Of a stretch of 64,000 nt of DNA, positions 1 through 64,000 are shown piece after piece. The position numbers and the translations under genes were made by a program. Source of the DNA: Spirochaetia bacterium (GTDB lineage: Bacteria > Spirochaetota > Spirochaetia > SZUA-6 > Bin103); assembly GCA_965208575.1 (NCBI GenBank), contig CBDBOV010000006.1:544001-608000 (forward strand), read 5' to 3'. Under the pieces are notes generated by a model. It did not search any database. It worked only from the letters and a program-made list of their open reading frames with translations, and was not told where the DNA came from. Position 1 is the first letter of the stretch; every line of letters starts with the position of its first letter.

Positions 1-108
1 AGCCGCGCCATTCTGCGCGACGCCGGCTACCCGGAGACGCGCATCGACGAGCTGTTGGCTGGCGGCGCGGTCAAACAGCGCTTCCACCGCGACTACCTGC
101 CCGGCTGA
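1..108 (+). CDS. 3' end of a probable family III CoA-transferase (CaiB/BaiF), partial
   Basis: Frame 1 reads SRAILRDAGYPETRIDELLAGGAVKQRFHRDYLPG*, resembling the 'ILxxLGYsxxxIxxLxxxGvV' C-terminus of CaiB/BaiF proteins. Confidence 0.6.
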   Translation, partial: SRAILRDAGYPETRIDELLAGGAVKQRFHRDYLPG

Positions 109-214
109 CGCGCCCGCGGCTCCAGCGCCCCGAAACCGCCGTCTGGCGGCACCGCTCTTGGCCCATCCCGTCCGTCGGTGTCGCGCAAGTCCTCTCCGAC
201 GCGCGGCGCGCCGT

Positions 215-257
215 GGCGCAGTCCCGCCACCCGACGAGGGGGCCGTGGGACTGCGCC
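215..257. terminator. Inverted repeat between convergent genes, possible terminator
   Basis: GGCGCAGTCCC (215-225) pairs with GGGACTGCGCC (247-257); no U-tract. Confidence 0.3.
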
Positions 258-330
258 GTCGGGCGCGACCAGCCAGACGACAGCGGGTGGGCGCTCGTTC
301 AGAACGCCGCACCCGTGCGGGAGCCGCGTG

Positions 331-1275
331 TCAGTCGAAGGCGGCGACGATCTCCTGTTCGATGCGCTGGATCTCCTCGACGTTGCCGGTCGGGATGTTG
401 CCGAACATGATCTCGTCGACCCCTTCGTCGATCAGCACGCCGATCCGGTCCACCACCTGCTGGCGGCTGCCGACCATGGTGCCCTCGCCCAGTGACCTGG
501 TCAGCGCAGCGCCGGCCTCCTGCGCCGCCGCGTCGTCGCCTACCACGATCGGCATCAGGATGGTGCGCCGGATCTCGGCCGGGTCGCGCCCGACGCGCTC
601 GCAATGGCGCTCCAGCACCGACACCTTGTGGCGGAACATATCCAGCGACACGCCCTGCCCGGCCCAGCCGTCCAGATTGAGCATGTCACCGTACTTGGCC
701 AGGGTGCGCAGGGTGCGCCGCTCACCGGTGCCGCCCACCAGGATCGGAATGTGCGGCTTCTGATAGCAGCCCGGTGACATCTGCAACTGGTCGGCCCAGT
801 AGTAGCGGCCGCGGAAGTCGATCGGACCCTCGGTGGTGAACAGCGTGCGGATCAGCTTGCACGCCTCCTCGAAGCGGTCCGAGCGCTCGCGCATGGTCGG
901 AAACTTCCAGCCGAAGCCGTAGTGCTCGCGCTCGCACCAGGCGGCACCCAGGGAGAGGGTGAACCGCCCCTTGGATGCCTGGTCGAGCGAGGTGGCCATC
1001 TTGGCCAGCAGCGCCGGGTTGCGATAGGTATTGCCCAGCACCAGGTGTCCGAGCCGCAGCTTGCTGGTCATGCCGGCGGCGACCGCGGCCATCGTGTAGC
1101 CCTCGAACGCCGGCCGATGCTCGCTTGAGCGCTGGCCCTTTGGCCCGCCCCACGGCGGGAAGAAGTGGTCGGCGAACCAGAGGCTGTGCCACGGCCCCGC
1201 CTCCATGGCGTTGATCGAGCGCGCAATCTCGTCCCAGGTGACCCCGTAAACGTTGACCTGGATTCCGAACTTCAT
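331..1275 (-). CDS. LLM-class (luciferase-like) flavin/F420-dependent oxidoreductase
   Basis: MKFGI start, WFADHF, RNPALLAKMATSLDQASKGRFTLSLGAAW, PILVGGTGE motifs; RBS GAGGAG upstream. Confidence 0.92.
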   Translation of the reverse strand: MKFGIQVNVYGVTWDEIARSINAMEAGPWHSLWFADHFFPPWGGPKGQRSSEHRPAFEGYTMAAVAAGMTSKLRLGHLVLGNTYRNPALLAKMATSLDQASKGRFTLSLGAAWCEREHYGFGWKFPTMRERSDRFEEACKLIRTLFTTEGPIDFRGRYYWADQLQMSPGCYQKPHIPILVGGTGERRTLRTLAKYGDMLNLDGWAGQGVSLDMFRHKVSVLERHCERVGRDPAEIRRTILMPIVVGDDAAAQEAGAALTRSLGEGTMVGSRQQVVDRIGVLIDEGVDEIMFGNIPTGNVEEIQRIEQEIVAAFD

Positions 1276-1333
1276 GTGGTACTCCTCGTCGGGCCGGCTG
1301 CCCGCCTCACCGTTTCACGGACGGGACGGACGG

Positions 1334-1819
1334 TCAACCCTTGCCGGCTCCGCCGGGCGCCGCCGGCTTTGCGCCGGTGACGCCGCGCAGCACGACCATC
1401 TTGCGCTCCACGCTGACCGGGTAGGTTTCCACGGCCACGTCCGGCCCGCAATCGGCGGGCTCCACGGCCACCGGGTAGGAGCGCACGCGCACGGCGTGCG
1501 GGTTGAAGATGCTGCGCCCCGTGGTCACGTCGAACTCCCAGCCGTGCCACGGGCAGCGCAGGATCTCGCCCTCCCGGCCGTAGCGGAAGGTGCCCGGCGG
1601 CGCCGGCAGCGTGGTGCCGGTCAGCGGCCCCTCGCACAGCGGGGCGCCCTGGTGCGGACACACGTTGCGTAGCGCGTAGTAACGCCCGCCGACGTTGAAC
1701 ACGCCGATCGAGCGCGACCCGACCGTGACGATGCGCCGCACGCCGGGCGGCAGCTCGTCCACCGCGCACACCACGAATCCGTCGTTTCGCCGGTCGGCGT
1801 CCGCGCCGTCTCGATGCAT
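1334..1819 (-). CDS. Rieske [2Fe-2S] ferredoxin
   Basis: CPHQG...CPWHGWEFD Rieske motifs; GGAGG RBS upstream of ATG at 1819. Confidence 0.92.
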   Translation of the reverse strand: MHRDGADADRRNDGFVVCAVDELPPGVRRIVTVGSRSIGVFNVGGRYYALRNVCPHQGAPLCEGPLTGTTLPAPPGTFRYGREGEILRCPWHGWEFDVTTGRSIFNPHAVRVRSYPVAVEPADCGPDVAVETYPVSVERKMVVLRGVTGAKPAAPGGAGKG

Positions 1820-1870
1820 GCGGCCACCTCCTGCTTGCGCCACCCCGAGCTATACCGGGGCGGCGCCGGT

Positions 1871-1966
1871 ATGATAGGCACGGAGACGCCGATGCCCAAC
1901 CTGGTGTTGATCGTGGCCGACCGGGCGCGCATGATCCGCCTGCCGGGCGCGGCCCACGCCGGCGCG
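1871..1966 (+). pseudogene. Collapsed sulfatase remnant (first 13 codons joined to an internal IRLPGAAHAGA segment)
   Basis: Matches 44278-44317 then 45155-45189 of the intact sulfatase; leader matches 4903-4926. Confidence 0.85.
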
Positions 1967-2002
1967 ACCGGACGACTTGGCCGACGACCCGGAGGACGGC
2001 AA

Positions 2003-3085
2003 GTGGCTCATCATGTGAATCACCCGATCATCGACTGCGACGTGCACGTTTACCCGCGCGACCCCGACGAGTTGCGCAAGTACCTCCCGCTGCCGTGGAA
2101 GCACTGGTACCGCGGCGAGTCGCGGCCCTTCTACCAGTCCATGCCGCCGCTGCACGGCTCGCGGCAGGACGCGTTTCCGCCCGGCGGCGGGCGCCCCGGC
2201 ACCGACCCCGACACCCTGCGCCGCCAGTTGATCGACGAATACGGCATCCGGCACGCCATCCTGCTGCCGCGCGTGTTCGCCAACATGTACCCCGACCCCG
2301 ACTACGCCACCGCGCTGTCGCGCGCATTCAACGACTGGCTGGCCGACACCTGGCTGTCCGCCTACAACGCCGACGGCTGCTTCCGCGGCTCCATCAACGT
2401 GGCGCAGCAGGACCCGCAGGCGGCGGCCGCGGAGATCGAGCGCATCGGCGGCCACGAGCACATGGTGCAGGTGATGGTCGACTCCGGGGCACGCGCCCCG
2501 CTCGGCCAGCGCCAGTATCACCCGATCTACGAGCAGTGCGAGAAGCAGGGCCTGCCGTTCGCCATCCACCCCGGCACCGACGGCGCCGGCATCAACGCGG
2601 CGCCCACGCCCGGCTACCCCACCCACCTGGTGGAGTGGCATACCCTGCTGTCGCTCGGCTTCCAGGCGCACCTGGTCAGCTTCATCACCGAGGGCGTGTT
2701 CGAGCGCTACCCCCGCTTCATGGTGGTGCTCGCGGAGGGCGGCGTGGCGTGGCTGGCGCCGCTGATCTGGCGCCTCACCGACCACTGGCGCTCGATGCGC
2801 GCCGAGGTGCCGTGGATGGACAAGCCGCCGCTGCACTACCTGCACCGCAACGTGCGCCTCACCACCCAGCCGATGGAGAATCCCGACGACCCGGCCCACC
2901 TGGCCGCCCTGCTGCGCAGCATCGACGCGGACCAGGTGCTGATGTACTCCAGCGACTACCCCCACTTCGACTTCGACTCGCCCACCGTGATCGCCCGCCA
3001 CCTCCCCGCCGACATGCACGACGCCGTATTCCACGCCAACGCCGCCCGCCTCTACCGCCTCCCCCTCCCCGCTTCTACCGCCTGA
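2003..3085 (+). CDS. Amidohydrolase_2-fold protein (possibly an AibH/PtmU3-like dinuclear oxygenase subunit)
   Basis: IIDCDVH, AIHP, EGG, TTQPME, YSSDYPHFD motifs; GGAGG 7 nt before GTG 2003. Confidence 0.88.
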   Translation: MAHHVNHPIIDCDVHVYPRDPDELRKYLPLPWKHWYRGESRPFYQSMPPLHGSRQDAFPPGGGRPGTDPDTLRRQLIDEYGIRHAILLPRVFANMYPDPDYATALSRAFNDWLADTWLSAYNADGCFRGSINVAQQDPQAAAAEIERIGGHEHMVQVMVDSGARAPLGQRQYHPIYEQCEKQGLPFAIHPGTDGAGINAAPTPGYPTHLVEWHTLLSLGFQAHLVSFITEGVFERYPRFMVVLAEGGVAWLAPLIWRLTDHWRSMRAEVPWMDKPPLHYLHRNVRLTTQPMENPDDPAHLAALLRSIDADQVLMYSSDYPHFDFDSPTVIARHLPADMHDAVFHANAARLYRLPLPASTA

Positions 3086-3172
3086 ACGGGAGGCCGAGAG
3101 GCAGCATGCCGAACCCGAGACGAAAGAGTCAGGCGACGCGCCGGATGCTGCAGATCTGTCCTTTGGCAGCCG

Positions 3173-3340
3173 TCATGACCCGGCACGGCACAGGTCGTTG
3201 CGCCGCAACAGCCGCCGGTGGCTGTCCTGAAGCTGTCCGCTACGATGCGTGGAGTAGATCCTGCCGTGCGGATTGCCTATGAGTTGTCGGTCTCCGAAGT
3301 CCTGGCGTAGGGAAAGGTCGGCATCGAGAATCGCGCACAC
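3173..3340 (-). pseudogene. Probable internally deleted remnant of a small PIN-like partner gene of the AAA ATPase
   Basis: GTG start 5 nt after the ATPase stop; MCAILDAD runs straight into LSLRQDFGDRQLIGNPHGRIYST, only 55 aa; family assignment is from recollection of similar operons. Confidence 0.45.
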
Positions 3341-3345
3341 CGGCG

Positions 3346-4690
3346 CTACAATCCCAAGGACCTGCGAGTTTCTTCCATGAAGAACCGGCGATAGCTGTTG
3401 GGCGCATCCAGGACGTTGCCCTCGCCGTCGATTCGCAGGGTATGGATCCGCACGTCCAGCCGGTTGCGTTCGAAGAACAGAATGGACACGTCGTCCGGTT
3501 GTAGCGTCGTCTTCCGGTCGCGGACATCCATCCGCACGCGATCGAGCAGATGGTCGCTGTGGGTCTCCACCACCAACTGGCGATATTGCTTCGCGCTCTG
3601 GCAGAAAGAGCTGCCGAGTGCCGCTTGGGCGCTCGGATGGAGATGGACCTCCGGTTGCTGCAATAGCAGCGTTGGAGCGGTCTTCATGCCCCAGTTGCGA
3701 AGGATCTCGAATATGACCGGTAGCGCTTGGCTGACACCGTAGCCGACATCGATCAGGTTCCGCCATGGTCCCTTCAGCTTGCCGCTGTACTTACGTACGT
3801 GTACTTGAAACGGCTCGCTCTCCCTCCGGCCAAGCTGCTTGATGGAGACCTCGTCGAACAGCCCGGACGACTGTCCGAAGCTCTCCAGCATGGCCTTGAG
3901 CCGCTCCCACTCCTTTCGGTCCCGGAAGTAGGCGTCGGCAAGGTACATGGGGATGTAGTCCCCCTCCGCATCAACGCTGGGACGCGCCGGATCGTACGTC
4001 CGGCGAGGCTTGGAATGGACCGGGGCGCTGGCGAACGGCCGCGACTCCCGGTAGCTGGGCGGCCTGATATGCCAGGATCCGACGAGCTCGTTCAGGCTTT
4101 TTTTCGTCCGCCTCGGTGAACGACGGGGAACCGTTCGGTGGGGACGGTTTGGCGAGAGGTGTCGCTGCCGGGCGCTCGCCAGAGATTGCGAAAGCAATGA
4201 GCGAAGCCGCAAATCTGTCTTCCAGCGAAATCGACGTTCTGCGCTCATCCGGCACGCCGAGATCCCAGGCACCGCGCGAATTGCCAACCCGCAAGGAGAC
4301 CAGTCGATCTTGTCCCCAACACTCTTCAATCCACAGGTCACCGCTCCTGAGCACCTTGCGCACCGGAACCGGCGCCGTCCCATGCCGTCCGAAGGTTGCC
4401 GCGAAGTGGAAGTCGCCGAGGTCGAACTCGGCCTCGAATGTTTCGGCGCCGCCACCGCTCCTGCCCCTCTGGTGGGCGATCTCCTCAAAACTGCCCAGGT
4501 CATAGGGAGCTTCCTTGAAATCCGGCACCCGGTTGCCGACCGCCACGTCCCACAACGCTCGAATCAAGGCCAGGAAGGATGTCTTGCCGGTGCTATTGTC
4601 GCCGACGAGCAGGGTGAGCGGGGCAAGACGCGCGGTCTGGCGCTCGCGAAAGCAACGAAAGTTCCGCACGGTTATCGTTTCGAGTTTCAT
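3346..4690 (-). pseudogene. AAA_21/OLD-like ABC-type ATPase (DUF3696-like C-terminus), frameshifted at an A7 run
   Basis: MKLETITVRNFRCF, Walker A GDNSTGKT in one frame; VGYGVSQALP, LLLQQPEVHLHP, VVETHS in another; frames join at T7 4098-4104. Confidence 0.85.
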
Positions 4691-4926
4691 GGCGGGGTGC
4701 TCGATGACCAGTCCTGGGTGGCCATCACGACGCATCATAGCCGAAGCGGCAGGCTAAGGCGATGAAGCCCGACCTTCCGACCTGACCCGCTCGTGAGTGG
4801 CTGCTTGACCGTTCGTCAGTCGCGGGAAGTTCGTCCAATCGAGTGATAGACTTTCTCGGCTATCTGCTTGCCTGTGGCCATCTCCCCGCATTCGCTGCCC
4901 CGGGTATGATAGGCGCGGAGACGCGG

Positions 4927-5273
4927 ATGCCCAACCTGGTGTTGATCATGTCCGACCAGGCGCGCAAGGACGTGCTGTTCCACGAGCGGTACCCGTTCGC
5001 GCGCACCCCGCACATCGACGCGCTGCGCGCCGAGGCGGTGTCGTTCGGCAACTGCTTCGCCAACTACCCGGTGTGCGTGCCGTCGCGTGCCGCGCTGATC
5101 ACCGGGCGCTACCCGCACCAGTTGGGCGTGCTGCACAACACCCACCGCCTGCCCGCCGGCGAGCAGGACCTGGGCCACCACCTCGCCGCGCACGGCTTCG
5201 ACTGCGTGAGTTTCGGCAAGACGCACGCCACCAACCGCGGCTTCCGGTCGGTCACCTACGACACCGCGGCCAC
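4927..5273 (+). pseudogene. 5' fragment of a sulfatase paralogue
   Basis: MPNLVLIMSDQ...CVPSR...FGKTH, closely similar to the gene at 44278; similarity ends after SVTYD. Confidence 0.9.
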
Positions 5274-5332
5274 CGCCAGCACCACCATGAAGCGGGGGTA
5301 GCGCTCGAACACGCCCTCGGTGATGAAGCTGA
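5274..5332 (-). pseudogene. Inverted ~59-bp copy of an internal amidohydrolase segment
   Basis: Reverse complement of ~2676-2734 (SFITEGVFERYPRFMVVLA). Confidence 0.85.
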
Positions 5333-5535
5333 GAGCGGTCCGCGGCCGACGCGGGAGAGGGTGGAGCGCAACCTCGGGGCGGTGTTGGCGGTTACCGGCG
5401 ACGCAACTATCTCCAACTACGGTGTTCCGGCCTTGCGCGCCTGAACACCGCCGTCCGCTGGCCTTGCTGTTTGTGGTCGGCAATTATCGTGGGGAGGGCT
5501 TGAATTGTTGGGCATATGGTGGCCAAGATACGGAC

Positions 5536-5787
5536 ATGATACAGGTCACCACTGCGGAGTTGAAAGCTCGGCTCGGCACGTACCTTGGTATGGTGCGCGC
5601 AGGAGAGACAATCGACATCACTTCCTACCGTCAGAGTGTTGCCAGGCTCGTGCCGTCCATCGATGAGGAGTTGCTCATCGAAGAGCCGACCGAACCGCCC
5701 GAGGCGCTGGCCGGCCTCGGCCGCCTGCCATCCGGACGGTCAATACCGGGAGTAGCCACCCTGCTCGCGGACCGCCGCCGGCGATGA
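5536..5787 (+). CDS. Phd/YefM-family antitoxin
   Basis: MIQVTTAELKARLGTYLGMVRAGETIDITSYRQSVARLVP; ATGA overlap with PIN gene. Confidence 0.9.
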   Translation: MIQVTTAELKARLGTYLGMVRAGETIDITSYRQSVARLVPSIDEELLIEEPTEPPEALAGLGRLPSGRSIPGVATLLADRRRR

Positions 5788-6248
5788 CCGTCTACCTGGA
5801 CACGTCGGTGGTGCTGAGTTGGCTGCTCAACCAGGATCCGTCGATCGAGGGGTGGGGCAACTGGCAGTCCGCATACACCAGCGAGATATGTCGGGTCGAG
5901 TTTCACCGCACCATCGACCGTCTTCGTCTGGGCGGCGACCTGGACGATACCGAGCGTGTCTTTGTGCATGAGCGGTTCGCAACGCTCTGGAGATCGGTGT
6001 ACCGGGTCCGTGTGTCCCGTGCACTCCTCACCCGGACCAGTCAGCCCTTCCCGACGGTGGCCGGCACGTTGGACGCCATTCACCTGACAAGTGCACTCGC
6101 CGTCCACGGGAGGCGCAACCGCCGGATCGACCAGTTCCTCACCCACGACGGCCAGTTGGCAACGGCCGCCCGCGCAGTGGGGTTTACCGTCCGTGGCGTG
6201 CCGGACGGCGACGGCCCCGCAGCGCAGCGGGTGGCGGGCGATCCATGA
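5784..6248 (+). CDS. vapC: VapC-family PIN-domain toxin
   Basis: VYLDTS...E...TLDAIHL...FLTHD acidic PIN motif. Confidence 0.9.
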   Translation: MTVYLDTSVVLSWLLNQDPSIEGWGNWQSAYTSEICRVEFHRTIDRLRLGGDLDDTERVFVHERFATLWRSVYRVRVSRALLTRTSQPFPTVAGTLDAIHLTSALAVHGRRNRRIDQFLTHDGQLATAARAVGFTVRGVPDGDGPAAQRVAGDP

Positions 6249-6473
6249 GCTTGCGGCGACGCCGACAGCCAGTTCGTCACCCAGCAGTGCCTCGGTTAGG
6301 GCCGGGGATCAGTACCGCGCGCACCGGTTCGGCGATCGGTTCGCCGAGCGAGCGGCCCATCAGGGCCAGGTCGCCCTCGTACGGGGACGCCACCAGGGCG
6401 GTGTCGTATAATGTCGGTGTTCTTCGAGGCGGCCGCACCGGCAGCCGGGTTGCCAACGAAGGGGGTTCACCGC

Positions 6474-6881
6474 GTGCCTGCTGAACTGGAGACGATCATC
6501 GAGGTGCTGGAGTCGGATTGCGATCGGCTCGGGCATCTGAACCACGTGCAGGCGGTCAGGATGCTGGAGCGTGCGCGCGGCCACTGGTACAGCGCCAACG
6601 GCCTGCGCGATGCCGGCCGGAACTACGTCCCGGTGGTGGTCAACATCAACTACGACTATCGCCGCGAGTGCTTTCTCGGCGAGCGCCTGCGCGTCATGAC
6701 GCGGGGCCAGCGGCTGGGGCGCAAGAGCTTCACCCTCGGCCACGAGATCATCAAGCCGGACGGCTCGATTGCGCTCCAGGGAGCGGCCACGAGCGTGATC
6801 ATGGACCTGGACTCGCGGGTGATCGTTCCCGTACCCGAGTGCGTGGCCAGGCACCTGCCGGCGCCGGAGGCGGCGGAGTGA
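6474..6881 (+). CDS. Acyl-CoA thioesterase (4HBT/YbgC hotdog family)
   Basis: DCDRLGHLNH motif, INYDYRRE, GRKSFTL; start could be 6411. Confidence 0.85.
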   Translation: MPAELETIIEVLESDCDRLGHLNHVQAVRMLERARGHWYSANGLRDAGRNYVPVVVNINYDYRRECFLGERLRVMTRGQRLGRKSFTLGHEIIKPDGSIALQGAATSVIMDLDSRVIVPVPECVARHLPAPEAAE

Positions 6882-8659
6882 GCCAGGCGCGCGGGGCGGC
6901 GGCAGCCCTGGACGAACGCGAGTACCTTGCCGCGGTAGCGAAGCTGGTCGAGCACGCCTGGCCCGCCGGTGTGCCGCGCGAGGTCCGCTACCCGCTCGGC
7001 GAGATCCCGGTGACCGAGCACCTGCGCCACGCGGCGCGCGCGACACCCGACAAGACCTGCGTCGCCTACTACGGCTATCGGCTCACCTACGCCGAACTCG
7101 ACGAGGCCAGCGACCGGTTCGCCGCCTTCCTGCAGGCGCGCGGGCTGGTACGCGGAGACCGCGTGGCGGTGCTCCTCTACAACTGCCCGCAGTATTTCAT
7201 CGTGTTCTACGGCATCCTCAAGCTCGGCTGCGCGCACGTACCGGTGAACCCGATGTTCAAGCTGCACGAGTTGCGCCACCAGCTCGCCGACGCCGACCCC
7301 AGGGTCGTGGTGGCGATGGACCGGCTGCATCCGCTGGTCGAGGCGGTGCGGGACGCAACCAACCTGGAGGCGGTGGTCGTCACCCGCTTCGCCGACTACC
7401 TCCCGAGCGAGCCCAGCCTGCCGCTGCCGAAGCTGCTGCAGGAGCCGCCGCGCGCCTGTCCCGGCGCCGTCGACCTGCCGGAGCTGCTGGCCAGCCACGG
7501 GCCCGACTCTACCTATCCGGCCCCGAGCCTCGACGACCTGGCCAGCATCAACTACACCGGCGGCACCACCGGGATGCCGAAAGGGTGCATGCACACGCAG
7601 CGCAACATGCTGCATTCCTGCACCGCGGGCAGGGTAACGTACCTGCGCCCCGGCGCCTCGCCGCGCGACATCCGTACCGTGTCCTACGTGGCGAGCTTCT
7701 GGATCTCCGGCCAGCTCCGGCTGGTCGACACGGTGCTGACCGGATCGACGCTCATCTACTTCGCCCGCTGGGACGCCGAAGCCGTGCTGCAGGCGATCGA
7801 GCGGTACCGGGCTACCCACCTCGGTGGACCGCTGGACACCATCGTGGAACTGATGGAACGCCCGGACATCGAGCGCCGCGACCTGAGCTCGCTCGAAGTC
7901 ACCACCTGCACGTCGTTCGTCAAGAAGCTCAACCTCGGCTACCGGCGCCGCTGGCGCGAACTGACCGGGATCACCCTGCACGAGTCGTCGTTCGGGATGA
8001 CCGAGACCCATACCTGGGACACGTTCACGATGGGAATGCAGGCCGGCGACCTGGACCTGAAGTCCACGCCCATCTTCGTGGGGCTGCCCACCGCCGGCAC
8101 CCGCTACAAGATCGTCGACCGCGACCGTGGCCGGCTGGTGCCGCTCGGGCAGGAGGGGGAAATCGTGGTGTCCTCGCCGTCGCTCATGAAGGGCTACTGG
8201 CGGGATCCCGAGAAGAGTGCCGAGCATATCCGGGACGGGTGGTTTCGCACCGGCGACGTCGGCATGATCGACGAGCGCGGCTACCTGCACTACCTCGGCC
8301 GCGACAAGGAAATGCTCAAGGTCAAGGGCATGAACGTGTACCCGTTCGAGCTCGAGAGCCTGCTTGGTCATCACCCGGCGATCGCCGGCAGTGCGGTGGT
8401 GGGCCGCGCCGACCGCGAGCGCGGCGAGGTGCCGGTGGCGTTCGTGAAGCTCGCGCCCGGCTGCGAGGCGACCACGGGCGAGGAGATCGGCACCTGGTGC
8501 CGCGACAACATGGCGACCTACAAGGTGCCCGAGATCTGTATCGTGGATGAGTTCCCGCTGACGGAGGTCGGCAAGGTGAGCAAGGTCATGCTGCGCCGGC
8601 AGTTGGCGGAGGCGGCGGCGGACGGCGCGGCGGCTTCCGCCTACCAAGTGTCGATGTAG
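6878..8659 (+). CDS. AMP-dependent acyl-CoA synthetase (long-chain fatty acid-CoA ligase family)
   Basis: YTGGTTGMPKG, FGMTET, GWFRTGD, GRDKEMLKVKG; GTGA overlap with thioesterase. Confidence 0.92.
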   Translation: MSQARGAAAALDEREYLAAVAKLVEHAWPAGVPREVRYPLGEIPVTEHLRHAARATPDKTCVAYYGYRLTYAELDEASDRFAAFLQARGLVRGDRVAVLLYNCPQYFIVFYGILKLGCAHVPVNPMFKLHELRHQLADADPRVVVAMDRLHPLVEAVRDATNLEAVVVTRFADYLPSEPSLPLPKLLQEPPRACPGAVDLPELLASHGPDSTYPAPSLDDLASINYTGGTTGMPKGCMHTQRNMLHSCTAGRVTYLRPGASPRDIRTVSYVASFWISGQLRLVDTVLTGSTLIYFARWDAEAVLQAIERYRATHLGGPLDTIVELMERPDIERRDLSSLEVTTCTSFVKKLNLGYRRRWRELTGITLHESSFGMTETHTWDTFTMGMQAGDLDLKSTPIFVGLPTAGTRYKIVDRDRGRLVPLGQEGEIVVSSPSLMKGYWRDPEKSAEHIRDGWFRTGDVGMIDERGYLHYLGRDKEMLKVKGMNVYPFELESLLGHHPAIAGSAVVGRADRERGEVPVAFVKLAPGCEATTGEEIGTWCRDNMATYKVPEICIVDEFPLTEVGKVSKVMLRRQLAEAAADGAAASAYQVSM

Positions 8660-11600
8660 GGGCGCTTCTTGCCCGACCGCGGCGCCGGCGGCGGCAGCCG
8701 CCGCAGGCTGGCGGCGATCCAGCGGCGGGTGTCGGCGGGGTCGATGACGTCGTCGATGCCGCCGCCGGCTACGGCGTTGACGGCCTTGGCCCGTTCGTAG
8801 GCGTCCGCGACCCGGCGCTCGAACTCCACGCGCCGCTGCTCGGGATCCGCGATCGCCGCCAGCTCCCGGCGGTAGCCGAGCTTGACCGCGCCTTCCAGGT
8901 TCATGCCGGAGAATTCGGCGGTCGGCCAGGCGACGGTAAAGAACCCGAGCAGCGAGCAGGCGCCGCACATCGCCTGCACGCCGAGCCCGTACGCCTTGCG
9001 CACGATCACGCCGAACAGCGGCGTGCTCAGGTTGGCGCCGGTGTTGAACATGCGCGCGCTGTGCCTGACCAGCGCCGTGCGCTCGTGCTCCGGCCCGACC
9101 ATGATGCCGGGGCAGTCCATCAGGCTCAGCACCGGGAGGTCGAACGCGTCGCACAGTTGCAGGAAGCGCGCGCCCTTGTCGGCGCCGTCGGAATCGATCG
9201 CCCCGGCCAGGTGATGCGGGTTGTTGGCGAGCACCCCCATGGGGCGGCCCTCGACCCGGATCAGTGCGGTGATGATGCCGACGCCGAACCGCTCGCGCAG
9301 CTCCAGGACCGAGCCGCGGTCGGCGATGGTGTCGATCACCGCGCGCATGTCGTACAGGCGCAGCCGGTTGTCCGGCACCACGTGGCGCAGGCGGCGCTGG
9401 TCGTGGCTGTCCCAGTCATCGAGCGCGCCCTGGAAATAGGAGAGGTAGCGCTTGGCCACGTCGACGGCGCTCGCCTCGTCCTCGACCAGGATGTCGACCA
9501 CGCCGTTGGCGACCTGGAACGACATCGGCCCCACCTCCTCCGGCGTATAGACCCCCAGGCCGCCGCCCTCGATCATCGCCGGCCCGCCCATCCCGATGGT
9601 CGAATTCCGGGTCGCGATGATGACGTCGCAGCAGGCCAGCAGCGCGGTGTTGCCGGCAAAGCAGCGCCCGTTGTTGATGCCGACCAGCGGCACCAGGCCG
9701 CTGAGTTGCGAGAACTGCATGAAGGTGGAAGTGTCCATGGCCACCCGCGGCCCCACGTAGTCGTCGCCGGGGCGGCCGCCGCCGCCCTCGGTGAACACCA
9801 CCACCGGCAGCCGGTAGCGCGTCGCCAGTTCGTACATCCGGTCCTGCTTGTAGTGGTTGCGGCGGCCCTGGGTGCCGGCCAGCACGGTGTAGTCGTAGGC
9901 GACCACGATCGCGCGGGAGTGGCGGTCGGCGAACTGGTCGCCGTTGATCGACGCCGTACCGACGACCAGGCCGTCGCCCGGCGTCTTCTCGCGCAGCCCC
10001 TGGTCGTCGTTGCGCTGGTGCTGCTGCGCGACCACCAGCGGCCAGTACTCCTGGAACGAGCCAGGGTCGACGAGCTGGGCGATGTTGCGGCGCGCCATGC
10101 GGAACCCGCGCTGCCGCCGCTTGGCAACCGCTTGCGGCCGGTTCTCGTCCAGCGTGTAGGCGTGCCGGTCGATCGCTTCCTGCAGGTCGGGACGGATGTG
10201 GTCGAGGTCGATCGACGATGCGGCGGCGGCGCTGCGTTGCCCCAGGTCGGCCGGTTCGACGTACACCAGCGGGTGTCCCTCGGCCACGACGTCACCAACG
10301 CGCACCGCGATGCCGCGCACGTGGCCCGCGGCCTCGGCCTCGACGAAGTGCTGCATCTTCATCGCTTCCACGACGACCAGTTCCCGGCCGGCGTGCACGG
10401 CATCGCCCACCGCCACCAGCACGCTGACGACGGTGCCCTGGATGGGAGCCGGCAGCGCGACCGAGCCGTCCGGGGCGGTCAGGGGCTTGGCCGTGTCGTC
10501 CCTACCGGCCTGGACCGCGGGATCGCCGTCCCCGGCCGCGCGGGCGTGGGCGAACACCGCCAGCGGATCGGTGCTGACCGGGTTCGCACCGCCGACGGGG
10601 GCCGCCCCGGCTGCGCCGGCGTGCGCGAACCCTGCCGGCGGATCGGTGCCGCCGGCCTGCGCGCCGCCCGCGGGGGCCGCCCCGGCCGCGCCGGCGTGGG
10701 AGAATACTGCCAGCGGATCGGTGCTCACGGTGTGTTCGCCGGCGGCGGGGGCGGTGCCGGCGAACGGCGGCCGGCGCGGGTCGGCTCGGGGCGCCGCGAG
10801 GTCGGACAGGTGGTCGTCGACGAACCTCGTGTACAGACGGCCGGCGCGGAAGTCCGGGTGGTCGATGAGGTTCCGCAGGAACGGGATGTTGGTCGCCACG
10901 CCCGCCAGGCGGAACTCGCCCAGTGCCCGTGACGTGCGCCGCACCGCGTCCTCGAAGTTCGGCGACGGCGAGTGGCCGACCACCTTGGCCAGCAGCGAGT
11001 CGAACGCGGGGTTGGTGGTATAGCCGGCGTAGCCGTAGGTGTCGGTGCGCACCCCGGGCCCGGTCGGCGGTTCGAACGCGGTGATGGTTCCCGCCGCGGG
11101 CCGCACCCGGCCGTCGGCGCCAAGGGTCTCCAGGTTCACGCGTGCCTGGATCGCGAAGCCGCGCGGGGCGGGGATCTGCTCCTGCGCGAGCCCGAGCTCC
11201 GCCAGCGACCGGCCGCCGGCGATGCCGAGCTGCGCCTGCACCAGGTCGAGGCCGGTGACCGCCTCGGTAACCGTGTGCTCCACCTGCAGCCGCGGGTTGG
11301 CCTCGACAAAGTAGAACGCGGCAGCGTCGCCGGAGTCATCGCCCGAGTCGTTTGCGTCCACCAGGAACTCGAATGTCCCGAGGCCGCGGTAACCGGCCGC
11401 GGACGCCACGCGCTTGGCCGCGTCGATGATGCGCGCGCGCAACGCGCCGGGCAGGCCGGGCGCCGGGGCGATCTCGACCAGCTTCTGGTGGCGCCGCTGC
11501 GCGCTGCATTCGCGCTCGCCGACCTGCACCACCTCGGTGCCGTCACCGACGATCTGCACCTCCACGTGGCGCGCCCTGGTGACCATCCGCTCCACGTACA

Positions 11601-12192
11601 GCGTCCCGTCGCCGAACGCCGCCTGCGCCTCGGAGCGGCACCGTTCGAAGGCGGCTGCAACCTGGTCCGCGCTCGACACGGCGCGGGTGCCGCGCCCGCC
11701 GCCGCCGGCCACCGCCTTGATCATCATCGCGGAGCCGGCGGGAAGTGCCTCGAAAAAGGCGGCCGCCTGGCCGGCGCTGGTCGCTGCGCTGGTGCCGGGC
11801 AGCACCGGAACGTCGTGCGCGGCCGCCGCGGCCCGCGCCCGCAGCTTGTCGCCGAACAGCTCCAGCGTGTCGACCGCCGGCCCCACGAAGCGCAGCCCGC
11901 CCTCCTCGCAGGCGCGCGCGAAGGCGGCGCTCTCGGCCAGGAACCCGTAGCCGGGGTGGATCGCGTCGCAGCCGGCCGCGCGCGCGAGCCGCACGATCGC
12001 GGTGCCGTCCAGGTAGGCGGGTACGCCGCGCCCGGACAGCGGCAGCGCCTCGTCGGCCGCCTGGACGTGCAGCGACGCCGCGTCGTCCTGCGAGTGGATG
12101 GCGACGGTGGCGATGCCGAGGTCGGCGGCGGCGCGCGCCACGCGCACCGCGACCTCGCCGCGGTTCGCGATCAGGAGCTTGCGCAGCGCCAC
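8641..12192 (-). CDS. Single-chain acyl-CoA carboxylase (biotin carboxylase-BCCP-carboxyltransferase fusion)
   Basis: KLLIANRGE, IHPGYGFLAE, GGGGRG, EANPRLQVEH, EAMKM biotin site, EGGGGRPGD, DCPGIMVG. Confidence 0.93.
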   Translation of the reverse strand: MALRKLLIANRGEVAVRVARAAADLGIATVAIHSQDDAASLHVQAADEALPLSGRGVPAYLDGTAIVRLARAAGCDAIHPGYGFLAESAAFARACEEGGLRFVGPAVDTLELFGDKLRARAAAAAHDVPVLPGTSAATSAGQAAAFFEALPAGSAMMIKAVAGGGGRGTRAVSSADQVAAAFERCRSEAQAAFGDGTLYVERMVTRARHVEVQIVGDGTEVVQVGERECSAQRRHQKLVEIAPAPGLPGALRARIIDAAKRVASAAGYRGLGTFEFLVDANDSGDDSGDAAAFYFVEANPRLQVEHTVTEAVTGLDLVQAQLGIAGGRSLAELGLAQEQIPAPRGFAIQARVNLETLGADGRVRPAAGTITAFEPPTGPGVRTDTYGYAGYTTNPAFDSLLAKVVGHSPSPNFEDAVRRTSRALGEFRLAGVATNIPFLRNLIDHPDFRAGRLYTRFVDDHLSDLAAPRADPRRPPFAGTAPAAGEHTVSTDPLAVFSHAGAAGAAPAGGAQAGGTDPPAGFAHAGAAGAAPVGGANPVSTDPLAVFAHARAAGDGDPAVQAGRDDTAKPLTAPDGSVALPAPIQGTVVSVLVAVGDAVHAGRELVVVEAMKMQHFVEAEAAGHVRGIAVRVGDVVAEGHPLVYVEPADLGQRSAAAASSIDLDHIRPDLQEAIDRHAYTLDENRPQAVAKRRQRGFRMARRNIAQLVDPGSFQEYWPLVVAQQHQRNDDQGLREKTPGDGLVVGTASINGDQFADRHSRAIVVAYDYTVLAGTQGRRNHYKQDRMYELATRYRLPVVVFTEGGGGRPGDDYVGPRVAMDTSTFMQFSQLSGLVPLVGINNGRCFAGNTALLACCDVIIATRNSTIGMGGPAMIEGGGLGVYTPEEVGPMSFQVANGVVDILVEDEASAVDVAKRYLSYFQGALDDWDSHDQRRLRHVVPDNRLRLYDMRAVIDTIADRGSVLELRERFGVGIITALIRVEGRPMGVLANNPHHLAGAIDSDGADKGARFLQLCDAFDLPVLSLMDCPGIMVGPEHERTALVRHSARMFNTGANLSTPLFGVIVRKAYGLGVQAMCGACSLLGFFTVAWPTAEFSGMNLEGAVKLGYRRELAAIADPEQRRVEFERRVADAYERAKAVNAVAGGGIDDVIDPADTRRWIAASLRRLPPPAPRSGKKRPYIDTW
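10531..10728. repeat. In-frame 75-bp tandem repeat (~2.6 copies) in the carboxylase linker
   Basis: GCGGATCGGTGC at 10563, 10638 and 10713; protein unit STDPLAVFxHAGAAGAAPxGGA. Confidence 0.85.
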
Positions 12193-12962
12193 TACCTGCC
12201 CTGCCAACGGGGCGGCCGCTTCTCGGCGAACGCCCGCGGTCCCTCGATGTAGTCCTCGCTGCCCCGCATCGCCTCGACCGAGTCGTACCGGCGCCGCATC
12301 GCCTCCTCGAGCGAGGGCGTGTCGAGGCTCCGGTACACCACGTCCTTGGATGCGCGGATCGACAGCGGCGCGCAGGCGCAGATCATCTGCGCCCAGCGGT
12401 TCGCCTCGCTCAGGATCTCGGCGTCGGGAACCACCGCGGTGACGAAGCCGAGATCGTAGCCCTCCTCCGCGGGTACGTGGCGGCCGGTGAGAATCATGCC
12501 GAGGGCGCGCTTGGTGCCGATCTCGCGAGGCAGACGCTGCATGCCGCCGGCGACGGCGGCCAGGCCCACCGTCGCCTCCGGCAGCGCGAACAGGGCGCTG
12601 CGCGCGGCGATGATCAGGTCGCAGGCGAGCGCGATCTCGAAACCACCGCCCATGCACACGCCGTTGACGGCGGCGATAATCGGCTTGGTCAGGTCGAAGC
12701 GGGAGGTCAGGCCGCCGAATCCTCGCGGCGTGGGCACGCGCCGTCCGCCTTCAGCCTGGTAGCGCAGGTCGTTGCCGGCGCAGAAGCCGCGGCCCTCCCC
12801 GGTGATGATCGCTACCCTGGCGTCGTCGTTGGCGGCGAAGTCGTCGAACACACGGCCGAGCTCGGCGTTGGCGGGCGGATGCAGCGCGTTGAGGCGCTCC
12901 GGTCGCGTGATCGTCACGGTCATGACGTGCCCGGACAGGTCGACCCGGCAGAATTCTGGCAT
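12192..12962 (-). CDS. Enoyl-CoA hydratase / crotonase (CaiD-like)
   Basis: RPERLNAL, FCAGNDL, IAAVNGVCMGGGFEIALACD, ALPE, EGPRAFAEKR. Confidence 0.93.
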   Translation of the reverse strand: MPEFCRVDLSGHVMTVTITRPERLNALHPPANAELGRVFDDFAANDDARVAIITGEGRGFCAGNDLRYQAEGGRRVPTPRGFGGLTSRFDLTKPIIAAVNGVCMGGGFEIALACDLIIAARSALFALPEATVGLAAVAGGMQRLPREIGTKRALGMILTGRHVPAEEGYDLGFVTAVVPDAEILSEANRWAQMICACAPLSIRASKDVVYRSLDTPSLEEAMRRRYDSVEAMRGSEDYIEGPRAFAEKRPPRWQGR

Positions 12963-13125
12963 GGCGGTCCCTCCTTGGGGGAAAGTGTCTGGCGTCCTCG
13001 CCATCATATCTGTCTCGCCCCTCCCGGTCACAAGTGGAGGTCTCCGCGCGGACGTTGATCGCCCCGGAGCGGGTCGGCTACCCTGCTCGGGCCGCTTCCG
13101 AACGGGAGCGCACAGGAGGCTGCAC

Positions 13126-14184
13126 ATGACCACGCGCGCGGCGATTCAGGCCGAGCCCGGCGGACCGCTGATCATCGACGAGTTGGCGCTGCCCGACCCG
13201 GGCGCCGACCAGGTGGCGGTCAAGCTGTTGTCCAGCGGCATCTGCCACTCGCAGCTCCACGGCATGGCCAACGCCACCCGTCCGCGGCCGATGCTGCTCG
13301 GCCACGAGGGCACCGGCGTCGTCGTGCAGGCGGGAACGGAGGTGAGCCACGTGCGCGAGGGCGATCACGTGATCGTGACCTGGGTAACCCGAACCCCGCT
13401 GACGGTGCCGCAGGCCGCGGTGCCGCCGGTCGCCTTCGAGTACCGCGGGCAGCCGGTGTTCTACAACCACGTGCATACCTGGAGTGAGCACGTCGTCGCC
13501 GTGGCCGAGCGCGTGGTCGGTATCGCGCCGGACGTTCCCACCGACGTGAGCTGCATCGTCGGCTGCGCGGTGCTCACCGGGGCGGGCGCCGTGCTGTATA
13601 CGGCCGGGGTGCGGCCCGGCGACTCGGTGGCGGTGTTCGGAGTCGGCGGCGTGGGGCTGTCGGCGCTGCGCATGGCGGCGCTCCTGGAAGCGCATCCGGT
13701 GATCGCCGTGGACCTGCGCGACGACAAGCTGCAGTTCGCCCGCCGCTTTGGAGCGACCCACACCGTGAACGCCGGCCAGGCGGATCCGGTCGAGGCGATA
13801 AAGGACCTCACCGGCGGCGGGGTCGACTACGCCTTCGACACGATCGGGGTGCGGGCGACCACCGAGCAGATTCTCGACGCGACCCGTCCCGGCTGGATCG
13901 GCGCGCACAGCCACGGCGGCATGGCCGTCCTGGTCGGCGTGCCGCCGGCCGAGATGACCCTCGACCCGCGCAAGTTCATGATGCACCAGCGTCGCTACAT
14001 GGGCAGCCACGGCGCGTCGATCCCGGAGCGCGACTTCCCGATGTATCTGCGCCTGCACGCGGAGGGCAAGTTTCCCCTGGACGAACTGGTGACCGACCGC
14101 TACCGCCTCGACCATATCAACGAAGCCTGCGCGGCCCTGCGCGCCGGCGACATCATGGGCCGCGCCATCATCGAATACGACTGA
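13126..14184 (+). CDS. Zn-binding (MDR) alcohol dehydrogenase
   Basis: GICHS, GHEG, GCAVLTG, GVGGVG; AGGAGG RBS. Confidence 0.92.
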   Translation: MTTRAAIQAEPGGPLIIDELALPDPGADQVAVKLLSSGICHSQLHGMANATRPRPMLLGHEGTGVVVQAGTEVSHVREGDHVIVTWVTRTPLTVPQAAVPPVAFEYRGQPVFYNHVHTWSEHVVAVAERVVGIAPDVPTDVSCIVGCAVLTGAGAVLYTAGVRPGDSVAVFGVGGVGLSALRMAALLEAHPVIAVDLRDDKLQFARRFGATHTVNAGQADPVEAIKDLTGGGVDYAFDTIGVRATTEQILDATRPGWIGAHSHGGMAVLVGVPPAEMTLDPRKFMMHQRRYMGSHGASIPERDFPMYLRLHAEGKFPLDELVTDRYRLDHINEACAALRAGDIMGRAIIEYD

Positions 14185-14303
14185 CCCAGGACCTGCCTCA
14201 ACGTACCGAAGCGCATCTACCCCTCGCCCCACGCGTGGGGCGGCGGCGTATGCCGTCAAGCGTGTCACGATCCCGGAGCGGCGCGCCGAACCAGAATATT
14301 ACC

Positions 14304-14334
14304 TTTTGCATGATACTTTTTGTATGATACAATT
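14304..14334 (+). promoter_or_regulatory. Direct repeat overlapping a -10 box of a probably leaderless gene
   Basis: TTTTGCATGATAC (14304-14316) and TTTTGTATGATAC (14318-14330); TACAAT 7 nt before ATG 14341, no SD. Confidence 0.55.
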
Positions 14335-14340
14335 CGACCC

Positions 14341-15465
14341 ATGAAGCAGTTCGTGTTCGATCGGTTGGTCGACCCTGAGAACATCTGCAACCTGCAGCGT
14401 GAGCGGCAGGTGCTCGGCGATGCGGTCGCGCGCGGATACCGCTTGGTCGTGTACGGCCCGCGCAACTACGGCAAGACCTCGGTGGTGCGCAACATCACCA
14501 TCGAGGAGTTCCGCCGCAACCGGGGGCGCCGCTTCGTGCTGTTTGCCGATCTGCTCGGGGTGCGTTCCATGCAATCCCTGACCCGGCGGCTCACCACCAG
14601 CCTGCAGCGCTCGTTCGCCGCCTCGTTCCCGGTCAGGAGTCTGCTGGAGAACGCGTCGCGGTTCCTCGGGGCACTGCGGCCGGAAATTGCGCTCGACCCG
14701 CAGACCGGGAGCCCGAGCCTGTCGTTTCAGACCCGCCAGCGGGAGTCGGCCCGCGACCTGCAGACACTCTGGGAACACATCGCCGGCATCACCGAGGAGC
14801 TCGACTCGCTCATCGTGCTCGACGAGTTTCAGGACGTGGCGTTCATCGACGAAGCGCCCGCGCAGTTGCGCTCCTGCCTGGAAGGGCTGGGCGCGACGCC
14901 CATTCTGCTGCTCGGCTCCAAGCGCCACATGCTCGCCGACCTGTTCGCCGCGCCGGGCGCCCCGCTGGGTGCTTGGGGGTCCGACCTGGAGTTCCGCCCG
15001 ATCCCCCACGACGAGTACCACCGGTACATGGAAGAACGGTTCAGCCCGCGCCGCCTGACGATCTCGCGCAAGGTGGCGGCCGCCCTGCAGGACGAAATGC
15101 AGCGCGTACCGGAGGCGATCAACCGACTGTGCGCCCAGTTGCTGGAGTTGCACCATGCCACCGAGATTGACCAAGCCATGGTGCGGGCCGCGCTGGTGAA
15201 GCTGCTGGAGAACCGGGAGGGACGGTTCGCGGCCTACCTGTCGGCGTTCTCCGCTAACGACGAGAGCGTCCTGACCGAGATCGCCCGCCGCGAGACGGTT
15301 GCGCATCCGCAATCCAAGGGCTTTCTCGCGAGCGTCGGGCTGTCCAACCGCACGGTGGCGCTGGCGGTCAGGCGGCTGTGTGACCGCGGCGTGATCGAGC
15401 AGGTCGCGGGCAGCTACCGGGTCGCCGATCCCCTGCTCGCCGCCTACCTCCGCCGCTACCGATAG
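14341..15465 (+). CDS. AAA+/STAND-like ATPase with probable C-terminal winged helix
   Basis: Walker A GPRNYGKT, Walker B IVLDEFQ, LLGS, terminal YRVADPLL. Confidence 0.85.
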   Translation: MKQFVFDRLVDPENICNLQRERQVLGDAVARGYRLVVYGPRNYGKTSVVRNITIEEFRRNRGRRFVLFADLLGVRSMQSLTRRLTTSLQRSFAASFPVRSLLENASRFLGALRPEIALDPQTGSPSLSFQTRQRESARDLQTLWEHIAGITEELDSLIVLDEFQDVAFIDEAPAQLRSCLEGLGATPILLLGSKRHMLADLFAAPGAPLGAWGSDLEFRPIPHDEYHRYMEERFSPRRLTISRKVAAALQDEMQRVPEAINRLCAQLLELHHATEIDQAMVRAALVKLLENREGRFAAYLSAFSANDESVLTEIARRETVAHPQSKGFLASVGLSNRTVALAVRRLCDRGVIEQVAGSYRVADPLLAAYLRRYR

Positions 15466-15622
15466 CCGCCCAGATCGCTCACCAGGCAGCACCGGCACGT
15501 TTGCCCGGCGTACACCCGACAGGCCGGCGATTCGGCCCCCTGGTCTCGGTGTCGAGCGTGCCCGAGGCTGCGCGCATAGCCTTTCTCGATCAGTTGGTCG
15601 CGCCTGGTCATTACCTATCCCA

Positions 15623-16528
15623 CTAGCGGTTGGAGGTTGAGGGCTGGAAGGCGGCGGCGCGTTCGTCGCGGGTGGTGGGGGCGAGCTCGGTGGCGGGGTC
15701 GCCGGCGATGCGGGTGGCCTGCAGCACGCGCGGCTGCGACCGGTCGTAGGGCCGCGCCCGGTGTAGCACGCAGCGGTTGTCCCACACCAAGAGGTCGCCG
15801 GGCTGCCAGCGGTGGGTATACACCCGCGGCGGCCGGCACGCGCGCCGCAGCAGGTCTTCGACCAGCGCCTGCGCGTCGGCATCGTCCATGCCGGGGATGC
15901 GGTAGATGTGGCGCGCGATCTGCAGCGCCTTGCGCCCGGTGACGGGATGGGGCTTGACCAGCGGGCGGATCGGCGCGCCCTTGTCGTGGTAGCCGTAGCC
16001 GGCGCCGGTTTCCACCTGGTGGCCGATCCTGGCCTGCGACGCGTACAGGGAGTGATACGCCGACAGGCCGGCGAGCCGGTCCCTGGTCGCGGCGTCCAGG
16101 TCGTCCCAGGCGGCGCGCATGTCGGCGAACTCGGTTTCGCCGCCGCTGGCCGGCACCTCGAGGGCGGACAGCAGCCCCGCCTTGGCGGAGAGCGGCATGT
16201 AGGTGCTGTCCATGTGCCAGCCCTCGTTGCCGCGCAGCGTCTTGAAGCGGAAGTCGTCCGGCTGCAGCAGCGAGCCGTCCAGGTTCTTGTTGCTGAACAG
16301 CGGCGCTTCGATATTGTCCTCGCGCAGCATCTCGATGTCGCCGAACCGCTTGCCGAACGCGACCTGCGCGGAGGCGCGCAGATGCTGCCCCGGGAACACC
16401 AGCACCGCGTACTCCAGGAACGCCTCCTCCACCGCGCGCCACTCCTCGCCGCCGAGGCGGTTCAGGTCGACGCCGGTGATCACCGCGCCCAGGGTCGTCC
16501 CCTCGACCGGCTCGATGGTGGCTCTCAT
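15623..16528 (-). CDS. TauD/TfdA-family Fe(II)/2-oxoglutarate dioxygenase
   Basis: WHMDST, GGETEFAD, WQPGDLLVWDNRCVLHRA. Confidence 0.93.
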   Translation of the reverse strand: MRATIEPVEGTTLGAVITGVDLNRLGGEEWRAVEEAFLEYAVLVFPGQHLRASAQVAFGKRFGDIEMLREDNIEAPLFSNKNLDGSLLQPDDFRFKTLRGNEGWHMDSTYMPLSAKAGLLSALEVPASGGETEFADMRAAWDDLDAATRDRLAGLSAYHSLYASQARIGHQVETGAGYGYHDKGAPIRPLVKPHPVTGRKALQIARHIYRIPGMDDADAQALVEDLLRRACRPPRVYTHRWQPGDLLVWDNRCVLHRARPYDRSQPRVLQATRIAGDPATELAPTTRDERAAAFQPSTSNR

Positions 16529-16570
16529 CAGGTCACCTCTCGATCATGGTCATCCATGCGACAGTCAAGG

Positions 16571-18217
16571 TCAAGCGTGGCGCTGCTCGTAGCGGCGCTC
16601 GATCCAGCGCAACAGGCTGGCGCAGGCGAGGGTGATCACCACGTACAGCACCGCCGCCGTGTTGAACGGCGCGAACGGCAGGAAGCTGGCGGACTGGAAC
16701 TCGCGCATGCGCTGGGTCACGTCGCGCACCGACAGGATCGACAGCAGCGAGGTGTCCTTGATCATGGCGACGAACTCGTTGCCGAGCGGCGGCAGCACGA
16801 TGCGCAGCGCCTGCGGCAGGATGATCAGCCGGGCGGTCTGCCACCGCGACAGCCCCAGGGTCTGTGCCGCCTCCACCTGCCCCCTGGGGACCGCCTCTAT
16901 TCCGGAGCGGAAGATCTCGGCCATGTAGGCGGAGTAGCCGAGGGCAATCGCGATCACGCCGCGCGTGAAGTTGGGCAGGTCGATGCCGCCGCCGGTGGCA
17001 TCCTTGACGGCGCCGGCGAGCGGCAGGCCGATGTACAGGATGATCACCAGCATCGGGATGCCGCGAATGGTGTCGACGAAGAACTCGGCGCCCACCGCCA
17101 GCGGGTGCAGCCCGTGCAGGGCGCCGCCGACGGTCAGGATGAGCAGCAGCAGGCCGATCACCGAGAACGCCAACGCGGCGTTGCGTACGCGCTCCGGCAG
17201 GAAGCGGGTTCCCCAGATCACCGGATAGCGTCCGTCGTGCGCGGCGACCGGCACGAACGCCCCCGACACGCTGTCCACGGTCTCGATCTGCTCCAGCGCG
17301 GTCGCCACGTCGGGCGCACTGCGAATGCGCAACGACTCGCCGTTCCCGCCGTCGTATTCGCCGAAGCGGATCACGTCGGCGACCGCCTGCGGCGTGCCCT
17401 TGACGATCGCGATGCGCGCCTCGGTGGAGCCGACCATTACGTACTCGACCCGCGGCTGGGCCCAGAACAACGCCGCCGCCGCCAGCAGCAGCAGGCTGAT
17501 CGCACCGTGCACCGGAATCGTGTGGCGGGCACTGCGCAGCCGCTGCAGCCCGGTCCAGGTCAGGCCGAGCACCGCCGCCAGCAGGTAGGCGAACACCGCG
17601 GCCCGGAAGGTCACGGCGATCCCGGTGGCGAAACCCCAGTGGCTGACGAACACGAGGTGAAACAGTGCGAGGCCGGAGACCGCCTCGAATCCCCGGATGC
17701 AGAAGCGGCGCAGCGTGCCGGCCGTCCATGCCGCGGCCAGCGTGAAGGCCAGGAACAGGAGTCCGTAGACCGCCACGCCGACCCGGAACCGCTGCGTCAC
17801 CAGCGGCAGCACCTCCGCCTTCAGCGTCCATGGGCGCGCGGAGCGGTCGACCAACGCGGAGGCGGCGGGGTCGAGCGAGTGGAACAGCACCGACTGCACG
17901 AACGGGTCGGTGAGTTGCGGCCACGCCAGGATCGGCACGATCACCAGCGCATGGATCGGCAGCGCGAGGCGCGCGGCCGCCGCAAGCCAGGGCGGCGCCG
18001 CATCGCCCATCGCCCAGCGGCGCGCGGCCAGGAAACCCGACGCGAACAGGGCGAGCAGCAGCAGGAAGCCGAGCAGCAGCGCGGGTGCCCCCGGCTCGAT
18101 GCCGACGATCGCCTTCAGCGAGCGCAGGTACTTGCTCGACGAGGCGAACAGGAACACCAGGATCGGCGCCGCCGCCAGCAGCACCAGGTTGCTCGGGCGG
18201 ATTCGCTTCAGGATCAC
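16571..18217 (-). CDS. Polar amino acid ABC permease with extended N-terminus
   Basis: RGIPMLV, SAYMAEIFRSGIEAVPRGQVEAA, LPQALR, KDTSL. Confidence 0.9.
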   Translation of the reverse strand: MILKRIRPSNLVLLAAAPILVFLFASSSKYLRSLKAIVGIEPGAPALLLGFLLLLALFASGFLAARRWAMGDAAPPWLAAAARLALPIHALVIVPILAWPQLTDPFVQSVLFHSLDPAASALVDRSARPWTLKAEVLPLVTQRFRVGVAVYGLLFLAFTLAAAWTAGTLRRFCIRGFEAVSGLALFHLVFVSHWGFATGIAVTFRAAVFAYLLAAVLGLTWTGLQRLRSARHTIPVHGAISLLLLAAAALFWAQPRVEYVMVGSTEARIAIVKGTPQAVADVIRFGEYDGGNGESLRIRSAPDVATALEQIETVDSVSGAFVPVAAHDGRYPVIWGTRFLPERVRNAALAFSVIGLLLLILTVGGALHGLHPLAVGAEFFVDTIRGIPMLVIILYIGLPLAGAVKDATGGGIDLPNFTRGVIAIALGYSAYMAEIFRSGIEAVPRGQVEAAQTLGLSRWQTARLIILPQALRIVLPPLGNEFVAMIKDTSLLSILSVRDVTQRMREFQSASFLPFAPFNTAAVLYVVITLACASLLRWIERRYEQRHA

Positions 18218-18517
18218 GCGTTCCCCTCACCCGCCGGCGCGCCGGCGACCGTACCGGACAGTTCCGAAAGCAAGCCCGTCATCTGCACGCGCCAGGCGGG
18301 CCCGCCTGGTCCGGCAGAGCCGGCACCGGATCCGGCCCATCCAGCACGCCGGCGGCGCACCTACCACGCCCTGGGGCCCCCAACAGGGCCGCTCGTGCGC
18401 CCGCCAAGCCCGATAGCGCGTCCATCGAGTCCGGAACCTCGTCCACCAAGCACGGCGGCGCGTCCGGTAGGGCCGGCCGATCCGGCAGAGCCGGCGGATC
18501 CGCCGGGACAGCCCGGG

Positions 18518-19264
18518 TCAGTCGCTCCAGTACTTGGCGATCAGTTCGTCGAGGGTGCCGTCTGCCTTGATCGCCGCGAGGCCCTCGTTGAAGGCGTCGA
18601 CCATCGGATCGCCCTCCTGGAACACGATGCCGAGCGGATCGGCCTGCAGGCCGGTGACCCCCATGGTGAGCTCGCCTGCGAATTCCTGCTCGTAAGCGGC
18701 CCCCGAGGTGCCGTCGATCACCACGCCGTCCACGTCGCCGTTCTGCAACGCCAGGATCGCCCCGGCGAACGCGTCGTACAGGCTCACGTTCTCGCGCCCG
18801 ACCAGCTCCTCCGCCAACTGGGCGTTGGTGGTGGCGGTCTGTGCGGCCAGCTTGCGGCCTCCCGCCGTGAAGTCTTCCGCGGTCAGTTCGGCATCCTCCA
18901 CCCGGACCAGGATCGCCTGGCTCACGACCAGGTACGGGTCGGAGAAGTCCATCGATTCATCGCGCTCGGCGGTAATCGACACGCCCGACACCACCAGGTC
19001 GAATTCGCCCTGCTGCAGGGCGGCGAAGATCCCGTCCCAGGCGGTGTTCACGAACTGCAAGACGCAGTTGATGCGCTCACACACCGCGGTCAACATGTCG
19101 ATGTCGAAACCGACGATCTCGCCGGTCGCCTCGTCGACGGTCTCCATCGGCGGGTAGGTGGCGTCCGTCCCCACCTTGAGCACCCTGCCCTCCAGGTCGG
19201 CGGCACCCACGCCCACCGCCAGCACCGCGAGCAAGCCCGCCGCGGCCACCAGTGTTCTGAACAT
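18518..19264 (-). CDS. Polar amino acid ABC substrate-binding protein (family 3)
   Basis: Signal peptide, VGTDATYPPME, GFDID, ITAER, DGTLDELIAKYW; GGAGG RBS. Confidence 0.92.
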   Translation of the reverse strand: MFRTLVAAAGLLAVLAVGVGAADLEGRVLKVGTDATYPPMETVDEATGEIVGFDIDMLTAVCERINCVLQFVNTAWDGIFAALQQGEFDLVVSGVSITAERDESMDFSDPYLVVSQAILVRVEDAELTAEDFTAGGRKLAAQTATTNAQLAEELVGRENVSLYDAFAGAILALQNGDVDGVVIDGTSGAAYEQEFAGELTMGVTGLQADPLGIVFQEGDPMVDAFNEGLAAIKADGTLDELIAKYWSD

Positions 19265-19582
19265 CACTGAACCTCCTGCCGCCGGAGCCCTTGTCCGGCA
19301 GCCATTGCATACTGGACGGTCGCGATGCGCATGGGCAAGCGCCACACGCTCGCCTCCGGAGACGTACGCTCGTCCTGAACTCCGGCGACGCACATACGCA
19401 AGCAGCCGGCACAACACAGCCCGGCGGACGCGGTCGACGAATGGTCGCGGCCGATACCGGATGGACATTCAAGAACTGACGGAGTCGCAAAGAAATTATC
19501 CGGAGTTGACAGATACTCGCCAATCCATGCTTAGTGTCAGCGGGCGGGAAAGCCCGCCTGACGCCCCCTTGCCGAGGAGTCG

Positions 19583-21070
19583 ATGAATCACGATAGCAGA
19601 GCAGAAGAGGCGCCGGGCACCGGCACCGGCGAACAAACGGGCCACGACCTGACCATGGCGCCCGAGGTGATGCTCGATCTGGCCCGCAGAACGGCGGAGC
19701 TGCTGGTGGAACGTATCAAGGGCCTGCCCGGCGAGCCTGCCTGGGACGGAGAGTTCAAGCAGGCGCTCGACCACCAGTTGATGGCCGGCCCCCCCGAGGA
19801 GGGTCGGGCGCCGGTCGAGGTGATCGAGCAGGCGGCACGGGAGATTCTTCCGTTCGCGACGCGGTTGGACCACCCGCGATGCTTCGGGTTCGTCCCGTCG
19901 TCGCCCACCTGGCCCGGTGTGCTGGCCGACTTCATGGCCTCCGCATTCAACATCAATGCCTGCACCTGGCTGGTCGCGAGCGGGCCGAGCCAGGTCGAGC
20001 TGGTGGTAGTCGACTGGTTTCGCCGCTGGCTCGGCTATCCGGAGGGAGCGGGCGGTCTGTTGACGAGCGGGGGCTCGGCGGCCAGCGTCGACGCCTTCGT
20101 GGCGGCACGCGACGCGGCCGGCCACCCCGAGCGCGCAACCGTGTACATGAGCGACCAGAGCCACAGCTCGCAGGTCAAGGCGGCCAGGATCGTCGGCGTC
20201 CGGCCCGACCGCATCCGCCTGCTGCCGAGCGATGAGCAGTTCCGCCTGGACCTGGGACTGCTGGCGCGCGCCGTGGCCGACGACCGCGCCGCGGGGTTCA
20301 ATCCGATTGCGATATGCGCCAATGCCGGGACCGCCAGCACGGGAGCAATCGATCCGTTGCCGGCGCTGGCGGACTTCTGCGAGGCGGAAGGGATCTGGCT
20401 GCACGTCGACGCCGCCTACGGCGGCTTCGCGGCGGTGACCGAGCGCGGCAGGCGGCTCCTGCGCGGGATCGGGCGCGCCGACTCCGTCGGGCTGGACCCG
20501 CACAAGTGGTTGTTTCAGCCGTACGAGGCGGGCGCGCTGCTGGTAAAGGACGTGCGCACCCTCGAACACGCGTTCGAGGTGCACCACGACATCCTCCAGG
20601 ACACGGTATGGGGCGCGAACCACCCGAACATCTCCGATCGCAACCTGCAACTGAGCCGCTCGTTCCGCGCCCTGAAGGTGTGGATGTCGATCCAGACCTT
20701 CGGCATGGCGGCGTTCCGGCGCGCCGTGTCCGGCGGGATGGAACTGGCCGCGCGTGCCGAGGAGTACGTCCGGGAGAGCCAGACTCTGGAACTCTCGACG
20801 CCGGTCTCCCTGGGCATCGTATGCTTCCGGATCAACCCGTCGGGCGCCGGCCTGGACGAGGAGGTCGTGGAGCAGATCAACCGCAAGGTGCTCGCCCGCA
20901 TCTTCTGGGAAGACCGGGCGTTCCTGTCGTCGACGCTGGTGCACGGGACGTTCGCGCTCAGGCTCTGCATCATCAACCACACCACGACCTGGGCCGACGT
21001 TCGGGAGACCCTGGAGGCCGCCGAACGGTTCGGGATGCAGGAATCTGCTTCGTCGACGGCGCCGCGATAG
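19583..21070 (+). CDS. Group II PLP-dependent decarboxylase (aromatic-L-amino-acid/glutamate decarboxylase family)
   Basis: TSGGS, AGTASTGAIDP, WLHVDAAYGG, DPHKWL (PLP lysine), LSRSFRALKVW. Confidence 0.92.
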   Translation: MNHDSRAEEAPGTGTGEQTGHDLTMAPEVMLDLARRTAELLVERIKGLPGEPAWDGEFKQALDHQLMAGPPEEGRAPVEVIEQAAREILPFATRLDHPRCFGFVPSSPTWPGVLADFMASAFNINACTWLVASGPSQVELVVVDWFRRWLGYPEGAGGLLTSGGSAASVDAFVAARDAAGHPERATVYMSDQSHSSQVKAARIVGVRPDRIRLLPSDEQFRLDLGLLARAVADDRAAGFNPIAICANAGTASTGAIDPLPALADFCEAEGIWLHVDAAYGGFAAVTERGRRLLRGIGRADSVGLDPHKWLFQPYEAGALLVKDVRTLEHAFEVHHDILQDTVWGANHPNISDRNLQLSRSFRALKVWMSIQTFGMAAFRRAVSGGMELAARAEEYVRESQTLELSTPVSLGIVCFRINPSGAGLDEEVVEQINRKVLARIFWEDRAFLSSTLVHGTFALRLCIINHTTTWADVRETLEAAERFGMQESASSTAPR

Positions 21071-21244
21071 CGCCCCGAAATCGCCGCCGGCGGCGACGCT
21101 TCCGGCCCAACCGGCCTACCTGGACCGGGCAAGTGCCGGCTGAACAGCACGGCGGGGAGTGCGGGGGAGCGCGCCCCTTCCGCCGCGGACGGCAGCACCC
21201 GCATGCCGCGGGCGCACGCGGCAACGGGCGGCGTTGGCCACTGA

Positions 21245-21289
21245 CCGCCCGGAAGCCGCCCGCCGTTTGGCGGCACGGTCTCCGGGCGG
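21245..21289. terminator. GC-rich hairpin downstream of the sugar SBP gene, between convergent genes
   Basis: CCGCCCGGA...CCGCC-GTTT-GGCGG...TCCGGGCGG imperfect stem. Confidence 0.4.
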
Positions 21290-21304
21290 GCGCGGGAATG
21301 CGGG

Positions 21305-22867
21305 CTACATGCCGGCGTGCTTGGCGCGCGCCTCGGCGAGCACTTCCTCGCCGCCGGCGCGCATCCACTGCTTCACGTAGGTGTTCCAGTCGCCGTCGGT
21401 GTCGGCGTCGCCGGTGATCGCCTTCCACATGTACTCTTCGCGGATGCGCGACATGTCGGCGCGGTACTGGTTCTGGGAGTCCAGCACCCAGCCGTGGCCG
21501 AGCGCCGGGCTGATGATATTGTAGCCCTTCTGGCGTTCCGCCATCGCCAGGGCGTCGCTGCCGAACGAGGCGGTGAACATCCAGCCGTAGCGGATGTTGG
21601 TCAGGAAGTACTTCACGCCCAGATCGCCCTGCGCCTCCATGCTTTGCGCGGCCGGCAGGAACTGGCGCATGCCCTCCTCGTCGAACTCGAAGTGCTCGCC
21701 CTCGATGCCGGACCAGATCAGGTTGTGGTAGAACGGCTCGGCGATCTGCAGGTCGATCACCCCGAGGATCTTCTCCAGCACCAGGTCGCTGGCGTCCTTG
21801 CCGATGACGTGGTAGGTCCACAACGGAGCACGCAGCTCCCAGGTCGGCTCGTAGCCGGCGGCGGTCAGCTCGCCCACGTACTCCACCGTCGCACCCGGAT
21901 CCTTCTCGAACAGGTTCGGGAACCAGGTGCCGGGCCGGTACTTGGGCAGCACGTAGGTCCAGGTGTCGCCGGCGAAGCCCACCTTGCCGTCCTGGAACAG
22001 CGATCCGACCGCCAGCTTGTCCGGCAGCGTGATGTCGGGATGGATCACGCCCGCCTCCCACAGCCCGTTCATCCAGCGCAGGAAGTCGCGCCACCCGTCG
22101 GTGACCTCGAAGAAGGTGATCTCGCCGGTGGCGGGATTGAGGTAGGGCCGCTCGATGTGCTCGTAGCCGAACGCCGCCACGAAGGTGCGCAGGTTGTTGC
22201 CCCAGTTGCCGGCGGAGGTCGCCGACGTGGCCATGCCCCAGGTGTCCTTCTGGCCGTTGCCGTCGGGATCGTCGTAGGTGAACCGGCGCGCCACCTCGGC
22301 GAACTCCTCCACCGTGGTGGGGACCGAAGCGCCGAGCGCCTCCAGCCAGTCGCCGCGCACCACGACCTGGTGCTTGATCTCGGCGCCGCCGTTGGGCACC
22401 GCCCACAGCGTCTCGGTGTCCTGGTTCCAGGACGGGAAGTCGAACCAGATGCCGTCCGCTTCGCCGTTGGCGTAGTCGCGCCAGTAGGTGGGCGCGTGCT
22501 CCTTGACCATGTCGAGCGGCACCGAGCGCAGCAGCCCCTCGTCCTGGTAGCGCAGCATGTTGGTCTGGTTGGCCAGCATGTGGTCCGGAATCTCGCCGGC
22601 GGCGAACAGCAGGTTCATCTCCTCGGCGCTGAAGGCGTCCGACTTGACGACCCGCAGGTCGATGTCCAGCGCCTTGTTGAACTCCGCGATGATCGGGCTG
22701 TCCGGCTGCGGGTAGAGCGCCCCGCCGGGCGTCTTCAGGCGCAGCCCCACCCAGTTGATCACGACCGGTCCCTCGTCTCCGGTCGCGGTCTCCGCCTCGG
22801 ACGCGGCGAACACCCCCGGCGTCGCCGCCACGAGAACTGCGATTGCAAGTACGGTGAGTCTCTTCAC
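21305..22867 (-). CDS. Carbohydrate ABC substrate-binding protein (family 1, LplA-like)
   Basis: Signal peptide, AGEIPD, RGDWLEALG, DPDGNGQKDTWG, GIEGEHF; AGGAGG RBS before GTG. Confidence 0.9.
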   Translation of the reverse strand: MKRLTVLAIAVLVAATPGVFAASEAETATGDEGPVVINWVGLRLKTPGGALYPQPDSPIIAEFNKALDIDLRVVKSDAFSAEEMNLLFAAGEIPDHMLANQTNMLRYQDEGLLRSVPLDMVKEHAPTYWRDYANGEADGIWFDFPSWNQDTETLWAVPNGGAEIKHQVVVRGDWLEALGASVPTTVEEFAEVARRFTYDDPDGNGQKDTWGMATSATSAGNWGNNLRTFVAAFGYEHIERPYLNPATGEITFFEVTDGWRDFLRWMNGLWEAGVIHPDITLPDKLAVGSLFQDGKVGFAGDTWTYVLPKYRPGTWFPNLFEKDPGATVEYVGELTAAGYEPTWELRAPLWTYHVIGKDASDLVLEKILGVIDLQIAEPFYHNLIWSGIEGEHFEFDEEGMRQFLPAAQSMEAQGDLGVKYFLTNIRYGWMFTASFGSDALAMAERQKGYNIISPALGHGWVLDSQNQYRADMSRIREEYMWKAITGDADTDGDWNTYVKQWMRAGGEEVLAEARAKHAGM

Positions 22868-22940
22868 GTCGTACCTCCTTGTGTGGATAGAAAATGTTCG
22901 GGCGGCCCCGCCGCCGCTGCCCCGCACCGCGGGGCTCTCG

Positions 22941-23837
22941 TCATCCTTTCAGTGACCCGATCATGATACCCTTGACGAAGTAGCGTTGCACGAACGGGTA
23001 GGCGAGCAGGATCGGGCCGATCGAGATCAGCACCGTGGCCGCCTTGATCGACTCCGGCACCACCGACTCCGCGCCCGCCACCGAGTCGTTGTTCTCGCCC
23101 AGGAACGCGGTGTCGTCCTGCTCGATGATCACCCGCCGCAGCACCAGTTGCAGCACCGTCTTGGTCTCGTCGCGGATGAAGATCAGCGCGTCGAACCAGG
23201 AGTTCCAGTGCTGCACCGCCACCCACAGGCCGATGGTGGCCATGATCGGCACCGACAGCGGGATGATGATCTGGATCAGGATGCGGAAGAACGATGCGCC
23301 GTCGATCATCGCCGACTCCTCCAGCGAGTCGGGGATGGTCATGATGAAGTTGCGCATGATCAGCAGGTTGTAGGTGCCGAGCAGGATCGGGAAGATCAGC
23401 GCCGCGCGGGTGTCCAGCATGCCCAGGCTGCGCACCAGCAGGTAGCGCGGAATCAACCCGCCGGAAAAGAACATCGGGATCAGGAAGAAGATGGTGAGAT
23501 AGTTGCGCAGCGGCAGCTTGCGCTTGGCCAGGGGGTAGGCGGTGCAGAACGAGAAGAACACCGCCAGCACGGTGCCCACCACGGTGCGGAACACGGTGTT
23601 GATATAGCCGTAGTAGATCAGCCGCGACGAGAACGCGACCCGGTACGCCTCCAGGGTCACCTCCTCCGGCCACAGCTTGATGCCCCAGCTCGACGCCAGC
23701 AGGCCCGGCAGCAGCGACACCACCGCGGTCTCCCAGAACGGGTAGATCATCAACAGAGAGACCACGATCAGGAACAGGTAGTTGGCAAAGTCGAACAGCC
23801 GGTCGGCGCTCCAGCGCCCGCGCGCCCCCACTACCAC
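22941..23837 (-). CDS. Carbohydrate ABC permease (LplC-like)
   Basis: FSGGLIP, SLEESAMIDGA, HWNSWFD, YPFVQRYFVKG. Confidence 0.93.
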   Translation of the reverse strand: MVVGARGRWSADRLFDFANYLFLIVVSLLMIYPFWETAVVSLLPGLLASSWGIKLWPEEVTLEAYRVAFSSRLIYYGYINTVFRTVVGTVLAVFFSFCTAYPLAKRKLPLRNYLTIFFLIPMFFSGGLIPRYLLVRSLGMLDTRAALIFPILLGTYNLLIMRNFIMTIPDSLEESAMIDGASFFRILIQIIIPLSVPIMATIGLWVAVQHWNSWFDALIFIRDETKTVLQLVLRRVIIEQDDTAFLGENNDSVAGAESVVPESIKAATVLISIGPILLAYPFVQRYFVKGIMIGSLKG

Positions 23838-23846
23838 GCCGCCCTC

Positions 23847-24794
23847 CTACCAGATGCCGTATTCCGAGAAGCGGTTCACGATGGCGTTGGTGAACAGCAG
23901 CATCAACAGGCCGAGCACGTTCTTGAACAGGCCGATGGCGGTGGAGTAGCTGTAGTCGAACTCCACCAGGCCGATGCGGTAGACGTAGGTGTCGATGATG
24001 TCGCCCACCTCGTAGGTGATCGGGTTGTACAGGTTGAAGATCTCCTCGAAGCCGGCGTTCATCAGGAACCCGACGCGCAGGATGAACAGGATCACGATCA
24101 CCGGCGCCAGCGACGGCAGCGTGATGGAGATCGCCTGCCGGAAGCGCCCGGCGCCGTCCACCGTGGCCGCCTCGTACAGCTCCGGATCGATGGAGGAGAT
24201 GGCGGCCAGGTAGATGATCGAGCCCCAGCCCACGTCCTTCCAGATGTTGGCCACCACGATCATCGGGCGGAAGAAGCCGGGCTCGATCATGAAGTTGACC
24301 GGCTCCATGCCGACCATCATCAGGAAGTAGTTGACCACGCCGCTGGTGGGCGACAGGAGCTGGCGGATCAGGGCGGCGATCACCACCCAGCTTATGAAGT
24401 GCGGCAGGTAGGAGATGGTCTGCACCACCTTCTTGAAGTGGCGCGCGCGCACCTCGTTGAGCAGCAGCGCCAGGATGATCGGCGCCGGGAAGCCGAAGAT
24501 GATCTTGTAGAACGAGATCAGGATCGTGTTGCGGAACACGTTCAGGAACTGCGGGCTGCGGAACAGGCGCTCGAAGTTGTCCAGCCCCACCCACGGGCTG
24601 CCCATGATGCCTTCCAGGATGCGGTACTTCTTGAACGCGATGATCACCCCGTACATGGGGTAGTACTCGAAGATCAGGAACCAGGCGATGGCCGGCAGCA
24701 GCATGATGAGCAGGCCGCGGTACAGCAGCATGGAACGCCACAGCCCGCGCCTGGCGAGGTCTCCGGTACCGGTTGCCGATTGGATGCCGCCCAC
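23847..24794 (-). CDS. Carbohydrate ABC permease (LplB-like)
   Basis: YLPHFISWV, GWGSIIYLAAI, LYEAATVDGA, DIIDTYVY. Confidence 0.93.
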   Translation of the reverse strand: MGGIQSATGTGDLARRGLWRSMLLYRGLLIMLLPAIAWFLIFEYYPMYGVIIAFKKYRILEGIMGSPWVGLDNFERLFRSPQFLNVFRNTILISFYKIIFGFPAPIILALLLNEVRARHFKKVVQTISYLPHFISWVVIAALIRQLLSPTSGVVNYFLMMVGMEPVNFMIEPGFFRPMIVVANIWKDVGWGSIIYLAAISSIDPELYEAATVDGAGRFRQAISITLPSLAPVIVILFILRVGFLMNAGFEEIFNLYNPITYEVGDIIDTYVYRIGLVEFDYSYSTAIGLFKNVLGLLMLLFTNAIVNRFSEYGIW

Positions 24795-24995
24795 CGAATC
24801 GCTGCTCCGGAGGCAAGCGTATCACACCGCGGGAACGGAGCGTAAGTCCGCTGCCGCATGCCCATGAGCCGGGCCAGCCCGACCGGTGCGGACCAGTCAG
24901 CTCAGGCGGTGTGGAGTGCCGAGCATCGTCAGGATACGTCCGAGGTGTTGGCGATTGGCGGCGTGGAGTGCCATACTGCTCACAGGAGTCCGCAG

Positions 24996-25196
24996 ATGAG
25001 CGATGCCAGAATCGAGACGAACCCTGAGGTGATGTTGGGGAAACCGGTTGTCCGGGGCACGCGTGTTACCGTTGAACTCCTCCTGCGCAAACTGAGCGAG
25101 GGTGCGTCGGAGGACGACCTGCTCGACGCCTATCCTCGCATCACGCGGGAGGATCTGCGTGCCGCCGTGGGCTTCGCCGCCGAGACGCCCCGTTAG
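24996..25196 (+). CDS. DUF433 antitoxin-like protein, orphan
   Basis: PEVMLGKPVVRGTRVTV...YPRITREDLRAA; no toxin gene follows. Confidence 0.85.
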   Translation: MSDARIETNPEVMLGKPVVRGTRVTVELLLRKLSEGASEDDLLDAYPRITREDLRAAVGFAAETPR

Positions 25197-25205
25197 GTGC
25201 TCAAT

Positions 25206-26060
25206 TCATCTCGCGGTGGTGGCGGCGGTCAGTCGTTCGTACTCGATTTCGGAAGAGCGTTTGACGCCGTGCTGCTCGGCCCACTCCTGGAGCGCCCACG
25301 CGTCGACGATCGTGCTCGGGTGCTTGTGGCCGCCGACGAGCTGGCGCGCAATCGGTTCGGTGACCCTGGCCAGCAGCGCGTCCGACTGCACGTCGTAGTC
25401 GAGCGGACTGATCCAGGCATAGCAGTAGCCCATCATCAGGCACTTTCGCGGCTGGTCGGTGCGGTTGACGCCGATGCGGTGGAACGTGCGGCTCTCGAAC
25501 AGGAAGGCATCGCCCGCCTGCATCTCCAGCTCGACGGCGCCGTCGGGATCCTTTTGTCCCTCCGGGATCTCGAGGTGGCGCGTGTAGTTGTTGCTGCCCG
25601 GCACCAGGATGGTATTGCCGCTGAGCGGGCTGGTGTCGGTGAGCTGATAGCAGACCTTGATCATCATCCGCGGGTAGCGGTGCGGGCCGAGGTCGAACGG
25701 GCTCTCCCAGAAGTCGCGGTGCCAGTTGGGCGGCGGATCGAGCTCCGGCGGATCCGGGTAGTTGTAGATGAGGTGGCTCTTGGCGAGGTGGATGTCGTAG
25801 CTCAGGAGCTGCACCACCAGCGGCACGGTGGTCTCCCAGGTGAGCAGGGACAGGAACACGTCGTCCCGCGGCAGCACGTTGTCCAGGCTGGTGCGCCGGG
25901 AGCCGCTGCCCGGGTGTTTTGCGGCGTGCTCATCGGCGATCCGGTCGCATGCCGCCGTAACGCGCCGCAGCATGTCGCCGTCGAGCGCATCGCGCACCAG
26001 CAGGTACCCGTTGCGGTCGAAGAACTCGCGCTGCTCGTCTGCAAGTCTGGTGAACTTCAT
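25206..26060 (-). CDS. Phytanoyl-CoA dioxygenase (PhyH) family protein
   Basis: FFDRNGYL, WHRD, VPGSN, AGDAFLF...FH...N...R. Confidence 0.92.
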   Translation of the reverse strand: MKFTRLADEQREFFDRNGYLLVRDALDGDMLRRVTAACDRIADEHAAKHPGSGSRRTSLDNVLPRDDVFLSLLTWETTVPLVVQLLSYDIHLAKSHLIYNYPDPPELDPPPNWHRDFWESPFDLGPHRYPRMMIKVCYQLTDTSPLSGNTILVPGSNNYTRHLEIPEGQKDPDGAVELEMQAGDAFLFESRTFHRIGVNRTDQPRKCLMMGYCYAWISPLDYDVQSDALLARVTEPIARQLVGGHKHPSTIVDAWALQEWAEQHGVKRSSEIEYERLTAATTAR

Positions 26061-26252
26061 GTACCGCTCTTTGTCCCTTGATCGCGCCGCGGCGTCAAGT
26101 ATGCGCCTCCGGCAACCGCCCATGGGGCCGGCACTCGCCGCCAACGCCAGCATCCGCCGTAGCCGCCGGCGTTCGCCGCTGCCGCCCGCGCGCTGGGCAA
26201 CGGTCCGCGACCTGACAGTCAGCCGGGGCAACTGCTACCCTGCGCCCGCGAC

Positions 26253-27296
26253 ATGAGAGCGGCGCTCACGTTTGGACCCGGCGACATTCGCGTGCAATCG
26301 ATGGCCGAGCCGGTGCCGGATGCCGGCGAGGTGCTGGTCGAGGTAGGCGGCTGCGGCATCTGCGGCGGCGATTACAGCGCGCACAAATCGGGCGCCCGGA
26401 AGCGGGCAACCCGCGCGCAGGCTACGATCGCGGGACATGAAGTGGCGGGCACGGTGGCGGCATGCGGCGCCGGGGTGCAGGGCTTGCCGTCCGGCACCCG
26501 GGTGGCGGTGAGCCCGAACCGGCCCTGCGGCCAATGTCCGCCCTGCCGCCGGGGCATGTGCCACCTGTGCGAGAACCGCGTACCCCACCCGCGCCGCAAG
26601 GGAGGCGGATTCGCATCGTACACCGCCGTCCTTGCGGCGCAGTGCTACCCCATCGACGACGCGACCGGGATGATCGAAGCCGCCGTCGCCGAACCGCTCG
26701 CCTGCTGCCTGCATTCCACCAGCCGCATCCGTGTCCGGCAGGGAGACTGCGTGGCGATCCTCGGCGGCGGACTGAACGCGCAGTTGTTCGTGCAGTTGAC
26801 CCGCATGCAGGGCGCCCGGCGGGTGGTCCTGATCGACAGCATTGCCGAGCGATTGCAGATGGCGCAGACCCTGGGGGCGGACGAGGTGATCGATACTTCC
26901 GCCACCTCGTTCGAGGAAACCGAGCGCCGGTTCCCGCGCGGCGCCGACGTCGTGATCAACACGCGCGGATCGATGGAGTTCACTGCGCTGGCGTTCCGGC
27001 TCTGTGCCGTCGGCGCGCGCCTGTTGTGCTACGGCGTCGCCGGCGCGGGCAAGACGGTCGCCATCGAACCGCACCTCATCTGGCGCAAGGAGATCCAGCT
27101 CATCGGCGGGCGCTCCTTCAACAACACGTTCGGCGCCGCCGTCGACCTGATCGACTCGCGCCGCATCCGGGTCGCCCCCCTGGTCACCCGCACCGTGAAC
27201 CTGCAGCGCTACGCCGAAGTGGTCGCCTCCCCCTCCGCCCACCACATCAAGACCGTCGTGGTGCCCGATCAGGCGCAAGCGGAAAACGTGCGGTGA
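26253..27296 (+). CDS. Zn-dependent dehydrogenase (Tdh/sorbitol dehydrogenase-like)
   Basis: CGICGGD, GHE, CGQCPPCRRGMCHLC structural-zinc motif, EPLAC. Confidence 0.92.
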   Translation: MRAALTFGPGDIRVQSMAEPVPDAGEVLVEVGGCGICGGDYSAHKSGARKRATRAQATIAGHEVAGTVAACGAGVQGLPSGTRVAVSPNRPCGQCPPCRRGMCHLCENRVPHPRRKGGGFASYTAVLAAQCYPIDDATGMIEAAVAEPLACCLHSTSRIRVRQGDCVAILGGGLNAQLFVQLTRMQGARRVVLIDSIAERLQMAQTLGADEVIDTSATSFEETERRFPRGADVVINTRGSMEFTALAFRLCAVGARLLCYGVAGAGKTVAIEPHLIWRKEIQLIGGRSFNNTFGAAVDLIDSRRIRVAPLVTRTVNLQRYAEVVASPSAHHIKTVVVPDQAQAENVR

Positions 27297-27365
27297 ATCG
27301 AACCAGCATGCGGAAGGTCCTTGTTGCCGCGCTCGACACGCGGCGTTTTCGTCGGCGTGGAACCG

Positions 27366-27800
27366 CTACGGCGCCATCACGAGTCCCGGATAGTCAGGCG
27401 CCAAGCGTTCGAAGTCGCGCTGGTTGAACGTGTAGACGCGGTCGCAGTTGGCGTCGCGGGCGCACTCGATGAGCAGCGCGTCGTACACCTTCCCGCCGGG
27501 CAGGGCGTGACGAGCACAGTTGGCGACCGCGCGCCGATACAGGTCCGTGGTCGCCGCTTGCACGTGGAAGAATGGAATGACGTTCCTGTTCAAGATGACG
27601 GCGGCCTCCGAGGGAAGTATGCGCGGCTCGACCGGCATCGTCGTCAGCGCAGAGTACACCTCGGCGACGCTGTGAGCACCTATGATGCCGGTTATTCGAC
27701 GCGCGCGGACGTCGACGAGGACCGGCCGCGCGCGAGCGTAGTGTGGATGGCGGCGCACGCACGAAGCCGCCAGGACCGAGGTGTCGCAGAAGACCGTCAT
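27366..27800 (-). CDS. vapC: PIN-domain toxin
   Basis: VFCDTS, E, VYDALL, TFNQRDF. Confidence 0.9.
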   Translation of the reverse strand: MTVFCDTSVLAASCVRRHPHYARARPVLVDVRARRITGIIGAHSVAEVYSALTTMPVEPRILPSEAAVILNRNVIPFFHVQAATTDLYRRAVANCARHALPGGKVYDALLIECARDANCDRVYTFNQRDFERLAPDYPGLVMAP

Positions 27801-28063
27801 CCCAGCGCCGAGCCAACCTCGTGATCACGACGAATTCTCGACTCCTCGACCGCCTCCAGGAGGTCTCCCGTAGGTTCTCCCTCATGGACCAGCAGCCCGT
27901 CCTCGTCGCTCATGCTCGGGGAGAGGGTTTGCGGGCGCAACCGGATGCCGTCCGGCTCGATCTCGATCGCCAACTGCGAGCCCCGCTGGAGATGGAATCG
28001 CCTGCGCACCGGTTGCGGCAGCACCACGCGCCCGGCCGCGTCGACGGTCAGCACTTTCTTCAT
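27797..28063 (-). CDS. AbrB/MazE/SpoVT-family antitoxin
   Basis: VDAAGRVVLPQPVRRRFHLQRGSQL; overlaps PIN start; tandem TTGACA upstream. Confidence 0.9.
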   Translation of the reverse strand: MKKVLTVDAAGRVVLPQPVRRRFHLQRGSQLAIEIEPDGIRLRPQTLSPSMSDEDGLLVHEGEPTGDLLEAVEESRIRRDHEVGSALG

Positions 28064-28141
28064 GACAACAAAAATGTCAATTGGAAGTGCTAATGTCAAT
28101 ACGAGCGCTACGCCGAGCAGAACGACCGCGCCAGCTTCTCC

Positions 28142-28258
28142 ATGCTGCGTCTCTACGCCAAGGAACTGGTGCTGAGCAACTTCGCCGGCTACGACCCCGA
28201 CCAGATGCTGGAGCGAATGATCGAACTATCCCTCTACACGGAGGAACACCTCCGCTGA
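28142..28258 (+). pseudogene. 38-codon ORF, probably an orphan 3' gene remnant
   Basis: MLRLYAKELVLSNFAGYDPDQMLERMIELSLYTEEHLR* with protein-like composition and GC3-biased codons. Confidence 0.35.
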
Positions 28259-28263
28259 CCCGG

Positions 28264-29592
28264 CTACAGGTCGGCGACCTCCTCGATGGTCTCGGCGACC
28301 AGGGCGAACAGGTCGTCGATCTGGGACGGCGTGATGGGCAGCGGCGGCGCCAGGGCGATGGTGTCGCCGGTGACGCGGATGAACGCCCCCTTCCCGAACG
28401 CCTTGTGCAGCGCGGTCATGCCGCGCACCGTCGGCTTGCCCGGCACCGGCGCCAGCTCGATCGCCGCGGTCAGGCCGATGTTGCGGATGTCGATCACGTG
28501 CGACAGCCCGCGCAGGGCGTGCGCGGCGTTCTCCCAATGTCCGTCGAGCTCGGCCGCGCGGGTCAGCAGGTTGTCGCGCTCGTAGACCGCGAGCGTGGCG
28601 CGTGCCGCCGCGCAGGCCAGCGGGTGGCCGGAGAAGGTGTAGCCGTGGGTCAACTCGATCGCGCCCTCCGGCCCCGCCATGAACGTGTCGTAGATCTCCT
28701 CGCGGACCGCCACCGCCCCCATCGGCACGGTGGCGTTGGTCAGCCCCTTCGCCAGCGTGACCAGGTCCGGCAGCAGGTCGAAGTACGTGGCCGCGAACGG
28801 CGAGCCCAGCCGCCCGAAGCCGGTGATCACCTCGTCGAAAATCAGCAGGATGCCGTGCGCGGCGGTGATTTCCCGCAGCCGCTCCAGATAGCCGACCGGG
28901 GGCACCAGCACGCCCGCCGAGCCGGACATGGGCTCGACGATCACCGCGGCGATGGTCTCCGCGCCGTGCAGGGCGATCAGGTCCAGCAGCGCGTCGGCGC
29001 GCTCTGCCCCGTGCTCGGGCTGCCCACGGCTGAAGGCGTTGCGCTCCGGGTCGTGGGTGTGCGGCAGGTGGTCGACGCCGGGAAGCAGCGCCCCGTAGGG
29101 CGTGCGGTTGGGGCCCATGCCGCCCACGGAGATCCCGCCGAAGCCCGCCCCGTGGTAGGCGCGCTCGCGGCCGATCAGGCGGGTGCGGGCGCCCTCACCG
29201 CGCCGCCGGTGGAAGGCGAGCGCGATCTTCAGCGCGGTGTCCACCGCCTCGGACCCGGAGTTGACGAAGAACGGGTGTCCGAGGTCGCCCGGCAGGATCG
29301 CCTGCAGCTCGCCGGCCAGCTCGAACGCCGCCGGATGGCCCATCTGGAAGGAGGTCGCGTAGTCGAGCTCCGCGACCTGGCGCTGCACGGCCTCCACGAT
29401 CTCCGGCCTGCCGTGGCCGGCGTTCACGCACCACATGCCGGCGATCCCGTCGATGAGCCGGCGGCCGTCGCGGGAGCGGTAGTAGACGCCCTCGGCGGAC
29501 TCCACCAGCCGCGGGGTACTCTTGAACTGCCGGTTCGCCGTGAATGGCATCCAGTAGGTTTGCAGGTCCAAATCGCTCGTCTTCGTTGACAC
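28264..29592 (-). CDS. Class III aminotransferase (omega-amino acid/beta-alanine:pyruvate transaminase)
   Basis: YWMPFTANRQF, SGSEAVDTALK, FDEVITGFGR, LAKG, HGYTFSGHP. Confidence 0.93.
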   Translation of the reverse strand: MSTKTSDLDLQTYWMPFTANRQFKSTPRLVESAEGVYYRSRDGRRLIDGIAGMWCVNAGHGRPEIVEAVQRQVAELDYATSFQMGHPAAFELAGELQAILPGDLGHPFFVNSGSEAVDTALKIALAFHRRRGEGARTRLIGRERAYHGAGFGGISVGGMGPNRTPYGALLPGVDHLPHTHDPERNAFSRGQPEHGAERADALLDLIALHGAETIAAVIVEPMSGSAGVLVPPVGYLERLREITAAHGILLIFDEVITGFGRLGSPFAATYFDLLPDLVTLAKGLTNATVPMGAVAVREEIYDTFMAGPEGAIELTHGYTFSGHPLACAAARATLAVYERDNLLTRAAELDGHWENAAHALRGLSHVIDIRNIGLTAAIELAPVPGKPTVRGMTALHKAFGKGAFIRVTGDTIALAPPLPITPSQIDDLFALVAETIEEVADL

Positions 29593-29767
29593 CAGCTCCC
29601 TCCGATCAGAGAATCGTCAACGGACCGTACCGCGCCGCGGGCTCGCGCTCAAGCACTCAACCATGCCAGTCGAACCACCCCCGTACGGAGTCGTCAACGC
29701 CCGCGACTGCGGCATGACCGCGCGCGACGGCGTAACTACAGTGTAGTGAGAGTGTCGACGCCCCTCC

Positions 29768-29827
29768 AGTGCCGGGTAGTGCCGGGTAGTGCCGGGTAGT
29801 GCCGGGTAGTGCCGGGTAGTGCCGGGT
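29768..29827. repeat. 10-bp tandem repeat (AGTGCCGGGT) x6
   Basis: Six perfect copies read directly. Confidence 0.97.
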
Positions 29828-29933
29828 GGCTGACGTGCAGGGTCTGCCCGGCGGGTCGGCGGGGGCTCGCGGACGAACGCAGCGCGAGCGCGGCGATGAA
29901 GGCAACTGCGCCGAGCCGCCGGGGGCGGCTCAT
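29818..29933 (-). pseudogene. Collapsed copy of the FG-GAP/ASPIC-UnbV gene (signal peptide joined to last ~11 codons)
   Basis: MSRPRRLGAVAFIAALAL...AGQTLHVSHPAL matches the two extreme ends of 37288-39006. Confidence 0.9.
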
Positions 29934-30910
29934 TTGTCGGCAGCGGCGTGTCCTGCCGTCCGTGGTTTGCGGTCGCCCACGTCGTAGCGGCCGGTGCCGC
30001 CGCGCAGCCGTGGATCGAGCAGGTCGCGTACCGCGTCGCCGAAGTTGTTCAGGCAGTAGACGGTGACGGTGAGCGCCAGCCCCGGCCACAGCGCCAGGTG
30101 CGGCGCCTGTTCCATGTAGCGGCGCCCCTCGCGACTCAGGAGGCCGCCCCAGCTCGGAATCTCGATCGGCAGGCCGAAGCCCAGGAAGCTCAAGCTGGCC
30201 TCGCTGATGATGACGCCGCCGATGTTGATGCTGAAGATGACCACCAGCACCGGCGCGATGTTCGGAATCACGTGGCGCAGAATCGTCCTGCCGGTTCGGC
30301 TGCCGACCGTCTGCGCCGCCTGGAAGTACATGTTCTCGCGCACGCCGATGACCGCGCCGCGCACCACCCGCGAGCCGACGATGCCGCCCGACACCCCGAG
30401 GGTGATGATGATCTGCGGCAGGCCGCGGCCGACGATCGACATGATCGTCAGCAGCAGCAGCAGCCCCGGGAATGCCATCCAGGCATCGACGAAACGCTGG
30501 GTAACCAGGTCGAGCCGGCCGCCGACAAACCCCGACACCCCGCCGATCAGCAGGGCTACCAGGACGTTGAGGGCGGTCGCCGCGAGACCTACCGCCAACG
30601 AAAGCCGCGCGCCGTAGATGATCCGCGTCAGCAGGTCGCGGCCCAGGTGGTCGGTGCCCAGCAGGTGCGCCGCCGAGGCGCCCTGCAGGCGGTCCTTGGC
30701 GTTGACCTCGAGGATGTCGTACGGCGCCAGGGTCTCGGCGAAGATGCTGACGAAGATGAGGAGCACGACCACCGCGGCGCTCGCCGCGCCGAGCGGCTTC
30801 TCTCTGACCAGCCGCGTCAGGAACCCGCGCGCCGCCCGCCCGCCCCGCGACCGCGCGTCCGCCGCGCGCCGAAAGAGACTGGCCGGCCTGGTGCGCCCGG
30901 CGTCACTCAT
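29930..30910 (-). CDS. Peptide/nickel ABC permease (DppC/OppC-like), copy A
   Basis: LGTDHLGRD, HVIPN, EASLSFLGFG, GDAVRDLLDPR. Confidence 0.93.
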   Translation of the reverse strand: MSDAGRTRPASLFRRAADARSRGGRAARGFLTRLVREKPLGAASAAVVVLLIFVSIFAETLAPYDILEVNAKDRLQGASAAHLLGTDHLGRDLLTRIIYGARLSLAVGLAATALNVLVALLIGGVSGFVGGRLDLVTQRFVDAWMAFPGLLLLLTIMSIVGRGLPQIIITLGVSGGIVGSRVVRGAVIGVRENMYFQAAQTVGSRTGRTILRHVIPNIAPVLVVIFSINIGGVIISEASLSFLGFGLPIEIPSWGGLLSREGRRYMEQAPHLALWPGLALTVTVYCLNNFGDAVRDLLDPRLRGGTGRYDVGDRKPRTAGHAAADK

Positions 30911-30922
30911 GCCGCGCCCCCA

Positions 30923-31879
30923 CTACTGGTACCGCACCCGCGGGTCCAGGGATACGTAGAGCAGATCGATGAGGAGGTTGATGACCAGCACGCCGGTGCC
31001 GAAGAACAGGTTCACCCCGGACACGACCGGGTAGTCGCGGTCCTGCAGCGCCACCAGCATCATCTGACCCATGCCGGGCAGGTTGAAGATGTTCTCGATG
31101 ATCACCGACCCGCCGACCAGCAGCGGCACCGCCAGGCCGATGGCCGACAGCACCGGGATCATCGCGTTCTTGATGGCGTGCCGAAGCACGACCATCCGCT
31201 CGCGCAGCCCCTTGGCCCACGCCGTGCGCACGTAGTCCTGGCGCAGCACCTCGAGCATCATCGTGCGGGTAATCCGCATCGTGCCGGCCGAGAGGGCGGT
31301 GCCGAGGATGATGCTGGGGATGATGAAGACGCCCAGGCTCTCCCACGGATCGTCGAGGAACCGCACCATGATGATGGGTGGTGACCAGTCCCACAAGAGG
31401 GCGGGATAGATGATCACCATCAGCGCCAGCCAGAAGTTGGGCGTGGCCAGCCCCAGCACCGCGACCGTTCTGCCTACGTAGTCCCCGGCCGTGTCCTGAC
31501 GAATGGCGGAGAAGATGCCGACCGGCAGGGCAATGACCATGGCGATGACGAGCGCCATCAGCCCCAGTTGAAAGGTGGGTCCGACGCGCAGCCAGATCTT
31601 GGCTTCGACGGTGTCCTTGCCGAGCAGCGAATCGCCCAGCGTGCCGCGCACCAGGATGTCGCCGACCCAGCGCACGTACTGGACGTGGATTGGCACATCG
31701 AGCCCGAGAATGCGCTCCAGCTGCTCGCGGTCCAGCGGCGCGGCCAGGTAGTCCATCCGGCTCTCCAGCGCGTCGATGATGTCGCCGGGAATGAAGCGGA
31801 CCGAGAGGAACACCAGCGCGCTGAGGATCAGCAGCGTGGGCACCATGAGCAGGATTCTCCTGATCACATAGGCTCGCAA
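30923..31879 (-). CDS. Peptide/nickel ABC permease (DppB/OppB-like), copy A
   Basis: TTG start with GGAGGAG; QDYVRTAWAKGL, GGSVIIENIF, LDPRVRY. Confidence 0.93.
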   Translation of the reverse strand: MRAYVIRRILLMVPTLLILSALVFLSVRFIPGDIIDALESRMDYLAAPLDREQLERILGLDVPIHVQYVRWVGDILVRGTLGDSLLGKDTVEAKIWLRVGPTFQLGLMALVIAMVIALPVGIFSAIRQDTAGDYVGRTVAVLGLATPNFWLALMVIIYPALLWDWSPPIIMVRFLDDPWESLGVFIIPSIILGTALSAGTMRITRTMMLEVLRQDYVRTAWAKGLRERMVVLRHAIKNAMIPVLSAIGLAVPLLVGGSVIIENIFNLPGMGQMMLVALQDRDYPVVSGVNLFFGTGVLVINLLIDLLYVSLDPRVRYQ

Positions 31880-31902
31880 TCCGGTCTCCTCCGCTGATGG
31901 GA

Positions 31903-31931
31903 GTGGGGTGGCAGCCGATCTACCACCCCAC
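31903..31931 (-). terminator. Stem-loop between SBP and permease genes (copy A)
   Basis: GTGGGGTGGCAG-CCGAT-CTACCACCCCAC; the copy at 40976-41004 is a perfect 12-bp stem. Confidence 0.6.
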
Positions 31932-31940
31932 GGTTAGCAA

Positions 31941-33737
31941 CTATTTGACGTACTCGCCGCGCATCTGCTCGTCGATCCACAGGCGGGCGAAGATGACCTT
32001 CCCACGGGTGTGGAAGCCCAGGCGCAGTTCGCCATTGAAGCCGACGATCCACGGCTGCACCACGAAGTACTGCGGAACGCGCGGCGACCACAGGAACCAG
32101 TGCAGCTCGGTCAGGTACATATCGGCCTCTTTGGAGAGCCGGGTGTACTCATCGATGTCCACCGTCGAGGCGGCGGCGTCGATCAGCCCATCCAGCTTCG
32201 GATCGCTGCCATGGGGGATGTTCCAGGTGGCCTCGGTGTAGCTGACCGCGCGGAGCGTGCCCGCCGGGTCGCCGGTAGTGAAGCCGGACTCGCGGCTGGT
32301 CATCCCCTCCGCGGCGCCACTCTGCGCCAACGCCACGTAGGTCGCGCCCTCCATGGGATTGATCTCGACCTTGACGCCGATGTCGCGCCAGTAGGCGGCC
32401 TGCAGCTCGAAGAAGCCCAGGTCGCGGCCCTCCCACACGTCGAACGGGACCGTCAAGCGGACGCCGTCGTCGCCGCGTGGATAGCCAGCCTCGTCGAGCA
32501 GCCGCTCGGCGCCCTCCGGGTCGTAGCTGTAGTAGCCCTGCAGCTCGGCCGGCCACTGCTCGAACGGGGTGTGGTACACGCCCGAGTAGAGGCCGATGGC
32601 GCCCTCCGGCTTCCACTCCGCGCGCCCCTTGAAGTAGTCGTTGTTCATGGTCTCGAGGTCGAGGGCCATTTGCATCGCCCGGCGCACGCGGATGTCGCTG
32701 AACGGTTCCATGGTGACCGCGAAGCCGGCGACCGTCTCGGCGCGGTTGTTACGCTCGAAATACTGCAGCTCGGGATTGCTGGCCTGCAGGCTCTCGATGT
32801 CGTCGATCGAGGAGATCTGAGCGGTTCCCGGTTGGCCGAGGTAGTCGATCTTGCGCGTGCGCATCGCCGCCAGGTGAGCGGCCGGCTCCTTCATCAGCAC
32901 GCCCTGGACGCTGTCGATGTAGGGCAACCGGTTCTCCGGGAATTTCTCGTCGAAACCCCAGTAATCGTCGACCCGTTCCCAGGTCATGGTGCTGTTTTCC
33001 ACCCAGTCGACCAACTGGAACGGCCCGGTGCCGACGTTGTTGCGATAGTCCTGCGTGTCACCGTACTGCTCGATGACCTCGCGCGCGATTATGGTGCCGT
33101 TACGTACCCTATGCAGGATTTCGCGCAGCGGCTCGCGCACCGGGCGGGTGAACTTGAACTGTACCCTGCTATCGTCGAGCGCGGTGACCGAATCGAACTG
33201 CCCGGAGAGGGCCTGGGCCGGCGATGGCTCGGTGAAGCCGCTGCCGTTGCCGAGAATCCGGTGGTAGGTGTACTCGACGTCCCGGGCGGTCAGCTTGCGG
33301 CCGTTGACCGGCGGCTTGTCGTGCCAGAACACGTCGTCGCGCATGGTGAAGACCATGGTCAGTTCGTCCGCCATCTCCCAGCTCTCGGCCAGCCAGCCGC
33401 GGAAGACCGACAGCGGAATCACGTCGCTCCGAAAGTCGAAGACGCTGCGGTCGATCGCCCAGTCGCCGATGGCGAGCTTCTCATTGACGCCGCCGATGGC
33501 CTGGTTGGCGTGGTGGGTGAACCACGGGTCCGAGCTCGGCGGGAAGGATCTCGCCGCGTAGCTGAGCGAGCCGCCGTAGCGCGGCGCGAGGACCATCTCA
33601 CCGGTCGACGGGTCGCGCACCATCTGGCGCTCTTCGGTCGCGGCTGCCGACTCTTCTTCACCACCGGCCCACAGGCCGGTTGCGGTCAGAACCAGGACCA
33701 ACGCAATCGCGAAGATCCTTGCAAACAATATCCTCAT
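31941..33737 (-). CDS. Family 5 ABC substrate-binding protein, copy A
   Basis: LWAGGEEE leader, PRYGG, LAESWE, GTGPF, PFSDIRVRRAM, LLDEAGYP; AAGGAAGG RBS. Confidence 0.93.
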   Translation of the reverse strand: MRILFARIFAIALVLVLTATGLWAGGEEESAAATEERQMVRDPSTGEMVLAPRYGGSLSYAARSFPPSSDPWFTHHANQAIGGVNEKLAIGDWAIDRSVFDFRSDVIPLSVFRGWLAESWEMADELTMVFTMRDDVFWHDKPPVNGRKLTARDVEYTYHRILGNGSGFTEPSPAQALSGQFDSVTALDDSRVQFKFTRPVREPLREILHRVRNGTIIAREVIEQYGDTQDYRNNVGTGPFQLVDWVENSTMTWERVDDYWGFDEKFPENRLPYIDSVQGVLMKEPAAHLAAMRTRKIDYLGQPGTAQISSIDDIESLQASNPELQYFERNNRAETVAGFAVTMEPFSDIRVRRAMQMALDLETMNNDYFKGRAEWKPEGAIGLYSGVYHTPFEQWPAELQGYYSYDPEGAERLLDEAGYPRGDDGVRLTVPFDVWEGRDLGFFELQAAYWRDIGVKVEINPMEGATYVALAQSGAAEGMTSRESGFTTGDPAGTLRAVSYTEATWNIPHGSDPKLDGLIDAAASTVDIDEYTRLSKEADMYLTELHWFLWSPRVPQYFVVQPWIVGFNGELRLGFHTRGKVIFARLWIDEQMRGEYVK

Positions 33738-33827
33738 CGTTCCTTCCTTAGAATGTTGTTTCGAGAGTACTGCGTACGCCGAACTCCCAACGGTGCATTC
33801 TCTCGCGAGCGCGGCCCCCCTGTCAAC

Positions 33828-35117
33828 AGCGCCGACTCGGTGAGCAAGCAAGTTCGTGACGGCGAATTCGTCGGGCCTCAGTCTCCCGCCTACGCACGGC
33901 CGTCACCCCGACAGGACTCGCCGCACTTCGTCCGCATCCACCGCCAGCGCCGCGCCGATCTCCTCGGCATCCTGTCCCAGGCCATGCAGGCGGCGGATCG
34001 CCTGCGCTAGCAGCAGGCGCCGCTCCTCTTCCGCCTGTTGCTGCGCCTGTTCCGCCTGCTGCTGACCCCGCTCCGCTCGCTGCGCCCGCTGCCGCTCCTG
34101 TGCTATGAGGCGGTCGCGATGCTCCACCTGCCGCGCCCACAGCATCGAGTCCCGAAACAGCAGGTCTTCACCCTCCATGTCGCGCCGCACCTCTTCTTCC
34201 GCCATCGCCTCACCGCAACTGCCGCAGCACGAAGGCGCACTCCACCGGATACTCCCCTTCCTCGATCGTCAGCACGTGCGCGTCACCCCGTCCGTTGCCT
34301 TTCACCAGGCCCTGGTCGAAGATCGCCAGCAGCCGCTCCAGCTCGTCCCGCCGCCGGCTCGCCAGCCGCGGTATCTGGATGATGTGGCTGCGGTGATGGA
34401 TCCCCTCCACCAGCGGATGGCTCGCCGCAAGCTCCCGCCCCGTGCGCCGCTCGGTCACCTGCGGGCACACGTCGATCACCGCCTCGTCCGACAGACCATC
34501 CAGGGCGTAGCCCAGGAAGTAGATGGTCACGATCGGCACCGCCTCGGTGCGGCCCGACGGATGGGTAAGGATGTTGTCGCCGCTGCCGATCTGCTGGCCC
34601 AGGTAGCGCCGGAAGCGCTCGATCACGGTCGGCGCGCTGGTCTTCTGAATCTCGATCAGCACCTGCCGCTCGCCGCCGTCGGCAGTGCGCACGCGGGCGG
34701 CGAAGTCCATGCGCAGCAGCGTCAGCGGCTGGACGCGCTCCGGGTCTTCGGGAGTGCGGCGCACGGCGGTCTCCTGCGGGCTGACGGTCAGCGACTGCAC
34801 CGCGAGGCCGGCGATCCTGCCGATCAGCAGGCGGGCGACGCGGTCGTTCTGCATCAGGTACTTGAACACCACGTCGTAGATCGGGTTGGCGACGTCCACG
34901 CTCCGCATTGAACCTGCGGCCCGCGCGCTGCGTCAATCGCCTTGCCCGTGTTGCGGATGATCGGTGCGGCGGCGGTGTCATGCACCGACGGGCGTGCTCC
35001 CTGGTCTATTGCCGGGGGCGGGCGGCGCCGGACGCCGGCGGAGGCTCCGGGCGTGCTTCACGCCCCGCCTCAGATCGCGACTGGCCGCCTGCGATTCGGT
35101 AGCGTGGGATAGTCCTG
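33828..35117 (-). mobile_element. Copy 1 of a repeated element carrying an Rpn-like PD-(D/E)XK gene
   Basis: Near-identical to 54479-55923 from AGCGCCGACTCGG to GGGATAGTCCTG, including non-coding flanks; no TIR or TSD seen. Confidence 0.7.
33903..34908 (-). pseudogene. Rpn-like PD-(D/E)XK nuclease/putative transposase split into 232-aa and 100-aa ORFs
   Basis: ANPIYDVVFKYL, RMDF...LIEIQK; one extra base at ~34212 versus copy 2 creates TGA just before MAEEEVRR. Confidence 0.85.
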
Positions 35118-35329
35118 CCCGGATACTTTCGTAGCTGCCGGCAACCTGATATAGTTGCATCATCCGAGCCCTGTTGGAGGTGTCAGATAGATGGCGGCAG
35201 ACGGCTCCCCCGAGTCGGCGGGAATTGAGTCCCGACTACGAGAAGGTAAGCGCTCGCCTGGATAACCCGGGACAACTGTCCAGCTACTTTGGCCAGATAC
35301 CAGGTGCTTTGCTCGGCATCTACACGAAT

Positions 35330-35563
35330 GGCGTAGTCGATCTTCATCATCGATGACATGTCATCGAACAGATCGATTGCCCTGCCGAAGTTCTCCAGGG
35401 AATGGAGATCTTACGGAGCATACTCCGCCGAGAATTCGATGTAGTCCATCGTCCCACTTTGGCCGATAACCTCCACGATCCCTGGCCAGATCGAGTGGAC
35501 GTGGGTCCCGATAGTTGGCAGCCTCTCGTTCAGACGCTCCCTGAGCACGTTCCGACGTATCAT
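35330..35563 (-). pseudogene. HpcH/HpaI aldolase-family 5' fragment with in-frame TAA
   Basis: MIRRNVLRERLNERLPTIGTH...DYIEFSAEYAP*DLHSLENFGRA. Confidence 0.7.
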
Positions 35564-35567
35564 GGGC

Positions 35568-36629
35568 TCAGAACACAATGATGGAGCGGCCGGCGATTCT
35601 TCCGTTGGCCAAGTCGTCAATGGCCTCGTTGGTCTGATCCAAGGTGTACTGTCTGGTGACCAGCTTGTCCAGCGGGAAAAGCCCCTCTCGATGCAACCTC
35701 AGAAACATGGGGAAGTCACGCTCAGGAATGCTCGAGCCGTGGCTGCCTCGGTATTGGCGCTGGTTAAATACAAAGTGCTCGGCGTTGAGGGTCATCTCCT
35801 TCTGAGGCCATCCTATCAAGACCGCCATGCCGCCCACGTTGTCGGCTCCGGGACCTCCGCTGCGGGTCATGGGTAGGAGCTGCTCGTGCACCTCCCGTTT
35901 CCCTATGGCATCGAACGAAAAGTCCACGCCCTTTCCCGTGATCTCCCAAACGGCCTCTATTGGGTCCACCTCTGAGGCATTAACCGTGTGGGTCGCTCCC
36001 CATTGCTTCGCAAATTCGAGCTTCTCGTCGACGATGTCTACGGCGATGACAGGATAGGCCTGTAGAAGTGAGGCCATCTTGATGGCCGACAAGCCGATTC
36101 CTCCAGCACCTATGATGCACACCGAATCCTCGGGGCGGACCTTGGCCGTATGCAGGACCGCGCCGGCACCGGTCAGCACCGCGCAGCCTACGATACAGCT
36201 CTCGAGGCTAGCGTCCTCGCTTGAAATAGGTATTACGAGCTGCTCATCGGCCAGCGAATCCTCGCCGTATGTATAGACCGGACCTTGTATCAGCTCTTCA
36301 CGATACGTGGCGCCAAGGGGGCTTATCCCGTCGATGTAACCTCGTCCTGGGAAGCCTGACCTCGGCACCCACGTCACGATCGCGGAGTCTCCCTCCTTGA
36401 CGTGGGTCACGTCCCGACCGGCGTCAGATACGACCCCGGTTCCCTCGTGGCCCAGGAAATGGGGACACTGATCCGGGGTTGCCGCGGCGATCTCGTGCAC
36501 CTGGGATAGGCAAACCCCGGTGGACGACATCTTGACGATGACCTGGTTTGGCTTGGGATCGGGTAACTTGATCTCGTCGATAGTCAACGGCTTGCCCGGC
36601 TCGGTGACCAATGCGGCTCTAGTCTTCAT
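35568..36629 (-). CDS. Zn-binding (MDR) alcohol dehydrogenase, lower-GC homologue of 13126-14184
   Basis: GVCLS, GHEG, GCAVLTGAGAV, GAGGIG, GSHGSSIPERDFPM shared with the first copy. Confidence 0.92.
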   Translation of the reverse strand: MKTRAALVTEPGKPLTIDEIKLPDPKPNQVIVKMSSTGVCLSQVHEIAAATPDQCPHFLGHEGTGVVSDAGRDVTHVKEGDSAIVTWVPRSGFPGRGYIDGISPLGATYREELIQGPVYTYGEDSLADEQLVIPISSEDASLESCIVGCAVLTGAGAVLHTAKVRPEDSVCIIGAGGIGLSAIKMASLLQAYPVIAVDIVDEKLEFAKQWGATHTVNASEVDPIEAVWEITGKGVDFSFDAIGKREVHEQLLPMTRSGGPGADNVGGMAVLIGWPQKEMTLNAEHFVFNQRQYRGSHGSSIPERDFPMFLRLHREGLFPLDKLVTRQYTLDQTNEAIDDLANGRIAGRSIIVF

Positions 36630-36903
36630 CTGTTCAGGATCTCCTCCTCGGTGACCACTTAGTCGACGCGTATGACGGCCCCCACGGCGTTGGCCGCGTG
36701 TCCTCGTATTGGTGACGCCTTATCTCACTTACGGCACGTGGAAGCGGCTCTGCAGGGACTGCGGAATCGTATCACGAACGACTCATCGGCGTCGACGCTC
36801 CTCACCCGGTGCCAGAGCGGAAACACAGCCTCCTCCGAGAATCCTATTTCCAAATTGCGCCGGGGGATGGATATCAAGGAGAATTCGAGTCTTCGGTCGC
36901 CTG

Positions 36904-37125
36904 TTACGGGTCGTAGATCTCGATGGTATTGGACAGACGCTCCACACCCTGACCTCCCGTGAGCAGGACCCTGCCGTCCATCAAAGTCGTGGCTGTGTGG
37001 AGGAAGCGTGACTCGGTCATTGGCATCCCCGTCGACCATGTTCCCGACGACGGATCGAACAGCTCGGTCGAGTCCTGATTGCCGGTGCTGCCTGTCACCA
37101 TCACGCGGCCGTCGCCGAGACGAGT
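36904..37125 (-). pseudogene. Kelch-repeat protein 3' remnant
   Basis: DGRVMVTG...TELFDPSSGTWST...MTESRFLHTATTLMDGRVLLTGG...EIYDP*. Confidence 0.75.
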
Positions 37126-37134
37126 GTGAAATTG

Positions 37135-37210
37135 ATAGGCAGCCGATGTCCGAGTACCCGGGATCGTCCGCCAGGATCACCACGAAGTTGGGACGCCTCG
37201 GGTCACCCGC
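37135..37210 (-). pseudogene. Arylsulfatase-type N-terminal remnant
   Basis: RRPNFVVILADDPGYSDIGC matches the sulfatase PN(F/I)xxIxADDxGYxDxG motif. Confidence 0.65.
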
Positions 37211-37287
37211 CTCGTTCGGTCACGGATCAGGCGCACGTCAGTTGGAGCCCCAAAAAGGCGAAGAGCCGCTGACCGTTGACCGTTGAC

Positions 37288-39006
37288 CTACCTGAGCGCC
37301 GGGTGGCTGATCTGTAAGGTCTGCCCGGCGGCGACGTCAGCCAGCAGGGTGCGCTGGCCGTCCGGCCACTCGACCTCGACGTCGCACACCGTGGCCGATC
37401 CCAGACCAAACACCTGCTCGAGAGGATTCTGCGAGAGGTAGTTGCTGCCGAGCGTCAGCTCGCGCATAGCGGTCAAGGTGCGCCCGGCGTGCGAGGCGCG
37501 GAGGGTAATGCGCGCGCCGACTGCCTGGGTATTCGGCGGCAGACCCCTTAGCCGCACGCGCAGGTACTGCGAGTCGGCGGTCTGGTTCTCCCAGAGCGTG
37601 GCACCCGAGTGCAGCAGCAGGATGTCGACGTCGCCGTCGTTGTCGAAGTCGGCGCACACCGCGGCACGGCCGAGCTCGGCGTCGTCGAGGCCCAGCAGCG
37701 CGGCGCGGTCGACGAAGGTGCCGTCCCCGGCGTTGACGAAGGCGCGCGATCGGTCGGCGGTGTAGTCGGCCTCGACGGTGCTGCCGAGGCCGACCCAGCC
37801 GTTGGTGTGGTAGATGTCGAGGTCGCCGTCGTTTTCGAAGTCGATGGCGCACGCCGCCCAGCCCCAGCCGCCGTCGACCACGCCGGCCTGGTCGGTGGCG
37901 TCGACGAAGGTGCCGCCGTCGTTGCGGTAGAGCCGGTTGCCACGAAACGGGTCGGGGGTCTCCCCCTCCCCGCCGTAGTAGACGCTGCTGACGAACCAGT
38001 CGAGGTCGCCGTCGCCGTCGAAGTCGGCCACCGCCGAGCCCATGCCGTGATCGTCGATCATCACCCCGGTATCGGTGACGTTGCGAAAGGTGCCGTCGCC
38101 GTTGTTGCGGAACGCCTGCGAGCGATTGAAGTCGGCCACGAACAGCAGGTCCGGGTAGCGGTCGGCGTCGATGCGGGCGAACGTCGGGGTGAACGTCCAG
38201 TCGCGTTCGCGCGACTGGTGGCCCTCGGCGAACGGCTCCTCCGGATCGGGTAGCGTCAGGATGGAGGGGGAGATGCCGGCAGCGACGCTTACCTTAGTGA
38301 AGCGAATGCGCTCCGCGCTGCTGTCGTTGCGCCACAGGTGCTCGGTGTCGGGCGGCTGGTCGGGGTCGCGGCGCACGGCCGGGCCGTAGGCGACGCCAGC
38401 CCCGCGCCAGGTGCCCCAGTGCGCCAGGGCCATGTCGAGGTCGCCGTCCAGGTCGTAGTCGCCGAACGCGGCCGAGAAGGTCTGCTCGGCATTCATCGTG
38501 TCGAGGCCGGAACGAGCGGTGACGTCGTCGAAGGTGCCGTCGCCGTTGTTGCGGAACAGCAGCGACGGATCGCCGTGCAGCCCGCCGAGGAACAGGTCGA
38601 GGTGGCCGTCGCCGTCCAGGTCGGCGAACGTGGCCCCGGCGTGCCGGTAGTTGAGGCCCGACGCGCGGGTGTAGGCCAAGCCGGCGGCGGCCGCCACCTC
38701 GGTGAAACGGAGCCGGCCGTCGTTGCGGTACAGCAGGTTGGGGCCGATGTCGCCGCGGACGATGAACAGGTCGATGTCGCCGTCGCCGTCGTAGTCGCCG
38801 GCTGCCGCGCTGCTCCTGGCCATCAGGCCGACGAAGGCGAACCCCTCGACATCGAGGAACCCGCTCTCGAAGTCGATGCCGGAGCGGCGGGTGACGTCGC
38901 GGAACAGGGGGTCACCGGCGGCGATCGGGTCGGCGGGGGTCGCGGACGAACCCAGCGCGAGCGCGGCGATGAAGGCAACTGCGCCGAGCCGCCGAACGCG
39001 GCTCAT
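37288..39006 (-). CDS. Secreted FG-GAP/VCBS-repeat protein with ASPIC/UnbV C-terminus (CRTAC1 family)
   Basis: Signal peptide, repeated DxDxDGDxD and LxRNxGDGTF, NTQAVGARI, YLSQN..QVFGLG, VEWPDG; ATG overlaps permease stop. Confidence 0.92.
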   Translation of the reverse strand: MSRVRRLGAVAFIAALALGSSATPADPIAAGDPLFRDVTRRSGIDFESGFLDVEGFAFVGLMARSSAAAGDYDGDGDIDLFIVRGDIGPNLLYRNDGRLRFTEVAAAAGLAYTRASGLNYRHAGATFADLDGDGHLDLFLGGLHGDPSLLFRNNGDGTFDDVTARSGLDTMNAEQTFSAAFGDYDLDGDLDMALAHWGTWRGAGVAYGPAVRRDPDQPPDTEHLWRNDSSAERIRFTKVSVAAGISPSILTLPDPEEPFAEGHQSRERDWTFTPTFARIDADRYPDLLFVADFNRSQAFRNNGDGTFRNVTDTGVMIDDHGMGSAVADFDGDGDLDWFVSSVYYGGEGETPDPFRGNRLYRNDGGTFVDATDQAGVVDGGWGWAACAIDFENDGDLDIYHTNGWVGLGSTVEADYTADRSRAFVNAGDGTFVDRAALLGLDDAELGRAAVCADFDNDGDVDILLLHSGATLWENQTADSQYLRVRLRGLPPNTQAVGARITLRASHAGRTLTAMRELTLGSNYLSQNPLEQVFGLGSATVCDVEVEWPDGQRTLLADVAAGQTLQISHPALR

Positions 39007-39983
39007 TTGTCGGCAGCCGCGTGTCCTGCCGTCCGTGGTCTGCGGTCGCCCACGTCGTAGCGGCCGGTGCCGCCGCGCAGCCGCGGATCGAGCAGGTCCC
39101 GCACCGCGTCGCCGAAGTTGTTCAGGCAGTAGACCGTGATGGTGAGCGCCAGCCCCGGCCACAGCGCCAGGTGCGGCGCCTGTTCCATGTAGCGGCGCCC
39201 CTCGCGACTCAGCAGGCCGCCCCAGCTCGGAATCTCGATCGGCAGGCCGAAGCCCAGGAAGCTCAAGCTGGCCTCGCTGATGATGACGCCGCCGATGTTG
39301 ATGCTGAAGATGACCACCAGCACCGGCGCGATGTTCGGAATCACGTGGCGCAGAATCGTCCTGCCGGTTCGGCTGCCGACCGTCTGCGCCGCCTGGAAGT
39401 ACATGTTCTCGCGCACGCCGATGACCGCGCCGCGCACCACCCGCGAGCCGACGATGCCGCCCGACACGCCGAGGGTGATGATGATCTGCGGCAGGCCGCG
39501 GCCGACGATCGACATGATCGTCAGCAGCAGCAGCAGCCCCGGGAAGGCCATCCAGGCATCGACGAAGCGCTGGGTAACCAGGTCGAGCCGGCCGCCGACA
39601 AACCCCGACACCCCGCCGATCAGCAGGGCGACAACGACATTGAGGGCGGTCGCCGCGAGACCTACAGCTAACGAAAGCCGCGCGCCGTAGATGATCCGCG
39701 TCAGCAGGTCGCGGCCCAGGTGGTCGGTGCCCAGCAGGTGCGCCGCCGAGGCGCCCTGCAGGCGGTCCTTGGCGTTGACCTCGAGGATGTCGTACGGCGC
39801 CAGGGTCTCGGCGAAGATGCTGACGAAGATGAGGAGCACGACCACCGCCGCGCTCGCCGCGCCGAGCGGCTTCTCTCTGACCAGCCGCGTCAGGAACCCG
39901 CGCGCCGCCCGCCCGCCCCGCGACCGCGCGTCCGCCGCGCGCCGAAAGAGACTGGCCGGCCTGGTGCGCCCGGCGTCACTCAT
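39003..39983 (-). CDS. Peptide/nickel ABC permease (DppC/OppC-like), copy B
   Basis: Three residues differ from copy A. Confidence 0.93.
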   Translation of the reverse strand: MSDAGRTRPASLFRRAADARSRGGRAARGFLTRLVREKPLGAASAAVVVLLIFVSIFAETLAPYDILEVNAKDRLQGASAAHLLGTDHLGRDLLTRIIYGARLSLAVGLAATALNVVVALLIGGVSGFVGGRLDLVTQRFVDAWMAFPGLLLLLTIMSIVGRGLPQIIITLGVSGGIVGSRVVRGAVIGVRENMYFQAAQTVGSRTGRTILRHVIPNIAPVLVVIFSINIGGVIISEASLSFLGFGLPIEIPSWGGLLSREGRRYMEQAPHLALWPGLALTITVYCLNNFGDAVRDLLDPRLRGGTGRYDVGDRRPRTAGHAAADK

Positions 39984-39995
39984 GCCGCGCCCCCA

Positions 39996-40952
39996 CTACT
40001 GGTACCGCACCCGCGGGTCCAGGGATACGTAGAGCAGATCGATGAGCAGGTTGATCACCAGCACGCCGGTGCCGAAGAACAGGTTCACCCCGGAAACGAC
40101 CGGGTAGTCGCGATCCTGCAGCGCCACCAGCATCATCTGACCCATGCCGGGCAGGTTGAAGATGTTCTCGATGATCACCGACCCGCCGACCAGCAGCGGC
40201 ACCGCCAGGCCGATGGCCGACAGCACCGGGATCATCGCGTTCTTGATGGCGTGCCGAAGCACGACCATCCGCTCGCGCAGCCCCTTGGCCCACGCCGTGC
40301 GCACGTAGTCCTGGCGCAGCACCTCGAGCATCATCGTGCGGGTAATCCGCATCGTGCCGGCCGAGAGGGCGGTGCCGAGGATGATGCTGGGGATGATGAA
40401 GACGCCCAGGCTCTCCCACGGATCGTCGAGGAACCGCACCATGATGATGGGCGGTGACCAGTCCCACAAGAGGGCGGGATAGATGATCACCATCAGCGCC
40501 AGCCAGAAGTTGGGCGTGGCCAGCCCCAGCACCGCGACCGTTCTGCCTACGTAGTCCCCGGCCGTGTCCTGACGAATGGCGGAGAAGATGCCGACCGGCA
40601 GGGCAATGACCATGGCGATGACGAGCGCCATCAGCCCCAGTTGAAAGGTGGGTCCGACGCGCAGCCAGATCTTGGCTTCGACGGTGTCCTTGCCGAGCAG
40701 CGAATCGCCCAGCGTGCCGCGCACCAGGATGTCGCCGACCCAGCGCACGTACTGGACGTGGATCGGTGCATCGAGCCCAAGAATGCGCTCCAACTGCTCG
40801 CGGTCCAGCGGCGCGGCCAGGTAGTCCATCCGGCTCTCCAGCGCGTCGATGATGTCGCCGGGAATGAAGCGGACCGAGAGAAAAACCAGCGCGCTCAGGA
40901 TCAGCAGCGTCGGCACCATGAGCAGGATTCTCCTGATCACATAGGCTCGCAA
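39996..40952 (-). CDS. Peptide/nickel ABC permease (DppB/OppB-like), copy B
   Basis: One residue differs from copy A (DVP/DAP). Confidence 0.93.
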   Translation of the reverse strand: MRAYVIRRILLMVPTLLILSALVFLSVRFIPGDIIDALESRMDYLAAPLDREQLERILGLDAPIHVQYVRWVGDILVRGTLGDSLLGKDTVEAKIWLRVGPTFQLGLMALVIAMVIALPVGIFSAIRQDTAGDYVGRTVAVLGLATPNFWLALMVIIYPALLWDWSPPIIMVRFLDDPWESLGVFIIPSIILGTALSAGTMRITRTMMLEVLRQDYVRTAWAKGLRERMVVLRHAIKNAMIPVLSAIGLAVPLLVGGSVIIENIFNLPGMGQMMLVALQDRDYPVVSGVNLFFGTGVLVINLLIDLLYVSLDPRVRYQ

Positions 40953-41023
40953 GTCGGTCTCCTCCGCTGATGGGAGTGGGGTGGCAGCCGATCTGCCACC
41001 CCACCGTCACTCACGGCTTGGTC

Positions 41024-42817
41024 TCAGTTGTACTGGTCGTAGAGCTGCTCGTCGATCCAGAGCCGAGCGAAGATCACCGGCCCCCAATCCATGAAGCCGA
41101 GGCGCAGCTCGCCGTTGTAGCCGACGATCCACGGCTGCATGACGAAATACTGCGGAACGCGCGGCGACCACAGGTACCAGTGCAGCTCGGTAAGGCGCAG
41201 GTCCGCTTCTTTCGCCAACCGGGTGTATTCGGCCTGGTCGGTCGTCTCCGCGGCGGCGTCGATCAGTGCGCTCAGCTCCGGGTCGTCCCCCTTGGGAATG
41301 TTCCAGGCCGCGCCCGGGTAGCCGACGGCGCGGAGCGTGACCGCCGGGTCGCCGGTAGTGCCGCCGGACTCGCGGCTGGTCATCCCCTCCGCCGCGCCGC
41401 TCTGCGCGAACGCGACGTAGGTCGCGCCATCCATGGGATTGATCTCGACGTTGACGCCGATGTCGCGCCAGTAGGCGGCCTGCAGCTCGAAGAAGCCGAG
41501 GTCGCGGCCCTCCCACACGTCGAAGGGGACCGTCAAGCGGGTGCCGTCGGCGCCGCGTGGATAGCCGGCCTCGTCCAGCAGTCGCTCGGCGCCCGCCGGG
41601 TCGTAGCTGTAGTAGCCCTGCAGCTCGGCCGGCCACTCCTCGAACGGGGTGTGGTAGACACCGGAGTAGAGGCCGATCATTCCCTCCGGCTTCCACTCCG
41701 CGCGCCCCTTGAAGTAGTCGTCGTTCATGGTCTCGAGGTCGAGGGCCATCTGCATCGCGCGGCGCACCCGGATGTCGCTGAACGGCTCCTTGGTGACGGC
41801 GAAGCCGGCGACCGTCTCGGCGCGGAACAGGCGCGTGTGATACTGCAGCTCGGGATTGCTGGCCTGCAGGCTGTCGATGTCGTCGATCGAGCTGATCTGC
41901 GTGGTGCCCACATTGCCTAGGAAGTCGATCTGGCGCGTGCGCACCGCCGCCAAGTGAGCGGCCGGCTCCAACATCCGCACCGCCTGGACGCTGTCGAGGT
42001 AGGGCAGTCGGTTCTCGGGGAACTTCTCGTCGAAACCCCAGTAATCGTCGACCCGTTCCCAGGTCATGGTGCTGTCCTCCACCCAGTCGACCAGCTGGAA
42101 CGGCCCGGTGCCGACGTTGTTGCGATAGTCCTACACGTCACCGTGTTGCTGGACGACCTCGGGGGCGATGATCGAGGTGTTGCGTAGCGTTTGAATGAGC
42201 TCGAGCAGCGGCTCGCGCACCGGGCGGGTGAACTTGAACTCCACCCTCCGGTCGTCGAGGGCGGTTACCGGGCCGAACTGTCCGGCCGTGGCCTGGGCCG
42301 GCGATGGCTCGGTAAAGCCGCTGCCGTTGCCGAGAATCCGGTGGTAGGTGAACTCGACGTCCCTGGCGGTCAGCTTGCGGCCGTTGACCGGCGCCTTGTC
42401 GTGCCAGAACACGTCGTCGCGCAGCGTGAAGACCATGGTCAGCTCGTCGGGCATCTCCCAGCTCTCGGCCAGCCAACCCTTGTAGGCCGACAATGGCACC
42501 ACGTCGCTGCGGTAGTTGGTGACGCTGCGGTCGAGCGCCCAGTCGCCGATGGCGAGCTTCTCGTTGACGCCGCTCATCGCCGGGTTGGCGTGGTGGGTGA
42601 ACCACGGGTCCGAGCTCGGTGGGAAATCCCTCGCTGCATAGCTGATCGACCCGCCGTAGCGCGGCGCCAGGACCATCTCACCGGTCGCGGGGTCGCGCAC
42701 CATCTGGCGCTCTTCGGTCGCGGCTGCCGACTCCTCTTCCCCACCGGCCCACAGGCCGGTTGCGGTCAGAACCAGGACCACCGCAATCGCGAAGGTCCTT
42801 GAGAACAGTATCTTCAT
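41024..42817 (-). pseudogene. Family 5 ABC substrate-binding protein, copy B, with in-frame TAG
   Basis: TAG at 42131-42133 where copy A has CAG; same frame continues to 41024. Confidence 0.9.
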
Positions 42818-43036
42818 CGTTCCTTCCTTGAATGTTATTTCGAGAGTATTGCGTAGCGGATTGCCGCCTCCCTGGCTGCTCTCGGGCCCGCAACGCGGAC
42901 GGCCAGTCTGAGTCAGATGGGTGACGCGCGCGACGTATGACTCACCGGGTGTACCCCGGCTCACGCCGCGCGCCCGCGTGGTTCTTTCAGTACCATCTTC
43001 ACCTGCTTCTTGGGGCACAGGCGACGCAAGCTTGCT

Positions 43037-43813
43037 ATGGACGCGACCACCCCGTCAACGACTCGGAGGCGACCGACACCCTGGCCGCCAGCAGGTCAAC
43101 GGTTTCGCCCCTACGAGCCGATGTTCTTCATCTCCGGCGACACCCTGTGGGAGTCGGACGAGGAGCCGCGCTACTACCTGCGCGCCCTGGAGCTGATCCG
43201 CGCGGGGTGCCCGGACGCACTGATCTCCATGCACCTGACCCCGCAAGCCGACTTGTCGGATCAGTTCGCGGATGCGGTCGACTTCTACACCAAGGCGGAG
43301 CCGTCCGACTTCCGCCTTGGCGAACTGGACGTGCGCAGCGTGTTCCTCAGCGTGGACGCCATGGACCTGGGAAACGCGCGCGGCGCTGCGCAGGCGCCGG
43401 TGCGCTGGTGGCCGTCGGTGCGCTGCCACAACGCCCAGGACGGCAAGCTGATCCAGCGCTGGCAGGCCAACTTCAGCGGCTCCAAGGGCACCAAGGACGG
43501 CCCGTTCACGGACCTGGAGGACGGCTACCAGGAACTGGGCTTCAACCGCTCGCCCACCAAGTACCAGTGGCACTACCTGCGCTTCACCTTCGACACCGCC
43601 CGCCACGAGTACGTCGACCTGCACTGCCACGGCCAGGAGTTCGACGTCGCCGGGCGCCGGCACGTGTTCGACCCGCCGCTGACCGGCTTTCGCGCTTCCA
43701 CCGACCGTTGCGCCGGCCTGCTGAACTTCGGCATCGGCATCGCAACCAACAGCGACAAGCGCTGCTTCCTCTACCTCGACTCCATCGTCGTGTCGGTGGA
43801 GCCCGCGGGGTAG
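43037..43813 (+). CDS. Probable chimeric ORF: glycoside-hydrolase-like (DUF4038-like) fragment fused to a DUF6772-like C-terminus
   Basis: PMFFISGDT...LISMH...DAVDFY followed by [18 protein letters not shown]; family names from motif recollection. Confidence 0.45.
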
Positions 43814-43959
43814 ACCGGGACGCCATGGAGCATCGGCGTACGCCTGGGACTGCACTCGGTCTCAAACGGTCGTAGCGTGTCCGGTCCGACTTGCTGCGCT
43901 ATGGATTCCGGGCGGACTCGCCCAGTGCCAATCGGGCTGGTGGACCGTGCCGGGCAGGA

Positions 43960-44175
43960 AGTTGGCCGCGCACGCCGGAACTGCCGGTAGCTCTCGCTCG
44001 ACCCGTAGCGCTCGATCCACGGATGCTCGTCCAGCGGCACGCCCCCGGCGGTGGCCTGGCCGCCGATCCAGCCGGTCTCCTCCGTCAGCACCACCCGCCG
44101 CCCGGCACGCGCAGCCGCCAGCGCCGCCGACACTCCGCCGAAGCTGGCCCCGACGATCAGGATCTCATGCCACGA
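43960..44175 (-). pseudogene. FAD-dependent oxidoreductase (FAD_oxidored) 5' fragment
   Basis: [39 protein letters not shown]...DEHPWIE, then similarity lost. Confidence 0.8.
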
Positions 44176-44277
44176 TCAATACCATCGAAGTTGCCATCTG
44201 TACAAGCCGCGGTCACCCAAGGCGACGGTTCGCGGTGTTGCCGACGATGGTACGATGCGGCGCAGGGAGGTGTCCGC

Positions 44278-45573
44278 ATGCCCAACCTGGTGTTCATCAT
44301 GTCCGACCAGGCGCGCAAGGACGTGGTGTTTCACGACAAGTACCCGTTCGTGCGCACCCCGAACATCGACGCGCTGCGCGCCGAGGCGGTGTCGTTTCAC
44401 CACTGCTTCGCCAACTACCCGGTGTGCGTACCGTCGCGCGCCTCGGTGATCACCGGCCGCTATCCGCACCAGATCGGCGTGCTGCACAATAGCCACCGCC
44501 TGCCGGCCGGCGAGCGCGACCTCGGCCACCACCTGTCAGCGCACGGCTACGACTGCGTGTCGTTCGGCAAGACCCACAACACCAACCACGGGTTCCGCTC
44601 GGTCACCTACGACAAGGACGCCACCATGGGGTTCGAGAACCACGGCTACCTCGAGGACGCCGGCCTGATCACAGGCGTGTTCGACGGGCCGACTGACGAT
44701 TACTGCGACTTCGTGGCCTGCCGGCAGTTCGACGACTACCTGCGCACCCGCGCCGGCGGCGGGCCGTTCGCGGCGTTCGTGGGCATCTATGCGCCGCACC
44801 CGCCGCTGTACCCGCCGCGCGAGTACGCCGGCCTCTACCCCGCCGACGAAATCGTGCTGCCGCCGCGGCCGAGCGCGCCGGACAACGCCGCCCGGCCCGC
44901 GATCCAGGCGGCGCCGCGGCGGCGCTGGAACGCCTACCCCGACGCGACCCGGCGCGAGGTGATCGCGACCTACTTGGCGCTGATCACCCTCCTCGACGAT
45001 TGCGTGGGACGCATCCTGGCCTCGCTGCGCGCCGCCGGCACGCTCGACGACACCGTGGTAGTGCTGGTTTCCGATCACGGCGACCAGCTCGGCGAGCACG
45101 GCATGGCGGGCAAGATGGGCAACCTCTACGAGGGGTCGATCCGGGTGCCGCTGGTGATCCGCCTGCCGGGCGCGGCGCACGCCGGCGCGGAGCGCGCGCA
45201 GTTGGCGGAGATGGTGGACCTGTTGCCGACCATCTGCGACCTCCTGGGGGAGCCCTGCCCCGGCGGCAGGCAGGCCCCGGCGGGCCGCAGCTTGGCGCCG
45301 GTGATCGCCGACCCGCGAACCGAGCACCGCCGCGTGGTGCACGCGATGCTGTGCGAAGGCCAGATGGCCCGCAGCCGCGACCTGAAGCTCAACTTCTACC
45401 CCGACGACCGGTGCGAACTCTACGACCTCGCCGCCGACCCCGGCGAAACCGTCAACCGCTACGACGACCCCGCCTACCGCGACCGCCGGCAGGAACTGCT
45501 GGAAGAGATCACCCGCTTCCTGATCCGCCACCCGCGCACCCCCGACCGCGCCGCCAACCCATTCTTCGGCTGA
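44278..45573 (+). CDS. Cys-type sulfatase (choline-sulfatase-like)
   Basis: SDQ, CVPSR formylglycine motif, GKTH, PHPP, SDHG, ELYDLAADPGE; GGAGGT RBS. Confidence 0.93.
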   Translation: MPNLVFIMSDQARKDVVFHDKYPFVRTPNIDALRAEAVSFHHCFANYPVCVPSRASVITGRYPHQIGVLHNSHRLPAGERDLGHHLSAHGYDCVSFGKTHNTNHGFRSVTYDKDATMGFENHGYLEDAGLITGVFDGPTDDYCDFVACRQFDDYLRTRAGGGPFAAFVGIYAPHPPLYPPREYAGLYPADEIVLPPRPSAPDNAARPAIQAAPRRRWNAYPDATRREVIATYLALITLLDDCVGRILASLRAAGTLDDTVVVLVSDHGDQLGEHGMAGKMGNLYEGSIRVPLVIRLPGAAHAGAERAQLAEMVDLLPTICDLLGEPCPGGRQAPAGRSLAPVIADPRTEHRRVVHAMLCEGQMARSRDLKLNFYPDDRCELYDLAADPGETVNRYDDPAYRDRRQELLEEITRFLIRHPRTPDRAANPFFG

Positions 45574-45699
45574 ACCGCCGGGTGGTCGCAAAGGGTGCGG
45601 AAGTCGCCCCAGTAGTAGTCAGAGGTCTTGCCGACGATTTCGCCCACGCCGTAGCTGACGTTGCCGCGCAGCGGCCGGTGGTGGCCCTGCACCAGCGAA

Positions 45700-46150
45700 C
45701 GGTTGTGCAGCACCACCTCGGTGATGCGCCCACGATCGGTGGCCGCGCCCACCACGTCGGTGCACAATTAGCAGTTCCTCGCCGGCGGCACGCGCCAGCC
45801 GCTGCAGCACCAGCGGCAGGAGCGTGTGGTCGTTGGCGTGATTCTCCCGCTCGAGGGCGGCCCTCCGCCTTACCTGCCAGCCGGCCCGCTCGCCGATGGC
45901 ACCCGCCGATGCCATCTCCTCCAGCACGTCGTCGAACGCGCGGCCGTTGCCGATGGGAGCGCCGAAACCGTAGCAGAAGTTGCCCACGCCGCCGGCGGTG
46001 CCCATGCCGCCAAGCTGCGCCTGACGCTCGACCAGCAGCGTCCTCAGCCCGGCGCGCCCGGCGGCGCAGGCGGCGCCGAACCCCGCCATGCCGCCGCCGG
46101 CCACCACCAGGTCGAACTCTCCCACCACCGGCACCTCGCGCCGGAATCGG
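45700..46150 (-). pseudogene. Second FAD-dependent oxidoreductase 5' fragment
   Basis: [29 protein letters not shown]...[10 protein letters not shown]; frame breaks near 45770. Confidence 0.8.
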
Positions 46151-46312
46151 TTCGTCTGCCCTCCCCCGGCCCGGCCGCGCCCCGGAACCCATCATCCGCC
46201 GCCGCCGTTGCCGTGCAGCCCGTCGTAGGGGACGCGCAGCACCTTGACGGAACGGGAGCCGGTGAGGAAGCGGGTACCTGCGGCCACCGGCGTCACGAAG
46301 TAGGGTGACCAG

Positions 46313-46669
46313 CGAGGCGGTGTCGTTCCGGCGACGACATCGCGCTGCCGGCGGCAGGCAGGCACCGGCGGGCGGCAGCTTGGCGCTGGTGATCGCCGAC
46401 CCGCAGGCCGAGCACCGCCGCATCGCGCACAAGATGCTGCGGGAAGGCCAGATGGCCCGCAGCCGCGACCTGAAGCTCAATTTCTACGCCGACGACCGGT
46501 GCAAACTCCACGACCTGGCCGCCGACCCCGGCGAGACGGTCAACCGCTACGACGACCTCGCCTACCGCGACCGCCGGCAGGAACTGTTGGAAGATATCAC
46601 CCGCTTCCTGATCCGCCACCTGCGCATCCCCGACCGCGGCGACACCGTTCTTCGGCTGAACCGCCGGGC
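46313..46669 (+). pseudogene. Sulfatase remnant: two short internal pieces spliced onto the 3' end
   Basis: GAGGCGGTGTCGTT (cf. 44383), CGACGACATCGCGCTGCCG (cf. 44843), then similarity to 45261-45582. Confidence 0.85.
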
Positions 46670-46902
46670 GATTGCGAGAGGCGTGGGCCGTTCGCCGCGC
46701 CTCGGCCGAATTGAATGCGGGGAACCGCCGCCGGCGCCCACTGCACCGAGGCGGACGGACGCCCCGAATCGTTCGTGCCATGCGCCGGGCCGCGGCCACC
46801 ACACCGTTCATGCGCTCACCAAGTCACCAAAGAAGGAAGAGTGGCTGTTTGATCTGGCCAGCATGTCGCGCATCCTTCGCTCCGAGTGTGAGCGGACTCA
46901 TC

Positions 46903-47796
46903 TCAACGACGAATGTCGAGTTCGCGCACAGGTACGAACGCCACGCCAGTTTCCGCTACTTGCCTGACTTTCAGTCGGATGACTTCAGCCAGATCCAGCC
47001 GACCGGATAAGACCTCATAAAGATCGAGTCCATCCATGCAAACGACACTCTTGCCGCGTCCAAACGCGTGTAGTCCCTCCGATGTGAATCCGCTCTGGCT
47101 GATGATCAGGCCGCGGGACCAGCTCGCCTTATCCTCAACCTTGGCGTTGAAGGCACGAAGTGTCTCCGCGTCGACCTTCGCATTCCTCCATCTGGCCTCA
47201 AGCAAATAGGTCTGTTCGCCGAGCATGAAACTGCCGTCGATCTGTTCGCCGGTGAGACGGAAGGAGGCGCGGGCTGACACCCCATAGGCGTCGAACGCGT
47301 CCTTCAGGAACTTCTCGAAAGCGTAGCCACGCGCTTGCGGGTCCATGTTGGAGACTTCGACCAACCGAGTGGCGAGCGCAGACGATGCGGCCGTATCGAC
47401 ACGCTGTTCCTGATCCACACCGTCGGACATGGTGGGCTTTGACGGCTTGCCTTCAATCCGCTTGACGATTTGAAAGTAGGCCACGCGCACCGAGTCATCG
47501 AGTGCCGGATAGCCGGCGGTGATGCTACTCGCCTCGCGGTATTCCCACAGGGCATTCAGCGTGGCGAGTGCTGTCTTGCGGTCTGCTTGGCGCAGGTAGT
47601 AGCGAAGGCGCTTCGCCTTGCTGCCGCCCTGAGCCGCCCAACGAGGATTGTCGATGTCCACGTCGAGTTCGTCATGAAAGAACCCTGCGAAGGTCCGATT
47701 TGAGAAATCGAGCACATAGCCGCTTTCCATCCCGAATACCCTGTCGATGATCGGCATGTCCATGGAGCGAATCATGACACTTGACGATGCGGTCAC
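46903..47796 (-). CDS. Restriction-endonuclease-like (Mrr-type PD-(D/E)XK) protein with Abi-type N-terminal domain
   Basis: GYVLDFSNRTF...GGSKAKRLRY N-terminus; RGYAFE, EQIDG...LLEARW, SQSGFT C-terminus. Confidence 0.8.
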   Translation of the reverse strand: MTASSSVMIRSMDMPIIDRVFGMESGYVLDFSNRTFAGFFHDELDVDIDNPRWAAQGGSKAKRLRYYLRQADRKTALATLNALWEYREASSITAGYPALDDSVRVAYFQIVKRIEGKPSKPTMSDGVDQEQRVDTAASSALATRLVEVSNMDPQARGYAFEKFLKDAFDAYGVSARASFRLTGEQIDGSFMLGEQTYLLEARWRNAKVDAETLRAFNAKVEDKASWSRGLIISQSGFTSEGLHAFGRGKSVVCMDGLDLYEVLSGRLDLAEVIRLKVRQVAETGVAFVPVRELDIRR

Positions 47797-47799
47797 AAC

Positions 47800-48657
47800 T
47801 CACCTCAAGCCTATCGCTGCGAGCCAAGCGTTCACCTGCCCGAAGGCGTCCTGCTGCCACTGATCGGCGGTGCGCTCTCCGAGCAGTTCGGGCCGGTCGA
47901 CGAATTGCCGTACGCCGGTCGGCCCGAAATCCTCCAGAGTGCGGAATTTCTCCGAAATGCGAAGATAGCCCGTCCTCGCCGTGTCGCAGTCGAGGAGCTG
48001 CCAGGTTTCCGCGGCCAGGGCATCGACGCCTCCCGGATAGTTCCAGATGCTGTAGTAGATATCGTAGGCATCCTTTTGCTTGAGCCGATTCGTGATGGCA
48101 AAACCCTTCATGGCAAGTAGTGCGGGAATGGACGCGACGGCGATCTGAACGCGATTACCGCCGCCATCGGGCATTTCGCCGTCGATGGCGACGAGTTGAT
48201 AGAACCTCAGGGCAAGGTCGGCGCCGTCGGCGCGCTGCACGGCGAAATTGGCCAAGAGCGGGCGCGCGTTCCTTGCGATCGTGGCGTCGCGCGGCATCAG
48301 GAAGTCGACGAGGACATCGATGTCGGCGCCGTCGTCCTGAGCGGGAACCGTGCGCACAAGCTGAAAGCGGCGCAGATTTCCGCGCTGGTGGTAGCCCTGC
48401 CTCATGAGTGACTCGACAAGCTGAGCGTATTCGCCACTCTTCAACGCTTCCGCATCCAGACTCAGATCTACGTCGACGGTTCCCACGTGGGGCATATCTG
48501 CCTCGCCGAGCAGCAGCCAGGGAACGGCGCCACCAATCACGGCGAATTTGCCCCTGTAGCTACCGAGAATCTGTCCGATCTCGACCAGCACCGACCTGAC
48601 GGCGGCCGTGGTGCGATCGTCGTAGTCGGAGGCGTACCGCGGCTCTACTTGAGCCAT
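47800..48657 (-). CDS. Nucleotidyltransferase, AbiEii-like type IV TA toxin
   Basis: VIGGAVP, HVGTVDVD, VDFL, MKG...KDAYDI. Confidence 0.8.
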   Translation of the reverse strand: MAQVEPRYASDYDDRTTAAVRSVLVEIGQILGSYRGKFAVIGGAVPWLLLGEADMPHVGTVDVDLSLDAEALKSGEYAQLVESLMRQGYHQRGNLRRFQLVRTVPAQDDGADIDVLVDFLMPRDATIARNARPLLANFAVQRADGADLALRFYQLVAIDGEMPDGGGNRVQIAVASIPALLAMKGFAITNRLKQKDAYDIYYSIWNYPGGVDALAAETWQLLDCDTARTGYLRISEKFRTLEDFGPTGVRQFVDRPELLGERTADQWQQDAFGQVNAWLAAIGLR

Positions 48658-49754
48658 GGGAGGAACTCGCCTGCCAAGTGTGCCGCAGCCTCACGTTCGC
48701 GGTCGTTGCCGCTCCAGAGGTCGAGATAAGTCACGATTGGGCTGGTACAGTATACATTCGGTGCCGGTTCGCTTGCGTCGTCGAACAGGCTCTCATCTGT
48801 TGGGACGTGCAGGACCACGTTCGCTCCCGTTGCGGCGGGCGTCAGCTTCAACTCCTCCTTCAGCAACTGGGCGCCGGGCCCGTCGACATAGAACGTTTGG
48901 GTGCCGCTCCGGCTGAAGGGTGCAAGCCACTGCGCCGCGGAGTGCAGCGAGTAGATCGCACGGGGACGCTCGGGGCCAGCATTGAGCGTTCCGCGAAGCC
49001 GCTCATCAAGGTGCCCACCATGGAGATGGGTGTATCCGGTGATTGTCTGGCCGGGCGGGCGGCGATAGTTCTCACGCCACGTCTGCAGCAGGGCCTTCGG
49101 CTGGATCAGAACGGCACCGTCATCCCCGACCTCAAGCCACTCCCGTTCCAACAGGGCCCTGCGGACATTGCTCACGTGGCCGTAGCTCGCATTGGCCCGT
49201 GCGGCCAGTTCGGCAACGCGCCAAGCCCGATCCGGGTCGCGCAGCAGGACGCGCAAGATGGCTGCCGCCTTCGGGGTAAAGATGGAACGTAGCGCACGGG
49301 TCTCCGAGGGGGGCTTGTCTGCGACAACACGCTCGATGTAGACGGCGTCGAATGCAAGCCGCACGTTCCCGACAAGATCGAGATAGCCCACATCGTGGGC
49401 CGTGCAGATGGCACGCGACTCCGGAGACAGGTAGGGGCTGACAAGCATGGGAATCAGGCGCCGGGCGCCGTTCGCTGCACCGGATTGGCGCACTCGCGCC
49501 ACGTAGCTCTCGAGCTGATAGACCCCCGATCGGACAGAGCGGGGGTCTCCGTTCGACTTCACCTCGACGACGAGCACACAGTTTCCGCCGGGGTAATGAA
49601 AACCGATCATTCCATCGATACCATAGGCAGCGCCGACCTTGCGTTCATACTCGACCGCCTCAGTCTCCATACACGGCAGGTAGTCAAGCAGGTCGCGTAC
49701 CGCAGCCATGGCACGAGTCTCCAGGTCTTTCACTGAACCATGGTATTTCATCAT
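48645..49754 (-). CDS. AbiEi-family type IV TA antitoxin/regulator
   Basis: VEVK, PYLSP, GYLDLVGN, HTH, GANV, SPIVTYLDL...REREAA; overlaps the NTase start. Confidence 0.8.
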   Translation of the reverse strand: MMKYHGSVKDLETRAMAAVRDLLDYLPCMETEAVEYERKVGAAYGIDGMIGFHYPGGNCVLVVEVKSNGDPRSVRSGVYQLESYVARVRQSGAANGARRLIPMLVSPYLSPESRAICTAHDVGYLDLVGNVRLAFDAVYIERVVADKPPSETRALRSIFTPKAAAILRVLLRDPDRAWRVAELAARANASYGHVSNVRRALLEREWLEVGDDGAVLIQPKALLQTWRENYRRPPGQTITGYTHLHGGHLDERLRGTLNAGPERPRAIYSLHSAAQWLAPFSRSGTQTFYVDGPGAQLLKEELKLTPAATGANVVLHVPTDESLFDDASEPAPNVYCTSPIVTYLDLWSGNDREREAAAHLAGEFLPWLK

Positions 49755-49781
49755 ACGATGAAAATAGCCTTAACAGTGAAA
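49728..49781. promoter_or_regulatory. Imperfect inverted repeat over the AbiEi start, putative autoregulatory operator
   Basis: TTTCACTG...TATTTCATC-ATAC-GATGAAAATA...CAGTGAAA. Confidence 0.6.
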
Positions 49782-49974
49782 TCAGGCAAGCTGGCCATCG
49801 GTCCGGCGGTGCCTCCATACCGTGCCGGTCAGAGGGCGTAGTAGCACGCAGAGTCCGCTCTCATACCGCTCTTATCCGCTGCAGCTTGCGGAACGTGACG
49901 GCGGAGGTATACTGCCCGCTAAGAATCGGGAGCGACGCGGCAGGATCGTCGCCTCCGAAGTCAAGGAGGACTGT

Positions 49975-51057
49975 ATGCATACAGCCAAACTGATGGCGAT
50001 CGCCGCCATGACGGCAATCCTGGGCGCCGGCTACCTGGCCGCACAGGAAGACGCCACCAAACCCGCCGGCTACGGCCACCGCCTGGAGCTGGTACGCGAG
50101 CGCGGCAAGCTGCTGTGCGCCGACAACACCGAGTTGGCGGCGTGGAGCTGGATCGACGAGGACGGCAAGAACCGCGGCTTCGGGCCCGACTACTGCCGCG
50201 CCTACGCGGCGGCGGTGTTCGGCGACGCCACCGACGACAACTGGGAGATCGTCAACATCACCTTTGCCGAGCGTCCCACCGTGATGCAGTCGGGCGAGAT
50301 CGACGTGATGACCATCGCCAACACCTGGACCGCGCACCGCGAGGTGCACTGGGGCAACTTCGTCGACATCGTGCACTATGCCGGTCTGGGCGTGATCAGC
50401 ACCAAGGACAGCGGCATCGTCGCCAACGACTGGCAGAGCCTGGACGGCATGACCGGCTGCACCGGCGCCGGCACCAACTACGTGCAGATGGCGGCCGACA
50501 TGGAGGCGGAGTACGGCGTGCAGTTCGAACTGGCGCTGTACGAGATCGGCGGCGTGCGCGATGCCTACGACGCCGGGCGCTGCGACTTCGTGCTCACCGG
50601 CAGCGACGGCACCGGCTCCTTCGTGCGCCAGTTGACCCGCTCCACCCCGGACGACCACAACATCTGGACCAGCGTGTTCGGCAAGGATCCGTGGGCGATG
50701 CTGGTGCCGCACGGCGACGACCAGTGGTTCGACCTGGTCCGGATGGTGGGCTGGATCCTGGTGAACGCCGAGGAGCTGGGCGTGACCCAGGACAACGTCG
50801 AGGAGATGTACGCCAACTCCGCGAGCGTCAAGGTGCAGCGCCTGCTCGGCGCGGAGGGCACCTGGGGCCAGGACCGGCTGCAGATCGCGGACGACGTTGC
50901 CGTGAACATCATCAAGGAAGTGGGCAACTACGGCGAGATCATCCACCGCTACTACAGCGTCGAGGCGGAGGAGAAGGGCTGGGGATTCTACCGCGAACGC
51001 GGACCCGACAACCTGTACCTGCGCGGCGGCCTGATCTACGTGCCGGAAAACACCTGA
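49975..51057 (+). CDS. aapJ: General L-amino acid ABC substrate-binding protein (AapJ/BztA-like)
   Basis: VRERGKLLC, DYCRAYAAAVFGD, GDDQWFDLVR, VGNYGEI, GGLIY; AAGGAGG RBS. Confidence 0.88.
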   Translation: MHTAKLMAIAAMTAILGAGYLAAQEDATKPAGYGHRLELVRERGKLLCADNTELAAWSWIDEDGKNRGFGPDYCRAYAAAVFGDATDDNWEIVNITFAERPTVMQSGEIDVMTIANTWTAHREVHWGNFVDIVHYAGLGVISTKDSGIVANDWQSLDGMTGCTGAGTNYVQMAADMEAEYGVQFELALYEIGGVRDAYDAGRCDFVLTGSDGTGSFVRQLTRSTPDDHNIWTSVFGKDPWAMLVPHGDDQWFDLVRMVGWILVNAEELGVTQDNVEEMYANSASVKVQRLLGAEGTWGQDRLQIADDVAVNIIKEVGNYGEIIHRYYSVEAEEKGWGFYRERGPDNLYLRGGLIYVPENT

Positions 51058-51080
51058 TCGACCGCTTGAAGCTACGACCT

Positions 51081-51117
51081 GGAGCCGGGCTGCCTGGTGC
51101 GGCCCGGCTCCTTTGTT
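51081..51117 (+). terminator. Intra-operon stem-loop/terminator after the SBP gene
   Basis: GGAGCCGGGC...GCCCGGCTCC followed by TTTGTT. Confidence 0.7.
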
Positions 51118-51135
51118 CTACGCCGCCGTAACGCC

Positions 51136-52350
51136 ATGGCCGGACCCGTCCGGGGCGACCTGCGCAGTCGCGTCGAGACCCACTCCAGCGTGCCGCTGTG
51201 GCGCAACATCCACGTGCTGCAGGCGGCCACGCAGATCGCCGCGGCGCTGCTGATCGTCGGGCTGATCGGGTTTCTGCTGAACAACCTGTTCGTCAACGCC
51301 GAGAAGCGCGGCGTCGACCTGGGCTTCGGCTTCCTGTCGCTGCGCGCGTCGATCAAGATCTCCAACGCCGCCATCCCCTACTCCCCGGACAACTCCTACT
51401 TCTACGCGTTCCTGGTCGGGGTGGTGCACACCCTGCGCGCCACCCTGCTCGGCATCGTGCTGGCGACCATCCTGGGCGTGCTGGTCGGGGTGGCGCGGCT
51501 GTCGCACAACTGGCTGGTGCAGAAGATCTTCGCGGTGTACATCGGGGCGATCCGCAACATACCGCTGATCGTGACCTGCTACTTCTTCTACTTCGGGCTG
51601 GTGCTGCGCATGCCGATTACCAAGGAGGCGATCCGCCTGCCGGGACCGATCTTCCTGAGCAACCGCGGCGTGTACACGATCTGGGGTGAACCGACCGCCA
51701 GCTTCGGCACCTGGCTGCTGATCCTGCTCATCGCCCTGATCGCCGGCTACTTCGTGCGCCGCTGGCTCCGGCGCCGCGAGACCCGCACCGGCACCCCCTC
51801 CTACCCCAACCTGGCGGCGTTCGGCCTGCTGGCGGTGGTGGGGGCGCTCGGCTGGCTGGTGCTGGCCGGCGGCGGCGAGCCGCCGCTGACCCCCACCGTG
51901 CCGTTTCTCAAGGGCACCAACTTCCGCGGCGGGCTGCGCATGACGCCGGAGTACTTCGCCCTGGTGGCGTGCCTGACCGTGTACATCGCCACCTACATCG
52001 GCGAAATCGTGCGCGGCGCGATCCAGTCGATCCCGCGCGGGCAGCTCGAAGCGGCGCGCGCGGTGGGCCTGAGCGAAGTGCACGTGCTGCGCTACATCGT
52101 GATTCCGCAGGCGCTGCGCATCATCGTGCCGCCCACCATCGGCCAGTACATCAACCTCACCAAGGGCTCGTCGCTGGCCATCGTGGTGGGGTACGCGGAC
52201 ATCTACGTGGTTACCCGCAACATCATCGAGCAGTCGGGCAGTTCGGCGCCGATGTTCCTGCTGATCATCGCCACCTACCTGATCATCGCCGGCGTCTACT
52301 CGCTGATCGGCAACCTGTACAACCGGTCGGTGCAGATCGTGGAGCGTTAG
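51136..52350 (+). CDS. aapQ: Amino acid ABC permease (AapQ/BztB-like)
   Basis: GFGFL, ARLSHNWL, LSNRG, GQLEAARAVGL, KGSSLAI. Confidence 0.9.
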   Translation: MAGPVRGDLRSRVETHSSVPLWRNIHVLQAATQIAAALLIVGLIGFLLNNLFVNAEKRGVDLGFGFLSLRASIKISNAAIPYSPDNSYFYAFLVGVVHTLRATLLGIVLATILGVLVGVARLSHNWLVQKIFAVYIGAIRNIPLIVTCYFFYFGLVLRMPITKEAIRLPGPIFLSNRGVYTIWGEPTASFGTWLLILLIALIAGYFVRRWLRRRETRTGTPSYPNLAAFGLLAVVGALGWLVLAGGGEPPLTPTVPFLKGTNFRGGLRMTPEYFALVACLTVYIATYIGEIVRGAIQSIPRGQLEAARAVGLSEVHVLRYIVIPQALRIIVPPTIGQYINLTKGSSLAIVVGYADIYVVTRNIIEQSGSSAPMFLLIIATYLIIAGVYSLIGNLYNRSVQIVER

Positions 52351-52353
52351 CGC

Positions 52354-53583
52354 ATGGCGGACGTGGCCGGCAGCGTGGACGGGGCCGACGAAGTCAGACC
52401 GCCGGTAGCGAGCACCGGCCCGCTCGGCTGGGTGCGCGCCAACCTGCTGGACACCTGGTACAACGCACTGCTGACCGTTGCCGTACTCGCCGCCGCGTAC
52501 TACGTGGTGCGCGGATTCGGCGGCTGGGCGCTGCAGACCGCCGAGTGGGCGGTGCTGACCCAGAACCTGCAGGTGCTGCTGGTGGGCCAGTATCCCGACG
52601 AGGAGGTGTGGCGCGCCGGCGTGGTGATGCTCGCCCTGCCGTTCGTGCTGGGCCTGGGCTGGTCGGTGTGGCCCGGGTTCTGCCGCCGGCTCGCCGTCAG
52701 CCTGGCGGTCGCGGCGCCGCTGGTGGCGCTGCTGCCGGTCGAGTTCGCCAGCCTCGGCGCCGGTTTCCGCATCTTCCTGCTGCTCAACACCGTGCTGGTG
52801 GGCGCCGGCTGGCTGGTGGGCCGCTACACGGCGCTCGGCAACCCGCGCTGGGTGCTGGGGGTCTGGCTGCTGCTGTTCCTGGGCGGGCTGGTGTTCCTGC
52901 GCGGCTTCGCCGAGAGCGAGGCGCTGCCGTTCGTCGGCACCAAGCAATGGGGCGGCCTGATGGTCACGCTGCTGCTGTCGCAGGCGGGCATCGTGGTTTC
53001 CTTCCCGCTCGGCATCCTGTTCGCGCTCGGGCGGCGCAGCTCGATGGCGTTCGTGCGCGTGGCGTGCGTGGCGTACATCGAGGTGCTGCGCGGCACCCCC
53101 ATCCTGGCGCTGTTGTTCGTGACCCAGGTGCTGCTGCCGCTGCTGCTGCCCGACTGGATGGACATGGACCGGCTCACCCGCGGGCTGATCGCGCTGATCC
53201 TGAACAACTCGGCGTACATGGCGGAGAACATCCGCGGCGGCCTGCAGTCGGTGCCCGCCGGCCAACTGGAGGCGGCGCGCGCGCTCGGCATGAAGGTGCA
53301 CCACATCACGGCGCGCATCGTGCTGCCGCAGGCGCTGCGCAACGTGCTGCCGGCGATCGTCGGGCAGTTCATCATCCTGTTCAAGGACACCGCGGTGATC
53401 TCGCTGCTCGGCCTGCTCGACTTCCTCGGCACCGCCAACGCCATCCTGTCCGGGCGCCGCATGTGGTTCAACGCCGAGATCGAAATGTTCGTGTTCGTGG
53501 CGGCGGTGTACTGGGTGTTCACCTACGCCATGACCAGCGTCAGCCGCGCCATCGAGAAGTCAATGAGCAAGGGGGTGGGATAG
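52354..53583 (+). CDS. aapM: Amino acid ABC permease (AapM/BztC-like)
   Basis: WVRANL, GQYP, WGGLMVTL, LGRRS, LFKDT. Confidence 0.9.
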   Translation: MADVAGSVDGADEVRPPVASTGPLGWVRANLLDTWYNALLTVAVLAAAYYVVRGFGGWALQTAEWAVLTQNLQVLLVGQYPDEEVWRAGVVMLALPFVLGLGWSVWPGFCRRLAVSLAVAAPLVALLPVEFASLGAGFRIFLLLNTVLVGAGWLVGRYTALGNPRWVLGVWLLLFLGGLVFLRGFAESEALPFVGTKQWGGLMVTLLLSQAGIVVSFPLGILFALGRRSSMAFVRVACVAYIEVLRGTPILALLFVTQVLLPLLLPDWMDMDRLTRGLIALILNNSAYMAENIRGGLQSVPAGQLEAARALGMKVHHITARIVLPQALRNVLPAIVGQFIILFKDTAVISLLGLLDFLGTANAILSGRRMWFNAEIEMFVFVAAVYWVFTYAMTSVSRAIEKSMSKGVG

Positions 53584-54329
53584 TGGCGAAGGAGCGCAAC
53601 GGCATCATCGTGGTGCGCGAGCTGCACAAGTGGTTCGGGGATTTCCACGTGCTGCGCGGCATCTCGATGCAGATCTACGAGGGCGAGAAGATGGTGATCT
53701 TCGGTCCGTCGGGATCGGGCAAGTCCACCTTCATCCGCACCCTCAACCGGCTCGAGGAACACCAGCGCGGCGACATCGTGGTGGACGGCATCGAGCTGTC
53801 CGCCGACATCCGCAATATCGACGCCATCCGCAGCGAGATCGGCATGGTGTTCCAGTCGTTCAACCTGTTCCCGCACCTGACGGTGCTCGACAACATCACG
53901 CTCGCGCCGATCCTGGTGCGCCACCTGTCCAAGGACGACGCGGGCGCGCTCGCCATGCGCTACCTGGAGCGGGTCGGCATCCCCGAGCAGGCCGAGAAGT
54001 ATCCCGGCCAGCTCTCCGGCGGCCAGCAGCAACGCGTCGCCATCGCGCGCGCGCTGGCGATGCAGCCCAAGATCATGATGTTCGACGAACCCACCTCGGC
54101 GCTCGACCCGGAGATGATCAAGGAGGTGCTCGACGTGATGGTGGAGCTGGCCGAATCGGGCATGACGATGATCGTGGTGACCCACGAGATGGGCTTCGCG
54201 CGCCAGGTGGCGGACCGGATGGTGATGTTCGACGAGGGCAAGGTGGTGGAGATGGGCACCCCGGATGAGGTGCTCGAACACCCGCGGCATGAGCGCACCC
54301 AGCAGTTCCTGGCGCAAATTCTGACCTGA
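53583..54329 (+). CDS. aapP: Amino acid ABC ATP-binding protein (AapP/BztD-like)
   Basis: GPSGSGKST, LSGGQQQR, FDEPTSALDPEM, VTHEM. Confidence 0.93.
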   Translation: MAKERNGIIVVRELHKWFGDFHVLRGISMQIYEGEKMVIFGPSGSGKSTFIRTLNRLEEHQRGDIVVDGIELSADIRNIDAIRSEIGMVFQSFNLFPHLTVLDNITLAPILVRHLSKDDAGALAMRYLERVGIPEQAEKYPGQLSGGQQQRVAIARALAMQPKIMMFDEPTSALDPEMIKEVLDVMVELAESGMTMIVVTHEMGFARQVADRMVMFDEGKVVEMGTPDEVLEHPRHERTQQFLAQILT

Positions 54330-54553
54330 CCTGAGTCATACCCGAGGTGCCCGGAGAGAGCTGACCATCGAAGGGGGCCATGGCGGCAACCGCACGACCA
54401 GTCGTCGTCGACTGCACGCCGTAACTGCGGCCAGTGGCTGCAGGGTGATCCCATGCTGACGGACGTGATGGAGGGACAAGCGCCGACTCGGTGAGCAAGC
54501 AAGTTCGTGACGGCGAATTCGTCGGGCCTCAGTCTCCCGCCTACGCACGGCCG

Positions 54554-55705
54554 TCACCCCGACAGGACTCGCCGCACCTCGTCCGCTTCCACCGCCAGCG
54601 CCGCGGCGATCGCCTCGGCATCCTGTCCCAGGCCATGCAGGCGGCGGATCGCCTGCGCGAGCAGCAAGCGCCGCTCCTGCTCCGCCTGTTGCTGCGCCTG
54701 TTCCGCCTGCTGCCGCTCCTGCTGCGCCTGCTGCCGCTCCTGCTGCGCCTGCTGCCGCTCCCGCAGCGCCTGCTGCCGCTCCTGCTGCGCCCGCTGCCGC
54801 TGCTGTTCCGCCTGCTGCTGTGCCCGTTCCGCCTGCTGTTGCGCCCGCTCCGCTCGCTGCGCCCGCTCCCGCTCCTGCTGCGCCCGCTGCCGCTCCTGTG
54901 CTATAAGGCGGTCGCGATGCTCCACCTGCCGCGCCAGCAGCATCGAGTCTCGCAACAGCAGGTCCTCTCCCTCCATGTCGCGCCGCACCTCTTCTTCCGC
55001 CATCGCCTCCCGCAACTGCCGCAGCACGAAGGCGCACTCCGCCGGATACTCCCCTTCTTCGATCGTCAGCACGTGCGCGTCACCCCGTCCGTTGCCTTTC
55101 ACCAAGCCCTGGTCGAAGATCGCCAGCAGCCGCTCCAACTCGTCCCGCCGCCGGCTCGCCAGCCGCGGTATCTGGATGATGTGGCTGCGGTGATGGATCC
55201 CCTCCACCAGCGGATGGCTCGCCGCAAGCTCCCGCCCCGTGCGCCGCTCGGTTACCTGCGGGCACACGTCGATCACCGCCTCGTCCGACAGGTCATCCAG
55301 GGCGTAGCCCAGGAAGTAGATGGTCACGATCGGCACCGCCTCGGTGCGGCCCGACGGATGGGTAAGGATGTTGTCGCCGCTGCCGATCTGCTGGCCCAGG
55401 TAGCGCCGGAAGCGCTCGATCACGGTCGGCGCGCTGGTCTTCTGAATCTCGATCAGCACCTGCCGCTCGCCGCCGTCGGCAGTGCGCACGCGGGCGGCGA
55501 AGTCCATGCGCAGCAGCGTCAGCGGCTGGACGCGCTCCGGGTCTTCGGGAGTGCGGCGCACGGCGCTCTCCTGCGGGCTGACGGTGAGCGACCGCACCGC
55601 GAGGCCGGTGATCCTGCCGATCAGCAGGCGGGCGACCCGGTCGTTCTGCATCAGGTACTTGAACACCACGTCGTAGATGGGGTTGGCGACGTCCACGCTC
55701 CGCAT
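54554..55705 (-). CDS. Rpn-like PD-(D/E)XK nuclease/putative transposase with coiled-coil repeat tail
   Basis: ANPIYDVVFKYL, RMDF, IEIQK, PIVTIYFLG; QERQQAQ heptads; terminal HTH-like EAIAAALAVEADEV. Confidence 0.85.
   Translation of the reverse strand: MRSVDVANPIYDVVFKYLMQNDRVARLLIGRITGLAVRSLTVSPQESAVRRTPEDPERVQPLTLLRMDFAARVRTADGGERQVLIEIQKTSAPTVIERFRRYLGQQIGSGDNILTHPSGRTEAVPIVTIYFLGYALDDLSDEAVIDVCPQVTERRTGRELAASHPLVEGIHHRSHIIQIPRLASRRRDELERLLAIFDQGLVKGNGRGDAHVLTIEEGEYPAECAFVLRQLREAMAEEEVRRDMEGEDLLLRDSMLLARQVEHRDRLIAQERQRAQQERERAQRAERAQQQAERAQQQAEQQRQRAQQERQQALRERQQAQQERQQAQQERQQAEQAQQQAEQERRLLLAQAIRRLHGLGQDAEAIAAALAVEADEVRRVLSG
54671..54900. repeat. 21-bp (7-aa) degenerate tandem repeat in the Rpn-like tail
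   Basis: CTGCCGCTCCTGCTGCGC units; 49 aa longer than copy 1. Confidence 0.9.
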
Positions 55706-56026
55706 TGAACCGGCGGCCCGCGCGCTGCGTCAATCGCCGTCAATCGCCTTGCCCCTGTTGCGGATGGTCGGTGCGGCGACGGTGTCATGCACCGACGGGC
55801 GTGCTCGCTGGTCTATTGCCGGGGGCGGGCGGCGCCGGATGCCGGCGAAGGCTCGGGCGTGCTTCACGCCCCTCCTCCGATCGCGACTGGCCGCCTGCGA
55901 CTCGGTAGCGTGGGATAGTCCTGAGTGGCTGCGGCGGCGGCGTTGGACAGCGGGAGCGACTCGGAACACGATGAACGCTTCCTGGAATGCGCGCTTACGT
56001 AGTCCGCCGCCTCCTGCTCGCCGTCG

Positions 56027-56950
56027 TTACTCGTGCTCGCCAGTCAGGGTCGGCAGGACGTCCGCCAGGGTGATGCCGAAGTCGTTTTCCTGGGTGGCTT
56101 GAAAGACCGGGAGAGACAGCTTGTTGGGAGCCGCGTTCCCTCGAAAACCGCCGAGACGTTGCAATTTTGCCATGGTGGGACTGCCGGCCACCCGATGCCA
56201 GTCGATCGGCGTCGCCGGATCGCAGGTGCGCAGCGATACCGCCACGCGCCGATCCTCGGTCGTCTGCGTCGCGTGGATGGTGTTGAGGCTCAGCAGCAGC
56301 AGGTCGCCGGGTCCCACCTCCGGAATCTCCATGACCTCCTCAATCTCCAGGTCCTCGTCGTGATGGTAGACCCCGCTCCAGTCGGACAGGTACAACGTCC
56401 CGCCGTCGCGCAGCGAGTACAACCTGCTCGCGCCCGAGCGCCGGCAGAGGTTGAACACTCGCGGCGACTTCTCGCGCAGCCGATCCCAGGGAATCACGCG
56501 CAGCCCCGCCTCCGTGCGGGACGGCTTGACCAGCGGAATCCAGTAATTGAGATGAGTCGGATTGTACTCGGTCAGGAAGAAGTGATCGTGATCCTGATGC
56601 CAGGAAAGATCGGTGACCGGCGTCTGGAGATAAAGGATCTGATAGAGCGCGGCCCTGGCTCCGGTCACGCCGCCGGCGAATTCTTCCATCCGCGGACGTA
56701 TCCGGTGGAAGGTTTCCCTTCGTCCCATTGCGTTGGCACGCAGAGCTCCGCTTTGACCGGCAACCGGCTTGTCGCCAAGGTGCTGCGCCGCATGCCTGGT
56801 TTTCGTCGGGGGCGAATAGTCCGGGCTGGTATCGAATTCTGCCACCAGGAAGTCGATCTCGTCACGGTTCAGAAACCCCGGGACAACGCAGAAGCCCCGT
56901 TCGTCGAGCGCGGCTGCAATTGCCTTGAAGTCGGCCTTGAAATCGGTCAT
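56027..56950 (-). CDS. PhyH-like Fe(II)/2-oxoglutarate dioxygenase
   Basis: LDERGFCVVPGFL, WHQDHD, NYWIPL, GPGDLLL...IHAT...RVAVSLR. Confidence 0.8.
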   Translation of the reverse strand: MTDFKADFKAIAAALDERGFCVVPGFLNRDEIDFLVAEFDTSPDYSPPTKTRHAAQHLGDKPVAGQSGALRANAMGRRETFHRIRPRMEEFAGGVTGARAALYQILYLQTPVTDLSWHQDHDHFFLTEYNPTHLNYWIPLVKPSRTEAGLRVIPWDRLREKSPRVFNLCRRSGASRLYSLRDGGTLYLSDWSGVYHHDEDLEIEEVMEIPEVGPGDLLLLSLNTIHATQTTEDRRVAVSLRTCDPATPIDWHRVAGSPTMAKLQRLGGFRGNAAPNKLSLPVFQATQENDFGITLADVLPTLTGEHE

Positions 56951-58195
56951 GAGTATTTCGCTCCCTGTATGTCATAACCGTAGTTTGCCTTGACCGCTTC
57001 CGGCCACTCCTCATAGGGGACGTGGAACCCGAGGGTGGCCGTCCCCATCGTCCCCTGCGGTGTCGTCACGCCCAAACCACCATAGAGGCCCTCGTTGATT
57101 GCCTCGTTGTCTATTGCCAACTGCATCGCCTGACGCACCCGGATGTCATCAAAGGGCGGCTTGCGCACATCCATGGCAGCGGACGTATTCGATTTACCGA
57201 ATATGGTGGTCGTGATCACGAGTTCAGGGTCGGTCCGCTGGAGGCTCTCTGCGTCGTCCCTGTTGAGAGCTTCGCCAATACCCCCAAGAGAGCGACCTTA
57301 CCGGTCCGTAGTGCCGCAAGTCGTGTAGACGCATCTGGCATGTATAAGATCTTCAGCTCGTCTGAGTAAGGCAGACGGTTCCCCGGGAACTTCTCATCGT
57401 CTTTCCAGTAGTTGAGATTCTTGGTATAGGTGCGGCTGCTGCCCTCCACCCAGTCGACCAGCTCATAGGGCCCGGTGCCGACCAGGTTTCTCCAATCCTG
57501 AACGCTGCCATGCTCATTGATTACCTCGGGGGGATATATCCGGCCACCCTCAAAGGAGTCGTAAAGAAAGACATCCAACGCGGTGAAGGATATCTGCTTC
57601 AGCTTGACAACAAACGTATGCCCGTCGGCCGCCTCTATCGATTCAATAGGCAAGCTGGTGATAAGGCCGCCGTTCGGGCTCTTCTCGGTGAAACCGCTGC
57701 CCAGGGCCGTAAGTCGGTGAAAGTTGAACACAACGTCATCGGCAGTGAGCTCGCGTCCGTTCATCGGCGCCTTGTCGTGCCAGTGAATGCCCGCGCGGAT
57801 TTTGAATATTATGGTCAGGGGATCCGGTGTTCGTAGCTCTCCGCCAGGTGTGGTTTAACTACGTCTCTAGGAGTATACCACCCATGGTTAAAGGGCCATT
57901 TGTCTCTGGGTATTGCCCAATCCACCATGCCGAGTTTCTCGAGAACGGCGCCGCGTTCCAGGTATTGTGACCCCCACCACGAGTCAAGGTGCGCCGGTTC
58001 CCGCGCATAAGGCAAAACAAGTTGCCCACCATATTGTGGCGCGTTGATCATCTCGCCGGTGGCCGGGTCGAGCACCATTTCCTGCTCGCTCGGCGCGGCC
58101 GCCGCCTCGCCTTCGCTGGCCGGGCCGGCAAACGCAGCGGCCGCCACCAGCGCGAACGCCAGTGCAATCGACATTAGTGTAGAAGCTCCTTTCAT
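56947..58195 (-). pseudogene. Third family 5 SBP gene, frameshifted twice and 3'-truncated
   Basis: MVLDPATGEM..PQYGG, GTGPY, PFDDIRVRQAM over three ORFs (breaks near 57830 and 57270); similarity ends at YGYD (~56970). Confidence 0.88.
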
Positions 58196-58283
58196 TGTGC
58201 TTCTCCCTTACGTGTCGGGCACGGATGTGCCCCGTTTCTGGAAATGCCAGCAACGCTGGACGCTGTGGTCTGGTGGAAACGCA

Positions 58284-58361
58284 GCCGACGCGGTCGGCCG
58301 TTGGACGCCCGGACGCATGGCGGCCGACGTGGTCGGCCGTTGGAAGCTCGGATGCGTGGCG
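58284..58361. repeat. Two tandem 39-bp units, each starting with a GCCGAC-NNN-GTCGGC hairpin
   Basis: 58284-58322 and 58323-58361, about 85% identical. Confidence 0.8.
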
Positions 58362-58682
58362 GGTATGCGCCGCGCGGAAAGAGGACGCCGCGCTCAGCAC
58401 CGGCGGACCGGTTGGCTACTAGCGCGCGGTTAGTGAGCGGTGAGCGGTGGTAGCTCGCTACACATCAGGACGTCATCTTGCCAAATTCGCCGGAGCGGCG
58501 CAAGTGGCCGTAATGTTGGGGTGCGAACGCGGAAAGCGGTACGCAGGTCATTGCAGCATGGTCTACCCGCTCGATGGCACGGATGCGAACATCCGGGGAC
58601 TGGCGAACTGGATCGGCGGCGCGATGGAGCGGCCTTACACCGACCGCCGGCAGTCGGAGCGCAGGCTTCCACGACGGCGCGG

Positions 58683-60551
58683 TCACGCCTCAGCCCGCTC
58701 GATTGCCGCCTGCGATCCGACGGTGCGCCCGTGTTCGTTCGGATCGACCGCGGAGACCGGAGCGCGCCGGGCTTCATTCGGCACACTCTCGGCGTGAGCA
58801 TGGCGCTGAGCGTGGCGCAACCTGTGGTGCGCTCGACAATGGAGCGTCAGATTCCGCGGCACCGCGCCGCCGCCGAGCGCGAACGGCACGATGTGGTCGA
58901 TCTCCAGCCGATAGCGGGAGCCGCAGCGCCGCCCGCTGCGGCGGTCGACATAGGTGCAACAACCCTGGTCGCGGCGCCACACCTCCCGCTTCACCGCTAC
59001 CGGGATGTACCGCGACCGGGAGCCCGGCACCGCGCCGAGGCTGCGCAACGCGGCAAGGTGCCGCTCCACTGCCGGCGAACGCACCGCCGGCCCCACCGCG
59101 CCATGCCCGGCGGCGTACGCCAGCCGCTTCGCCGCCGACTCCGAGCGCCGGACCGTGTCCCGCACCGGCGCGGACTTCGGGCCGCCGCGCTCGGCCTCCG
59201 TGTCCCGCTTCGCCGCCGAAACCGCCGGACCGGTGCCGTTCCGTGCGACCGCGTGCGGCCTGCGCCCGGGTTGGGCTTCGGATCGGCACTTCGCTGGCGA
59301 AGTGGTGTGCGCACCGCTGTTCGGCGCCGCCGCCCGTGACGCGCTGCCGTACCCGGTGACCGAGTGGCGCTTCGCCGGCGAAGTGGTGTGCCCCTCTCTG
59401 TCCCCCACCGGCGCGGACTCGTTCGGCGCCGAATCGGAGCAGCGGACAATATCCCGCACCGCCGTGGAGTTCGTTTCGCCATGCTCGACCTCCGCAGGCC
59501 GCTTCGGGGCCGAGGGACCGGGCAGGTCATTCGCAGCCGCCGACTTCGCGCCGCCGCACGCGTCCTCCGCACGCTGTTTCGCCGCCGACACCGCCCCACC
59601 GTCGCCGTCCTGCGTCACCGCACGCGACGCCCGACCGAGTTCGGCCTCGGCGTGGCGATTCGCCGGCGAACCGTTGAGCTCACCGCTGACCGGTAGCGCC
59701 GGCGTGCTCGCGGATCCTGCGCCGTCGACCGAGCCGCCACCGCCCGTACGCCGCACACGCGGCGGCCGAGCCGGGTCGTAGCGGTCCAGGCCGTCGCGCA
59801 CCAGCCGCGCCACCAGCCCGCCCAGCGTCAGGTGCGGATCCGTGTGCGACAGCAGCATCAGCAGCTTCTCCAGCCCGTGCCGGCACTCCGCGTCGACCGC
59901 CGCCTTCAACTCCCAGCGCCCGCCTCCGAGCGCGCGCAACCGGTCGCTCGGCTGCGCCAACTCCGGGTCCACCTCGGCCAGCATCTGCTGCACTTCGCGC
60001 GTGCTCTTGCCCGCCGCCTGCCGGACCAGCTTCTCCCGCGCCGCCGCGTCCAGCACCGGCCCGGCTGCCGGTGGCGCCGGATCGTGCTCGCCGCCGCGCG
60101 CCGGCGCCGCCGGTCCCGGGTCGCCCGGTGCGCCGTCACTCGGTGGCGCACCGCCCACGGCGCCACCTGCTCCGGTACTTACCGGCGGGCGGCCCCGGTT
60201 GCGGTCGTTGCGCTCGAACAGGTTCTGCAGTTGCGCCGCGTTGCTCAGGTTCAGCGAGCCGTCCTGCAGCAGCTCACGCGCAGCGCCGGTCCCGGTGCAC
60301 AGCCGCATCGCCTTGATGCGCCGCCAGGCGGCGGCCGCGGTGTAGCCCAGTTCGTGCACGACGTAGTCGAACAGACTGCCATACCCGCGGGTCAGGTGGA
60401 GGCTGCGCGCCTCGATCTCGCGCAGGTGGTCGAGCACCAGGATCTGCAGCGCCTGTTCGTGGCGGGCGAGCCGCCGGGTCTGCGCCAGCAGGAGGTAGTC
60501 GGGCAGCGCGGCGACGGTGGACTAGGGGGTGGGAGACGGCACGGCATCCAT
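58683..60551 (-). CDS. HNH endonuclease with DUF222-like helical N-terminus and repeat linker; TAG at codon 10
   Basis: HLREIEAR.L.L.RGYGSLFDYVVHELGY N-terminus; RYIP..VKREVWRRDQGCCTY...C...IDHIVPFALGG...NL..HCRAHH; ATG 60551, TAG 60522-60524, alternative GTG starts downstream. Confidence 0.85.
59068..59670. repeat. In-frame array of a palindromic 12-bp core with ~81-bp period
   Basis: TTCG(C/G)nG(C/G)CGA at 59128, 59209, 59290, 59371, 59422, 59503, 59578, 59659, plus a partial copy at 59068. Confidence 0.85.
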
Positions 60552-60557
60552 GTCGTA

Positions 60558-60566
60558 AGTATACCA
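60558..60566 (-). promoter_or_regulatory. Extended -10 promoter (TGGTATACT) for a leaderless HNH transcript
   Basis: TGnTATACT ends 6 nt before ATG 60551; no SD. Confidence 0.6.
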
Positions 60567-61042
60567 TGGGATTCAAAATAGCCGATTTTCCCGAGTCCTC
60601 GACGGCGGTGAAACGGCGCCCGGAAGGCCGCGCCACGGGGCGCTGTCGCGGCAACGGAGGCCAAGTCGTTCCGGGGCAGTCGGAGGGACCGCCGCGCGCC
60701 GTAGCGAGCCACCATGAGCCCCGAAAATCGCGTCAAGGGGTGCGCGCAGTTTTTTCGCGATTTTTTCCGTGCTCACGATCTGCCGGGACGGCACGCTGCC
60801 TGGTCCGAAATTCCTGTGGGTCGGCGATGCTCGGGCATCGGTTTTCATCGTCTTCCATATCACGGAGTCACCGTACTGCCTCATGCATCTCACTTTCGGT
60901 CCACGGCTACCGCTTTCGGCGTTCCCACCCTAATGTTGACTGCTCACTGGGTCGCGGGGCCATGCCTGCCGGTGTAGCATGTTACACTCCACGAAAAGGC
61001 GCCGGGCCAACCCCCGAAGCGTCGTCAACGAGGGTCGCAACC

Positions 61043-62619
61043 ATGCGTTCGTTCAACACTGCCGGTCCCGTCAAGCCCGCCAGGCACTATTGCATCCCGC
61101 CGCTTGAGCGCATCGACCTGGACGGGGTCCTTGGGCTGGTGCGAGACGAGCGGCACTTCGTGCTCCATGCCCCGCGGCAGACCGGCAAGACATCCGCGCT
61201 GCTCGCGCTGGCCGAGGTGCTGAACGGGCGCGGCTACCGGTGCGTGTACGTTACCTTCGAGACCGCCCGCACCGCGCGCGACGACGTGCAGCGGGCATGC
61301 GCACGGTGCTCGTCAGGCTGGCCTCGCAGGCGCGGACGACGCTGGATGACGGCTTTCTGGACGACATCTGGCCGGACATTCTGGCGCGCGTCGGTCCGGA
61401 CGAGGCACTGGGTGAAACGCTGTCCCGTTGGGCGCAGGCGTCACCGGGACCGCTGGTGCTGCTGATCGACGAGATCGACACGCTGGTGGGCGATTCGCTG
61501 CTGTCGGTGCTCCAGCAGCTCCGCGCCGGCTACCCAACGCGCCCGGAGCGCTTCCCGCACAGCGTGGTCCTGTGCGGCATGCGTGACCTGCGCGACTACC
61601 GCATGGGCGCCGCCGGCAGCCCGTTCAACATCGCCGCGAAGTCGCTGCGGCTGGGCGACTTCACGCGCGGGCAGACGTTGGCGCTGCTGGCCCAGCACAC
61701 CGAGCAGACCGGCCAGGCTTTCGCACCCGAGGCGCTGGAGGCGGTGTGGACGCAGACCCGCGGCCAGCCCTGGCTGGTGAACGCGCTGGCGTACGGCGTC
61801 TGTTTCGAGAACGAGACGCTGCGCGAAGACCGGTCCCGCACGGTGAGGGCGGATGACATCGCGGCGGTGCGCGAGGAGTTGATCGTGAACCGGGTGACGC
61901 ACCTCGACTACCTGGCCGACAAGCTGCGCGAGGATCGCGTGCGGCGGGTGATCGAGCCGATGCTGAGCGGCACCCACCGGCACGCCTTCACGGACCGCGA
62001 TGTCGGGTACGCGCGCGACCTCGGGCTGCTGGCCCGCGACGCGCCGCTGCGGGTGGCCAACCCGATCTACGCCGAGGTGCTGCCGCGCGAACTCGCGTGG
62101 GTGGCGCAGGAGACGCTGGAGCTGTCGCCGCCGCGCTACGTGAGGGCCGACGGCAGCCTGGACGCGGAGTTGCTGATGGCGGAGTTCCAGGACTTCTTCC
62201 GCCGCCACTCCGAGCACTGGCGGAACCGCTTCGCGTACGAGGAAGCGTGGCCGCTGTTGCTGTTGCAGGCGTACCTGCAGCGGGTGGTGAACGGCGGCGG
62301 CCGCATCGAGCGGGAGTACGCGCTCGGGAGCGGGCGGGTGGACCTGTTGATCGTGTGGCCGCTGGCCGACCGGGTGCAGGAGTTCGTGGTGGAGTGCAAG
62401 GTGGTGCGCGCGCACGACGGGCCCGAGCGCGTGGTGGACGAGGGCGTGGAGCAGACGGCGCGCTACGTGGACCGCTGCGCCGCGGAGGCGGGTCACCTGG
62501 TGGTGATCGACCAGCGGGAGAACCGGAGCTGGGAGGAGAAGATCTCCCGCACCCGGCGCCGCTCGGCGCACCAGCGGCGCGGCGGCGGCGCCGTGCCGGT
62601 AGCGGTGTGGGGGATGTGA
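61043..62619 (+). pseudogene. AAA-like (AAA_35-type) ATPase with C-terminal PD-(D/E)XK domain, 1-bp frameshift
   Basis: MRSFNTAGP, APRQTGKTS in one frame; LLIDEID, REYALGSGRVD, VECK in another; break near 61297. Confidence 0.87.
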
Positions 62620-62759
62620 GTAGGCGGCGAATCGAACTGTGCCCGGCGCTGCGCGACGCGTGCTTCACCCGTCCGTTGCACGCCGCTGATACTGGCAAGC
62701 GGCGGACCGGTTGCGAGCCTTCGACCGAAGCGCGCGGCACGGGTCGGGAGAGAGGCGAC

Positions 62760-62990
62760 ATGGACAGAATCATCGTTGATGCAAGGGTTCACTTCGGCAA
62801 GCCGTGCGTCGCCGGTACGCGAATCACGGTACAAGATGTCCTGGAACTCGTCGATCAGGATCTCCCCTTTGACCGGATCATTCAGGACTACTACCCCGAC
62901 TTGACCGCCGCTGACATTCATGCCTGCATCCGCTATGCGATTGCCCTGGTGGGCGCAGAGGATATCCGTCTGCGGGCGGCGCCCGTCTGA
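62760..62990 (+). CDS. DUF433 antitoxin-like protein
   Basis: VHFGKPCVAGTRITV...YPDLTAADIHACIRYA. Confidence 0.9.
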   Translation: MDRIIVDARVHFGKPCVAGTRITVQDVLELVDQDLPFDRIIQDYYPDLTAADIHACIRYAIALVGAEDIRLRAAPV

Positions 62991-63348
62991 GGTTTCTGCT
63001 CGACCAGGATGTCTACGCCTCCACTGCCCGGCACCTGGCTGGCTTGGGCCACGATGTTCAGCGCGCCGCTGACATCGGCCTGTCGAGAGCCGCGGATGAG
63101 GAGTTGCTCGAAGCGGCTCAGAAACAGGGCCGGTTGTTCGTCACCCGGGACCGCGACTTTGGTCGCATCGTCTTTCTGAAGCGCAAGCGCGCAGGGTTCT
63201 CTATCTCCGTATGATGCCCGCAATGCAACATGCCGTTCATGAGGTGCTTGCGGAGGTACTCCGAACCAATAACGAGACCGTGCTGGCTCAAGCATTCGTC
63301 GCGATCACCCCCGGCGGTTATCGAATCAGAGAGCTGACGAACATGTAA
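62987..63348 (+). pseudogene. DUF5615/VapC45-like PIN toxin, CTG start, frameshift near 63195
   Basis: LRFLLDQDV...LGHDV...DEELL...VTRDRDFG, continuing in another frame as VLYLRM...GGYRIR; not in the ORF track. Confidence 0.8.
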
Positions 63349-63532
63349 TGACGACAGTGCATGATTCGGGAGTGCCGGTGCTCGACATGGATGCCGTGGC
63401 AGCCGCCTCGCCGTGTGGGCCACCGTGATGGACACACGTTTCGTGCGCCGGGCTTCATACTACCAGCTCACGATTCGACGGATGGTGATGAAGCGCCGTC
63501 GGCTCGGTGCTGATCGGTGTCGGCGTCGGCTC

Positions 63533-64000
63533 TTACGCCTTCAGCCCGGTCAACGCGATACCCCGGACGAAGTACTTCTGAGCGAACAGGAAGACCACGA
63601 GTATCGGTATCACGGCGATGCTCGCGCCCGCCATTCGCGCACCCTCCTCCTGAAACTCCACGCCCTGGGAAAAAAACGCCAGACCCTGCTCCAGAAGCAT
63701 CTTGTTGGTTGTGTTCAGGATGATGAGCGGCCACAGGAAGTCGGTCCAGGAGTGCATGAATGAGAAAATGGCGATGGTGCCGATTGCCGGCTTGATGAGC
63801 GGCACGACGATGTGCCGGTAGCGCCCGATGATCGTGCAACCGTCGATCTTCGCCGAATCGAGAAGGTCGTCCGGTATCGCTTTCATGTTCTGTCTGAAGA
63901 AAAAGATCGCAAATCCCGTTATGAGAGCGGGAATGACGACCGCGGCATGGGTATCGACAAGCCCCAATTGATCCATCAACAGGTACAGCGGGACCAGCCG
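63533..64000 (-). CDS. Carbohydrate ABC permease, partial (runs off window)
   Basis: IPDDLLDSAKIDG, WTDFLWPL, FAQKYFVRGI. Confidence 0.9.
   Translation of the reverse strand, partial: RLVPLYLLMDQLGLVDTHAAVVIPALITGFAIFFFRQNMKAIPDDLLDSAKIDGCTIIGRYRHIVVPLIKPAIGTIAIFSFMHSWTDFLWPLIILNTTNKMLLEQGLAFFSQGVEFQEEGARMAGASIAVIPILVVFLFAQKYFVRGIALTGLKA

Follow-up and report, generated by a model that had tools for sequence, protein, structure and literature searches.

The closest described parallels to the locus reported here are systems in which a protein acts on multiple short DNA sites with two-fold symmetric arms, i.e., ParB at parS, KorB at its operators and SopB at sopC. The sopC locus is a tandem array, and in Bacillus subtilis one parS site is found inside the coding sequence of spo0J. 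Palindromic DNA residing within open reading frames is known also from the Rickettsia palindromic elements, which are selfish, in-frame elements. In CRISPR arrays, which are non-coding, identical repeats 23-47 nt long are separated by spacers that are unrelated. Multicopy genes encoding a helical N-terminal region and a C-terminal HNH domain are represented by the DUF222-HNH proteins (the REP13E12 repeat family of mycobacteria). To our knowledge, in-frame palindromes have not been reported in these genes, and the titles and opening lines of abstracts in the DUF222 and HNH literature do not address them.

The window (the whole 64-kb stretch of DNA that was analyzed) harbors a minus-strand gene for an HNH nuclease. 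This assignment, made from the sequence in a first-pass annotation, is supported by a match to Pfam HNH (PF01844) at 25.5 bits (cut-off 21.4, E 1.5e-5, aa 504-543). The frame that starts from an ATG at 60551 is broken in the window copy by a nonsense codon, TAG, at 60524-60522; position 60523 is C, giving TGG, in every covering contig of runs X1, X5 and X7. Using a threshold of E <= 0.001, 712 homologues were counted, and the length of the linker and the number of repeat units vary among paralogues. The HNH part reached only sub-threshold scores in NCBIfam (IscB 24 bits, cut-off 175; Cas9d 12 bits, cut-off 375), and an RNA-guided nuclease was dropped as a reading because a RuvC domain and a guide RNA are absent. 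A PDB sequence profile search with the whole-protein alignment yielded two weak matches only, both to the HNH region (E 0.12 and 1.2).

In the DNA that encodes the linker between the N-terminal half and the HNH domain, eight cores are found at 59128, 59209, 59290, 59371, 59422, 59503, 59578 and 59659, i.e., with gaps of 81, 81, 81, 51, 81, 75 and 81 bases, and all share the frame of the minus-strand ORF 58683..60437. The exact palindrome TTCGCCGGCGAA is present at both 59371 and 59659, and ACTTCGCTGGCGAAGT at 59288. In these respects the locus is as first described. The unit itself was described as a 12-bp core with an 81-bp period; a palindromic core is indeed present, but the conserved unit is 14 nt, and although the gaps in the window are as stated, the period is not conserved, the spacings in relatives being 30 to 321 bases. 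The unit is an inverted repeat, CTTCG-N4-CGAAG, read as the codons xCT TCG SCN SCG AAG, which encode [T/A/P]S[A/P][A/P]K. One of the eight 14-mers in the window is a perfect palindrome (59370-59383) and three more pair at 6 of 7 positions; the encoded peptides are GSPAN, VSAAK, PSAPK, DSAPN, TSPAK, TSPAK, VSAAK and ESAAK. When up to 2 mismatches were allowed, the 12-mer had 17 matches in the 64-kb window, 7 of which fall within 59128-59670, while 100 dinucleotide shuffles gave a mean of 6.92 and a maximum of 13 (0/100 reached 17). The core at 59503 is too degenerate to appear among these matches, yet encodes PSAPK in frame. Two spacers said to be related, 59140-59208 and 59434-59502, are identical at 50 of 69 bases (shuffled spacers: mean identity 0.52, maximum 0.62); the remaining spacer pairs of the array show identities of 0.46-0.65. 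Tandem Repeats Finder, applied to 58600-60600, did not report the 81-bp array, and the periodicity is visible through the cores only. The features are collected in Table 1.

Table 1. Features of the cassette and of the HNH nuclease gene that it carries (positions in the window)
Feature	Position	Strand	Basis or remark
Cassette with HNH gene as passenger, 2412 bp	58519-60930		23-bp terminal inverted repeats and 8-bp target duplication
8-bp target-site duplication TAATGTTG, copy at cassette 3' end	58511..58518		same 8 bases at 60931-60938
Terminal inverted repeat GGGTGCGAACGCGGAAAGCGGTA, 3' side of gene	58519..58541	+	copy similarity stops exactly here
HNH nuclease ORF in its present form, 584 aa with GTG start	58683..60437	-	ORF and Pfam PF01844
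HNH catalytic motif, aa 504-543	58809..58928	-	D-H ... N ... H-H and flanking Cys in translation
Disordered linker, aa 228-453 of 584-aa ORF	59079..59756	-	AlphaFold2 pLDDT <50
Array of 8 in-frame 14-nt cores, CTTCG-N4-CGAAG type	59127..59671	-	within linker-coding DNA
14-nt cores 1-4 of array	59127-59140, 59208-59221, 59289-59302, 59370-59383	-	
14-nt cores 5-8 of array	59421-59434, 59502-59515, 59577-59590, 59658-59671	-	
Ribbon-helix-helix-like module, residues about 195-250 of N-terminal model	59772..59939	-	model and TraM RHH match
Helical N-terminal module with weak ParB/KorB/SopB-like HTH similarity and disordered insert	59940..60521	-	Z 5.2-6.7
Putative recognition helix AAAAWRRIKAMR	60303..60338	-	assignment inferred from model helices and covariation tables
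In-frame TAG, TGG (Trp) in paralogues	60522..60524	-	codon 10 from ancestral ATG at 60551
MITE-like dispersed repeat, about 88 nt, inserted upstream in cassette, outside array	60798..60885		absent from collinear copy
Terminal inverted repeat GGGTGGGAACGCCGAAAGCGGTA (minus-strand reading), 5' side of gene	60908..60930	-	
8-bp target-site duplication TAATGTTG, second copy	60931..60938		

The HNH gene is the only long ORF of the cassette, which does not encode an ISKra4-type DDE transposase. Its 23-bp ends are common to a 1438-bp ISKra4-type IS; pairs of these terminal repeats stand at a distance of 1438 bp in 10 places and of 570 bp in 2 places. The transposase on this separate IS matches NF033572 with 198.8 bits (E 1.6e-58), slightly short of the cut-off of 205. 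The cassette relies on a transposase supplied in trans, and the ISKra4-type enzyme is presumably the mover. Among the copies in the genome, four target duplications are perfect (8-9 bp) and two are imperfect, and the MITE-like repeat is missing from an otherwise collinear copy at C5:802102. Judged from its sequence, i.e., from the IS-shared ends, the target duplication and a passenger without a transposase, the element may be classed as a mobile insertion cassette, a term that is in use (PMC4337579). Like such cassettes, it has 23-bp terminal inverted repeats, duplications of 8-9 bp, no transposase of its own and the ends of a complete IS in the genome; it differs in its passenger, an HNH nuclease that has a putative DNA-binding half of its own, and in the size of the family, with dozens to about 100 matches in a genome. 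A literature search found nothing that joins an HNH endonuclease with ISKra4, nor anything that brings together sponges, spirochaetes, an HNH endonuclease and a transposase.

The family was found in one bacterial family only, in MAGs labelled Spirochaetaceae. The 23-nt terminal repeat (<=6 mismatches) was detected, among the loci scanned, only in the genomes G001 and G002, and a search for flanking inverted repeats of any kind at 12 other loci gave nothing convincing. In more distant genomes the similarity between copies ends close to the gene, and hardly more than the gene itself is repeated. Public contigs that hold the stretch or parts of it come from runs labelled sponge, marine or coral-reef metagenome, and the close DNA matches of the Spirochaetaceae-labelled MAGs come from sponge-metagenome runs. 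In one RNA-library run (X20) contigs cover the conserved domains, while most of the linker has none; contigs of this kind, at 90% likeness in a multicopy family, speak neither for nor against expression and would not reveal an 81-nt RNA.

The array resembles a CRISPR array in its short palindromic cores, regular spacing and diverse intervening sequence. This assignment was rejected: the cores measure only 14 nt and are both translated and degenerate, the spacers are related to each other as diverged copies, and the array lies within one gene, with spacing that is not fixed in relatives and no sign of acquired spacers. With the Rickettsia palindromic elements the locus shares palindromic DNA tolerated inside an ORF, but nothing indicates that an 81-bp unit is mobile.

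The main observation concerns the conservation of the cores at the nucleotide level. Of 207 cores from 65 ORFs of other genomes, 187 have T at the wobble position of the codon that precedes Ser, 203 use TCG for Ser, 202 have a G at the end of the third codon and 193 use AAG for Lys. Among the 81 cores of the window's own genome, the corresponding numbers are 61 for the wobble T and 79 for TCG. For comparison, in the genome background the wobble base is T in 6.9% of cases, ACT accounts for 3.9% of Thr codons and TCG for 32% of Ser codons, and where the same peptide occurs in ORFs outside the family the wobble T is found in 6/43 and TCG in 13/43 cases. As a control, the folded domains of 25 relatives were considered: in 61 conserved columns of degenerate residues the mean share of the top codon is 0.71, the wobble base is T in 66/1471 codons, and a T-ending top codon is found in 0/61 columns. 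The information content increases at position 2 of the codon that precedes Ser and drops right after AAG, i.e., the conserved block is bounded by the edges of the 14-nt palindrome and not by those of codons, while the first base of the preceding codon and all flanks diverge among relatives. Some branches of the family have few or decayed sites.

These data may be compared with what an ordinary decayed protein repeat would display. Synonymous changes do not freely break the palindrome; on the contrary, synonymous sites within the arms are nearly invariant. Nor is the order of units fixed among homologues, as both their number and order differ among paralogues. Furthermore, in one clade both arms are altered, to CTCCG...CGGAG, with the peptide TPAPE, which involves replacement of Ser by Pro and of Lys by Glu. 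From the synonymous conservation, the palindrome-edged block and the joint change of the arms it follows that selection acts on the nucleotides rather than on the peptide; what is selected for in the cores is their DNA sequence. An antisense ORF of 275 aa (58954-59781) that spans the array was also considered as a cause. The third codon positions of the two frames fall on the same bases, so that the antisense ORF accounts neither for the T nor for TCG; open antisense frames are usual in high-GC genes, and this ORF is treated as one of them.

Half-site variants and protein variants covary. Among 410 sites, the pair formed by positions 3 and 12 is T-A in 293, C-A in 32, T-G in 19 and C-G in 15; the C-G sites encode TPAPE, TPTSE, TPTPE or APAAE and are present in 4 genomes. 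The putative recognition helix, i.e., helix 62-77 of the model, which follows helix 50-57 and a 4-residue turn, contains the motif AA[W]RRI[K]AMR, in which the residues at W and K vary together with half-site position 3. With W in this helix (59 ORFs, 317 sites) the pair is T-A at 269 sites and C-G at 0, with G or A at the W position (19 ORFs, 67 sites) it is T-A at 11, C-A at 19 and C-G at 15, and with Q (8 ORFs, 29 sites) either G is found at position 3 or C at position 12 in 19 sites. Few independent events lie behind this covariation. Both the G/A clade and the Y clade are monophyletic, and shared ancestry can therefore mimic coevolution.

Structural models of the N-terminal half have weak matches among known folds. 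The top matches are to domains that bind inverted repeats, i.e., KorB-operator (8qa8, 1r71), ParB-parS (6s6h), SopB (3mkw), VirB (3vwb) and the ribbon-helix-helix (RHH) protein TraM (3omy). VIA-align scores for the N-terminal models were Z 6.7 for 6s6h, 6.7/5.9 for 8qa8, 6.6/5.2 for 1r71, 5.4 for 3mkw and 3vwb, and 5.1 for 1vz0, where the range 5.2-6.7 is under the tool's own safe level for helical domains. Foldseek returned no match to these models at E <= 0.001; matches were found at E 2-10 only, and 8/11 of them belong to the ParB/KorB/SopB-type group. The RHH-like part comprises a strand (195-205) and two helices (211-224 and 233-248), and it matched TraM (3omy_B) at Z 6.5 with an rmsd of 1.8 and 48/50 residues aligned, other RHH entries (3on0, 1q5v, 2rbf, 3no7) at Z 4.7-5.9, and 3no7 in Foldseek at a probability of 0.69 (E 3.4). 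The covariation fits an HTH and an RHH module alike because the RHH strand changes with the same clades. The site length of 14 bp, the two-fold arms and the multiplicity of sites are also as in the ParB-parS, KorB and SopB systems. Differences are that the similarity in fold is weak (Z 5.2-6.7) and binding putative, that Pfam detects no ParB N-terminal CTPase-like domain, that a nuclease is fused, and that the sites reside within the DNA that encodes the protein's own linker. The DUF222-HNH proteins share the helical N-terminal region, the C-terminal HNH domain and the multicopy gene, but DUF222 (PF02720) was not detected at E <= 1 in 31 N-terminal sequences or at E <= 0.1 in the whole protein; in a protein-language-model atlas the N-terminal half adjoins a cluster named DUF222 (score 0.95; PF02720 in 12% of the members).

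On this basis we tentatively suggest, at a little under an even chance, that the palindromes are cognate sites for the N-terminal DNA-binding part of their own protein family. The same nucleotide-level evidence would be accounted for if another protein bound them, which could be a regulator of the host, a partner whose gene lies elsewhere or, as the cassette depends on a transposase in trans, its presumed mover, the ISKra4-type enzyme; the helix-site covariation may reflect clade history only. Yet the motif has 77 occurrences genome-wide, compared to 0-39 for thirty controls with permuted arms, and 44 of the 77 fall within or close to family genes, whereas the motif of a host regulator is expected at further loci. 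Moreover, the motif was not found in the 1438-bp IS or at the cassette ends, and the sites travel with a gene whose N-terminal half, according to the models, resembles a DNA-binding domain. Binding of another protein is therefore considered unlikely.

The inverted repeats could also fold, in mRNA or single-stranded DNA, into hairpins or cruciforms that serve, for example, in processing or pausing or as replication or transposition signals; complementary arms, both changed in one clade, are what a stem requires. However, the linker RNA was no more stable than its shuffles (-294 kcal/mol, where the shuffles averaged -301.5 kcal/mol, z +1.03), and in this fold no core pairs with itself. Of four 30-nt windows tested as single-stranded DNA one forms the core hairpin (-5.9 kcal/mol, z -2.81) and three do not. 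The stem would be only 5 bp, the 4 central bases are constrained, which is needless for a loop, and intermediates that RNA cannot pair (C-A, 32) outnumber those compatible with wobble (T-G, 19). Rfam had no match at E <= 1 in 58300-61200. Hairpins are rather unlikely in view of these data, and of the DNA- or RNA-level role proposed in the first-pass annotation the nucleotide-level conservation was borne out, while RNA or single-stranded DNA structure received no support from folding.

The cores might instead be microhomology or recombination hot-spots, kept alike by concerted evolution across the dozens of copies, at which the linker is shuffled or resized. Between close paralogues, whole units have been lost at the boundaries of cores, some unit types occupy different positions in different copies, and one contig of run X1 carries an extra 81 bases at 59204>59124. 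Within-genome gene conversion cannot, however, hold one 14-mer across 20 genomes of 2 genera, recombination predicts neither inverted symmetry nor the joint change of the arms, and unequal crossing-over occurs in any tandem repeat without special sites; we regard such a role as the origin of the conservation as rather improbable.

Finally, the first-pass annotation had named DNA-binding peptide repeats of the SPxK type as the alternative. This reading was considered as an ordinary peptide repeat, an H1-like S/T-P/A-x-K DNA-binding or short linear motif, with codons due to descent or to quasi-palindrome template-switch mutation. The array indeed resembles decayed protein tandem repeats in its units of ~27 aa, its short conserved peptide, its variable unit number and its spacers. 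The motif is always in one frame, a bias that is in line with the protein-site reading as well: across 109 linkers the in-frame counts are 218, 181 and 128 for 0, 1 and 2 arm mismatches, respectively, compared to 2-7 in each of the other two frames. Thr is preferred before Ser, and the commonest centre, GCGG (SAAK), lacks two-fold symmetry, while its rotated equivalent, CCGC (SPPK), is nearly absent even though the two are equivalent as DNA; there is therefore a constraint at the peptide level as well. Yet a peptide repeat alone, which does not explain the codon data, is improbable: descent cannot hold the rare T-ending codons ACT, GCT and CCT in 187/207 cores while the flanks diverge, synonymous sites at invariant residues elsewhere are mixed, the change of Lys to Glu together with Ser to Pro preserves the palindrome and not the peptide, and here a nucleotide string is conserved, including synonymous sites and palindromic borders. 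Perfection of quasi-palindromes as a general mutational force was ruled out, since perfect 5-4-5 inverted repeats at synonymous sites show no genome-wide excess (2000 in 600 ORFs outside the family, compared to a mean of 1963 after synonymous shuffling).

To return to recognition by the family's own protein, we infer a scheme in which the core, a 14-bp inverted repeat with two 5-bp half-sites (CTTCG) around 4 central bases, would be bound by a two-fold symmetric dimer of the N-terminal part through its ParB/KorB-type HTH, its RHH or both. A candidate duplex for this domain would be of the CTTCGGCGCCGAAG type. The cores lie in the one part of the gene where the protein sequence is nearly free, the disordered linker between the putative DNA-binding half and the nuclease, and each cassette would harbor 2-9 sites for its own product within its own gene, such that the product would recognize its own element. 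In the simplest version this arrangement would provide negative feedback, where the bound protein blocks transcription of a potentially toxic nuclease. Alternatively, the nuclease may be recruited to copies of the element, where it would drive exchange between copies as well as gain and loss of units. It counts against this scheme that a nuclease with sites in the gene that encodes it would be hazardous if cleavage were not conditional.

In a more far-reaching form, the recognition sites of a site-specific nuclease carried by a mobile cassette may constitute a second code in the DNA of its own disordered linker, where the sites would serve for docking of its ParB/KorB-like or RHH domain, sites and helix would coevolve, and each lineage of the element would recognize its own copies to throttle expression or to direct cutting and exchange. 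We consider this form possible, though appreciably short of an even chance on the sequence data at hand. If the element's own protein binds the sites, the family would offer a clean, natural case of dual coding, in which a disordered segment is tolerated mainly for the sites in its DNA, and the reason why the linkers of this family keep one odd peptide would become apparent. It would also offer a ready specificity pair for the reading of DNA by an HTH or RHH module, i.e., CTTCG with Trp and CTCCG with Gly or Ala. More broadly, strongly conserved rare codons in a disordered region are a usable flag for DNA signals hidden within genes, and a nuclease-carrying cassette, present in dozens of copies, would join the mobile elements of the MAGs labelled Spirochaetaceae.

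The eight cores (of the 14-nt inverted-repeat type CTTCG-N4-CGAAG; 12 bp as first described) that the first-pass annotation had placed at 59128, 59209, 59290, 59371, 59422, 59503, 59578 and 59659 are found at exactly these positions, in frame with the minus-strand open reading frame (ORF) of the HNH nuclease, where they encode GSPAN, VSAAK, PSAPK, DSAPN, TSPAK, TSPAK, VSAAK and ESAAK. When at most two mismatches were allowed, 17 core matches were found in the window, seven of these within the array (shuffle mean 6.92, maximum 13), i.e., the cores cluster beyond chance. Tandem Repeats Finder did not report an 81-bp array because its units have diverged to 46-72% identity. The gaps in the window are those given earlier (81, 81, 81, 51, 81, 75 and 81 bp), but the 81-bp periodicity is not a fixed structure of the array; in relatives the core spacing is 30 to 321 bases, in every case a multiple of three.

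Read in frame, the core is xCT TCG SCN SCG AAG. In 207 cores from 65 ORFs of other genomes, T occupies the wobble position of the preceding codon 187 times, TCG is used for Ser 203 times and AAG for Lys 193 times, and the third codon has a final G in 202 cores. The 81 cores (23 ORFs) of the window's own genome display wobble T in 61 and TCG in 79. The background, a crude collection of 3206 non-family ORFs, contains 6.9% wobble T; ACT, GCT, CCT and TCG account for 3.9% of Thr, 5.0% of Ala, 4.9% of Pro and 32% of Ser, respectively. The same peptide outside the family is written with T in 6/43 and TCG in 13/43 cases. As a control, 61 folded-domain columns with a conserved degenerate residue were compared in 25 relatives; the mean top-codon share was 0.71, wobble T was found in 66/1471 positions and none of the 61 columns had a T-ending top codon. 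Thus, outside the cores, synonymous sites of the family genes are well mixed. In the information profile of 82 cores, the signal sets in at the second base of the preceding codon (C in 78), which pairs with the G of AAG, and is gone directly after AAG; the conserved block is delimited by the palindrome edges, not by codon edges. The residue before Ser is T, A or P (S once), residues whose codons have C as the middle base. A count over 109 linkers gave 218, 181 and 128 in-frame motifs at zero, one and two arm mismatches, respectively, and 2-7 in each of the other frames, where the few cases are in frameshifted copies. These comparisons show, at the level of sequence, that a 14-bp inverted repeat is under nucleotide-level constraint; it recurs in the part of a multicopy HNH gene, carried on a cassette, that codes for the linker.

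An antisense ORF with recurring RF[A/G][A/G]E is open across the entire array; we read it as a high-GC artefact. It is unable to explain wobble T or TCG because both frames have their third codon positions at the same bases. A general mutational drive perfecting quasi-palindromes is not seen: 600 non-family ORFs contain 2000 perfect 5-4-5 repeats, compared to 1884-2015 (mean 1963) after synonymous shuffling.

Coordinates of the features (plain numbers, window positions; C2-C6, contigs of the window's own genome)
Feature	Position	Strand	Remarks
HNH ORF as it stands	58683-60437	minus	584 aa from GTG
Terminal inverted repeats	58519-58541 and 60908-60930		imperfect, 23 bp
Target duplication	both flanks of window cassette		TAATGTTG
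Additional DNA at ORF 3' end	58683-58760		~64 nt
Antisense ORF	58954-59781	plus	275 aa
Dispersed repeat	~60798-60885		~88 nt
Paralogous DNA adjoining cassette	56900-58200
1438-bp insertion sequence (IS)	C3:50315-51752 (locus L059) and 9 more places		terminal repeats common with HNH cassette
Shortened derivatives of IS	C4:140189-140758 (locus L060) and C5:154972-155541		570 bp
Distant subfamily	C3:338218-341130, C2:502758-505511 and about a dozen more		~800-1000 aa, second long disordered insert
Damaged paralogues	C6:625866-627740 and C6:1249503-1253876		one with a stop codon inside the HNH motif, another split by a ~2 kb foreign insert in the linker

Residues 504-543 of the window ORF are the HNH domain (Pfam, 25.5 bits, cut-off 21.4). 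The gene had been drawn to an ATG at 60551, which is indeed in frame, but a TAG at 60524-60522 interrupts the reading frame. All intact paralogues have Trp at this site ('P-x-x-W-STVAALPDY') and every contig that covers 60523, from three public sequencing runs, has the base that yields TGG. These data suggest that the gene in the window either has probably become a pseudogene, and recently so, or starts at the GTG at 60437 without the first 38 residues and the first long helix. The additional DNA at its 3' end is absent from closely related copies, so that its C-terminal tail is longer and different.

Similarity between copies begins and ends sharply at 60930 and 58519. Three other copies have perfect 8-9 bp duplications of their own and two have imperfect ones. 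The same terminal repeats lie at a distance of 1438 bp at 10 places and of 570 bp at two; the 1438-bp unit codes for a 434-aa protein matching the ISKra4 transposase model (E 1.6e-58, 198.8 bits, slightly below the cut-off of 205). Because of these common terminal repeats and the duplications, the HNH element is best viewed as a cassette that is non-autonomous, has ISKra4-type ends and carries an HNH gene as passenger; it presumably has moved. The distant subfamily ends in a related repeat. At copies in other genera ISKra4-type terminal repeats were not found, and there the repeated unit is little beyond the gene. In genome G007, the copies at two loci (L036 and L056) start and finish with one 13-nt string as a direct repeat, and a look for inverted repeats found none, which hints at another insertion mode in that genome. 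The dispersed repeat in the upstream region of the window cassette (68 blastn rows in the genome, mostly away from HNH elements; missing from the collinear copy at C5:802102) resembles a miniature mobile element. The DNA adjoining the cassette belongs to a large paralogous set present at many places in the genome; by eye, its minus-strand ORFs look like ABC transporter solute-binding proteins.

The window genome (6.5 Mb, 67% GC, 6 contigs) contains 76 family matches, of which ~14 are close copies (N-terminal identity at least 78%) and ~15 represent the distant subfamily (41-51%). Matches were found in 21 of 24 genomes of the same taxonomic family, up to 102 in one genome, and a search with an N-terminal profile found none in 146 genomes that were sampled across 45 further families of the class. 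A large protein search returned 712 relatives, few of them named, as HNH endonuclease or hypothetical protein of Spirochaetaceae MAGs. All close copies are built alike, with helices in the N-terminal half, then a linker that varies in length, and HNH. The linkers contain 2 to ~10 copies of [T/A/P/x]S[A/P][A/P]K. The distant subfamily has a tandem repeat of its own (24 aa, TTAAPKL) built on ACT GCG GCG CCG AAG, i.e., the core string with one arm base changed. Several family copies are decaying.

The full-length model is confident only at residues 1-85 and 130-160, and residues 228-453, the linker, are disordered. The N-terminal half was also modelled in full (250 aa, 31 sequences, mean pLDDT 74.9); this model is composed of helices 8-110, a disordered insert (111-150), helices 159-189 and a strand-helix-helix segment (195-248). 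Among 48,161 PDB representatives, the best matches of the first part are operator-bound KorB (8qa8, Z 5.9-6.7; 1r71, Z 5.2-6.6), parS-bound ParB (6s6h, Z 5.9-6.7), SopB, VirB and Spo0J, while the last part matches the ribbon-helix-helix protein TraM (3omy_B, Z 6.5, rmsd 1.8, 48/50 aligned) as well as NikR, PutA and pCXC100 ParB, all with scores below the tool's safe level. Foldseek with the N-terminal models gave no match at E <= 0.001; Pfam found no DUF222 in this half, and its atlas neighbour is a cluster named DUF222. The half thus looks like a DNA binder for inverted repeats, a fold that is a lead rather than a result. Two modelled helices, 50-57 and 62-77 (the latter AAAAWRRIKAMR...), with a turn of four residues between them, have the shape of a helix-turn-helix, with helix 62-77 as the putative recognition helix. 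Sites from 95 ORFs were sorted by the residue at a Trp position of this helix.

Core positions 3 and 12, opposite in the two half-sites, sorted by helix residue
Residue	ORFs	Sites	Pair 3-12
W	59	317	T-A 269, C at position 3 in 11, C-G 0
G or A	19	67	T-A 11, C-A 19, C-G 15
Y	8	39	T-A 17, T-G 11, C-A 5, C-G 2
Q	8	29	G at position 3 or C at position 12 in 19

This pattern fits the prediction of coevolution between reader and site, but could also be a result of shared descent; the G/A ORFs form a single clade, as do the Y ORFs, which implies few independent changes, perhaps two to four, and the ribbon strand varies with these clades. Our favoured reading, at somewhat less than an even chance, is that the cores are candidate sites at which the DNA-binding half of the element's own protein would sit as a symmetric dimer. 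That another protein binds them is unlikely. It is slightly more doubtful that they act as hairpins. RNA or ssDNA structure finds no support: the fold of the linker RNA is no more stable than that of shuffles (z +1.03), only 1/4 core windows form the core hairpin as ssDNA and there is no Rfam match.

The unit order of the window array is D-O-G-C-B-E-F-A. The closest copies in the same genome lack whole units (C-B-E-F-A, C-E-F-A and D-O-G-C-B-I-A, the last with one core mutated), more distant ones have some unit types at other positions, and one contig of the public run X1 has 81 extra bases. Unit number and order, for which a comparison of paralogues had been proposed, thus both vary; units are gained and lost at the cores, as in any tandem repeat, and probably exchanged. 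In some family branches the cores are few or decayed. That the cores are recombination sites only is as improbable as the hairpins; concerted evolution within a genome is unable to hold one 14-mer across two genera.

In a set of 410 sites (84 ORFs, 20 genomes), pair 3-12 is T-A in 293, C-A in 32, T-G in 19 and C-G in 15. The C-G sites, CTCCG-N4-CGGAG, are present in four genomes and two clades of the tree, and encode TPAPE, TPTSE, TPTPE, APTAE, TPTAE and APAAE. The least probable reading is a repeat kept as peptide, an alternative raised earlier, whose codons would be inherited or driven by mutation. The change of Ser to Pro and of Lys to Glu reverses the charge yet retains inverted symmetry and the rare T-ending codon, a joint change of both arms that selection on the peptide hardly explains.

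The array itself is hence confirmed. A DNA-level role, suggested in the first-pass annotation, is supported by near-invariant synonymous sites, a conserved block that equals the palindrome and the concerted change of both arms; the mechanism is putative. HNH nucleases, mobile insertion cassettes and site-specific DNA binders that have arrays of palindromic sites are known kinds, in a combination that we have not seen described; our literature searches, in which subscription journals and the supplements of bioRxiv papers were out of reach, found no such layout and give weak evidence that none has been published. Binding of a dimer of the N-terminal half to the cores would allow the element to recognize itself. 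In the simplest form, this self-recognition would provide negative feedback on a dangerous nuclease; in another, the nuclease would be recruited to sister copies.
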